Assembly: GCA_009103225.1 (NCBI GenBank)
Contig: RHPI01002910.1
Coordinates: 1 to 64,000, forward strand
Direction of reading: 5' to 3'
Length of the DNA: 64,000 bases
DNA from: Chlorokybus atmophyticus
Lineage: Eukaryota > Plantae > Mesostigma and Chlorokybus algae
Position numbers and translations under genes: made by a program. The notes under the pieces were generated by a model, which made no database searches, was not told the origin of the DNA, and was given only the letters and a program-made list of their open reading frames with translations. Shown here one piece after another: positions 1-64,000 of this stretch; position 1 is the stretch's first letter; each line of letters starts with the position of its first letter.

Positions 1-2
1 AG

Positions 3-783
3 GGACATATGGCCTCCAAGTGCCCGAAGAAAGGAGAAAAGCCGACCGAGGATCCCGCCAAGTGACGGTGTGGGGTGGTTGCTTGCATAGGAACGGCGCC
101 AGAGGAGCAAAGTAGTGGGCGACTTGAGAACAACAGTTGTATAGCTACAACGATGAAGTTGCCTATGAAATGCGATGTTTGTTTTGGGAATGAGTTTGAA
201 GATTTGCCAAGAATTAATTCACTTAAGGTAGGGCATGAGCGAATTCTCATATGCGTGCCACTTCGTGAGTTAACAAATACTTTGACAAATTATTGGCAAC
301 TAAAGCAAACTAACCCCGAAATTAGGGTGTGTGTTCAAACACCTAAATATTATGGTAAGTGGAAAAGGTTGTTGGGCGGTATGCGCCGTATGGGCACATT
401 ACCAAGGGCCAAATCACCTTTTGCCACTGACTTGCAAATGTGGTGTGATGATGCGAGTGATCGCCGAGATTCATAAATAAATCCTAGGCTAAGTATGGTC
501 TTTGATGCATTAGTGAATGATAGGGCATGTGGTGTCTTAGTTGACACTGGTGTCGTTAGAAAATTTTGTAAGTGCCGGATTGGCAAAAAGGGTCTCGGCC
601 ACTATTGAAACTACCAATGCTAGGGCAAGCTAGTAGGTGAGTTACATTATGAAGTAAGTGGCGTGACAGGGTTGCTGATTCGAATGGGGGATCATACGGC
701 CAAGATAAAGCTATATGTGGTCAAGTCCCTTATTCCAGGCATAGATGTGATATTGGGTGCTAGTTGGCAAAAGCACGTGAAGT
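3..783 (+). pseudogene. gag zinc-knuckle tail and retropepsin protease of the chromovirus (frameshifted)
   Basis: GHMASKCP (end of CCHC knuckle) at 3-26. VLVDTG motif with DTG at 543-551. After a frameshift, IDVILGASW, the typical protease C-terminal motif, ends before the stop at ~783. Confidence 0.8.
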
Positions 784-967
784 AAGAATAAACAAGCGTG
801 CCACCTTCTATTACAATTACACAAGGTGACAAGCGTTTCTCTTTGACACCTAGTATGAACCTTAAGCCTAACAGAAAGAGTAAACCCACCATCGACCCAG
901 TTGATCAATGGTTAAAGAGTGACTCCGAATTGGCTGTAGCACACGGAATTTTTCCACGGACAAGCCC

Positions 968-1310
968 TGGTCCGCACGTACAGACCAGGGCCAAAACGCC
1001 CGGGCGGCTTGGGGTCCGGACCAGGGTTGCCCGCCTTGGTCTGCACGCGGGGACCAGGGCTGGTCCAAACAGTGCGTAATTGTCCCACGGTCCCCCAAAA
1101 AACCGAACCAAGGCTGGTCCCGGTCAGAAACTGTTAGAGGTCGGACCGGTTATGGTCATGTATAAGGACCATCAATGGTCCCTGTTCATACAAGCATGCA
1201 AAGTAGCAGCTATGGCTGGTGCGCATCTATACCGGTAGATAGTCGAACCAGGTGTGGTCCGGTTGGCAGTGTTTATTGTGCGTTATGGCCGGCTGTAGCC
1301 GGACCGACTT
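968..1310. repeat. left subterminal GGACCA/TGGTCC repeats of the CACTA-like element
   Basis: Roughly ten copies in both orientations, matched by a cluster at the right end. Confidence 0.75.
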
Positions 1311-2325
1311 TATAAGCTGACCGGCAGCGGCTGAAATGCTTAAAATTGACTGTGCTCTGGTGGCTGACTGCGGTCAGCTGCAGCTGCAATTGAGCTGCAG
1401 CTGACCGCAGTTAGGCCGCCGCTCGTGGCCTGGCGGGCGGCCTGGTGCTCCATACCAAGAGCACCAGGCCACGCCGCTGGCCTGGTCATGCTGGCCTGGT
1501 AGCAACCATGCCAGCATGACCACGCCAAAGACTTTACAATCGCTATAGCCATGCACCTAGCCATGGCTGCCCACGCCGCCGTCGCCGCTGTTGATACAAC
1601 ACAACCACAGACCACAGGCCATGATGATGGCCTGGTGACATTCACCATACAATCACAGATGCATGTGTGCCAGTCATTCATAGCGTTTAGTGACACGTCG
1701 CAGTCACAACGACAACTAGTCTACTGCAAGCATACTGCGCCACATATGATAGCAGCATACAATGTAGTTGTAAAGCATGTTCCATGTTGTCGGCAGCTTG
1801 TACAGTTACGTTTATACTAAAACTGAAGCAAAAACACGCTGCCACAAGCCTACACATTTGCAGCCATAAGTAGACCTGAACAAGCAACACGCATTCTTGT
1901 GCCACAAGCTACAGTCGGCAGCCTAACTGACAAACACGCAAGTCATCAACTATACACACAGGCTTGTACCTCTTGCTGCAGTAGATCCCGCTCTTCAAAC
2001 CTTCGGCCCCCAAACACGGCCACACCTTGGCTCGTGGTCATGGAAAGCACACCTGCATGTGCAAGCGTAAGCACGCGCAGAGGCAGCACTGTAAGCTTAA
2101 CGCAGCAACAGCAAGAAGCATGTATATAGAGCATATATAGCACAAAGCAATGTTTGCGTGCTCGGTTGTGGCGTGGCATGTATCATTGCATGCTTAAACA
2201 TGCCAGGCACATGCATGTGTGTGTACACATCCGCACCGGAAAATGCACATCCTATCACACACGCACACGCGCCAGACTTTACTGACCTGATCAGTGCCGT
2301 CGCTGAGCCCGTCTGTAGTAAGTGC

Positions 2326-5300
2326 CTCATAGGCTGCACTCCACTGGACGGTGCAGCCTATGAGACAGGAGTTATGGTGGTCCATGAGCCCGCCCTTTTA
2401 TCACTTTCTCATCGGCGGCACTTGTTAGTTGCTATAGGTCTACGAGTCCTAAGAAGTGTGTATGTGTACATGCATGCATGTGTGCATGACGAAGAGCCCA
2501 TGAGAGAATAAGATAGAGAAAGAAAATATGCATGCTTGCACGCATGCCCGTGTGTGTGCGCTTGCGCATGCATGTGCGTATGCGCGCACATATCCTCCCC
2601 CTTGCCCTTCCCTCGCATTCGCTCACCTTGAGGTACAGCGGGTGCATCTGATTGCAGCGCCCTCCGGTCGTGCGCTTTGAGAGGAGCAGCAGCATCGGGC
2701 TCCCCACTGACAATGACGCCTCAGATCACGTATGCAGTGACTGTTTCAGACACGTGTACAGTGGTATATATGTCTGTATGTGCACAATCAGTCATGCCAA
2801 AGCCAGCACGCACGCACGCACATACATACACGTACGTGCGCACACATGCGTACACGCACTCGAGTACATGCACAGGCACGCGCGCCTGCAAGCAATGTAT
2901 GTGGACGTCATACGCAAGTGTCAACAAGCAGCCCGCCTATGACTGGCATCAACGGATCAGGTATCGTTGGCTCATAGGCCGCACGGGTTAGTGCGGTCTA
3001 TAAGCCAACCTAAAGCAACTGCCTCATAGCCCGCACTTGACAGTGCGGCCTATGAGCCAGCCTATGAGGCACTATTTTAGCTAGCCCAACACATGTGTGT
3101 ATGTGTGCACGCACTCACGCACACATGCACACTCATGCGGTTGGGCACACACATACACACACACTCATCGCACCTTGAAGATGGGAGTGGAGAGCTGGGG
3201 CAAGATAGTGCTTGCGTGCGCAAAGGCGTGCACTGCAAACTCTTTTTAGCAGCGAGTTGCTGATTGCGCCCTGGGGGGGGGGGNCAGCCCGCATGCACAT
3301 GACTGCCTGAGCAAACACATGCGCATTTGCATGTGCATGGTTGTATGTGTCTGCGTGCTTCGCTATGAGGAGAGCGCGGGAGGGGGACCTTGTTGACATG
3401 CACAATGTACATGCAGACTCGAGCGGTTGGGAACTGCCTCGTGGGCCGCATTGGACAGTGCGGTCTATCAGCCCGACTTGAACTGTGTGTACTTGAGTAT
3501 GTACGTGCATGGGTCACGATGAGCACATGTACTACAGTAGTACTTGCACGCGTACGTGCGTGTGCGCGTGCATATGCGCGCACATACTCTCCCCTCCCCC
3601 CTCCCCCCCTTCCCCTTCTGCTCACCTTGAGGTCCAGGCACCTATTTGCCGCGCCCCCGGTCCTGCACTCTGCAAAAGAGCAGCTCAGGGTGGTCCCGGC
3701 GAGGAATCTGGGCAGGAGCTCTTAGTTGATGCATGCGCGTGCATGCATCAAAGGTGCTACCTGCAGCATAGTAGAAGGTGAAGAAAGGGGATGCATGCAT
3801 GTGTTGGCAAGTGCACATGCGTGCACGCGTGCAGGATAGATGGAGAAAGCAAGCCCCCCCCNCCCCCCCCCCCGTGCTGGCAGGCACGCCCGAGTGTGGC
3901 TATTGATGACCATTGAAGGACACAATCGTGCATATGTGTGCTAGCTTGCTTTGGGTAAAGCCGTGCCATGCCAGCCAGCCCCCTTCAAGACTTTCTTCCC
4001 ACACACACAGCAAGCTCCTTGCAATTCCTCGTGGTGATCTGTCGGGAAGCGCACGTGGCCATACTTGATATTTGCGGCGCCTGCCTCCCAGCTCTCAGCA
4101 GCCGCCGGCCTGCTAGTGGAGATGACTGTAAGGTAGAGCACAGTCATGCATGCGTAAATCACAGTGCGTCGCCCATCAGCACAACACCGCAAGCAAGAGC
4201 GCACGCGGTGTTGTAGGTGGCTAATTAAAGTATGCACTTGCAAGCACATAGTACTACTATGTTTAGACTGTGGAGCAAAAGTATACACGACAAACATGTG
4301 CAGCTGGTCACTTTTACCAGCCCACACGACAACTATTTGCAGCTGGTACCAGACCGCAACGCATAGACAGTCACAGCGACTGCAGTGTGTGCACCTGACA
4401 GCCATGCAAGCATGCTTGCCTTACAGTACAAGGGTATGTGCTGCATGCTTGTGTGTCTGCATACATGTATGCAAATGGTCCGCAATGCAGTGCCTGCAAA
4501 CAGTCATGCAAGCCTGCTGAAACGTGTACATGAAGGCATTTGTCAAGAAGTACAGTGCTTCAAATGCAGTCGCTCAGTAGCAGTGCATGCATGCGTGCGT
4601 GAGTGCACATGTATGCGTGCGAGAGAGCCGCCACCATGTGCATTGCATTTGTAAAGCGATACACGCATGCAACCATATGCATTCGCGAGCGTACCAGCCA
4701 AGCGTACCAGCTGAGCATCTGCCTGTTGGCTCGGTGCCACCCGCACCACATGTCGCCCGGCAGCAGCCTGCAGCACCCTGCGTGTTATGTGTACATCATG
4801 GAGCAGCATTGTCCAAAGTCGGACGCAGTCTTGGCACTTCCACACAGCCGCCTATGACTTTTAGTATCCAATGACCAGCTTGGTCACTGGATTTTACAAG
4901 TCATAGGCCGCACTGGTCAGTGCGATCTCCCAGCCAGCATTACAGGCTGCACTGCACAGCGCAGCCTATAAGGCTACGCTAACAAGTGCAGGTAGCCAAC
5001 AACTGTGTGTATGTGTGCATGCGTGTTTGCATGCTCGTGACAATAAGCGCTTGCGTGCTTGCATGCGCATGCATGTGTGGACACTCCAGTCTATAAGTTA
5101 GCGGGGGAACACACATGTTAACATGTGTAGCGTACATGCAGTACTGACTGGCCGCACTGCCCAATGCATACTATAAGCCACTCTACAGCAACAGGCTCAT
5201 AGGCCGCAGTGGACAGTCCAGCCTATGAGCCAGTTGCTGTAGGTTAAGAAAGCGTGTATGTGTGTGTACGTGCATGCGCCCGAGATGAAGTGCACATGCA

Positions 5301-5700
5301 TGCTTGTGCACGTGCATGCGTGCGTAATGACGAGCACATGCATGCTTGCACGCGCATGCCCATCTGCGCGTGTGTATGCGCGCACGTATCCTCCCCCTCA
5401 CCCCCCCCCCTGTTGCGCTCCCAGCAACATAGCGTAGTACTCCCTTTGCTGCTCNNNNNNNNNNNNNNNNNNNNNNNNNNNNNNNNNNNNNNNNNNNNNN
5501 NNNNNNNNNNNNNNNNNNNNNNNNNNNNNNNNNNNNNNNNNNNNNNNNNNNNNNNNNNNNNNNNNNNNNNNNNNNNNNNNNNNNNNNNNNNNNNNTTCGC
5601 TCACCTACGGTTCAGTTGAATCTCATTGTAGCGTTCCCGAGTGTTGCACCCTCTGAGCAGCAGCGTTGGACTACCCCCACCAACCCCCATCAAGACAGTT
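2326..5700. repeat. degenerate internal repeat modules with ~8 GGCTCATAGGCCGCAC-N6-11-GTGCGGCCTATGAGCC hairpins
   Basis: Hairpins at ~2326, 2969, 3023, 3437, 4901, 4941, 5150 and 5194. Recurring block of CA/TG tract, polyC and GCTCACCT at ~2500-2720, ~3500-3720 and ~5240-5700. Confidence 0.75.
5455..5595. other. assembly gap
   Basis: Run of N. Confidence 1.
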
Positions 5701-6889
5701 GCAGCCATGGTGGTGCATAAGCTTCTCTTATGCACGCGCGTGCGTGCATGCGCGTGCGCGTGACACCCTGCCAGCATTTGAGTTGGGGTGACGAGGAGTT
5801 GCGCTGAAAGACTGGACGGTCACTGCACGTGCAAATACAAAGCACACCAAACTAGCTCTATAAGCTTGTACATGCTTGTAATGGTTGTAGCTAGTATGCA
5901 AGTACATAACAAGAGTGCAGCAAGCATGTACATGCCTTGATTGCACAAGCCATGTGCAAACGTCCCAGCAAAATAGTGCTTGCGCGGTTGCTGGCTGACA
6001 TTGCTTTACCTGAATACAACAATGAGGCTGAAACCGTGCAGGTGCATCCACACAAGCAACGCTGGCTGCCTTAGGCAAAGTCTCACAATGCAAGCATGCA
6101 ATTGGCCATGACATCGGATAGTCCATTGTGACATATCTTGGTCACAACAAGCAGCAAAGGCTTGTAGATGGTGGACAAGTGCTGAGCAGCCTGCACTGAG
6201 TGCACGCATGCAGACCGGTGTTCAAGTGCATTCATGTGCAGGCGTGCATGCATATGTGCTTGACTGTTGACGACACAGCCCAACGGTTTGATTCAATTGT
6301 GGTAGAGGTTAATGCTACAGCTATAGCGCCGCAGCAGTGCCTGCTGCTGCAGCTGCTGTAGCAGCTGCAGCAGCTGCGACTGCAATTGTAGGCGGCTACA
6401 GCGGCTGCGGCTCGTACCATGGCTTGCGTTGTTATTTTTGCTCGCGAAGCCACAACAGCAGCAAAGTACAATAGTAACGATGTCATTGACAACAACGACA
6501 CAATCAGCGCAACCAATGGTAGCAGTACCGACAGCAGGAGCTCCAACTGTGGCATCTGATTTAGGAATGCCATATTCAAAAATCAACTTACAGCAAGTTA
6601 AGCGCAGTGCGATGGAGAACATGGCTACTTGTCTGCAAGTTAGTAGGCTTGATAGGCTTTACCTCCAGCACCGCCGCCGCCTCCGCCGCCTCCAGCTCCA
6701 GTAGCTTGCCGCTAACATCAACCAATGACGCAAGCAGTGCCTCAGTGCGAATTAGGGTTTCAGCACAGGATGAGTACAGTGTCGTACTTGCCGCTCTGCT
6801 GACGTTTCAAGACCGCGGCTAGATCTTACCACAAAGTCCATGCATTGTGGCCGGATGCGCGCTATTTGCTGTGAACAACGACGTACGGA

Positions 6890-7100
6890 CCAGACTTGGT
6901 CACAACTGCTGTCTTTCTGGTACCATTGTTCCGCGCGTTCGCAGGCCGCGGGACACGCCACCAGCCCTGGTCCGGTCATTCGGACCATGTCGGTGGGCTC
7001 CGGGGCCGGACCACCGGTGGTCCGATCATGCCGGACCAGTCGCGGCACTGGTACGCTACAACGTACCAGACGTGGTCTACGGGCTGCGTACCACTGGTCC
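6890..7100. repeat. right subterminal GGACCA/TGGTCC repeats of the CACTA-like element
   Basis: Repeated ggacca/tggtcc in both orientations just inside the right terminus. Confidence 0.75.
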
Positions 7101-7122
7101 GCGCGTAAAAAGCCCTGTGTAG

Positions 7123-10001
7123 GTTGCCTAAGTATAGTGGGAGACTTGGAAGAGTCAAATGAAATTGATTGGGAAAAGGTACACCCGGCGGTAAGGGAGT
7201 TTATGGATATATTCTCCGCGGATCTACCAAGTGCACCGGCAAACAGGTTTGTCTCCCATTTAATCCCACTAAAGAAAGGGGCTGAGCCTCCGCCGTTAAG
7301 GCCATTGTATAGGCTAAGTCCTAAGGAACGTGATGAAGCAAAGAAGCAGGTGAACTATCTCCTAGAAATGGGTTTGATAGTTGAATCGCAAAGCCCCTAT
7401 TCGGCTAATATAATTTTTGCCAAAAAGAAGGGAGGCACGCTCCGAATGTGTGTTGATTATAGGTCATTAAATGCACAAACGGTGATGAATGCCTTCCCCT
7501 TACCGCGTTTGGATGATTTGTATGATCAACTAATTGGGAAGTCGTGGTTTAGCACCCTCGACCTAATTAGTGGTTATCACCAAATACTTATCGCGATAGA
7601 AGATAGGTATAAGACAGGGTTTAAAACCCCTATGGGTCATTGCGAATATACGGTGATGCCATTTGGCTTGTGCAATGCGCCAGCCACATTTCAAGCGGTA
7701 ATGAATGAAGTATTTAAAGAGGAGGTAGAGTAATTCGTCCTAGTGTACTTGGATGATGTTATTGTATTTTCGAGTACAAAAGAGAGGAACATGTGCTTCA
7801 TTTACGAAAAGCCTTGAGTAGGCTAAGGGAGCATAAGTTCTTGGCGAATTTCGAGAAGTGTGACTTCTTTGCCAGGGAAGTAGAGTACTTGGGTAATGTA
7901 GTGAGCAAAGATGGAATAAAAGGCGATCCTAAGAAACTTGAAAGAGTTAAAGACTGGGCTGTTCCTAAGAATGTAACGGAGTTACGGAAATTCTTGGGTT
8001 TTTGCCTATGGTTCCGCCGTTTTATTTTAGGCTATTCAATTATAGCCGCCCCACTCACTACTTTAACAAGTACCCGAAAACCCTTTGGATGGGGTCCTAA
8101 AGAGCAGCAAGCCTTTGAAAGGCTTAAGGCTGCTATGACCTCACTTCCGGTATTGGAGTTGCTGGAAATGGAAAAGCCATTTGAGGTAATAAGTGATGCC
8201 TCTTTGGCAGGAACCGGGGCTATACTAGTGCAAGAGGGGCATCCAATAGCCTTTGAAAGTTTCAAGTATAAGCCCGCGGAGAAGAATTACTCGACCACCG
8301 ATCAAGAATTATTAGGTGTTGTGAAAGCGTTGCATAGATGGAGGTGTTACTTAGAGGGGAGGCATTTTAAGGTGATAACTGATCACAACCCCTTAGTACA
8401 CCTAAATACGCAACCTAATTTGTCGCGACGCCAAGTAAGGTGGCATGAGTATTTATTGCGATATGATTTTGATTGGGAATATAGGCCAGGTAGGATAAAT
8501 GCGGCAGATCCTTTAAGTAGGCATCCCGCATTGTCCGAGGATTTGGCATTACTTTCATTGGATTATGTGAGTGACATTCCTAACCAAATAATCGCAAGTT
8601 ATACCAATTGCCCGGAGTTCCTTTTGGAATTCAACCAAGTGTTAGAACCACATGGGGCATTTTGGTATAAAGATGAAGAAAAAATTGCGGTTCCAATGGA
8701 TGGGTCACTTAGGTCAAGGTGATTGAAGAATCACATAATCCCCCTTACCATGGCCATTTTGGTATAAGAAAAACTACCGAGTCTTTGGCCATGAGGTATT
8801 GGTGGCCGACCTTAAGAATTGATGTTGAAAACTTTGTGAAGAATTGTGACTCATACCAAAGGAATAAATCCGTAAGGACAAAACCGGCCGGGAAATTACA
8901 ACCTTTACCCATACCAGAGGGGGCTTGGAAGTCAATGTCAGTTGACTTTATAGTCCAATTACCAAAAACGGTAAAAGGGAATAATGGAATGGTTCTATTT
9001 GTAGACCGGTTTAGTAAAGTTGTTCACTTAGAACCAACTCCTCCAAAATTTACGGGCGAGGATTTTGCCCATGCCTTTTTTAGGAGATGGTATTCACAAC
9101 ATGGGATGCCCGTGGATATGATTTCGGATAGGGATTCGCGGTTCACTTCCGCTTTTTGGGGTGAATTATGTGATACATTAGATTTGGATGATAAGTTATC
9201 CACCGCGTTTCATCCTCAAACAGATGGGCAAACCGAGCGTGTGAATCAGACAGTGGAACAACTATTGAGGCATTACTCACTTAAGAATATTAGAGATTGG
9301 GATACATATCTCCCTTTCGTTGAGTATGCCATCAATGATTCAGTGAATGAGTCAACATGGATGACACCATGTTATATTGGCTATGGCCGCCATCCATTAA
9401 GTCCGGTTGAGGCTTATATGGAGAATATGGGGGCTAGGAAAAGAGTCAACCCCTCGGCTCAAATTTTGGCTCAACGATTAGGGCAGGTGCAAAATGAGGC
9501 CAAGAGGGCCTTATTAGCAACCCAAAATCGTATGCGTCAATATGCCGATGTCAAGAGGGCAGAGGCCGTGTTTGAAGTGGGACAAGAAGCCCTACTTAGC
9601 ACGAAGAATGTGAGGATGGAGTCTCTCGACGGGGCCCGAAAACTATTACCCCGATGGCTTGGACCAGTTAAGGTAATAGAAAAGGTAGGGGCTGTGGCTT
9701 CAAGTTAGAATTGCCACCGAGTCTTAAAATACATAATGTATTTCATGCCTCGCTATTGAGAACCTATCACTTAGATGGGTCGGTGTAGCCACCACCACCC
9801 CCAATGTTTATACAAGGAGATTGGGAGTATGAAGTTGAGGGTATAATAACCCACAAAGGCCGGAAAGGCAGATCCCTCAGTTTTTTTGTGAAATGGAAGG
9901 GCCATCCGTTCGAGGCATGTGAATGGGTTGACGAACCTAACATGCGATCACCGCTTCTGATAAAGAAATATTGGAGGGAGCTAACGGTTGCCCAAAGATG
10001 A
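7123..10001 (+). pseudogene. pol (RT-RNase H-integrase-chromodomain), disrupted
   Basis: RT motifs LRMCVDYRSLN, FSTLDLISGYHQI and VMPFGLCNAPATFQ, with YLDD at ~7746 just after an in-frame TAA. RNase H motifs SDAS, ELLGVV and TDH. Integrase HHCC-like region plus SVDFI, ISDRDSRF and QTDGQTER. Chromodomain YEVEGIITHK...FFVKWKG...EW at 9804-10001. Confidence 0.95.
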
Positions 10002-10145
10002 TTTCCAAGTAGGTCCATTTCTAAAAATATATATTTTTCGCCTTTATAAGTAGTTCCACGTTTTGACTTATCAAGTTATTAATCATGGCTTGTTTTCCTA
10101 GGTTAGAAAGCGTGGAGAAAGAAATTGAGCAGAGACGCTCAATAA

Positions 10146-10160
10146 CTTAAGGGGGGGCAT
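10146..10160 (+). other. polypurine tract of the chromovirus
   Basis: cttaagggggggcat lies immediately before TGTTAC. Confidence 0.8.
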
Positions 10161-11499
10161 TGTTACGGCCTAGCTACTATAGCTGATCATGTACAGTGTA
10201 TATATAAGTTTAATTAGCGAGAGACAAAAGTTTAATAAACCTTGGTTGGATTATCTTGGTTTGTTATACAAGCTTTGAATGCGTGTGTTTGTATTTGAGC
10301 TTTAACACAAGTGCAATGCATCGCTAATTATGGGCCTGGCTAGTTAGAGCATTTATATGCATCTAATTAGAAGTGGTTGACTAGGAATTACCCTATTCAT
10401 GTATGTATGGGCGTCTTGAGTAGGAAGATAAAAGCATATGGCTTTATTATAATGATTTATTAACGCGATGTGGGCTTATGGGGTCAATCGCATGAAACAT
10501 CATAAGAAAAAGCATGTGTAATTATAAGGTTCATTTAGGCCAATCCAAGGCGGCTTATTTGAATCAGTTGACTAGAGCGAAGTAGCCTACCTAGGGTGAA
10601 CAAAAAGGACTTCGCGAAATGAGTTCGCGAAGGGGTTGATTCACCTGCGAAGTGAATCGACATAGTGAACTAACTGAACTAAATTAGTTCACTGGTTCAG
10701 TTACGAACATGAACCAAAGTAGTTCACTAGGGGTTCGTAAGTGAACCAAATTAGTTCACTGGTTCAGTTACGAACATGAACTAAAGTAGTTCACTAGGGG
10801 TTCGTAAGTGAACTAAGTGAATCACCCTAATATGAGGGGACTAATAGAAGTGAGAGCCAAAAGTGAATCACTGGTGAACTAAGTTAGTTCGCTAGTAGAG
10901 TGATTTACAATGCCGATAAGGTAGTGAACTAAAATTGATCGCGAAGTGATTTAATAGTAGATTCACTAGTGAATCAACTATTAAATCACTTCGCGACGCG
11001 GCGTCGCGATAGAAAACCGGCTAAGGCATTGGCCCCCTCCCGCGTGTGCCAATACGCAGCGCTATGGCAGCGCCGTCTACCATGGCCGCAGGCACAAAAA
11101 TCGCGGATTCACATTGTTGGTCACTTTGCAGAATGCCAGTGAACTAATGCCGGGTGAACTAAACTAATCACTTGGGTGAGTGAATGGGGATCTCGTAGAA
11201 GGCTTTGGACCAAGAAGGTCTTAGCCAAGATAGTTCCTAGTAAAGCTCACGGCGATAGAGATCGCCAAAACAAACAAAAGAGCCAGTCGCAGGTGGAGGG
11301 TAGCCGCCGCGCGACTTGAGCTCTGGGCTTTTGGGACTAAGGTAGGGGTACCTAAGCTAGGTGACCATAACCCTTAAGTTACCAAGTAGTTGTTCATTCA
11401 ACGAAAGGTGATTAAGGGAGTGTACAGTCACTACATGTAAAAGTGTGTGATCACTGTACATAGTTTTTGGTGTGATTTGCTCCTCCGCGCGCCGTAACA
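10161..11499 (+). repeat. 3' LTR (~1.34 kb)
   Basis: Starts TGTTACGGC directly after the PPT and ends GCCGTAACA, a perfect 9-bp terminal inverted repeat. Confidence 0.8.
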
Positions 11500-13863
11500 G
11501 GTAGCCACCTGTAGCAAGGATGAGTGTGTGTTCACCACTTGAGGGCCACTTGTGTGAGAGGTGCCTGAAAGTAGCTGATGAAAGGGGGCTCTCCCCCTCA
11601 TCCCTTGTGTGGTGTGGTGTGTGCAAGTGTGGTTGTTGGGCGTGGGTGTGCCTGAGGCTAAAGCTGTGTGGCGAGGGTGGTGGTCATCCTCTCCTTTCTT
11701 GGTGCGCTGCTGCAACTTCCCCTGCACCGTGGCGGGACTTTCACTGTAAGTCTTTAATGCTTGTGCACAAGTTTGCCAAGTTTCCACCAGCAAGTAAGTG
11801 ATAGTAACGTGACAACTATCATTGCATATGTTGCAAAATGTGTTGCTGATGGGCCCAATGCACCTATCGAGTTGATTATATTTATTGCCTACTTATGATC
11901 AACCAACCATCCTAGCATTTTTAGCACTCTCGATGTTTGCGCATACAAGTTGTTGCGCTGGTCACATTATGGTTGTTACATGTACATCACGCATGCCAAA
12001 ACTTGCGGAGTGTCTTAACTTATAAGATGCATGTCAAGTTGTATATGCATTTGCAATCATGATTCACATGTTGGTTAAGCCGTTGGTAGTTGCTGCTGTT
12101 GCCTCCTACTGCTGCATCACACTTACATAGCACATACTGCACTTAGTGTGGTGTAGAATAGGTAAAAGCTTCGGGGTTGATAATTGTTGACTTGCTTGTT
12201 GTGCCTAGTCTTTGTTTGTTGTGTGTCTGCGTAGTGAGCACGCGTGTGCACACGTTATTGATTATCATGTATACCCTATATACGCGCCTCAAACCCTAAA
12301 CTCCAGACTACTTCTACCCTGGGCGGGCACAGTGTCTTGCCCAATGGCTGCTGGCTCAATGTGCGCTTTTGTGCAGGTGAGGAGCGGTGGTTGCTTGTTA
12401 CCTTACTATGTTTCAAGCGCAGCTGAGGGCCCAGCGCCCAATCGCTACTGATATCGTACTTGCTGCTGTGCCTCGTGCTAATGCTAGTTTGGCCTGTTCA
12501 CTGCATTTGCAGCTGCTAGCTAGTACTTGCTGAATGTGCTTGTTGCAATTGGTGTTGCTTGTTGCTGTCGGTCACATTGCTTATGCCATAGTGTATGCTA
12601 TACAAGTGATAGGCAAGCACATTGAATGGCAATGCCCAAAGCATAACTTACAACACAAACTTATTTTACATGGCTTTTCTCGGGACATATTATGCATTAT
12701 ACAAATTTGATTTAAAAAGATTACATCGTGCCTTGCTTGCCCCCTGCCTGATGCAATCTTCCCTGTGTCGTGTTGCGTGTGTTAGTCTACTAGACCAAGC
12801 TAGTAGGTAATGTGCACATAGCTAGCGCTGCTTTGGGCCCCCAAGTGTTTTTGTTGTTTACTTAGTGTTGTAATGGCCTGGCTTATCAAGCTCTATTGGC
12901 GCACACACATGGCACTTCATAGCTTAATTATGGGCTGTCCAATATATATATGGCATAGGGTATACATCATAGTCATCCATAGTCACACACACACGTTCAA
13001 TGCGCAAATACACAGTGTACATTCAAATTAGCTGGCATGAACAAGCATACACAATTATTATACTTAAAGCCTTCACCTGTGCAATGCACGTGTCGAGCAG
13101 CATGCGGTAGCAGCAGCCACCAACGGCATAGCCAACCTGTAGATCAACGGCATACTGCGCAACATATGTCGACACTTATTCAACACGCACTCACCAACAC
13201 CTGTCAATAAGGCATGCAAGGACAGCTTCCACTACACCTAGGGGTGCAACTACACTCAGCAATAGGTGTGTACAACATCTATCGCCATTGTCGCTATTCA
13301 TAGCAAGGCTAGAATGTCAACCGCACTTACTTCTTCAAGGTCGGTTTGGCGCTCTTGTATACTCTCCTTTGTCAATTTTCGTAGTCCACCACCATGTGTG
13401 ACTCGCATGCGCAACGAGCATGTAGAGTGTAGTCAGTCATATTCCTTCAAGGACTGCAACGTTGTCCATGTAGCTTGGGTAGCACCTTTGAACTATCAAA
13501 CAACTGTGTTGTCGGTTGGAGAGATGCTTGGCAGCTAAATGTTGATTCACACTGTGCACATCCCTGGTAAGTGACGTTGTATCCAGGCACAGCCACTAAG
13601 AAGCATAAGCGTCGGTCGTTTCTCACATTGTGAACAACGTGAGAACAGTCAGCAGACATTGTACAACCAGTGAATGGAAAGAGGTCGAATAGTAGTTTCA
13701 GTAACAAAACCCAAGTATAGCAGCCTGAGCAGAGCTACCCTAATTGCTCACTCAACCTAATTCATACACAACAATCAGGAAAAGTGTGCAGTACGAAACG
13801 CGATGATTTAGCTACGCAGAAGTGTCGCCGCAAAACTCTTTACTCAGCCGGACTCGTTGACTC

Positions 13864-16786
13864 TTATAGGGTGGGACCATTGCTATCAATAGGGAAGCGC
13901 TTGAAGAATGCGAAGCTCCCGGTATTGGCATCAACATTAGCGAGATATGTAGGCGTATCCACTTGGAAGCTCTGGGCGAGGATGTCAACAGGACCCAGCT
14001 TGGGGATGTTGTTGAAGAAGCCATTGAAGAAGTTTGTCGGCGGAGCTGCGCCGGTAAAGAATGACACAAAGCTAAACTGCTCGGAATAAGCGATGGGTGA
14101 ATGTGGGTAAGATGGCGGGACCACCACAAGCTCGCCAACCACTTCGACATGCGTGCCATCACTTATGACAGTGCCGTTGGGGAAGGACGCAAGTGTGTTG
14201 CTGTTGCCTTCAATACCGTAGTTAACTTCAAACGTATCAGGATGGTAGTGGTTAACAATGCCAGAGCCCTGCAATGCATTACACCGGTCAGCAGGACGGC
14301 CCGCCTTGACCCAGCCATCACAAATTAATTGTGTACAACAACTTACAGGATCCATGGTGGGGAACAGGGCAGAGAGACCGACTAGAGCAAGCTCTGGGAA
14401 GCTGAATGACGTGCAGTCGCGAGAGATGGCAAATGGCAAACGGGCAAGTGCAATTTTCTCATTGCCATGCAGAATATAATCTCCCTCAACGCCACCGTCC
14501 AGAGCAGTGCCCGTCAATGCAGGTGGTGGTGGGTACTTGGCGCAGATTGCAGGATCGGTCTTGACAATACCGAAAGCATTAAGCTTGGGCACAAAGGCGT
14601 CCAACTGACAATGTAGGCACACACCGGTGAGTTGTTGCATTACAGATTCTGCAGTAAGCTGCTAGTACGCAAGCACGAAGGTCGCAATTGGTGCAACAGA
14701 CAGTTCAAGAGTGCTCACCTGCGTCTTGGTGATGTTCTGCTCAGCGGCAGCAATGAAGCGATCGTACTCAATGTTGACCCATGCGCCGCCGGTGAGGCCC
14801 AAGCCCCAGTCGAGGGACTCTCCAACCCTAGATATCTTGTGGAACGCTGCCAGCTTCACCGGCGTGCCACCGGTGGCGTAAATGAAGAAAGGCCAGCCCA
14901 GAGGCACGGCCAGGAAGTCTCTCGTGCGGAGGGATGTTGTGTTGGAAAGCGGGGGCGCAAATGGGTTATAACCGTTCGCCATACCAATATAAGCAGACCC
15001 TGGGTGTCCACAACAGAGTAACGTCACTTGAACTGTTACGGATGGTAGACCTTTATCATTCTAAGCATGACATGCAGTGTGTGCTGCTAACCCTCTTGCA
15101 TGAAGATATAGGAGGCAGCATTTGCCAGATACACTGGGCCAAAAAGCCCGCATTCTTCAATGGTAATAACTGAGAAGGCAATGCCTTGCTCCCGAAAAAT
15201 GGGGAAAGCATCGGCATCAAAAATCTTGCCAGCAGGGAAGACATGTGACGGGGGCTGATCCTCCATCATCAGAGAGATGGTGGTCTTCAGGAGGTTGACA
15301 CCCTCGGCCAAGGCCACCTTCACGCTTCTGGGCTTCACGTACGCCCTGCCACCATCATAGGCTAGTGCCGCGAGTCTGGAGTGGAACTTTGTGCTGAAGT
15401 GGAAGGCGTCAAACCAGGCATGGGCTCCAGCAGTGGTGCAAAGATGATAGTTGGGCTTCCCACTCTTGGTCTGGGCACAGGTGTTGCTCTGGAACAGTTT
15501 GCCAGACCCGCAGCAGGCACCTGGGAAAGTGAAATCTGCACACAGACAATGATGAGGACGGATACCAACTTAGCAACAAGCCCATCAGAGGTATGCGCAT
15601 GCTGAGACCGCTTACGGAATTTCTCAGCCCCTTCAGTGATGCTGTAGACATCCAGATAGACAATATTGAGAGTTGACTTGGTGCGTCTCAGATGGCGGAT
15701 GGCAGCGCTGATGGCTTTATTAGTTTCGGTTACAGCGGCATTAATAGCTGGAGGAGCAGGGCAGCATCAATTAGCTTAGCAAAGAGGTGCTCTGAAACAG
15801 AATGCATGTGCAGGTTCACAGAGCATAGATGTACTGCAACCAACCTGCATCGCAGGTCACTTGTCCACCAGAAACAGTGACTGCAGAGGGAGAACAGCCC
15901 AGGGCAGGAAGGCCGGCAATGACGAAGTTGCGAGCACCAGCTTTGAAGAGATCAAGAACAGTGCTTGTCAGAGTTGACCTTACAACCGGGGCGTAGTCCT
16001 GGCGTAACATGTATAGCTTCAGAACACTTAAGAAGGCCATTAGCATAGTCGCTGATCAGCATACCTTGGCGCCAGCAGGTTGCGAAAGGCCGTTGGTAGC
16101 GGCCACAAACTCATCACTGCCGGACCAAATGACATACAGCGCCTTCGACACCAGAGTAGGATAGATGTAGCCTCCGCCAATCAAGGACTGAAACTGGCTG
16201 ACCTGGCTCTTCAGCCCGTTCGTCACACCGAATGCTGAAGTTGCGGCAATGTAGCCACTGCCAATGGTGCCAAAGCTGACGCCGTTGTAGAAGTCTTTAA
16301 ACGTGGATCCAGCCTTTGGCCCCTTGCCGTATGCCTTCAGAGCGCCAGTTCCAAGCTTCTCAGCTGGAGCCGCGAACAGCCAAGTTCAGCAATGGTTGCA
16401 ACATGCACGACGTGCGTGCTTTGTGATGACTCTGGGTACGCTACGAGTGCTTGCAAGCTTACCCAGCAGCTCCGGAAAGACTGGGCCGTTTGAGAAACGA
16501 CCCTTGGCGTACGGGGCGAAGGCTGGCTGGAAGCAGGTGTCATCCACGCAGCTGGACTGACGGCCGACAATGGCTGCAACGTTGCCAATATCTACGGCAG
16601 AATCACCAAAGGCGAAGACAGGGGTGGCGGGTGGGAGGGGAACCTGCATGTGCAAGTGTGTGAGAGTGCAGGCACTTGCATAGGCTGTCAATTGCTTGCC
16701 AGACTGACTCTTACAGCTTTCTCTTCGTTGGCGCAGGCGCACGCAACCAGGCTAGTCGCCACTAAGGCGAGAAAGAAAAGCCGCAT
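13864..16786 (-). CDS. secreted GDSL/SGNH esterase-lipase with long C-terminal extension (multi-exon)
   Basis: Signal peptide MRLFFLALVATSLVACACA. GDSL motifs VFAFGDSAVDIGN, GRFSNG, GARNFVIAGLPALGCSP, IVYLDVY and ACCGSG, plus block V AWFDAFH at ~15400. GT-AG introns. Confidence 0.88.
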
Positions 16787-19700
16787 CCTGTCCGAGCGCA
16801 CATGAGAACGACGTGAGACGACCGGTGAAAGAAAGCTGAAGGGAAGGCACCAACTTTCTTAAAGCAGGAAAGATGTCACATGCTCTCACCTTGAACGCCT
16901 CTACTCCAGCGGCGTCAAGCCTGCCAGCAACAAATGCCAGTGAGCAGGTCAGACTTCGTTGCAGCTGTGCTGCCTACGCTACAACTGCTTGCTTGGGCCT
17001 AGACCCGCAGTCCGGCTTTCGCCCGCAGGCAACCACATGACCATACATGTAACATGCAAGGCCGCAGCTCAACAGTATGCAGTGTGTCATTGGCTTCCAA
17101 GCTGTTGAAAGCTCGTGAGGCTAAACAGCAATGCCATATGCCGGCAAGCGTCAACTGGGAAAGCTCACTGATAGGCTCACTGCATACTGAGCGCACCTTC
17201 TCGGGAACCGGGCGTGTTGAAGGTGCGACACACTACACTTAGTTGAATACGCTGCAGCGCCAAAGGTGCCGCAACGACAAGATGGCGGAGCTGGCAGAAG
17301 AAGTCTTACAAGCCGGCGGCAGCACCACCGACGACCACACTGGCGGCGCTAACAAGCTGTATCTCACAAGCGGCACGCCTCCTTCAAAGGTTAGCCACTT
17401 TCACCCTGAACCGACCAGTGAGCGTATGAATGCAAGCTTTATTTATCAGTACCTTTGCTTGGCTTGCGCTAACGCTTACACCACCGCCGCTAGTGACATC
17501 CCCAGTTTGCTACATGCATTTTGAGTGTAAACGTGATCCTTGTGCTTGCTTGCTTGCATGCACTTGCTTGGTTAGTTGGCGCTATCACGGTTAGCTGCCT
17601 GCGCAACGTGGTTTGGCCTCTGTCAGCGCCGCGTTGCTTGCTTCCAGCGAAAAGCAGCGCGGCCGGCAAGAGAGTCGCGTCAGCTTAGCGCAGGTGGGGC
17701 GCACTTTTTGTGCCGTGGACAGACTTATACGGAGACTCTTTCTCGCCCGTAAAAGTGACTGCCGTGGTAAGTTACTTATTGCTGAACTGGACGCCCGCTT
17801 ACGAAGCCTGCGGCCTGATCTGATGTGTCGGCTTCTTCAGTGGTGTGATCATCTGAGGCCAACTCTGGCGTAATCTGGGTCTTCCTGAGTTGCGTGTATA
17901 AGAACCACGGTTAGACTGTGCACAACTTCTGCAACCAGGGCACATCGAGTTGACACAAACTGCGAAGTGCATAGGATACGCACTCTCGTGAAGTGCGTTG
18001 ATGGCGCTTGTGCTCAATGTCAAAACATTAACTATGCCCAACCAAGATACTCACATTACTCACATTGTTGCGCGCATAGCATACACAGCATTTTGCTGGA
18101 TGCATGCCATTAGACTGGACGAAACGATGTTAGCGATAAAAACGATTCAAAGTATAGATAGACTGCGGTTGAATTAGATGCACCGCACTGTTTATATATA
18201 CCTTGTTTGTTTTAAGCTAATGATTAATCGCATTACTTCTGCAATATATAGTGCAACTAAGGTAAGGCTGACAACAATAGCTTGCCACGCTATAATTCGA
18301 TATGTGCATATTACTTAAGTGCACATGTGCTTATGGTGGATTTCGCGAACACTGACGTCTTCAGGGTTAACGTCTGTGCAGTAAGGGCATATTTATTGCT
18401 AAGCGCATCTGAGGTGCTTAACCTTTCAATGTGTCTATGCGCTTAATAATGTAAATACGCTTGAGGTAAAAATCAATCATAATTAAAAGTAACTTTAATT
18501 TCAATCTTCAACCACGTAGTTTATGTGATTCATTATTAGCGTTACTCCATATGTACAGTAGATTGTGCACTTATGACAAGCTTAAGTGCGGAGTATATGC
18601 ACGAAAACAAAAAACACGGGTGCTCAGAATATGTGCTATGTATGCACTCACCGAGTGTGCATAACCGCGATAAGTGCATACAAGTGCTCGTTCCGGTTAA
18701 TACGTATGTATCACGATTGGACTGTACTACGTATGTATAGTACGTTGTGTACAGCCGTACTGTTACATTCTCTACCACCATCATGGTCGGCGGAACTTGT
18801 ACGGAGTACTTATGTCTTGAACCATAATTTATAACTCATGGGACGCCACCAATCTCTGTTCTGGAATCTGCCGCGCAAAACGAGATAACAGGACACGCAG
18901 TCACGCATACGTCCCTCACACCAGAAAGCCCGGTTTGGGATTCTACTTTTGCGGCACTACATGCACCATCATGCCATGCAACGCATGCCAAGGTTTTGTC
19001 GCTATCCGTGGTGGTGAGGGTTTCGGACCAATCGTATAGTGGCACATTGGCGCGAAGTCGCGTAGTTTCCCACGCCAGACCTGACACGCAGACGTCAAGA
19101 AGCCGCGGCCGTCACATCACGTGGAAGGTAACAACAGCAAATACTGCCACCGACCCGATGACGTCGCTTGTTGTTTGGGGCTGCTACTGCAGGAGTCGGC
19201 GCCTTCGCATGTCCGCTTCTCACAGGAGGTGTTGCCGGTTGCAGTGTGCTCTGCAGCGCCGTTTTGAGTTCTGCACAACCTGTGTATGCCGGTAGCATTA
19301 TCCACGTCGGCTCCGTCGTCATGGTAGATACTCTTCAGGGAGATTCTGCTCATGCCTACAAAGTCAGGTGCGGTTGATTTCATACTGACGCCCCACGTCT
19401 TGCAGCCAACTTGATATCAACACAACCCAGCCAACTACCGCTGCTAACCATAGTCACAAGCTGTGGGTGACTCACAACCCAAAATGCATGATGGCACAAG
19501 TTTTATGTGCCGCACAACCCACCTTACACCGTACAACACGTTCTTCTGAAGCATTAACGTATGAAGTGCGCACATGTGCGGTGAAATGCCCATTGCAATC
19601 AAGCTATCAAGTACCGTGATGCTGGTATGATGTGTTATGATCGAGGGTGAAGTAATACACCTATGCTTGCTAATCATTGATCTTCAGTGCTAACTGCGAA

Positions 19701-20738
19701 GGAAGTTGCAGTTTCGAGTTGTATGTGTTAATGTCGACACGCTTATGATGCTATGACGCTCGGTAGCGGCAACAAGTGGCGGTTAAACACAGCATGGACA
19801 ATACTGCCATGTCAATGTACATGTGAAATATCAGTGTCAGTGTCGGTCATTAGCAATCACCCGCGCCGGTGCCCAAAAAGAGTAAACACATCATAAATTT
19901 TACCTTTTGCTGCATTCACACAGTGTGGAAAATGCGAGCACCTGAATGCGAGCACCTGATTTGTATTCAAATGTTAATGCATTCCCTCCTTACCTACCTT
20001 GCTTGCTGTACATGCGCAATTGAATACTTATATACGCAATTGAATTGCATACCTTATGCATAATTAACTTTAAAAGCATATATATCTTGTCACATTTTTA
20101 CGGGACTCATAATCGCTACATGAACACGTGATAGAATATGACCCGTATGATAATTATAATCATACAAGTCTATGACAACGCAGCTGACCTTACCCGGCGT
20201 TGCTTGTTGAAAGCGAAGATATAGAGTGGCAAACATCAAAAACATCCGTGCGGTTGGTATATATATACATATATATATATGTGTATTTGTATGTTATTTT
20301 GCGTATATGCACACAATGCACCACACTGTGCATTGTTACCACTGATGTCATAGCTACGCTTACACCTACGTCATTATAATTGATATTACACGACGACAGC
20401 AACAATGATGCAGCAGCGAGCGATTGCAACTTTTAACAGCAGTGTGGTCGTTAAAATTAAATGCAAAGGTTTAGCGCGCACTATGCAACGCCTTATGTAG
20501 TGAGTACAAGATAATTGTCCGTTTCAAATTTTAAGGGTGCCATATGCGAATTGTCTACAAATAAAAATACATAATTAAACTATAAATTGTGTATGATAAT
20601 ATGTAATATCATACTTGCAAGGGTGTGGAGCAGCTGTTGGTATAAGTCTGCATTAGGTTGAATCCGTCCATCAACTTGTCCTCCAGCCGCTTAAGCGGGT
20701 GTACACATGGATGTAAATAAGTCACGTAGCCAATTTTA

Positions 20739-21168
20739 CACTGGACTGTGTCGCCCGGCTACGGTTATGCCTAAGTCGTACAACTGAGAAGCAAGCCTAC
20801 CACAATATAACCTCTCTGTTAGAAACCTTCGATTAAGAGATCTTGCCTTGTAAGAGACATCTTTTGGAGCACATATTTTCACCACTCGAAATCTCTTTGT
20901 TTTCATAGAGCAATCGACCCCGCAATAAGAGACCTTAACATCATTAATTTTCCCTTACACAAAGAGTGTAGTATAAAATATATTAACATATATACTTCAC
21001 AAAAAACATATTCTCCAGGATTTGAGCAAGTGTTTTACATAGATTCGTGTCACAGCATCATATAGCATCACATGTTTAAATGTGTGTTGTTTGTGAGGTA
21101 ACCTCGATGTAAGACCACATTCTCCTACATCAAGGAAAGAGACCCTATGTAAGCGACAAAGTACAGGG
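20739..21168. mobile_element. putative Tc1/mariner-pogo-type MITE (430 bp)
   Basis: TA-flanked imperfect TIRs CACTGGACTGTGTCGC and GCGACAAAGTACAGGG (13/16 match). AT-rich interior with repeated AACCTCGAT/TAAGA(G)AC motifs. No coding capacity. Confidence 0.4.
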
Positions 21169-21715
21169 TATAAACGTGTCTCCTAGAACGAGGTGGTACT
21201 GCCGGTTCGTACAAAAGGCTGCGTGGCCTGCGGGCTTGAGTAAAAATTTGGCGCGACTTGCAGCAGAACGCCGCGTCAGCCGCGGAACAGAAGCCCGGTT
21301 AACTGAGCTCCGCTACTGTGTCTCAGCACAAGAAAAAACTTGCTTGCGCTGCACGTCGATATCGAGCTTACGTGCGTCGCTTTTCGCAAGCGCAACAGTG
21401 CAGTTGCTGCGTACGCTGCCAGCCTTAAAGACCGGACCAGCTGCGCAGCCCGTAGGTGTAGCGTCAGTGGTGGCGGCGGCGGCGTAGTTCTGCTTTGCGA
21501 CGCAAGGTACCTGTGTTTCTTTGCTTGATTGCTCGCAAGGGTTGAGTGGCAAGGTTGCAGTTGTCTCGGGGTGCTTGCTTGCATCTCTGGCGGGTGCGCC
21601 GGGTCGCTTGCATGCTGCCGGTGTAAGTGTGGTGGTGAGGTTGTGAACGGCATTGTGCGTTATCAGTCTGTGTTCACCATTCTGAGCTGTGTTGGTTGGT
21701 CTCTGGTGGAGCAGG

Positions 21716-23762
21716 ATGGCCAGGATGGATGGCAGTGCGGTGGCATGCATTTGCATGGTCGCTCTCCTTGCGCTGCTGGTGGCGCCAGCTGACGCCAATG
21801 GGTACCGTTGGAGGAATGGCCTGCGGGCACCCATCAACATGACCGCCCAGCTCGGCGCCGCCCCCTTCCGCATTGTCGTCCCCTCCAACTGGAAGGGCGT
21901 TCTCATCCTGGACGGCCATGGCTACATTGCTAAGCTGGCCGAAGGACGCGTGGACTACCCCTTTGAGCTTGGCACAGACGGTTTCCCCAGCAAGGAACAC
22001 CAAGTAAGAGTTTTGCCAATGCCATAAGCTGGCTGCAGCTGACATGGTGAAGTTAGTCCACCAACACTCTTGCATGTGCTTGCAGGAGCCATACATCTCC
22101 AATGTCGGTGGCTATGCCGTTGCCACTACCAAGTACTCGTCCGAGGGTTGGTCCGTCCAGGAGGCTCTCAAGGAGCTGCCCCGGCTGACTCGCTTCTTCC
22201 GCACCCAAATTGCGAGCCCGGCACGTACCATCATCTCCGGTGGCTCTATGTCAGCCATCCCCGCCATCGCGCTGGCTGAGAACCATCGGCTCTCTGGCCC
22301 CCCCTCTCGCAAGGGCAGGCTTTACAATGGTGCCTTTGCATTCTGCGGCATTTCTGCGGGTACTTCAGAGACTGTCAACTACCTGATGACGGTGAGATAG
22401 TTTTCTTGTCTAAGTCTATCTTGAAATGCAGCAGTTGGCATGCATGCATTGAGCCGCTGCTGCTGCACCTCGATATTCATTGTGGTCGGGACATGCATGA
22501 GTTCAGTCATGCATATAAACACAGTGGCAGTGCAGTTCGCCTGAATCTAGCGCTCATGTATGCTGCAGGTTGCCAAGGTGTATGATGCCATCTTTGGCAT
22601 CCCTGCTGAATGGGGCACCGCTGGCAAGTTGAACCCCAACCTGAACTTCTCCGGCCCAGCCCAAACTGATCCTGCTGCCACTATTGTGTTCAAGGTACTC
22701 CTTGCTTATTAGTCTGTCTGCTGGCAGTCGTATCCTGACAGTTGGACATATGTGCAGCATGTCTGCTGTTACCGCATGTAATGTTATTACACAACATGTA
22801 ACTGGGTTGGTCGAAGGTGCAAGATGGTCCTGTGTCCTACCACACGTATCTCCTTTGCCAGCAACTGTGTGCACAGTCTACTCGTTGTTGCCCTGACTTT
22901 CGCGGCACATGCGCTGAGTCTTTAAATGTCGTGCAGCTGTGCCAAGCTGGCATCCCACTTTGCGGCGCATTCCAGCCTCCTTATGATAAGGAGGTCGCCT
23001 TCAAGTTTGAGCTCATCCGCCTGCTGCTGTTCCCCACTCTTCCCAAGGCGGATGTGTACCCATCTGCTGGCTTTATTGGCTGGATGTTCGGTAAGCTATG
23101 CCTGTTGGCATTGCGCTTTGAGATAAGCAAGTTTGTTGCTGAGCTTGATTTGGATACGGTGTGCTTTGCGTGCAGGTAACATGTTTTTTACCTTCCAAGT
23201 GCGTTGGGACATCCAAACCCGGGCAGGCGGTGCTATCACTGGCACTGACGTGGGTGTGACCTATGGCTTCAACAAGATTGCCCAAGCGCAGGGTGCTGAG
23301 AAGTATCTGAAGGACACTTTTGGCATTGACCCTGCCCCGTACATTGCCAAGATGAACGCCGCGCCCAAGATCATCGCAGACCCTGCTGGCAAGGCCTACG
23401 CCAAGAAGTACACCGACTTCACTGGCAACCTCCATATCCCTATGATCACCATGCACAATCTGCTGGACGGCCAAGTGCGCACGAGCAATGAGGCGTTCTA
23501 CAGCAATCTGGTCAAGTCCGCTGGCAAGTCCCACCTGCTGTATCATACATGGGTGGACACCTACCCCAACCTGTTCATTGGCTCCAATGGCCCCCCCATC
23601 ACCTCCTCCGGTCACTGCATCTTCACCAAGGAGCAGATGCTTGCTGCTTTCAACTCTCTTGATGACTGGGTTGCCAAGGGCGAGCGGCCCGTGAAGGCGG
23701 ACTTCACCCCTGCTGGCGGCTTCGACTTCAACTTCAAGCCCCTCGAGTATCCTCTGTCATAG
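21716..23762 (+). CDS. secreted alpha/beta hydrolase, bacterial tannase/feruloyl-esterase-like, copy 1 (5 exons)
   Basis: Signal peptide, then VPSNWKGVLILDGHG, nucleophile elbow GGSMS, YNGAFAFCG, PMITMHNLLD, SGHCIFT and LDDWVAKGERP. Exons ~21716-22003, 22086-22391, 22569-22694, ~22937-23090 and ~23176-23762. Confidence 0.85.
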
Positions 23763-25109
23763 AATTTTTCCTGTTACAATTTTCTCTGCGCTACTACTCC
23801 TTGTCTTCAATCCAATCACTGAGGAGCTGTGGCAGTAGGCAAGCTGCACCGATTAGTGCAAACTAGATAGGTTGATTAGATATTGCCATCCGCCATACAT
23901 ATAGTACACGTCTTGTTGCTGTCATCTGCTGTTGTTGTATACACAGTGAAAAATGACTGAGTTGCCTCCCATATTAAACACGTTCATGGGAATGCGCGCA
24001 CACTGCTGAATTACCACTGCAACACGTGTGCACGCTTGCAAGCACACAGGTTCCCAACTAAGCACAACGTTTGGAGAGAATGGTTGGCAGCAAGGTTTAA
24101 CAATAGCAACGGGCTGGCCCAGATCCCTAAGAAATGTCAAACAACATCAATACCACCACCACCACCACCACACATGATGAAAGCACAGCAGCAGCAAGTT
24201 ATTACAAGTGCTGTCGGTATTATAACCTTGTATGGCAAGTTGATGTTGAATTGACATAAAACTGCTGTGTGCAGTTGACTACCATCATTAGTGGTGAAGT
24301 GTTAGATTGTGCTGCATCTTTGCCTCTCCAACATGACTGTGTATTGTGACTGACAGTGTGGTACTCATAACGCTAAACGCATAGCAAACCTATTCACACA
24401 ATAGAAGTAGCACTATGGTACACAAGCACACGGTTTGCTGTCATTCCGCGAATGAACCCACACCGTCACACATTAGTTGCACATTGGCATGGTCGCCACA
24501 AGATATGCACCATTACCATGTATATGTTTGTACAAGTGTGGCTCCATGTCCACGTACTCACTGTTGGACGGCCCAGTCACACGCTCACATGCCTACACAC
24601 AGTCACCCCACCCACACTCCCTCACTCACCACACTGCCAGACACACACCACACGCACACCCACACCCGCTCCACCGCAGCATGTGCCACACTTATCACCA
24701 TAGACAAATACCCAGGACAACCATATTCCAGAAAGGGTGTTCCAAGTACGGTGGGTGATGACCACGTTGAATGCCTCAGAGCAGAGAGAGAAGAGAGAGA
24801 GAGTGTAGTCCTGCAGTTATACAATGCAACTTGTTCAAATACCATTTACCTAATGTGCAATCTGATTAGGTGACATCTGATGGAGCACCCCGTACATACA
24901 AGCCCCTTCCTCCCACCCTGGCTATCCACTACAAGTGCCATTCAGCACATGAACCCATCCATAACATCTTGAACAACCTGTGAATCACATGAACACTAAC
25001 TAGCGCACCATGTCGCAGTTACCAATGCAAACCTCACATACCTGTACAATCATAGGTGATGTACCTACAAGGCCTACTAGACAAGATGCATGTTGCGCCG
25101 AGGCTACCG

Positions 25110-28100
25110 CTATCTTATGGCACCTTGGACCATATCATCGAAGTCAGCCTCATCTTCATCTGTGGAGAAGTCTTCTGAGCTGTCATCGCTGTCCATGCTA
25201 TCGCTGCCCAGCATGCCGTCAAGCATCCCAGGATGGCCCATGCCATCGCTTTCATCATCAGAAGCCAACTCAACCAGGGCATCAAGTGGTACACCAACAC
25301 CTTCAACATTGATGCCGTTTGCTGCACAAGACCACAAGTCAAGGCGATGGCCATATCGCTCACATCATACAAGCGGTACAGCACAATGCCTATGTGTCCA
25401 TACCTGCCAACTCGGACTCTTCATCACTACCCAGCACACCGTCATCATCTACATCAAGCTCAGCTTCATCATCCTCATCGTCGTCCTCTTCATCTGTGTT
25501 GGCCATGTCATCCGGGTCTGGATCAAGTGGCCGGCGACGACCGACCTCATACACCCGGACAAAGGAGTCCCTCCGGAAACCGTCAGATGTTCTATCGGCA
25601 GCTGCTACGGCTACAAACGAGTCAGTAGACTCAACGGCAACATCCATGACACAGCGGTCCACCTGCCAAGAGAAACATATCTCAGAGAGACAGAATTAGT
25701 AGACACATGACACTACCTGCAGCTCAGCATTGCAAGAAGGATGAGTGTAGATTGTACCTCAAAGGTGTTGATATGAGAGTAATCAACGGCATCAACAGTA
25801 CGGAATGACGACCAAAGCGGATGCTTCCTGTGCCGAGCGTGCAAGACGCTGCGAGGGTCTTCTGTAGGTCGGCGCAGATGGGCATAGATAACATCCCCTG
25901 TACCATTGAAGCAGATTGCACTTCTGTCCAGAGAGGGAACGCTTCTCAACAGCTTGTATGTGCGCAAGTCCCACACCTGTATTGCAAGACAGCAAGGGTT
26001 ACGTGTATACCTGCAGCGTAACAAAACATGACATGGCAAACAAGATCATTCAACGAGAGCTACCTCTGAGTTGAGAATGGCCTCATTCCCTGATGGATGG
26101 AACCGGCCTCCACCATTGTCAGTGAACTGGTCGAAGCGATGAAGCACAGTCGGCACGCGATGATCCCATAGCTCATTACCCCACAGCAAGAGGGCATCAG
26201 ACGGGCTGAAGAAGGCGCCCACATGGACTTGGCGAGCGCTGTTGCGACCAGTGTCTGACAGTGTCTGCACAACCACGCCTGTTCTCACGTCATGGATTGC
26301 GGCCTGGACAAGAGATGGTACCGTCAGTGCTGTTGCCCACAGGCCAACAAGAGATCGAAGGACACTAATTGCTTGCTGGTACTTACGTAGACATCATCCA
26401 TGCCATCCGTCCGTGGTTCGGATGCTATTGCCACCATGCGGTCGCCTGCATGATTGAAACGACCGGCATGGCACGAACTGAAGGTGTGTTTGGCTCCACC
26501 ATTCATGTCTTTCACATCCCACAGCTTGACTTCTTGAGGAGTTGAGGAGAGAAGCATGTCCTTGCCTTGATACCTCAAGGACTGTACACATTGCGAGTCA
26601 AGACTGTCAGCAAAGACTACATGCAGAAGACTTGCTATGCGGAGCACAAACTTGCTTTCTAGTCTGGATGCAGTGCAGATGAATCGCATTGACATTGTCA
26701 GCTGCGTATCCAAGGCTAGCTGCCATGCTGCACAACTTGTTGAACTTACCTGCAGCAAGTTGATGGGCTTGTCGTGTGCAGCATACGCATCCCCAGCTGC
26801 AGCACTGATGACGTCATACTGGCGCAAGGAGCCGTCATAATTGCCAACCATAATGCGGTTGTAATCCCCAACAAAGGTGACTGCCGTCATAAACAGCAGA
26901 TCGTCTTCTTCCCGGAACGTATGCCAATTGCGAAAGCGGCTATACACAAAATGACGGTCATGACGCCGGCCACCTGGGCCACCATTGGAAGCATTGCGCT
27001 GGCGAGCATGCGAACGGCTACAAACATTTAGGGGTGCGTCCAATGGCCTGCGCGGCTCAGGACACACATGTGGCTGCACAACAACAGTCAATCAGTCCTA
27101 TGTACAGGAGTGGCACAAAGGTGATTGGCATCAGAACTTGACAATGGACGCACCTGTAGCAAGGAGACAGGTGGCAAGGTACTGATTGGTACTGGACACT
27201 GTCTGTGCTGATGCTTTAGATACTGAGTGACAATGCGATCCAGCGCACTACCCCCGCCGTAGGAATGTCCACTAAAAGCAATTTGTTGGCCAGCAGGTGT
27301 TGAAGAGACTGCATCGCTGCTCAACTTTACTGGGGTGACATAGGTAGAGGCATCTGCAAACTGAAAGTACGACTTCTGCGAGCGTGTTGCAGCCGGTGAA
27401 ACATTAAGCGTGGCAACCGTCACAGTTGCTGACTTGGTGACAGGCGCAGCTGTACCGAATGTCGGGCCCGGTGTTGGACCTATGGCAGCAACAAGAGGCG
27501 GTGATGATGGAGTGCTGACACCAGGGTCCGGTTCAGTGGCACAGGGTGGTGACAACGGACCACGTGCAGGCAGCGGAGTGTTTGCTGGTCGTTTGATCCC
27601 TTTGACCCTTTCGAAGCGATCAGTTTTGCACTGGTTGTGCTTTTTTGACATGGAAGCCTGAGCACTTGGGGACTGGGTCCAAGTTCGACTATTTGGCCAT
27701 GAATACACAGGTTTGAGGCCAGCAGGTCCTTGAACAGCTTGCTGAGGAGCAGTGGGTGTCTTCACAGACGGGGAAGGAAGCCCAGCTTCAGTCAGCAATG
27801 CCGCCGCGGTTGTGTGCAACCCGCTGGAGGCTAAGTGCTCATGTATGAGCTGCAGCAACTCTTTGCTCGGGTAGTTGATGGGTGTGCTCGCAACAATGGC
27901 TGCCCTCTCAATCTTGTGCATGGCTGGTGCAGCGGCATCTGTGGCAGCTAGTGCACTTGCACGTCCAGCATTTGTAAGCAGGCTAATTAACTCCAGAGCA
28001 GCTCTGCTAAAATCCTTGTGCTGATCCCCACCATATGTTGCTTTGGCCAAAGACAGCGGCTCGCGAACAAGGTCAGACAAGAGACGTGCCACCTGCAGGG

Positions 28101-31100
28101 GCATTCAGCACTAGACTGAGATTACAAGCATAACAGAGGTGATGATGTGCACAGCTTGTTCCTAACGTAGTGTACACTGCTGTAAACATTATGGCAAAGG
28201 GTACCTGTAATTTGCCTAAGATGTGTGCAATGGCAGGATCACGGGCCAGACCCAGCAAGACCTTGCACGCCATTGCTCTTATGCTATCAGCAGCAGAAGG
28301 TATGCTTCGATACTGCAACAAAGAGAGCAACACCTGCAAGGGCGACACTAATCAGGAGCCGCTGCTGACGGTTACAACTCGACAGCCGTACATACCTTAA
28401 TGCCATTATTGGCCCGCAAGCATTCCCTCGTGTAGTGGTAGCCCTGCTCAACAACAGGCGAGCACTCTGCCCTGCTGGAAGAGGCTCGCCTTTCAAGGTG
28501 AGGATCAGCTGCATGCTTGCTGGCTGACGCAGGTCCACTGGTGGCCGCGCTCTGACCACTGCTTGGCTGCTTGACCAGTGATGGCGGAGGACCCACCAAA
28601 TTTGCAAGCACTTGGAGAGCCAGCCGGATTACCTGACACGTCATACAGTGACACACATCACATGGCGTGGACACACACTTGACTGAGCTAGTTGTGTCAT
28701 GCCCCAGGCAACTTTTTCTCACCTCAGGATCGTTGCTGTGGGAGTTGTGCGCAGTCGACAAGAGGACAGCCATGCCACTCCTGTCATTGCTGAGGACTGT
28801 GCCGGCTATGTGCCCATGTGTTGACGGTATCAAGGTGATTAAAAGCAGTGTAGCCAAGGCTTCAAGCGCAATGTCATGAGCATAACGTTCATGAGGCGGA
28901 CCCTGAACCAAGTCCAACAGAACAGATGGTCCGCCGTAGTCCATGAAGCGCTCTAGTGTTGGCCACTTGATTTTGGCCAGAGCACAGGCAACCCGTCGAT
29001 CCTGCGCAGACAGTGCTGTCAGTTGACACAAGCAACACAGCCTGCTGCACTAAACTCGTAGTGCTTATGTCGCCGCACCTGCTCTACCAACTTGAGAAGA
29101 CCAGCAATGGCCTCATCGCCAATATCCATGGGCTTGTACACGGCCCTTCCAGCACCTTTGGTCCGTTGCTGGGCTTTTTCTTTTTCTTTGGTTGTGCGCA
29201 ACGAGTCCACAAGCACAGTGAAATGAGCGCGGAAGTACTGGCGGAAGGCTTTGCAGGCATGGCTGGCCACTTGTCTGCCCGCGGATGTCCCATCATGAAC
29301 CAGTGCAATATGGCGCAACAAGTTCAGCAGCTGACGCATGCCATCCTGTCAATAACAACGTCAGCAAGTGTGACGGACTACAAATCAACAGGTACATGCA
29401 AGACAACTGCAAGCTTTACCTTTGCATCAAAGGCGTCCAGAACGACACGGAAGGGAAATGCTGCTGCGAAAAACAATGCAGCATTCTTGCGAGCAGGATC
29501 ATGAGCACAAGCGAGCAGCTCCAATGCAGCGCTAACAACATCAGCTGGAACTGGTGATGGCAGCCCACAGATGCGTTCCATAACCACCACATTGGAAGCC
29601 AACCCAAACAAGCAGAAAGATATCCCAGCGTATGTATAAGGTGCTCGTGGTAATGCTAATAGCAACTGCACAAGACAATGATCCTGTGAATAGCAGAAAC
29701 ACCACGCATGATGTCCCATACCAGCAAGGCAGTGACCCACCTGCACACCGCCGGCATCCACAAGCAGGGTAGCAAACCTCCGGTGCGCCACAAGAGCACA
29801 GACCATGTGCAAAGTGTCATTCAAAAGCACCAAGTCACCACCATGACGCCGAAGCAGGTGCACGACAACATCAACTCCGCGCTCCTGGCAGCCAACATGG
29901 GGTCAGAAAAAGAACAGGTTCAGACCAAATCAGCAAGCCTTGTAAGCATCTCACCTGAAGAACAGGCCCTAGGCACTCTAGATACTCCCCCATGCAGGCC
30001 ATGCACTGAATGCTGTAGCGCATGCGAAGTGCATCCAGTTGCGGTGTGTCATCAATCTGACTGCTTGCGGCGGGTTCTGCTGGTGGCAGCGCGCGTGTCG
30101 CCTCCAAGGAGGCAATCGTGGTCGAGTTTAGGTCAGCAGTGGGTGCCTCAGGCTCAGCACTTCTGGGAGATGAAGGCATTTCTCTGGCCTCAGGATCGTC
30201 TGCGTTCTCCGCATTGTCACCTGTCCGCACAGACTGATCCCAATGCACTCGTTTGCGCCTGGAAACATCAGAGCTAGTTGCATCTGCTTCAGTGCCATTA
30301 GCATCTTGGAGCCGCAGGCGTTTCACAGCAGGTGCATGGTCTGTGTCTAGCTCAGAGTCTGTTGCAGCATCGGCTCGAATAACCTCGCCCTCTTGCCGTT
30401 CTGTATCTTTCCTCCCTTCTTTCAGCCGTGCGATCTTCTCAGCTGTCCTTGGCCAGCTGCCAGCAATTGCATCCTGTTGCGCTGATGCTTCGTCAAGAAG
30501 TCGTGCAGGAGAAGGCAGCAGCTCTGATGTACGGCGTGCAGCATCGACGGGTCGGCGCAAGGGCAAGTTGGTTGGTGCATGTTCACGATTGGACACCTCT
30601 AGAGTGGACGCTACCTTAGAAGCTGCGTCGGACCTACCGACATGCCTGCTTGCGCCAGACGCCCCTACAGTCATTTGCCGCAGGTAGCGCATCAACTTGG
30701 CAACTATGCTGGTGCGCACGACATCATTCACAACTTCCTCAACTTGCAATGCAAGAGCGAGGAGGCCAGTGGCGTAAGTTTGAAGACGCTTCCAATCCAG
30801 CTGGTCTCCAGCTGCAGAGCGCGCACACAAAAAACCACACCTCAATGCCCCTGATCCCAGCTGTGCAATATGCGCATTCAGGCAACCCTCGTGCCCTGTA
30901 CCTGCCACCTGCATGGCACCCGGTTCGCCTTGCACCCATTCTTTCAACTTTTCCAGTAAACCCTCATCGGTGAGGGTGGAAGAGTACTGCATGCTGGTCA
31001 AAAATGCCAGAGCCAATCTGGCTGCAGCGGCGCGCACAGCAACCGGGCTGCGCCGTTCAAGCAAGTATTCCCCAACCACCTTATCGTCCAGAGTCAAGTA

Positions 31101-31928
31101 CTCCTGTGACAATAATAAATACCTCAGGATCCAAGATGCAGACAACATTGTGCAACCATGAACAGTACCAAACCCGAGTAAAGGCAAGCAATAATCCTTG
31201 TGATTACGACAAGCACCATGCAGTTCAATTACGTAAGTCGTACCTTGCGCAAAGCCAACAATCGTCCGATCTGATGTGAATTCCGCTGGTTCACGTGAGG
31301 GTCGAAGATAATTTCTTTGTACCTAACAAATGAACCATCATATAAGACACTGATGTGACGTGAGGTTGTCATCCGTTGCGATGGCGCTACAGCCAGACAG
31401 TACGAAGCCACTACAACACCACGCCGAAATGTACTGATGAATCGTGACAAACTCATACAATTGGCACAGCACTTGGCAGAGAACAGTTTTTGGACTGACT
31501 GACTACAAACCGCGAACAAAGTAAGAAGGCAGGGAACTGAAGCTAACTTGCATGCATGAACGCCCTGCAATGCGACAGCGCCCAAGACACACAGGGCTGG
31601 CCTTTGTTGGGCTATATCACTGTGTCAAGCAGCTTTCAGATCTTGTGTGTTGGCAACTATGTTCTGTTAACATCTTCAAACCCAAGTGCACACATGAACA
31701 CTTTGTTGAACAGCCGGGACAACTGCTGTGGTCGCACCTTTCTTCTGCACTCTCAAGCAAGTGGGCAAGCTTATGCATGGCAGCAACCCAGCAGTTGGGT
31801 GCGCAGGCGCCTGGTGGGCAGGCATGTTCGTGGGCGTGTCCATCACCTTGCGAGATCGTAATTATCAGACCTCTGGCATGCTCCACCTGTGGATCTGCAG
31901 CCGCAGCAGGCGCCGCCACCGCCGACAT
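25110..31928 (-). CDS. DCAF1: DDB1- and CUL4-associated factor 1 (VprBP) homologue
   Basis: YATGLLALAL, SIQCMACMGEYLECLGPVL, LisH motif ELLQLIHEHLASSGLHTTAAALL, VTQYLKHQHRQCPVPISTLPP, DRHFVYSRFR, two WDxR motifs (WDHR, WDLR) and an acidic tail. The start codon is inferred. Confidence 0.93.
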
Positions 31929-32168
31929 AGCCGCCTCAAGCACGGCGAAACAAAGCAACGGCTACTACCACTGGCGGCAGCAGCAGCTGCAACCCTAGGT
32001 CACCATCTCATGCTGTTCAAAGTGCCATCCAGCCAGCGTCCAACACGCCCAATTCCACAAGCAACGCTCTCCAGCTCACAGCTCACCTCCGCCTCGACCT
32101 TGACGTCCTTCTCGGCCGCCTCCGCCGCCGGCAAATTTGAATGTTCTAGGCGTAGTTAAGGGCACAGA

Positions 32169-32183
32169 TTAGGGCTAGGGTTT
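32169..32183 (-). promoter_or_regulatory. telo-box-like motif (AAACCCTAGCCCTAA) upstream of DCAF1
   Basis: ttagggctagggttt, ~240 bp upstream of the inferred ATG. Confidence 0.35.
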
Positions 32184-32665
32184 GATCAATGAACTTTACG
32201 GTTATCTAGGGAGCAGAACCTTGGGTTACGCCGCCTACCGGTAGCGCGTTTGACAGCCGGCTGCATTACCGCCGGCTTTACCGGCATGCTTGTCTCTATT
32301 GTGTACATGATAGAACATGTCGTACTCTGCGTCATTCTTGCTTCTGCTGCCAACGTGTCCCGGCAACGTGTCGACACAGAGTGTCACTGTGCCGATACTT
32401 TTTGTCGGTGCACTTAACCGCCGACGCGACCTCTTCTAACTTATGAAAGGGGTCATAACATAAGAGCTGCTTTACAAGCGTGCTCAAGCTGAAAGGAAGG
32501 GGCCAAAAGTGCAGATCATAATGAGAGTCTCATTGCGGCCCGGGGTTCATAGAAGCGCATTTACCATTGAGACGTGCATTGCATTCCAACTACTAACCAC
32601 GCTCGAGTGGGCAGGTGAATTCATTTGCAGCGATGATGTACATGGGAAGTGACGTATTAAGGGGA

Positions 32666-33169
32666 GGCCTGTACCCAAGACATGCACTCACAGTGACATG
32701 TACAGCTGCGGGCACATCGGTGCCATTTCTGGATTTAATGGTTTTCTAAGCAGCGGACGGAATCTGCACCAAGCTGTACAGCAAGCAAGATTTGCCGGAG
32801 TACAAAGACATCAGACGACATAGGGCGCCGCTACCGGAGTCCAATGTGCCTCGGAGCGTCAAGTTGGGAGTGGTGGAATCGCAGTACATGCGGTTCATCC
32901 GCGTGTGCACGTATCGCACTCATTTCATCAACGCTATGACGGACCTGCTCACAGCGATGCAGTCGGAGGGCCACTCTTTGAAATGGATGTTGGCGACGCT
33001 GCGGCAACGCATGATGCGCAACAACACGTATGCGTACTGCACCCCCCCGGCATTGTTGTACAAGATGGTGTACCTCGCTTTGCAAAAACACCGGCGCGCC
33101 AAGGCGACCATCGCAGACACCACGTCAGCGGGACCAGACAACGTGCGCGGGGAGCAGGCTGCTTGGTAA
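32666..33169 (+). mobile_element. Penelope-like element RT C-terminal remnant (Naiad/Chlamys-like)
   Basis: GLYP...SVPFLDLMVF*...TKLYSK...SNVPRSVKLGVVESQYMRFIRVCT...F...L...M..EGH matches the PLE RT thumb/helical domain pattern. One in-frame stop. No GIY-YIG seen. Confidence 0.75.
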
Positions 33170-33394
33170 CGCAGCCTGCCCGTGCTAAGAACACATCCGT
33201 CCAACCCCACCACCCAACCCCACCAGCACCACCATACTGCCAGCGCTACACAGTGCAGTGCCCTAGTGCCACAGTGCAACACTGCATGCCAGCCTGCAGA
33301 ACGAGAGGCTGGGCAGAGGGGCGGGGCAGAGGGGCCTTGCCAGATCAGCGGCGACAAGGGTTTGCAGTTGAGGCGACGGCACAATGACAGCAAG

Positions 33395-33530
33395 AGGAGG
33401 AGGGGGAGGCGGAGGAGAGAGAACAGGCGGAGCGGGGGACGAAGAAGTAGGGAAGGAGGGGAAGGACAGACGGAGAGGGAGAGAGGGAGGGAGACTGTGG
33501 GAGAGGAGGAGAGAGGGAGGGAGAGGGAGT
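33395..33530. repeat. GA-rich low-complexity tract
   Basis: gagg/gaga simple repeats. Confidence 0.8.
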
Positions 33531-34346
33531 GTGCTGCATGCTGCCTGCTGCTGTTACGCTGCACCTGGACTACCGTGGTTAACGCTGCTGCTCGTGTGTT
33601 GCACAGGTAATCAACCAACAATACGCATGTAAGCACGCCTAACGGGGAGGTCTAGAGTAGGGTAGTGTGGTAGGGAACAGGCAGTCAATGTAGCCCGGTG
33701 GTGGTGTATGTGACTGTGTTTGCATGCTGGTTAGTATGCTATGCTGTTGTGACGTCATGCATGTCGCCAATTGTCTCGCGCATATCCTGTACAATCTTGC
33801 ATGCTTGCTGTGTGAGTAACAGGGTAGGCTAGAGTAGACGTAGCATAGAAAATACTAGCCCGGTGGTGAATAAAGTATGGTTGATCACTAATGTGAGCGT
33901 GGTGCATGTCGCAAACATGTGTGAGCGCACCATGCATGTCGGCATACCAGCACACCCCTTTTGTGCATTGGCATCTCAGCAAAGTAATCATGCTGGCAGC
34001 TTGAATTAAGCTTCAACGCATGTAGCGTATGCTGAGTATACAAAAGAGGTATGATGCAATGCCGGCATGCAAAGCATGACACCCACAGTAACATATCAAG
34101 CATGCAATGCATGCAACACACCACACTATCAAGCACTCACATTCACCACCAGGCTGTCCACCAACTACCTACCTGCACTACAATATTCAGAATATTTGTG
34201 ATGTTGTTCAAATAAACTTAAGAAGGACATATGAAAAATGTGGATGATGATGATAAGACAAAGCATACACATTGCGAATCACCATGGCCAACCCGCGCAA
34301 CCAACAACCACGGCATGTGTGCCCCCCCTTGGTGATCTCGGAGGAG

Positions 34347-34630
34347 NNNNNNNNNNNNNNNNNNNNNNNNNNNNNNNNNNNNNNNNNNNNNNNNNNNNNN
34401 NNNNNNNNNNNNNNNNNNNNNNNNNNNNNNNNNNNNNNNNNNNNNNNNNNNNNNNNNNNNNNNNNNNNNNNNNNNNNNNNNNNNNNNNNNNNNNNNNNNN
34501 NNNNNNNNNNNNNNNNNNNNNNNNNNNNNNNNNNNNNNNNNNNNNNNNNNNNNNNNNNNNNNNNNNNNNNNNNNNNNNNNNNNNNNNNNNNNNNNNNNNN
34601 NNNNNNNNNNNNNNNNNNNNNNNNNNNNNN
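34347..34630. other. assembly gap
   Basis: Run of N. Confidence 1.
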
Positions 34631-34661
34631 CCTCGTTCGATGGAAAGAGGTCGTGCACGCA

Positions 34662-36881
34662 TTATTGCGTCCTTGCCATCAAAGTTGCCTGAAAGTAACT
34701 TAGACTAATCAGCAAGGCTTCTTCTGTGCGGATGGTGCGGCTTCCTTGTTCCGGGCAGGTGTTTAGATATTTGTCAAACAGAATAGGTGTGTCCTTGACC
34801 TGCACACATATGCCTTGTTCATACCATACAACCGGCTCTCAATGGAATCATTGCAATCGGGAGGCACACACAAACGTGCCTACCTCAATGCTGTCGTCTA
34901 GCTCTACTGACTCTTCCAAGCCTGCCAGGCCTCCGAGACAGACAACAAGATGCTTGAACTCCGGGAGCTGCAGTTTCCATGCTGGAACAAACTCACCTGC
35001 ACGAACAGCCGACTAGTGAAGTCAGTCATAACATAATCCCGCAACTTTCTCATGAGCGTGCAGAGCGCCAGTAATGCAACTGCATGAAGAGTTGAAGGTC
35101 CACCCACCCTTGTCAGATGTTCCGATAGAGTAGTCATAGCCTTCCTCCCATGGGCATTCCGAAAAGACTGCACTCAGTCCTTGAGCTAACCTCGTGGTGT
35201 ATCCCCAGTAAAGTCCTTGTTTAAGACGGGGTTCAGCGGGTGACACGGCCACACCCCTGGCTGGTTGGCCACCTGTGCATCAACTGTTCAGTGCACACTC
35301 TTTATCTTCAACAACAGGCTGCCACTCATGCAATCGTGCAGGCACAAAACAGCACAGCAGTTTTCAATAACTGAAGATTATGGCCGCAACACAGAAGCAC
35401 CGTGCCTTTGTTGGCCTGTTTCGCCTGGTCTTCAAGCCTGACAGTGACTCTAACACCAGCAGGTAGAGCGCGTTGCAGGCGTACAGGGCGCAGGAGGCCA
35501 ACATCAGCATAGAGGCTGGTTTTTTCCTCTTCGGTCACTATGTCACCATTCGCAGCGTCCTTGCTGCGATTGATCTTGTTGGGATTGGATGTAACAACTC
35601 CCTCTCTATAGAGGGATTGCTCGTTCGCTCTCAGGTGATGCGGGGCGTCTAAAGGCGGCAGCAGGCCAACAAACCTGGAGGTGTACAGATCGTTCCAAGC
35701 ATGCAAAGCGAGTGTTCACATCCATAAGCGAGTTTTGGAGTCCGTGATGGACACCCAACCGAGAATGTCATACTAACCTTAGTGAGGGGTGCATGGGTAT
35801 AAGTGTTCGTCTAAGGTATTGCGGTGTCTCCAGGTACTGCAGGATACGCGCTAGAAACGCAGCACCAGTGTCACCCTCAAGCCGCCATCTACGCTTTGTG
35901 TGAGAGTCGTTGCTTGCATCCTTGTTTTGTACCCTCGCACCCTCGTCAAAGACAACCACCTGCACGTATGTATGCTGCAGGTTTGAAGGCGCGTAGAAGC
36001 AGCGTAGACACAGCGTACCCAAACAAAAGCATATCGATGCATAGGCGTTTATGGCCATGAACACATCACTACATGCTCACAAACATGGCTGCAGTGTAAA
36101 GCGCGCTGACGTGAACCGCATAGACGCGCGTATAATAGTTGCCTGATGCACTGGGATCCATATGACTCGAGTTGCAAGCATGCACAAAGGGGAATGGACC
36201 TCATCAACTTGAAAGATAGCAGCGGCTCGTGCAATCTGTCCCGCAAGGGCGGTGGCGAGCTCCATTGATTGCGCATTGTCAATGATGCTGCCTGCCACAG
36301 CAATGCTCACAGTGTAGTTCCGCCCAGTCTGGTGCGGTGCCTGACGCAAAGAACATAGAGTCAAGAACAGCAGCCCAGCCTTTACAGCAGACACACAGCC
36401 TTGCAGTCTTGCTTGAACAGCGGATACTCAGCGTGCATTGCTGCCAAGGGATGTAAGCTACTACAACCAAGGTGATGTTTAATGTCTGGCGCCGTTACTG
36501 TTGCATTAGACTCGCATCAACAGGCTTCACAAACGAAAATTTTTACGCAATTGGACACTAACCAGCTGTACAGCAACGCGGCATGAGGTTGCACATGCAA
36601 CGCAATGTCATTGAAAGCAACAGTCTGTACGTTTCTTTCACATGATTGCTGTGAAAGAAGCACAGCAACCCGACACAGCATGCGTCCTGCTGTCCTGCTG
36701 CATTGCGTACCTGCTGTGCAGCAACACCATGTTCTTGGCGCAAGCTCGTGGCACTCTTCTTCCTGGCTTGCTGCCCCGCCTCCGCGCTACCTCGCGGGGA
36801 CGGCCCAGGCGCTTCCGCACCACCTCCGTCATGCTGCGCCTCCTCTGACGGCCGCCGCCGCTTGCCCGCCTGCTGCGCCAT
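34662..36881 (-). CDS. SPOUT1: SPOUT-class RNA methyltransferase, C9orf114/CENP-32 family
   Basis: YTVSIAVAGSIIDNAQ, LAGQIARAAAIFQVDE, FLARILQYLETPQYLR, GLLPPLDAPHH, GLYWGYTTR, GYDYSIGTS and NTCPEQGSRTIRTEEA. Confidence 0.92.
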
Positions 36882-36889
36882 GCTTGTTT

Positions 36890-36897
36890 TAGGGTTT
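36890..36897 (-). promoter_or_regulatory. telo-box (AAACCCTA) 9 nt upstream of SPOUT1 ATG
   Basis: The minus strand reads acaaaaccctaaaacaagcATG. Confidence 0.45.
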
Positions 36898-37041
36898 TGT
36901 CGAGGTGGTCGTTGCTGGTGCTGGTGCTGGCGCTGTTGTCTGTGTCGTTCTGCGGGGCGGCGGCGGCGGTGTCGCTAGGGGCGTCTCTGCGTCGGAATGG
37001 GAGGTTGAGGTAGTGTTCCTTTCCCTGGCGCATGTGCCGCC

Positions 37042-40000
37042 ATGATGGTGGGAAGCTCAACTGCTGCGGCAGGGAAGCTGCAATTTGCAGCTGTTCTGGG
37101 CTGTGTTGCAAGCCTGCTGCTGCTTACGCCGGTTTTCGGGCTATACGAGGACCAAATCGGGCACATTGACTGGTGTGTGAGCTAACATGAGGTTGCATGC
37201 ACAGCGTGGTATGTGACATGCATGCACAGCGTAAGGTGATGCGAGCTGCACATTCACCAGCATTGCACTAAGGCGCATACTGGTAAGTGTGTTGCCATTA
37301 GTGCACTGCCTGCGATGAAGCACACATGCACATTGATTGGATAAGTATGGCATGTGTATAGCGTATAGCGAATGATTTGTTTGACATAAAGTCTTAACCC
37401 AACTGCCCTTGAGTACAGCATTCTGTATGCTTGCAACGCTGCGCACGTTGCTTCCATGCTGTTGGCTGTACACGAGTGCAGCGCCAGAAACGCAAACTTG
37501 TAGCGCGCGTGGTGAAGACGCGAGCATGTGCCGACAGTGGGCTGACTTGTTTTGCGCTTATGGTGTGTGGCACGTTTTGCACACGAAATGGCTGCAATGC
37601 GACAGTTTGTTCAACCGCAGGCACCAACAGCACATAGGCAAGGTCACCACGGTTCTGTTTCCTGGCGTTGGCTCGAGGAAGAGAGTTGTAGTGGCGACCG
37701 AGCAGAGTGTTCTAGCAACCCTCAACTTGCGGGATGCCTCGATAGGTGCGCATGTTTCCTTAGACAACAGACATTATAATTAGCTGCATGTGAGTCTCGC
37801 CGATTGCTTCCTATTTGCAGTGTGGCGGCAGGTGTTCGCGGAGCATGACCCCATCGACAAGGTGCTGCTTGCCAAGAAGAGTAAGTCATGAGCGTGCGGT
37901 GGGTGTATCGTATGCTGTTTTGGTGCAGATTACTGGATGTTCTTTTGGCTTACTGGTTGATGGACGACATTTGTGTACTCATTGTTGATGGACGGTCGGC
38001 AGCTATTGTCAGCATATCCAGTCATGGGCAGCGTGTACGAGCCTGGAGCTTGTTGGATGGAGCGTTGATATGGGAGCACCTCATCATCTCCACCTCAGAT
38101 CTGCATGTTCAACCTTCGCATGAAGATGCTGTCCTTATCACGGTATGCATTGTTGCCAGAGACATGGCAACACACTTGTGCAATCCCAGTGCACAGCTTT
38201 TCTGCAGGCTGGTAACACTCTATATTGCAGTTGGATGATGGAACAGATGCCCTGTCTGTGCTCGCTGGCGGCAGCATTCAGCTGTTATCTCTTGAAGATG
38301 GCGCTGTGAAATGGAGTACAGGGGCCAATGTGTAAGTCATGCTGTGGGAACATCTGCGGTTGCAAGCAGGTGGTCTGGATTGTGGTGTTGTGTCCGGGGC
38401 CCTTCGTTGGGAGTACTGTGTCTGATGACTCATGTGCGTGGCAGTTATAAATCGTCGTATTCAAAGCTGATCTATGCTGAAGAGTTGAAGCGGCTGTATG
38501 CGTCTGGCTTTGTCCACACAGAACCAGGCAGTGTTACTGCTTCAGGCAAGTGGTCTTTGAGTGACTGTGGCGATCACTTTGCCTTTTGGTATGCATCAAG
38601 ATGTTGCACCATGGCTGGTTTGATGGTGTCGCTTTGGTTGGGTTTGGCTGGCATGCTGTCATGGTGCCCTTGTCCGTTGTATGTTTGTGGTGGCTTGTTA
38701 TACAGATACCAAGAGCAGCATTGCTGAGTGTGTACTGCAGGTGTGCAGGTGCTGGCACTTGATGTTGTGACAGGCAAGACGGTCTCATCCAACACAGTCA
38801 CTGCCAAGCTGTCGCTGCTATGCTCTCAGCTGGTGGCAGTCAACTCAACTGCTACTCTGCTCGCAGTGGCAGCGGATGGCGGGCATGTTGTCACCCTTGA
38901 CCTTTCAAAAACACCAACATTTGTACCTCATGACTTGGCTACACAGCTGGGGGCTTCCACTTCACGTTTGTCTTTGCTGCCGGCAGTCATCTCAGGAGGT
39001 TTTGCTATTAAAGTGAAAGGCTCAGACAAGGGCGCTGCCATTTTCAAACTGGTTGACGGTGTGCCTAAACTGTTGTACACGGCCCCGCAAGGTGCTGTCA
39101 TTACAGACGAGCTGGTTGTTGAAGATCAGACAGCTGTTGCAGCAGTGTTCCCGCAGCAAAGCGGTATAGAGTATGAGGTGATCAGCGTATCAGACGGCAC
39201 TGTCCTCGCCAATGACGCAGTTGAAGTCGACATCTCTGAAAGAGGGCGACTGGAAGCAGCATTCCTCAACTCGTACCCGCGAAGACAGGGCACTGGACAA
39301 GGCTTCCGTGTTTGGGTTGTGCATGCGGACTACTCATCGGCGCTGCTGCAGCAAGGACAAGTCATCTGGTCCCTGGAAGAAGCACTGGCTGCTGTCACAG
39401 ATGTGAAGATTATTGACCTGCCTACTGACCATGTGGTTGCCAAGAAAGGCTTGCTGGACGCTGTCAAAGAGTTTGTTGAAGATTTCGACGTGGACAGCAT
39501 CACCAATTGGGCGTATGGCCATTATCTGTCAATAAAGAATGCCCTTCATGCAGGCACCCCTGAGGAAGTTGAGTCTCTGAGAGAGTACCTTCAGGTGTGT
39601 CCATGCTCTCTCTCTCTCTCCCTCTCTCCCTCTCCCTCTCCCTCTCTCCCTCTCCCTCTCCCTCTCTCCCTCTCCCTCTCCCCCTCTCCCTCTCTCTCCC
39701 TCGCCCGCCCTCTCTCCCTCGCCCTCTCGCCCTATCGCCCTCTCTCCCTCTCTCTCCCTCTCTCCCTCTCTCCCTCTCTCCCTCTCCCTCTCNNNNNNNN
39801 NNNNNNNNNNNNNNNNNNNNNNNNNNNNNNNNNNNNNNNNNNNNNNNNNNNNNNNNNNNNNNNNNNNNNNNNNNNNNNNNNNNNNNNNNNNNNNNNNNNN
39901 NNNNNNNNNNNNNNNNNNNNNNNNNNNNNNNNNNNNNNNNNNNNNNNNNNNNNNNNNNNNNNNNNNNNNNNNNNNNNNNNNNNNNNNNNNNNNNNNNNNN

Positions 40001-42874
40001 NNNNNNNNNNNNNNNNNNNNNNNNNNNNNNNNNNNNNNNNNNNNNNNNNNNNNNNNNNNNNNNNNNNNNNNNNNNNNNNNNNNNNNNNNNNNNNNNNNNN
40101 NNNNNNNNNNNNNNNNNNNNNNNNNNNNNNNNNNNNNNNNNNNNNNNNNNNNNNNNNNNNNNNNNNNNNNNNNNNNNNNNNNNNNNNNNNNNNNNNNNNN
40201 NNNNNNNNNNNNNNNNNNNNNNNNNNNNNNNNNNNNNNNNNNNNNNNNNNNNNNNNNNNNNNNNNNNNNNNNNNNNNNNNNNNNNNNNNNNNNNNNNNNN
40301 NNNNNNNNNNNNNNNNNNNNNNNNNNNNNNNNNNNNNNNNNNNNNNNNNNNNNNNNNNNNNNNNNNNNNNNNNNNNCTCTCTCTCTCTCTCCCCCTCTCT
40401 CTCTCTCTCTCTCCCTCTCTCTCTCTCGCTCTCCCTCTCTCTCTCTCGCTCTCTCTCTCGCTCTCTCGCTCGCTCGCGCTCGCGCTCTCGCTCACACTCT
40501 TGCCTATGTGCAGGCCACAAGCGAGAACAACAAGATGACGCGTGATGCCAACGGGTTCCGCAAGCTGATCATAACTTTAACAGAAGCTGAACAATTGCTA
40601 GCGCTTCACACTGGGAATGGTCGCATCGTCTGGTCTGCATTTTACGGCCCTGGCAGCAGCCGCTGTGCAACTTGTTCTGAGTTGAAGTTGAAGAAGCTCC
40701 TACTTTGGCGCGCTCATGCGTCCCATAAAGGCAATGCTCCACAGGTATGCATGGCGCATACATTGTGGGGTACCTATGGCAGAGCCAGCTTACACAACTG
40801 TCTCCGAAAGATGTTTTGCTATTGTTCCATGCCCAACACTGTCATACTTGATCTCATGCATAGGTGTTGGTCATTGGTGAAACGCCCTCAACAAACACAG
40901 CTTGTCTCCTGTGGTTGGACGCGCATACAGGCAGAGAATTGCGCTCCCAGACGCTGCCATATCGTGTGAAACATGTCATTCAGCTGCCGTACTATGACAC
41001 TGATGACCAGTCGCTGCTGCTGCTCGTTGACAGCACAGGCCGAGCGCATCTGTTTCCTGAAACAGAAGAGGCAGCTGACATCGTTGCCCCTCGTGTTGGG
41101 GCAGTTTACTACTACGACATCAATGAGGCTACGGGTATCCTCACCGGGTATAGTTTCAATCTGAATGCAGTGGCAGTACCAGTCACCATCACCTTCTTTG
41201 AATGGCCATTGTAGCAGCTGCAGGCAATGTGCACATGATCACAAGTGATATTCTCTCATTCACAGCTATGCCCTTACGGCATTGCCTGGGCGAGACAAGT
41301 TGACATTCGGTTCGCTTGAGCTGTGGCAAGTGGCGTTCCCATCCAACATGAAGATCGCCGCCGTGGCATCGAGGAGGTCAGATGAAGTGGCGGCGTCAAG
41401 GGCGCGTGTCAAGGGCGACCACAGCGTGCTGTACAAGTACCTCAATCCCAACACGCTGTTTGTCGCCACCACAACCTCTGCTGACGCTGTCGCTGCTGGC
41501 ATTGAGCCCCACGTCACGGCCTACATTCTAGACACAGTCACCGGAGCAGTTCTCTACCAGACCACCCATGCCCAGGTGAAATGTGTTACAAGCATGCTTA
41601 GTGTAGCTTTCACACAGCCTATTGATTTGATGCCAGTCAACGCGAGCCGGAGTTACAGACACCACCATTGCAATGACGGCATTTGCTGATGCGTGCGTGC
41701 ATTGCAGGCAACAGGGCCGGTGAATGCTATGCTAAGTGAGAATTTTGTAGTCTACAACTTGTTCGATGTTAATGCCCACCGACACCAAGTTGCAGTGTTT
41801 GAGCTTTTTGACGAGAGTGCTGAGTCCACGCGTACCATCTCTGAACTCATGGCCACCACTAGCGTCCAAGGTATTCGCCTAGCTGGAGATGTGCAAATGA
41901 GCTAATGGAATGCGACTTGTCCTACAATCAATACAATAACGTGCACTGCACTCTGACTGACTGGTATAGGGGCATGCCAAATATGAATTTGTGTTTTGCA
42001 GCCATAGTGAAACAGGTGTTGAATTGGTGGACTCGCACAACGCCAGCGACACAGAGCAGCTTGGTACTGCCAAAGCTGCGGGTGTTTGGGCAGTCGTACT
42101 TCTTCCCTGAGACAATCAAGACGCTTGCAGTGACGACCACAGCGCGTGGAATCACCAGCAAGTTGGTGAGCAACGCAGCATGATGCTATCGCCCAGCGCA
42201 TATGCTTCCGCGTATAGAACCCGCACGCAGTCATTCATGTTGTGCATGTCATTGTGTGCGTGCACAGTGAGACCCCACCCTATGTATGCACACATTGGCA
42301 TCTGTGGTTCAGGTGTTGATCGGTACCGGTTCTGATCAAGTGCTGGGCATGAGCAAAAAGCTGCTGGACCCTCGTCGACCATTGGTGCCTACAAATCAAG
42401 ACAAGGAAGAAGGCTTGCTGCCTTATGCTGATAAGCTACCTGTGCAGCCGCAAGCGTATGCGACACACAAGTTGCAGGTAACTGCTGATTTACGCTGGTG
42501 TGCAACAATGCTTCTGTGTCTGATGCTTCAAATCTTTTTCCTCTGCCTGCGACTAATCTGTGCTGTATTCGTAATGATGTGAGGGCCGATGGGTGGTGTT
42601 AGAGTCATATTGCTGACAAAGTCAACTCGCAATACAGGTAGCGAAGTTGAAGAATATTGTTACTGTCCCAGCGCGTCTGGAGTCAACATGCCTGATGTTT
42701 GCACACGGCATCGACATTTTCTTCAACCGTCTCGCCCCTTCCAAGACATACGATTTGCTCACAGACGATTTCAATTACGCGCTACTCGTGCTAACCATCA
42801 TATCTTTACTTATCGCGTTGGTGGTTACGAGCTACTTGAATAGGAAACAGGACTTGAAGAAACGGTGGAATTGA
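37042..42874 (+). CDS. EMC1: ER membrane protein complex subunit 1
   Basis: Signal peptide plus LYEDQIGHIDW|HQQHIGK, RKRVVVATEQSVLATLNLR, RDANGFRKLIITLT, GDHSVLYKYLNPN, TTARGITSK, LESTCLMFAHGIDIFF and FNYALLVLTI (C-terminal TM). The first exon (37042-~37171) is absent from the ORF track. Confidence 0.93.
39603..40495. repeat. (CT)n/(CTCTCC)n microsatellite inside an EMC1 intron, with assembly gap 39793-40376
   Basis: Simple repeat flanking the N run. Confidence 0.95.
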
Positions 42875-43798
42875 TGTTGCAGCACTGTTTCAATTACCGT
42901 CTGCTTGATTCAGAGTGCTGTGTCTCAAATGCCACTGGTGCATATTTACCTTGATGGTTGCGTTTTTTGGTTGTGACATATTCACCTGCTGAAAGCCTTC
43001 CAACAAGTCCCAACCGCTCCATGAACACGCAACATACAGCCTCACCCTGGACTCCAAGTGGGGTGCCCAATATCAACCACGGACGCCTCGTCGATCAGTT
43101 GCAAGTGCTTCCTGGTGAGTGGCACGGTTCCCTTGACAGGCCCTCGACCACTGGTACGGTCGTGTCATCATTAATACTGTGGTTGCGTCGTCGTCTTCAA
43201 TGCAGTACTGTGTGAAAGGTTGTCATTGGCAGGCTGGCAGGGCGATGTGTCAGGCAACTATGATAGCTCTGGCCTGCACCCTTGACGGGTTGGACTAGCT
43301 GTTGACAAGGAGCGCTGTCATCATGGCGCTGAGCGCTACTGGATTTCGCCATGATGATGCACGGAAAGCACTTGTCAAACTTGGTGGCATAGGGCCTAAC
43401 GCCGCTGACTAGGCGGCACAGACTGGCGTTTGCTTGCATGCAAAGCGAAACACGCCACAGTCGACTGTGGCGTGGCAACGTGGTGATCGCAGCTCGCAGC
43501 GGCGTAGCTCAGTCCTGCAAACCACAGAGGGTAAGTTTGGGGGAGTGAATTGTCAGCTAGCACAGGCAGCTGGAGGCAACGCCTAGCAGCACTCAGTTAT
43601 GTTGTGGCGTCTGCTTGGGGGTTGTGAAGCACAACTCTGAGGGCGCTTTTTGCTGCTGTGGCGCAAGTTGTGCACATGCCACTCGTTTTGCCTTGCATGC
43701 ATGCAGCATCACCTCCGTGCTGACGAGGTTGTCCATAGCACTTTGCGACCTGGCTGGATGATAGAGCACTAGACACTGTTTCTGTGGTGATAGGGGAG

Positions 43799-45790
43799 AT
43801 GGCGTTGAAGTGCAGCACACTGGCAGTGGCAGCATCCGCCTGCATGGTTGGTCTCCTCCTTTCCTGCCTCGTAGCTGCCAATGCTGGAACAAACGAGACA
43901 AAGGGTTTCTACTTCCGCACTGGCCTGCAGCCGCCCATCAACATGACAGGACAGCTGGGCGCTGCTCTCTTCCGTATCATCGTCCCAGTCAACTGGAAGG
44001 GCGTCCTCATTGTTGACGGCCATGGCTACATCGCCAAACTCGTCGAGGGCCGCGCCATTTACCCCTTCGAGCTCGGCACAGACGGCTTCCCCTCCAAAGA
44101 GGAACAGGCAAGAGTCAATGGGTGCTCAATGATTGAGGTTGTTACGCACTTTGTGTCATGCATATGGTATAGCGCCGGGCAGGTAATGCACAGTTATGCA
44201 CAGTCATGCACACACCCACGCATACAATTGGCAAGACAACAAGACAACAGCGGCAAGCTGAATCACACCATGCATGTGTCCTTGCAGGAGCCATTCATAG
44301 CCAATGTTGGTGGCTATGCCATCGCCACGACCAAGTACTCGGCCGAGGGTTGGTCCATCCAGGAAGCGCTGACGGAGCTGCCTCAGCTGACCCGCTTCTT
44401 CCGCAGAGAGATTGGCCGCCCCGTCCGCGCCATCATCACGGGCGGGTCCATGTCCGCCATCCCCACCATCGCGCTGGCCGAAGACCCCCTGCTCTCGGGC
44501 CCGGACAGGCTGTACAATGGCGCCTTCGCCTTCTGCGGGATCAACGCCGGGACGTCCATGACAGTCGACTACCTCATGACGGTGAGGTTTGAGAAGAGTG
44601 GTTTCATCTGAACGCTTGCGCTCTTGCATCAACTGCGGGTATTGCGTCGCTGCAGATTGCAAAGGCGTATGATGCCACTTTTGGCATCCCTCCAGAATGG
44701 GGCACAGCTGGCCTTTTGGCACCCAACCTGAACTTCTCTGGGCCCAACTCTACCGACCCCGGGAACACCATCAGCTTCCAGGTGCTACACTCAGCTCAGT
44801 TGCTAAGCTATTCTCTCTCAAGCATGCACGCACTGCGCATGAACGGATGCTACATCACAGTCGCAGCTTCATATCTGTGCGCGTGTACCTGCTGTTGAAT
44901 TCATGCTTGCAAGGAGGTTGAGTACTTGTTGCATGCATTCACGCCATTGTGCAGCTTTGCCAAGCTGGCTTCCCCTCCTGTGAAGAAGCGGAGCCGTACA
45001 GCAACCAGGCAGCATTTAATTTTGAGCTCATGCGGCTGCTTCTGTTTCCCAGCTTACCCAAGGCTGATGTCTACCCTTCTGCCAACTTCATTGGCTGGAT
45101 GTTTGGTAAGCTGAGCATTGATACATTCTAGTTGACCACATAACAACTCTTACATTATTTGCCTACGAGAAACCTATTGTTGGTTGAAAGCTATTGTGTG
45201 CAGGCAATCTATTCTTCACGTTTCAAGTACGTTGGGACATCCAAACTCGGGCAGGCGGCACTATCACCGGCACCGATGTGGGCTTTGTGTACGACTTCAA
45301 TGAGATTGCCCAAGCGCAGAACGCAGCGCAATACCTGAAAGACACTTTCGGTCTGGATCCTGCGCCATATCTTGCCAAGATGAACGCCGCGCCGAAGATT
45401 ATTGCTGACCCACAAGGCAGTGCCTATGCCGCGAGCTTCAAAGACTTCACTGGCCAGCTGCAAATCCCCATGATTACAATGCACAACGATCTGGACGGGC
45501 AAGTGCGCACCAGCCACGAGTCTTTCTATCGGGATCTCGTCCAGTCTGCCGGCAAGTCTGAGCTGCTGTTTCAGACGTTTGTTGACACGTACCCCAACCT
45601 GTTTATCGGCTCGAACGGCCCCAACATCACCTCCTCCGGCCACTGCATTTACACCAAGGAGCAGATGGTTGCTGCTTTCAATGCGCTCGATGACTGGGTG
45701 GCTACAGGAGAGCGGCCCGTGTCTTCCGAGTTCACACCTGCTGGCGGGTTTGACTTCAACTTCGCGCCTTTGCCGTGGCCGCTCTCATGA
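43799..45790 (+). CDS. secreted alpha/beta hydrolase, copy 2 (5 exons, first intron GC-AG)
   Basis: Same motifs and intron positions as copy 1 (GGSMS, PMITMHNDLD, SGHCIYT). Exons ~43799-44107, 44288-44581, 44656-44781, 44955-45105 and 45204-45790. Confidence 0.85.
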
Positions 45791-46828
45791 GCAGTTGGCA
45801 TGGCTTTGTCATGGCAAGTCTCTGCACAGAAAGCACACATTCTGTACTCATCAGGATGATGGTCAATGCTACAGTGCTAGCGTATGGTAATGGCTGTATG
45901 CACTGGGTAAAGAGTTTATGCAAGAGGCGTCTACGTCCTCCTGGCGGTTGATCAAACATAGGCTACTGTGCTTGACACTCCTTCGCTGGTGGTATACGTG
46001 TGAGCGTGTGTACAAAGAATTTGTCTGGACAGGGCTCCTCATACCTGGCAGGTATACATAGGCTTTCCAATTACAGAGGTGCAAACACACAGGCACACAA
46101 CCCAGCACACCAGCAGTAGCGCAAGGCAACAAGGGCACTTCAATTACTTGGGCCAGGGCCTAGTCAAGCTGTGCGCTGTTACTAAGTGTGGATGACATGT
46201 AGGCGCCATGCACATGTAAGCTGGTATGGATTGTGTGGCGCTAGCTACACTGCTGCATCGTATATGTTATACACACTTCACTTGGCGTGACAAAGGGACG
46301 TAGGCAATGCATGTAGTACCGCATGCTGCAAAAGTACATTTCCCCTTTTCTCTGCACAGACAGGCCAATGGCAGTCAACATATGCGTAATCCGTCACAAG
46401 CACGCCTAATCCGCAGAGCACTGATATGCTGTCTACTCCAGTTCACAGATTTATGTACACAGTGCAGTGTAATTTGAACCCAGCATGAACTTGCTGTCTC
46501 CAACCTTGCTTAGGACCATGGCACTTGTCATGTAGGTACTTGCGCTTGTCTGGTTACGTGCGTATGAGTACGGGTATGTATGTGTTGGAAAGAGGAGCCC
46601 TGCATCTCCTTATTGATAATGTCGAAGGCATTGTGAATCATGTGTGCACCTTCAGAGACAGCGACAGCAACATGATTTGTACTGTTTACTAGAGGATGAC
46701 AGTGCGGGTGCGGGCACCAACGGGTCTAGTTTGCACTGGTTGATGCTGCTTGCTTGATGCCAGAGCTCCTCAGTGTCTGGGACTCAAGCTACAAGGAGAA
46801 AGAGCAGAGAAACACTGAAGAAAGACCG

Positions 46829-48829
46829 TTACGCCAAGGGCCATGTGAGGGGCTTAAAGTTGAAGTCAAAGCCGCCAGCAGGGGCAAAGTCCGCATTCAT
46901 GGGTCGCTCGCCCTTGGCAATCCAGTCATCATGAGAGTTGAAAGCAGCCAGCATCCGCTCCTTTGCAGCCAATGAACAGGTTGGGGCAGGTGTCCACCCA
47001 CGTCTGACACAGCAAGTTGGACTTGCCTACAGACTTGACGAGATTGTGGTAGTATGCCTCGTTGCTCGTGCGCACTTGGCCAGCAAGCAAGTTGTGCATG
47101 GTGAGCATGGGGATCTGGAGGTTGCCAGTGAAGTCAGTGTACTTGGCGTAGGCCTTACCGGCGAGGTCGGCGATGATCTTGGGCGCAGCGTTCATCTTGG
47201 CATGTACGGGGCAGGGTCATAGCCGAAATTGTCGTTTAGGTACTTCTCGGGGTTCTGCGCTCGGGCGATCTTGTTGAACAGCCATAGGTAACACCAACGT
47301 CAGTGCTAGTGATAGCGCCGCCTGCCCGGGTCTGGATGTCCCAACGCACTTGGAAGGTGAAGAAGAGGTTACCTGCACGGAAAGCATACCGTGTCCAGGT
47401 CAATATACAGCTACAACAAACGTAATTGTCTATCAAAGCGCAATGCCAGAATGCCAGACATGCAAGTACAGCTTTACCGAACATCCAGCCAGGAAAGCCA
47501 GCAGGATCAGGATACACATCCGCCTTGGGCAGGGTGGGGAACAGCAGCAGGCGGATGAGCTCGAACTTGAAGGCGACCTCCCTGTCCTTCGGAGGCAGGA
47601 ATGCACCACAAGATGGGATGCCAGCTTGGCACAGCTGCACAACAATGGAAGGTTCGGCGCAGATCCCAACATTTAGGCCGCAACTAATAGACTGTGCACA
47701 CGTATACTTCGGAGAAATGTTGTGTATCTGGGAACAGGACTATCCTGCAAGATGCATGCAACTTCGCTCTTCAACTTAGCAATATTAGTCCATGCCATTA
47801 CATGCGGTCACAGCATAAGTGCTGCGCATGTGTCAGACCGTCAAGAATGTAGCTGCCAGCAGCCAGACTACTGCAAGGAGTTGACCTGGAATCTAATAGT
47901 GGCAGCAGGATCAGTTGGAGCGGACCCGCCTAAGTTCAGGTTGGGGTACAACTTGCCAGCGGTGCCCCATTAAGCAGGGATGCCAAAGACGGCATCATAC
48001 ACCTTGGCAACCTGCAGCATACATGAGAGTCCTCAACCTGAGCGCGTGAAAATTAGGCAAGGCGCGTGGCGACTGCCTGGTGTTTGTACTTGGATCGACG
48101 CATGCAAGTATGAGCAGCATTATGACAAGCAGCAGCAGCAGCCTGCGCTTCATGCATCTAAATCACCTGCTGAAGACCACCTTTCTTAGAGTCATCAGGT
48201 AGTTGACAGTCTCTGATGTACCCGCAGCCATGCCGCAGAAAGCAAAGGCGCCATTGTAGAGCTTTCCCCTGTCAGTGGGGGGACCAGATAGTCTGCGGTT
48301 CTCGGCCAGCGCAATGGTGGGGAAGGCTGACACTGTCCAGTGTGGCCACCCGAGACGATGGTGCGTGCCGGGCACGCATTCTCGGTGCGGAAGAAGAGGG
48401 TGAGCTGAGGCAGCTCCCTGAGAGCCTCCTGGATGGACGAGTACTTGATGGTAGCAAGAGCATAGCCACCGACGTCGGAGAAGTACTGCTCCTTTACCAT
48501 GTCAGAGCTGCTCTTAGTTTATAGCATTGGCAGTGTTCTTGCCTGGCTTTCCTTGGCGGGGAAGCCGTCTGTGCCAAGCTCAAAGCGGTACACTTCACGT
48601 CCCTCGCCCAGCTTGGCGATGTAGCCGTGGCCGTCCAGGATGAGAACGCCCTTCCAGTTGGAGGTGGCGATGATGCGGAAGGGGCGCTGCCGCGCTGGGC
48701 GGTCATGTAGATGGGTGGACGCAGGCCGTTCCTGAAGCGGAAACCCTTGGCAGCAGCTGGAGCCACCAGCAGAGCAAGGAGAGCGAGCATGCAAGCGAAT
48801 GCTACCGCACTGCGGCCCATCCTGGCCAT
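46829..48829 (-). pseudogene. alpha/beta hydrolase copy 3, pseudogene
   Basis: Collinear with copy 1. Frameshift after PIYMTAQ, GAA>TAA at ~47970, a further frameshift at ~47280, and a deletion removing the SGHC catalytic-His segment at ~46965. Confidence 0.9.
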
Positions 48830-50388
48830 CCTGTTCCATCAAAGACAACCAACAGGACAAAGCTTGGAACGGTGCTTGCAAATATGCGGCTTGCATGTAC
48901 AACCGTCAGCAAGCTCAGTTCCACAGACTCACATTTACACTAGCTTCAGCAAGCACACATGCATGACCCTTCTCGTTGAGGTACACACAGGCAGGCAGCA
49001 TGCAAAGGTAGTGCACCACTCGCATTTGTGACAAGCAAGCAAGCACCCCAAGACAACTGCAACCCTGACACTCAACTTGAGGTTGAACCCTCGTGAGTAT
49101 ATAAGAGTTGTTGTGCGTACCTTCGCATACAAGGAGGGTCTGCGAAGCTGCCGCCACTACCACTGACACTCAGCTACCAACTACCGTGTAAGTGTAACTA
49201 TGTACAGCGCCCGAACAGCAAAGGTGTGTAACGCAGCATTGCGCGAGGGCGACGTACTCATGTCGGCAACGTGCTTACCGGTAGGCATAGGGATCTCCGC
49301 CGAAACTGCGACGCCTTCCGTGCCTTAGGTACCTGCTGCAGCTTGCGAAGGCATATGGTGCCACTTTGGCATCCCTCTGGATTGCTGTACGCGGTACAGT
49401 ATAGGTACTGGTTGTGTATCACGGTACACTTGTACACCGGTGTACAAGAAAGTAAAAGCACCCAACCAAGTAAACTCATGTATTGCTTGCGAGAGTCCAC
49501 CACATCCGCCATGGTTTTGGTAACATCTCGTTAGCCAGATGCCTTGTATGTGAAGTTTTGAAGGCTGCTGCAATGAAACGCGGGGCCGATGGCGTCCTGT
49601 GCAGCTGTACAGTGAACACCTTAAGAAGGTGTCACAGTGGCAGGCGCGCGCTGCGATATTAATCAGCTGGTGCAGCCAGGAACCCATGAGCTGCGTTCAG
49701 AGTGAGATGCAACTTTGCAGCCAAGCATGTGGTAATATGCCTCGCACACCGTCACAACTGTGGCTGAACACTGGCTGAACACTTACCTACTTATTGAAAA
49801 GCCTCCTTAGGCTGAGGAAGTGGCGCTCAGAATCCATAATGTTAGCAATCGTAACCGTATCCGCATCCACGTTGCAATGCTGTAGACCAAAAGCACGAAT
49901 TGCATGCGCAAAGCCACATTGAACATCATCTCATGCATGACTGCCTATGGTTGTAGCACCCCTAGTTGCTAGTGTACAAAAGATGCAAGGTCCACCATGC
50001 CCTGGCCGTAGTAGCGAACACACGAAGGCCCTTACACGCCGCCAAGATACAGCCTACTATGTTGGGCAGTTCTTGAACTGATCACCAGAATCAAGCAAGC
50101 TCTGCAAGACCGAGGATGCAGCCAGGCTATAATGACCCGAGACCACATGCTGCACCATTGGACCGATGTGTACATATGTATGTAAAGTTTGTGGTTGCCT
50201 TCTATGGAAATCAAAGGCCAGCCCCTGTGCTTAACATTTGGTAAGGACAGTTGTGTAATCGGCGACACGACGGTGTGAGATATCATGCGCACACCCACTA
50301 CGCGCAATATGATCAATGTGCCAGCCCCGTTAAACTACTGCCTACCAGGCATTGGAAGCAATAAGTGTTGTGTTTGCCAATATGGCCT

Positions 50389-53334
50389 TTAATACAAATA
50401 TGGCACAATGCGGTACTTAACCTTACTGCAGTACTCTTGCCACAGTGTTCCGTACTTCTCTCTACACCTCAATTCGTCGCGTCTTTCGCGGTGCACCAGC
50501 AGGGTTACCAGGTAAATCGGGTAAGCATATGGCACCACAGAGCTGCGAGACAAGCGAAGTGAGAACGTACAAACACTGCTAACTTGTCCTCCAAACCAAC
50601 CGCCGATGAACTGGCATGCGGCACCACGTACCTAAAGCCGCAAGGAAGCGAGTATGACAGAGCGAGCAGGATGTCGCCAAGGTAATTGCAGTGGCGTGCG
50701 AGCCCCCTGCAAGCAGAGACATGAGAGACCAACTACTTTTCTTCACTAACAGCAGTTAAAGTACTCGAGTACTATTGCACTTGCCAAGCTGTTGCAAAAC
50801 AACATCTTGCAGAGCTGCGTTGGCAACAAGCCAGAACAGCCAACTGCATTAACTCGATGGAAATAGAAGGGCACTTGTACAACAAGTAGCTTACCAGTAG
50901 CCTGACACGAGCAGCCTGCCCCCAACAGTCCTCGCGGGTCGGCCCCATATCAGGCACTTCTTGTCCTTTTTGAACGCATGCTTCTGCATGTTGGCGCCTC
51001 TAAACACAGCATACCTGCATAACACAACAGGACACCTCACTAAGGTTCACACATGATTGACACATACAACGATTTTGTACCATCCCACTTGAAGAGAGAC
51101 GCTATTGACTGGAAATAGGTGCAACCACTGGCAATTACCCGGTGATGAACAGCGTAGCCAGCGCAAACGCCGCCAACCTTGACACCTCCACTTGTGGGTG
51201 ATGCAGCACCCACCACGCCTGATTGCATTCCATGCGACCAAAGTTAGCACGGCTATACAGCACTGCTTGCATTGGACGAGCTGAACTGTGACTGAACTAG
51301 CGTATCTATGCGAATGCGTGTCCGCGTGCACGCACATGTGTGTGGACGATTTGCACTTACACCTACCTGTATGGAGAAGACGAAAGGAATGAAGACATAA
51401 TAGCCAAACGCAAGCATGTACCCGTAGTGCTCCGCAATGATATCCCACCTGATGGAAGCACAGGACATCCAATCAGCTCCACGCAGAGAAAACATGCACA
51501 CTTGTACCAAAAAAGCACAGCCAACACTCACGTGGAAGTCATGTACTCCTCAAACCAAAAGTAGTCCAATATGTACCACTGCAAAAAGGGATTGTTAAAC
51601 TATGCACACAGAGATGCAGCACCATCACTGCCCAACAAAAGGCATCAGCGCAACAGCATCTTCATCGCACCCCTGTGAAGAGTTGGTAAAGCACCATAGA
51701 TGTGGTTATGTATCCGTACTGCGCGTGCTGCTTCGCCGCCACCGACAAGTTCATTAGCAGCCAACCCATCATTGACGGCCGGATCCCGCTCCATCTGTGG
51801 GTTGAGCATGAGCCAATGAGACCTGAGAGCTATGTGTGAACGTTTGTGGACACGCGCGTGTGCAATTGCGTGCGCGAGAGCGGTACTCAATAGCATGCAA
51901 CCAGCGTCCACGCACTTGATGTCAATGCCGAGGAAGTGCGGGTTCAGCTGCACGCCAATCACCCTGAGCAGCAACAGGATAAGAAAGACACACCACCTAA
52001 TGATGCAGTTGCTTGGCAATGGCAACTGCCGAAATGCGCAATGCACTACTCATGTGTTTGCGAGCAACAGTGTATGTGCACCAGTCCATGATGGGGTTGC
52101 CGGACAGGTGGGGTTTGAAGGACTCTTCTTTGCTTCTAGACTGTCGACCGCCAATGTACAACAGCGTCGCCAGCTGTGCAAGTACGTGCATCATAGTCAT
52201 CACTTGCAGTAGCATGCAACATTTGACTTCCCTCAACCATAACAGTGCATCGTTGCCACTCACCAAAAGGGTCCATAAATTGACCACAGCAAAGAGCTCG
52301 CCAGAACGGTCAGCGATGATCTGCGCACCCGACAGCAGAAGCATGACAATGTGCATGCACGGCGAGTACACATGCCATGTGTTGTCAACGCAAGGCGACG
52401 ATGACATGTCATGTGATCGCACCGTAGGCTTTATGAGCCCCATATGACTCGCGCCCGCGCTGACACCCAGCACAACCAGCAGCAGACTGAACCCTGTGGG
52501 AGCAAGGTTTGCTTTCCAGCATGCAAGCAAGAACAGCTGAAACTTCATGAGAATTAGTATTGCACCGACCGTTGCACTTATAGCGCAGATGGGTCCCGTC
52601 TGCAAGCTGCGTGCCTGCGATGCGCCTGCCGGGCACCACCGCAGACGCCAGCACCAGGAAAGCAAGGTAGCCTGCAAGCATCCCCGCCTGCATTTGCGCA
52701 TGGTTGAGGTTGTGACATTCCCACATACTGCTCTCGTGTTCTGTGCGTGAACGCGCTGATAGGATCATAAGCGTGTGCAAACACATGCTGCTACGAGCGG
52801 GTGTGCGTGTCACTGTGCCGTAGTAAACAGCAGCAGCATCGGTCACAGCTATCCGACTTGCGTGCGCATGCCTGTCTGTTGCTATGTGAAGTGCTGGGCG
52901 TGTGAATTTACAACTAAAACAATGGTTGTCACAGGGCTGCGCATGTTCGATATGTATGTGCAGCTGCTGCAAATGAGACGTTCTTACAATTTTGAAGAGT
53001 TTCAGATTCAACGCAAAGAAGATTCCAGGTTTGGCAACTCGAGCTGCTCAAGCATGCCAACCCACCCGGCAACAAACCGGCAACAAAGAAGCAAACAGCA
53101 GCTAGCTTAACTTGCTGCTGTTTGCTTTTCTTTGATGCCAATTCAACACCAACACGAGCAACACACATGACACAAAGCATGTGCCAGGGACAACAGGCAA
53201 ACCAAGACCAGGCAAGTCAAGCAGCTGCACCGCATTGCACTCACCGCCTCAAGCGTTGGTCTCCCCGCCACAGGACACCGGCTCTCCTCCACCCACCAGC
53301 CCAACCACTCTGCCGAGCCCATCGTCCTCCACAT
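50389..53334 (-). CDS. ERG24: Delta14-sterol reductase (FACKEL/HYD2, ERG4/ERG24 family)
   Basis: LRYKCNG, MMGWLLMNLS, EYMTSTWDIIAE, VFRGANMQK, LLVSGYWGLARHCNYLGD and HRERRDELRCREKYG.LWQEYC...YRIVPYLY*. The start is either 53334 or 53322. Confidence 0.93.
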
Positions 53335-53550
53335 CCTCCTCCTCCTCCTTCTTCAGCACTCACTCGCCGCCCACGCCGCCGCCTCCACCGACACGCCCGG
53401 CCGCACTACAATGGCCACTGCGCCAGCCACGACTTCACAATTGCGGCGGTGGTAACGGCGGCGGTGGTTGAGGACGAGAAGGAGGAGGACAAGGGCGTGG
53501 ACGAGGACGGGGAGGAGGACGGCGAGGAGCAGCGCGAGGAGATAGACAAG

Positions 53551-56213
53551 ATGGGGTTGGGGGTGGCGGTAGGGTCGGCGGTGGCGTTGACGGCGAGGAG
53601 GGTGGTGGCGCTGGACGCCAGCGGGTGGGGCAGGGGAGCTTTAGCTTGCAATTGGCGACGACGGCGACCTCAACCTCACTGTCGACCTTACGGCCATCGC
53701 CTACGCTGCAATGCCGCTGCCGCTGTCGCCGACGCCGGCGAAGTCCCAAACCTGGATGTCAATGGTAGGCATATGTGCCAACTTACTTCCTGGCTGGTTC
53801 AGTTGCTTGATTGTCAATTGTGTTCTGTGTTCCATTCGCTCAGCTGTGATTGCAAGTTGTGATTTCAATTGGTGATTTTGATAGCAGGCAAGGTAGTACA
53901 TTGGTGTGACACGAAGAAAACAGATTGAATTGATTGAAACTTACGAACAAGTCGCCAAGTGTGCGTGTGTTATCAAGTCAAGTATGCTGTCCTTATTGCT
54001 TTTCCAGCTGAGCAACGCAAGTCAAGTGCTGGCTGCTATGTGATACCGCTAATTGCTTTCCCATGTGCATCTAGCTTGAGTTAGAAGCGCACTTCTTGTG
54101 AGAAGATGAAACAAGTGTACCTATAGGCATGTAACTGCAAACCGGCAGTGGTGACTGTTGACGTTGCTGTACAGTTTTACTCTTGTGGTGCATAGCACAT
54201 CACATGCATGCAATGCGCTTCACAAACCACCACTTTGCTTTGATTGCACTGGACTGTGCAATGCTAAGTGAACAGCCAACAGATGGTCTAAGCTGCAGCA
54301 GTCGGTGCGAACAGCTGGAGCGCGTGGCTGTACGGAACCTGTCGTACTCTGAAATGGAGGTAGGAGTTCCAATATTTGCTCAATTGCAAGTAAAGGGTGT
54401 CAGCCACAGCACAGAAGAGAAGCATCAGGATGGTTGTGATTCTCGTGTTTTCTGTAACCATCAGTCATGGATGGCGTCTATTGACGAGAGGCCTCAGCGT
54501 GCACGCCAGCTGTGGTCGTGGCTCTATCAGGACGGCAAGTGGGCCGCTGACGCCCGGGATTTGATAGGTATTGATGTGATTTGCAACGCTGCGTGCATAC
54601 ATGTGTATGTGTGCGTCATGCACTATATCATGCCTCCCGTGCGCAGGCGTCAATGCGCGATTTCGGGAGAAGCTTTCCAATTTGGCTTCTTTTCAACAGC
54701 TGGAGCTCGATAAAGTCTGGACAGCCAGAGATGGCACCAGGAAGGTTAGCTAAACAGCAACAGTCATTCATCTCTGCTGTTCCTTACAGTCCAGGTTGGC
54801 TTTCGTGCGTGCATTACAGTCATGCAGCAGTGTCAAGATCCTGTTATTGTTAAGTTAACGTACACAAACACCTTTGCGCTGCAGATGACCTTCCGAACAA
54901 GCAGTGGTGGCCTGGTGGAGTCTGTGCTAATACCCGCGGAGTCCGGCCGACGCACGCTCTGCGTCTCAAGCCAGGTCCGCAGGCATAAATCATAAGTGGG
55001 TCGTGTGCCTTCGCCGTGAAATACATCTTTGTCTCATGCGGGTTGGTCTGTCTCCAAAAAACAGTGACAACAGCAATTTTGTCATCAGGTGGGGTGCGCG
55101 CTCAACTGCCAATTCTGCTTCACGGGCAGGATGGGTTTTAAGCAGCACCTATCCGCGGCACAGATTGTCGAGCAGCTTGTCGTGGCGCGCAGGCTCTACT
55201 CTCATGAAGGCCCGATCACGGTACGAGTGAGCTGAGGGAGTCTTTCACATCATGTTCAATTGGTGATTGCACTTAAGACATGTGTGTTGGAGGACAGAAT
55301 GTGGTCTTTATGGGCATGGGCGAGCCGCTCCACAACCTCACGAATGTGCTCAAGGCCGTCGACATCATGGTGGACCTGCACGGCCTTCACCTCTCGCACA
55401 ACAAAGTAGGACACGCTCAATTTATGGTTTCATCATGTTATGGTTTCATTTGCGTGCGCATGGAACAGACATCAATCAGCGTGTGCATGCATCTACCAGG
55501 TGACAGTTTCCACAAGCGGTCTAGTCCCGGAGATTCGAACTTTCTGCCAGCAGAGCAAAGCCAACCTGGCCGTGAGCCTCAACGCCACCACGGATGAGAT
55601 TCGCAGCTGGATTATGCCCATCAACCGCAAGTACAATCTGGCCAGCCTCATGCAGGTTAGCACTTCGGCTGTCTTGTGACCTTCACAAATTCAATTCGTA
55701 CGCATAGCAACAACAGCCATCTGACAACAGACTGCATGCAAAGCAACTGTTCTGAGTGGTGCGCCGCACATTCGTGCACACGAGCTGCGCGTGTGTGTGT
55801 GTGTTTGCAGCCTTGAGGCAACATCCGTTCTGCAGGTGTTGCGCGAGGAGTTCCCGCGGAGTTCAGGGCAGCGCGAGGTGCTGTTTGAGTACGTGATGCT
55901 GGCGGGCGTCAACGACAGCGAGGAGGATGCGGCACGGGCTTTGGAGCTTACACGGGGGGTTCCGTGCAAGTTCAACCTCATCGTGTTCAATCCGCACTCG
56001 GGGACCGAGTTCGCGCCCTCCCCGTATGACCGCGTCCTCCGCTTCCGGGACATCCTCGCCGATAACGGCCTTGTCACTACCATCCGACACAGCAAAGGCG
56101 ACGATCAGATGGCCGCCTGCGGGCAGCTCGGCCAGCTCGGGTCCGGCGCGAGCACGCCGCCCCCGCGCATGAAACCACCCAAGTCCATGCGCGATGCCAC
56201 AGCTCTGTGCTGA
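53551..56213 (+). CDS. RlmN: RlmN-family radical-SAM RNA methyltransferase, probably organelle-targeted
   Basis: TLCVSSQVGCALNCQFC (CxxxCxxC), NVVFMGMGEP, VTVSTSG, LAVSLNA, FEYVMLAGVND and AACGQL. The Ala/Arg-rich N-terminus resembles a transit peptide. The start is inferred. Confidence 0.92.
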
Positions 56214-58065
56214 GGGTTGTTGGCTAAATGGGAAAGCGTGCATGTGTCGTTACAGGGGAGCATTCGCATGCGGGAGCCATTACTAGTGGTGGATTGCACA
56301 ATTTGGGGATCTCACTTGTCAATCAAGATTGTCCCACTGAAGTTCTGCCTTTGATCTGGTTTATAGAACCAACCCAGGGCACATAAAGAATATTCCCTGT
56401 GTGTGCCCTTGGTGGGTTACGGAGTGTATCTCAACACCTTCTTTAAAAAAAAAAGATTGGTGAAGTGTTCGCTGACATACAAGCAAAACTTGGTGAGCAT
56501 GCAGTTGTTATGGAGTGACGTCAAACAAGCATTGCTGTGTACTTCGGCGAAACTTGATGCGCACACAGTGTGCATCAAGCGTACTAGCCGACTGCATGTC
56601 GTGATGGGACTTCTGGCAGTACCGCACTTGCATATCAATGTTAAACGATGTTCAATGGACATGCAAGCGTCTCGCTTGGGCATCCCTTGCGAGGTCCAAT
56701 TGCAATCGAAGACTCGCCAGGAATGTAGAACTTGGTGAAGCAACACATTATCCCAAATTGCTAGTTAGATCCAGAGCTCCATTGGTTTGGGCTGTAGAGG
56801 ATAATTGGAGAGAAACCACAATACAAGCCGACGCAATGCAAGTAGATACCAACAAGCAACCACATACATGCTGGTTGTGCAGGTAATTGGCAGATACTAT
56901 GCATGCTTGCATGTCCAACGGGGTGGTGGTGTCAGTTGCGTTGGTCGTGAAGGTAGAACATGTTAGCCCGGTGGTAAATTCGTGAACAACAATGACTGCC
57001 TGCATGCTGAATGTCACCTACACTTGCATGTTCTTTGCACGAGCACACAAACGCCACATTGTATGTACAACATAATTCCACCACTCCAATTGCAAAGCAC
57101 AACTCCACAGGGGGCTGCTTGCTGTGTGCAGCTATGTGCGAGCAAAACAGCGTCGACTGAGACCAGCAGCAGGCAGAGAGCAGCGCCTGCTGTGCCTGCA
57201 TGCGACATTGTTGAAGAAGCCGCTGGGTGGCACACATACTGCACAAGCTGACTCACCTGCAGCTCTCTTGAGGTAATAAATGTGCATGCCGGCGTTCGCC
57301 TGGAGTCCCATTAGTTAAACCCTCCGGCAGAATTCCTATGGGGTACAACACACACTGGTGACACGTTGCCCTACTGAAGGTGACGTGACACCCGCACGTT
57401 GTCTTTGCACGCGGTATTGCTATTTTAGACGGTAAGTGGTACTACCTACGTGATTGTGCTACAAGGTAGTCCTAGTACTTATGACTTGCGGTTTTTCTTG
57501 ATACTTAAAGTGACGGACCTGCACAGAGGGAACGGACTTCTGTCAGCCGCTTCGCTTGCCTGAAGGATAGTTGATAATGCAAGGTCAGACAAGGCCTCTG
57601 TTTGACTTGGCTTAGGTTGTAACAGCAGGTCTAGGCCCCGTTACAGCCAGAGGAGCCGCTGTGCAGTAGGCAGTAGCAGGCTGTGGTAGGCTGTGTACAA
57701 GCGTACAGTGTGCTGCAATTTTGAGTGCGACATGATTGGCAACTTCGGGGTACAGTCTACCCTTGATGTAGAGACGGACTGTCACCAGGCCAAAAGCACA
57801 GTTGTACTGCATTATCAACAAGGACATGGATAATGCAGCAAAGCACAGTGCAGCAGAACCCGCTGCAACTACACATGAGAGGTTCTACCACGTCTAGCTC
57901 TTGTAGAAACCGCCGATGCAGCCTTCAAACGCGCAACCCGAGCCCGCGCACCGCACGTGACGGGCATAGCCTGTCGGTGCTGTCAAAGCATGCGAGTTTA
58001 TGTTGAGGTGCTCGATAGCATAATACAACTTGGAGTACAGCAAGTGAAAGCAAACTTGTACTTAC

Positions 58066-58462
58066 ACATGGCGCGTGCATGCCACGCAATGCGATGTGCC
58101 TCATCCGAATCAAGCTGATGGAGGAATTCCTTATCATTGGTGTTAATTGGTGTTGACATGTATGCGGGTGTCGGGCACAAGTACCTTGCGTACCCAGACG
58201 AGGACCTCACCTGCAAATGGTTATCTAAATTGAGACAATAGACTACCTAAAACAACAACAATCTTGAAGACTTACCAACTTTCAGTACAGTGTTATGCAC
58301 TCTGCACTCTTCTTCCTCAGATAGCGACTTCACCTCCACAGTGCCTTCGGCTATAGGCACGTTGCTCTTGGAGCTCCACAGCAGGACTGCATCTTCGTCT
58401 TTGAACTGAAAAAAGCCTTGAACTTCGTCCTCCGGTGAGGGGCTCTCTTCGTTGCGAGCCAC
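58066..58462 (-). pseudogene. CACTA-associated Tnp1/TnpA-like domain remnant (two exons)
   Basis: Spliced frame LLWSSKSNVPIAEGTVEV...VHNTVLKVG|EVLVWVRKVLVPDT...EFLHQLDS...IAW resembles the plant En/Spm Tnp1-like domain. A 10-bp duplication at 58136-58154 breaks the frame. Confidence 0.55.
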
Positions 58463-58815
58463 AAGTTGCTGAGACGCCTGTGCACATTCATAAATGTTGT
58501 GTTGTGGTCATGCAAGACAGATGTGTTGATAGATGTGCTCTTACCTTCTTTTGAGCTTGACGTGCCTACATGCAGGTAGGAGACACCTAAGGGTTGACCA
58601 TTATTAATCAGCAGCACAGCTTGCAGCGTTAGCAGCAGCGTTATTTACCTTGTATGTTGTCGACAAGTATGTGAAACTCCACTACTCCAGTGGCCACCTA
58701 GTGTTGCTCCTGGACCGCAGCTTGGTCCTTGTAGAGAGGAAACCGTGAAGTGAGCCGTGGTCTGGTCAGTAGTAGATGCGACCACCTGTGCGCGCCAGCG
58801 GCGTTCCGCTGGTTT

Positions 58816-61800
58816 CTAGTGGGCCACTTCCTCAGTGGCATCTTCTTGAGATTCGTCGTATGGGATAGGAGAATCTTGGTCAGAGTTGTGGGTGACCACC
58901 GCAGATGATTTGTCAGTGGTTGTCAAAACCGACCTGTGAGGCTGCTGCAGCTGACCCGTCAGTGGTCGTCGACATCGACTTGTAGGTGGCTGTTGCAGCT
59001 GACCGTCGGTGAGAGCGAGTGCGAGCCACCAGCTCGAGAGGCAAATATCCTTGAACCTCTCCATCCTCCTCATCCCAATGGGGACGAAACCATGTCTTCT
59101 CTGTCCAGCAATCCAGCCCCATGCCAACAGAGAAGTTGAAGTCCTGTCCCAGCAACAGGTCGAAGGATCCTGCGTCGGTGTCCACACACTTTTGTATGAC
59201 CTCGGTGCTGTGCGAAGGGTCCACCCCTGTCAAGCGAATGCAGAGGCTTGCTTGGTGATGCCAATCACCTTGTTACGGCTGCCGGTTGCTGTGTCGAGCA
59301 CATATGGGCACGGCATCATCTCAGCGCTGGTAATGCCAAGGTCGCGTGCGAGGTAATGTCCGAAGATGACAGGCTGGGCTCCAGCGTCCAGCATTACACG
59401 CTTGGGTGCTCGTCCATTGATAGTGACATGCTTGCCTTGATTGGCCATTATGGCTGCGCTGGCGTGGACGCGCAGCCGCTTGAATCGTCAGTAGCGTGTG
59501 CGTGGGGTGACTGCTGCTGCAGTCTCCTCCGGTGGTGTCGAGCGCAGTGCGACAAGCGCCCCTCGACAAGCTGGGTCTTAGGAACCTCCTTGTCCGCCTG
59601 GCCCGAACCGTCCTTGTCTTAGCTGTTGGAATACGTGCTGCGGCCTAGGTGCTGGCGGTGCTGCCTGTGGTTGCCCTGGTTGTGGCGCACGGGGATTGCG
59701 CCGCTGTGTGGCCAGGCTTCATACCTGGCGGCGTAGCCAGTGGCTATTGAGGAAACCCTGAAGGATCGGGTGATTGTGGGCCCGCTTCCCGTGCAGCCTG
59801 TTCTTCCACATATGTCTAGCGTATAGCATGAGCTGCCTCCCTGACCAGTGTACCTTCCCATGTGGCTGTTGGATTGTTGACCACGTCATTCCAGCGGTGA
59901 TTTTGAGGCATGGGCTGGAGATACACTGCGCGCAGGAGCCGCGCTCTTATGCCGTGAGTGATGGTGGGAACCCTTAGGATCCCTGCCATGTACGCATCCC
60001 ATCCGCCATTAACCACCCCCACTTTCAGCATCGTTGTTGCTCGTGCCCACAGTGAGGTAAATCTCTGGCTGTTGGACATGCTGCTCGTAAGCAGCTGCAA
60101 TGCATCTGCGTTGCCGCACTGCTTCCACCCCTGGCAACCTAAGTATTGTCACAGCCCACTCGACCACAAAAGACTTGGTGCTTTTATGGTCGATTTGTGG
60201 TAATTTAATGTACCTTCCCGTTACATTCCCCCCCACTTAAGAACGCTGACGTCCTCGGCAGCTGGCGCTCATCAGCTGGGGAATCTTCCCAGGGGTCTGA
60301 TTTAGGGTCGGTCACCGGCCCCACCACCCAAGGACCGGCTAATATAGGCCCATACCGGTCAACGCGCGCATAGCGCGCCGCTGCCGGCCCCACAGGTCGC
60401 GTCGCCGCGATAGGCAGGTCGCGCCCTGCCGCGCCGACTGAACTGGTCAGTTCGGCGCGACTGCCATTAGGCAAGTCGCGACCCATCGATGATGGCACTC
60501 ATAAAGTGACCATTTACGATGTCATTGGATCGAGAAACAACGACCGCGGAATTCGTGTGCAAGGCAGGAATCGAACCCGGGTCTCAAGCTCCGATGACCA
60601 ATGTCACAGCCCACTCGACCACAAAAGACTTAGTGCTTTTATGGTCGATTTGTGGTAATTTAATGTACCTTCCCGTTACATTCCCCCCCACTTAAGAACG
60701 CTGACGTCCTCGGCAGCTGGCGCTCATCAGCTGGGGAATCTTCCCAGGGGTCTGATTTAGGGTCGGTCACCGGCCCCACCACCCAAGGACCGGCTAATAT
60801 AGGCCCATACCGGTCAACGCGCGCATAGCGCGCCGCTGCCGGCCCCACAGGTCGCGTCGCCGCGATAGGCAGGTCGCGCCCTGCCGCGCCGACTGAACTG
60901 GTCAGTTCGGCGCGACTGCCATTAGGCAAGTCGCGACCCATCGATGATGGCACTCATAAAGTGACCATTTACGATGTCATTGGATCGAGAAACAACGACC
61001 GCGGAATTCGTGTGCAAGGCAGGAATCGAACCCGGGTCTCAAGCTCCGATGACCAATGTCACAGCCCACTCGACCACAAAAGACTTAGTGCTTTTATGGT
61101 CGATTTGTGGTAATCTAATGTACCTTCCCGTTACAAGTATGGCCTCTTGAGCTCCTTATAAGGTGTCAGTGGCTGTCGAGGCAACCTCGTCATAGGCTTG
61201 CCGTAGTGAGCGAAGGAAGGCGTCCAACCAGAACAACATGGTGCCGAATGCAAACAGAGGGACTGCGGGGTAATTGGTGACTAGCCAAGTCTCTAGTCTT
61301 GCTTGAGCTGCATTGCCACCTTCTCCCATCCCTAGCATCCGTCTCAAGCCAATGCCTTCTTGTCGGTGTAGCATGGTTGCTTGTCGCAACAGGGCTGTAC
61401 AAAGTTGCTGTTCTCCGATCGAGCCTGCTCCATCCCGTTGTGTACACCCTTGTGGTGTGAGGTAGCCCCTTCCTTGGATCTCGTTGATCGTCAGGCAAGT
61501 CTTCCAACAAGATGGGTAGCAGCGGGGCGATCACCCCCTGGTTTGTTGGGCCAGCGCCCTCGCCTGGTCAATGTCGGGCTCACCGACTAGAGGTGTCGTG
61601 CTGAACAATGGGCCAGCGACTGTTGGTTGAAGAACGAGAGCGCGAGCAATGGCAAGGGCTTGCACTCTTGCATGAATTGCTGCAGTTTGGTCCTGTCGCC
61701 AAGTAAACGCCTGTTCCAGAGCGGTGTAGCGCTCATGAAGTCGAATGGTATTGAGGGGCCTCAATGCTTCGCTGTCACCCAACGGTATGTCGGCTGCTTA

Positions 61801-62790
61801 GCGATCAGCGATGTGCTGCTGTATGTTGGGTTGCCGGTCCCAATATGTGTCCAGCGGGCTTGGCTCATATGGTTCAGGTCGGACCGGTGCGGGCTGGTGT
61901 AGCGCAGTCTGCATGTTGTTATGCAGAGTCCAGAACAGCTGTAGTGCCAACTTCAGTACAGCGGGTGTTCTGACCACAAAGACGCGGTCTCGCATGGGAG
62001 GCGCCGTGCCAGCGAGGAATTCATCCTCCAGTTGCCACTGAGTCTGTTCTGGTTGGGTGTGATATTCAGGTAGTGGGAAGACTCAGTCACTGCTTTTTAA
62101 GCGTGTTTTGTGCTTCCCTCCGCGCCCAAAAGCAATGCTAGTGGATCTGCTCCACGCATGATGGTCTCCCATGCACGCTCAGCTTGCTGACCTTGCGGGA
62201 GCTTGAGTGATGTCGAGGGCGGGCCATGTAGCTGCGCGTGTCGCTACAATGGCAGCGGGCTCGACAATGGCACTACCGGTGGTGGCGAGAGTGTCGCTCA
62301 GTGGCGCGAGAGTCGTCTCAATGCTCGCTGACACAGGTGGTCCTGCAGCTGGAGCAGGACCGGTGCGACTTGCTGCCGCAGGGTCGGTGACTGCGGTGGC
62401 TGTCATCAGCGTACCCACCAGTGTTGTAGTCACGGTGCTCACTGATGTACCCACTTTTGGTGCAACTGGAGTAGTTGCTGCTGACGTTGACGGAGTCAAC
62501 ATCATAGCCGGTGTAGCTGTTGCTGCTGGTGCAGCACCACTGGTGGCTTTTGAGGAGGTAGCTGCTGACGATTTTGCGGCTTCCCCTCGAGCTCGTCGAG
62601 ATGGTTGAACGTGCTGGTGTCTCTCGGGCGCTTCGGAGCCATCATTGCCCATCGGCCAGAGTAGCAGGCACGGTAGTTCTGCTCCTTGTTCCTCCAAGCA
62701 TGCCATACGCGCCATGAGGGCAGCGATATGGTCATCAGCTGGCGGGTTGGTTGAAGCCTTGGCGGCAACAGCAGCAGCGCGCGGACGTCA
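58816..62790 (-). mobile_element. degenerate Ty3-like gag-protease remnant, interrupted by the TRIM array and truncated by the hAT element
   Basis: Retropepsin VMLDAGAQPV (D at ~59386) and FDLLLGQDF. Gag-like helical segments and coiled-coil IAALMARMACLEEQ upstream. Many stops and frameshifts. No RT or LTR found. Confidence 0.65.
60147..61135 (-). mobile_element. tandem-array TRIM: LTR-int-LTR-int-LTR
   Basis: 79-bp TG...CA repeats at 60147-60225, 60602-60680 and 61057-61135 (455-bp period). AGTAT TSD at 60142-60146 and 61136-61140. PBS-like TGGTCATCGGAGC and PPT AAGTGGGGGGGAA on the minus strand. Confidence 0.93.
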
Positions 62791-63109
62791 TTCCAGTCAT
62801 AGTAGCACCATACGACTCATTTTAGGTAAAAATACGCTTTAATACTAGTATACCAAGCAGCATTTGTCATACCACTCGAATACGGCCTAAAATACGACTT
62901 TTAGGGTTATATATGGTGTTTAATGAGATATTTTCGATTCTAATGACTTTCTACTTGCAAACCCTTATTCCACCGCCTTGGAACGCAACAGACATTCTCC
63001 TAGCGGCGGTCTCCTTGGCGTGGGCGGCGGTGGCGACGGGATTGTCTTACTTGCCCTGCTTCCACAGACGCCTTGCAAGCAAGATATTCTCTCACTGTCA
63101 CACACGCAC

Positions 63110-63500
63110 GCACCCACACAGTTAGTCTACCTCCCTCTCTCTCTACCTCTCTCACACACGCACATACACACAATCAGTTCATCTCTCTCTCCCTCTCTCC
63201 CTCTCATAAACGCACATGATTGCGCGTGTGCATGCAGTCCAGACTGACTGCTCTCCCTCTCTCACTCTCACACACGCACGCATACACACAGTCAGTCTAC
63301 CTCCCCCTCTCTCTGTCACACATGCACATACAGGCAGTCTATCTCTCTCTCCCTCTCTCACTCTCACAAACGCACACACACAGTTAGTCTCCCACTCTCC
63401 CTTTCTCCCTCTCACACACGCACGCACAGTCAGTCTACCTCCCTCTCTCCGTCTCTCCCTCTCACATACGCACATGCACACGCGCATTCAGTCCGCCTCC
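63110..63500. repeat. degenerate ~60-bp minisatellite (cacacagtYagtctacctccctctctc...)
   Basis: About six imperfect units built from CT and CA tracts. Confidence 0.7.
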
Positions 63501-63552
63501 CCCTCTCTCTATTTACTGAGCACTGACGCGCGCAATGTGCAGACGCTGTGTC

Positions 63553-63819
63553 ATGAAGGGTGAGGAGTGGAAGCATGTGCTGGTCATGAGCACTTCCGCC
63601 AAAAACTCGCAAGTTGAATGCTTGTACTGCAAGAAGACCTTCTGGGGAGGAGCCAGCCGCATCCGTGCGCATCTGCTTGGTGACAAGCCAACGGTTGGCG
63701 TGTCTCCTTGCACGGAGTGCCCGGAGCAGGTTAGCGCTGTCATACGCAGCCTTGAAGATGAGGCCGTGAAGGCTCATACCAAGCGGCGCAAAGTGAACCG
63801 ATTAGACGTGCTGTCGTAA
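63553..63819 (+). CDS. BED zinc-finger N-terminus of a hAT transposase (partial, probably spliced beyond ~63814)
   Basis: EEWKHV...VECLYCKKTFWGGASRIRAHL...VSPC follows the W-CxxC-H-C BED pattern. Confidence 0.8.
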   Translation: MKGEEWKHVLVMSTSAKNSQVECLYCKKTFWGGASRIRAHLLGDKPTVGVSPCTECPEQVSAVIRSLEDEAVKAHTKRRKVNRLDVLS

Positions 63820-64000
63820 GAAGGTTGGTGCTTCATTGTTGCACATGCAAGCAAGAGTTGCCAACACTCAACACACATGCATGCTCATTATGCATTGTCA
63901 CAAGCAGGTGCAGGCACAAGCGCAGCCAGAACCCAAACCCAAACCACTATCCCACAAGGCTTCAATCGAACGAACAAGACTGATGTTGATCGCGCCATAG

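Follow-up and report, generated by a model that had tools for sequence, protein, structure and literature searches.

A tandem TRIM array with an apparently split tRNA-like module in the streptophyte alga Chlorokybus

The window analysed here, a stretch of 64,000 nucleotides of Chlorokybus atmophyticus DNA, contains at 60147-61135 what its sequence identifies, barring an assembly caveat considered below, as a non-coding LTR retrotransposon (TRIM) in the form of a tandem array in which three LTRs alternate with two interiors. The complete reading that we propose is that of a tandem TRIM on the minus strand which carries a split copy of a tRNA and which became an array through misalignment of its LTRs after integration. 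We would give this reading, with all of its parts, about an even chance of being correct. The identification of the locus as a tandem-array TRIM agrees with a preliminary description of the same DNA, and all the features by which a non-coding LTR element is recognized in sequence are present. The assertion in that description that the element is young and recently mobile went further than the data allow.

Structure, orientation and coding capacity of the array

Within the 64-kb window, TRF reports 60147-61135 as a single array with a period of 455, 2.2 copies, 99% matches and zero indels. A repeat search of the window resolves three 79-bp repeats, L1 (60147-60225), L2 (60602-60680) and L3 (61057-61135), with spacings of 455 and 455, so that the exact period given in the preliminary description is confirmed. 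All three start with TGT and end with ACA, and thus have the TG...CA termini of LTRs. A 30-mer from the repeat has three occurrences in the window, as against 0 in 100 shuffles. Base-by-base comparison finds one mismatch between L1 and L2, at position 31 (G versus A, at 60177, in the hairpin loop described below), and one between L3 and L2, at position 59 (C versus T, at 61115). Each outer repeat therefore has one private substitution, in keeping with the one or two substitutions previously counted between the repeats, and the middle repeat is without either private variant. The interiors at 60226-60601 and 60681-61056 had been called near-identical and are closer even than that, being the same at 376/376 bases.

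The sequence AGTAT adjoins the array on both sides, at 60142-60146 and 61136-61140. This is the single flanking target-site duplication (TSD) already noted for the locus; its 5 bp are within the 4-6 bp expected of such duplications, and 5-bp identity by chance at fixed positions has a probability of ~0.001. As assembled, the locus has the structure of a TA-TRIM (L3I2), defined by three or more LTRs and two interiors that run the same way and share LTRs between units.

The signals at the junctions set the orientation of the element. On the minus strand, the end of the LTR (..GTGACA) is followed by one T and then by a PBS-like 13-mer that starts with TGG, TGGTCATCGGAGC, found 1 nt past the end of L3 at 61043-61055, with its second copy at 60588-60600. 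Also on the minus strand, a polypurine tract (PPT), AAGTGGGGGGGAA, abuts the next LTR. It is the reverse complement of 60681-60693, where it abuts L2, and of 60226-60238, where it abuts L1. The minus strand thus has a PBS after the 5' LTR and a PPT before the 3' LTR. On the plus strand, the repeats are neither followed by a PBS nor preceded by a purine tract. Because it is only on the minus strand that the PBS-like and PPT-like sites fall at the proper junctions, the element runs from right to left. It begins with L3 as its 5' LTR, followed by the upstream interior (60681-61056), the shared middle LTR L2, the downstream interior (60226-60601) and, as its 3' LTR, L1. The preliminary description was right to place a PBS-like site and a PPT in each interior; the strand, which it did not give, is the minus strand. 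The 13-mer would resemble the plant initiator-Met PBS, from which it would differ by one indel and one mismatch.

Each LTR can fold into a hairpin with a stem of 12 bp and a loop of 8 nt, at 60616-60647 in L2 and also at 60161-60192 and 61071-61102. The hairpin of 11/12 bp reported earlier is real. It forms 11/12 pairs on the plus strand (z -2.7) and 12/12 on the minus strand, on which the mismatch becomes a G-U pair (z -3.7, with 0/200 shuffles as good). A stem that is perfect only on the minus strand is a further sign that the RNA has the sense of this strand. Within the hairpin, the 3' arm overlaps the A box of the tRNA-like module and contains the sole T4 run of the element strand (60623-60626), which lies a short way upstream of that box. 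The interior has no T4 run, an absence without statistical significance (P = 0.54).

A monomer of this element would be 534 bp, and its ORFs have no Pfam match, as is usual for a small TRIM that lacks gag and pol. No coding function can be recognized in the interior, whose ORF of 97 aa has neither a Pfam match nor relatives in a word-based protein search. Neither blastn of the 455-bp unit nor self-comparison of the sequence finds further copies of the unit in the 64-kb window. Exact-pattern scans of metagenome and prokaryotic genome contigs, collections that are not expected to hold this alga, gave no match.

Could the array instead have arisen by tandem duplication of a tRNA-derived SINE, or simply by local duplication? 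Any tandem of 2.17 copies yields "three short repeats and two spacers", and tRNA-type A and B boxes are present, as in a SINE. However, the array is bounded exactly by TG and CA, with the 5-bp duplication outside, and the PBS and PPT are placed at the junctions. The boxes are inside the unit rather than at the 5' end of the element, as a SINE would have them, and the element lacks a tail, whether A-rich or LINE-like. We consider an origin of this kind highly improbable beside that of an LTR element.

Elsewhere in the window, three successive ORFs at 6840-9708 on the plus strand, with RT, RNase H and integrase zinc-binding domains, represent a Ty3/Gypsy pol fragment. It was rejected as the autonomous partner of the TRIM, since it has no detectable LTR pair and no PBS in common with the array. 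Downstream of this fragment, two tandem 67-bp units at 10671-10804 are 96% identical and have a palindromic core. Adjoining ORFs at 26324-28104 on the minus strand have LisH and WD40-type beta-propeller similarity, with DDB1- and CUL4-associated factor 1 and HIV-1 Vpr-binding protein as distant relatives, and are probably exons of one host gene. A degenerate CT/CA-rich tandem array with a period of 48/96 bp occupies 63088-63510. None of the ten ORFs that flank the TRIM array has a Pfam match.

A tRNA-like module at the LTR-interior junctions

The LTR and the interior each contribute one of two boxes of the tRNA type. Read on the minus strand, the final third of each LTR includes the A box, TGGTCGAGTGG. 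Where an interior follows, a canonical B box, GGTTCGATTCC, comes 33 nt further on, 25-35 nt into the interior and past the PBS, and the end of the LTR falls between the two boxes. One such module is at the L3/interior junction (61012-61080, minus strand), with its A box at 61066-61076 and its B box at 61022-61032. The second is at the L2/interior junction (60557-60625, minus strand), with its A box at 60611-60621 and its B box at 60567-60577. In the 3' LTR, L1, there is an orphan A box at 60156-60166 (minus strand) with no B box downstream. The A and B boxes pair in this manner only at the two LTR-to-interior junctions in the window, and no such pair arises in 200 simulated windows; for the B box taken by itself, the expectation is 0.16 occurrences per window. 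By these motif matches, a tRNA-type box pair appears to be complete only where an interior follows an LTR.

Is this a tRNA gene? Run with standard settings, ARAGORN reports no tRNA gene anywhere in the window. At a relaxed threshold it returns a very degenerate cloverleaf at each of the two modules (60557-60625 and 61012-61080), and a weak match to the tRNA clan of Rfam covers 60559-60636 (15 bits, E 1.3). Such degeneracy, together with the two boxes, characterizes the module as an apparently decayed tRNA copy that has retained its promoter boxes, and not as a tRNA gene. We assume that its origin may have been a tRNA-Gly. The stretch at 59687-59794 on the plus strand, some 350 bp from the array, weakly resembles tRNA-Sec by covariance score (23.6 bits, E 0.17, against a gathering score of 47), probably by chance.

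The boxes might possibly direct transcription by Pol III despite being split. A more specific proposal is that this is a Pol III-driven TRIM, in which the tRNA-type promoter comes together only at the junction of an LTR with an interior that bears a PBS. We put this forward tentatively, as something that the arrangement of the boxes suggests and that we think rather unlikely. If it were true, the 5' LTR or the middle LTR could fire and the terminal 3' LTR could not. The LTR hairpin and the single T4 run would then set the ends of the RNA, with a very short R region. The array of three LTRs would amount to two complete transcription units, each giving a monomer-length template, and with two units per array the formation of the tandem would double the output of the locus. 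Should the split promoter work, it would constitute a second way for an LTR element to make use of Pol III, and one by which outward transcription from the 3' LTR is avoided. For annotation, elements such as this one are a source of tRNA-like false positives and of tandem loci that are sensitive to assembly.

Origin of the array and the assembly caveat

How does one element come to have three LTRs? The single TSD excludes two independent insertions. The preliminary description took it to mean that a multimer was integrated as a unit or that LTRs had recombined, and these are the right routes to consider. In the mechanism that we favour, the element would have been copied by the reverse transcriptase and integrase of some autonomous LTR element; a tRNA would have served as primer at the TGG-start site past the LTR, and the plus strand would have been primed at the G-rich purine tract. 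One integration would have been followed by misalignment of its two LTRs, through unequal sister-chromatid exchange or replication slippage. This would add one unit of LTR plus interior and retain the original target duplication.

The substitutions in the LTRs bear on this mechanism. In element orientation, L2 has the base of the 3' LTR at position 21 and the base of the 5' LTR at position 49. L2 is thus the exact recombinant predicted for a crossover between L3 and L1, or else the consensus of the family, and this is weak evidence in that 3/4 of the possible middle-LTR patterns would fit and there are only two events. A recent exchange between LTRs also predicts that substitutions will be confined to the outer LTRs. 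Both of those observed are in the outer LTRs and none is in the 752 bp of interior, which has a probability of P = 0.026 if all parts are of the same age. The single TSD, the recombinant-like L2 and the restriction of substitutions to the outer LTRs modestly favour misalignment after integration. A counter-point is that an LTR of 79 bp offers little length for homologous exchange. There is precedent in other plants: in sugar beet, ~71% of tandem copies retain TSDs and are ascribed to intra-element recombination (PMC13570524), and the arrays of maize Wukong have been interpreted as the result of unequal crossing over (PMC4528315).

Alternatively, the dimer may pre-date integration. It could have been formed as a multimeric cDNA, by repeated minus-strand transfers between co-packaged RNAs, or by recombination between cDNAs, and then have been inserted with one TSD. 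This route would leave one TSD and identical interiors just as readily. Multimers of Ty1 cDNA and multimeric integration are documented in yeast (PMC7524711). In maize, tandem and inverted dimers of Zma-SMART under a single TSD have been validated by PCR (PMC4717578). Inverted dimers are impossible by LTR-LTR crossover. However, parts of the same age would give the observed distribution of substitutions with only the probability stated above, although assembly averaging could mimic that pattern, and no feature of the locus specifically requires the route. We regard a dimer formed before integration as conceivable, with the chances clearly against it.

It could also be that a unit was added to a monomer already resident at the site, through homologous recombination of that monomer with linear cDNA or with a one-LTR circle of 455 bp. 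The same three-LTR array with the original TSD would be expected, and references given in one account of Ty1 (PMC7524711) document that Ty1 cDNA recombines with elements in the genome. This route requires that the resident interior match the incoming one despite two changes in the LTRs (P ~0.09). It seems to us improbable, more so than integration of a ready-made dimer.

Is the number of units itself an artefact of assembly or gap closing, the true locus being a monomer, or an array of some other count, of a multi-copy family? There are N-runs of 1, 1, 141, 284 and 584 bases in the window, at 3284, 3862, 5455-5595, 34347-34630 and 39793-40376. Variable runs that include single Ns give it the look of a gap-closed short-read scaffold, and the number of units and the identity of the interiors are insecure for that reason, as are the copy numbers of tandem repeats in other stretches of this genome. 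The published Chlorokybus assembly was made from Illumina/BGI reads with SOAPdenovo (k=85), GapCloser and Pilon (PMC7027972), a method that agrees with the pattern of Ns, and we infer that the window derives from it. The 455-bp unit exceeds Illumina read length, and the count of such units in a gap-closed short-read assembly hinges on insert-size estimates. That L2 is without private variants is as expected of a family consensus. On the other hand, k=85 is longer than the 79-bp LTR, so that a path from interior through LTR to interior needs real spanning reads. Assemblers also collapse tandems more often than they expand them, and the array has no N within 20 kb. An artefactual unit number is accordingly an unlikely explanation, albeit one to be taken seriously.

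The same caveat affects the age of the element. In a short-read assembly, differences between the interiors would be averaged away, and the variants that are anchored are those within read length of the unique flanks, where both substitutions sit. Flank-anchored variants and averaged interiors would together mimic the observed pattern of substitutions, which weakens both the argument for misalignment after integration and the description of the element as young. The divergence of the outer LTRs is 2/79, or 2.5%, for which the Poisson range is wide with two events. With this error, and with the identity of the interiors insecure, the claim of recent mobility was overstated.

Comparison with known elements

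The array alone is textbook TRIM behaviour and adds little; its form and the length of its LTRs are ordinary. Tandem TRIMs have been described for 129 subfamilies in 35/43 plant genomes (Gao et al., PMC4717578). The form with three LTRs and two interiors is the commonest in maize, where it makes up 63/93 tandem arrays (PMC4717578), and 15/89 intact Wukong elements of maize have at least three LTRs (PMC4528315). The preliminary description had considered the LTRs unusually short, and 79 bp is indeed short. It is not exceptional, as LTRs of 52 bp have been recorded for a TRIM of 233 bp (PMC4717578). The preliminary description had TRIMs and their arrays as known mainly from land plants and some animals; TRIMs have already been reported in the algae Chlamydomonas, Volvox and Chondrus (PMC4717578). 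The array described here is like the TA-TRIMs Zma-SMART and Wukong in having three LTRs and two interiors in one orientation, with a shared middle LTR and one 5-bp TSD, and in being non-coding with less than 1 kb per unit. It differs from them in that it is found in a streptophyte alga, is unrelated in sequence and carries tRNA-type boxes.

Two other types of small LTR element share features with the array, and each was rejected as an identity for it. Retrozymes are likewise small and non-autonomous, and have a structured RNA in the LTR. Unlike retrozymes, the array has no hammerhead ribozyme match in Rfam scans, and the interior has a lone CTGATGA without ribozyme context. Cassandra is a TRIM with Pol III promoter elements that also forms tandem arrays of LTR plus interior (PMC7215508). 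The LTR of Cassandra contains 5S rRNA sequence, in contrast to the array, for which Rfam scans gave no 5S rRNA match.

The closest likeness is to Helenus and TRIMp3. Helenus elements are TRIMs with tRNA-derived sequence in the LTR, and TRIMp3 elements are TRIMs with putative Pol III promoters (Kojima 2024, PMC10886601). The sole plant Helenus reported is from Selaginella (PMC10886601). As in these elements, there is a PBS, a PPT, a 5-bp TSD and tRNA-derived sequence that retains boxes A and B, and in neither case is a working tRNA probably encoded. The boxes are present here although the covariance score is weak. The difference is in their placement. The tRNA-like sequence of Helenus is within the LTR, whereas here the half with the A box is in the LTR and the half with the B box is past the PBS. 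If the split promoter works, elements like Helenus and TRIMp3 would be extended to an early-branching streptophyte alga. The split tRNA-like layout, with its putative promoter, is on present sequence a modest variant of the Helenus/TRIMp3 kind.
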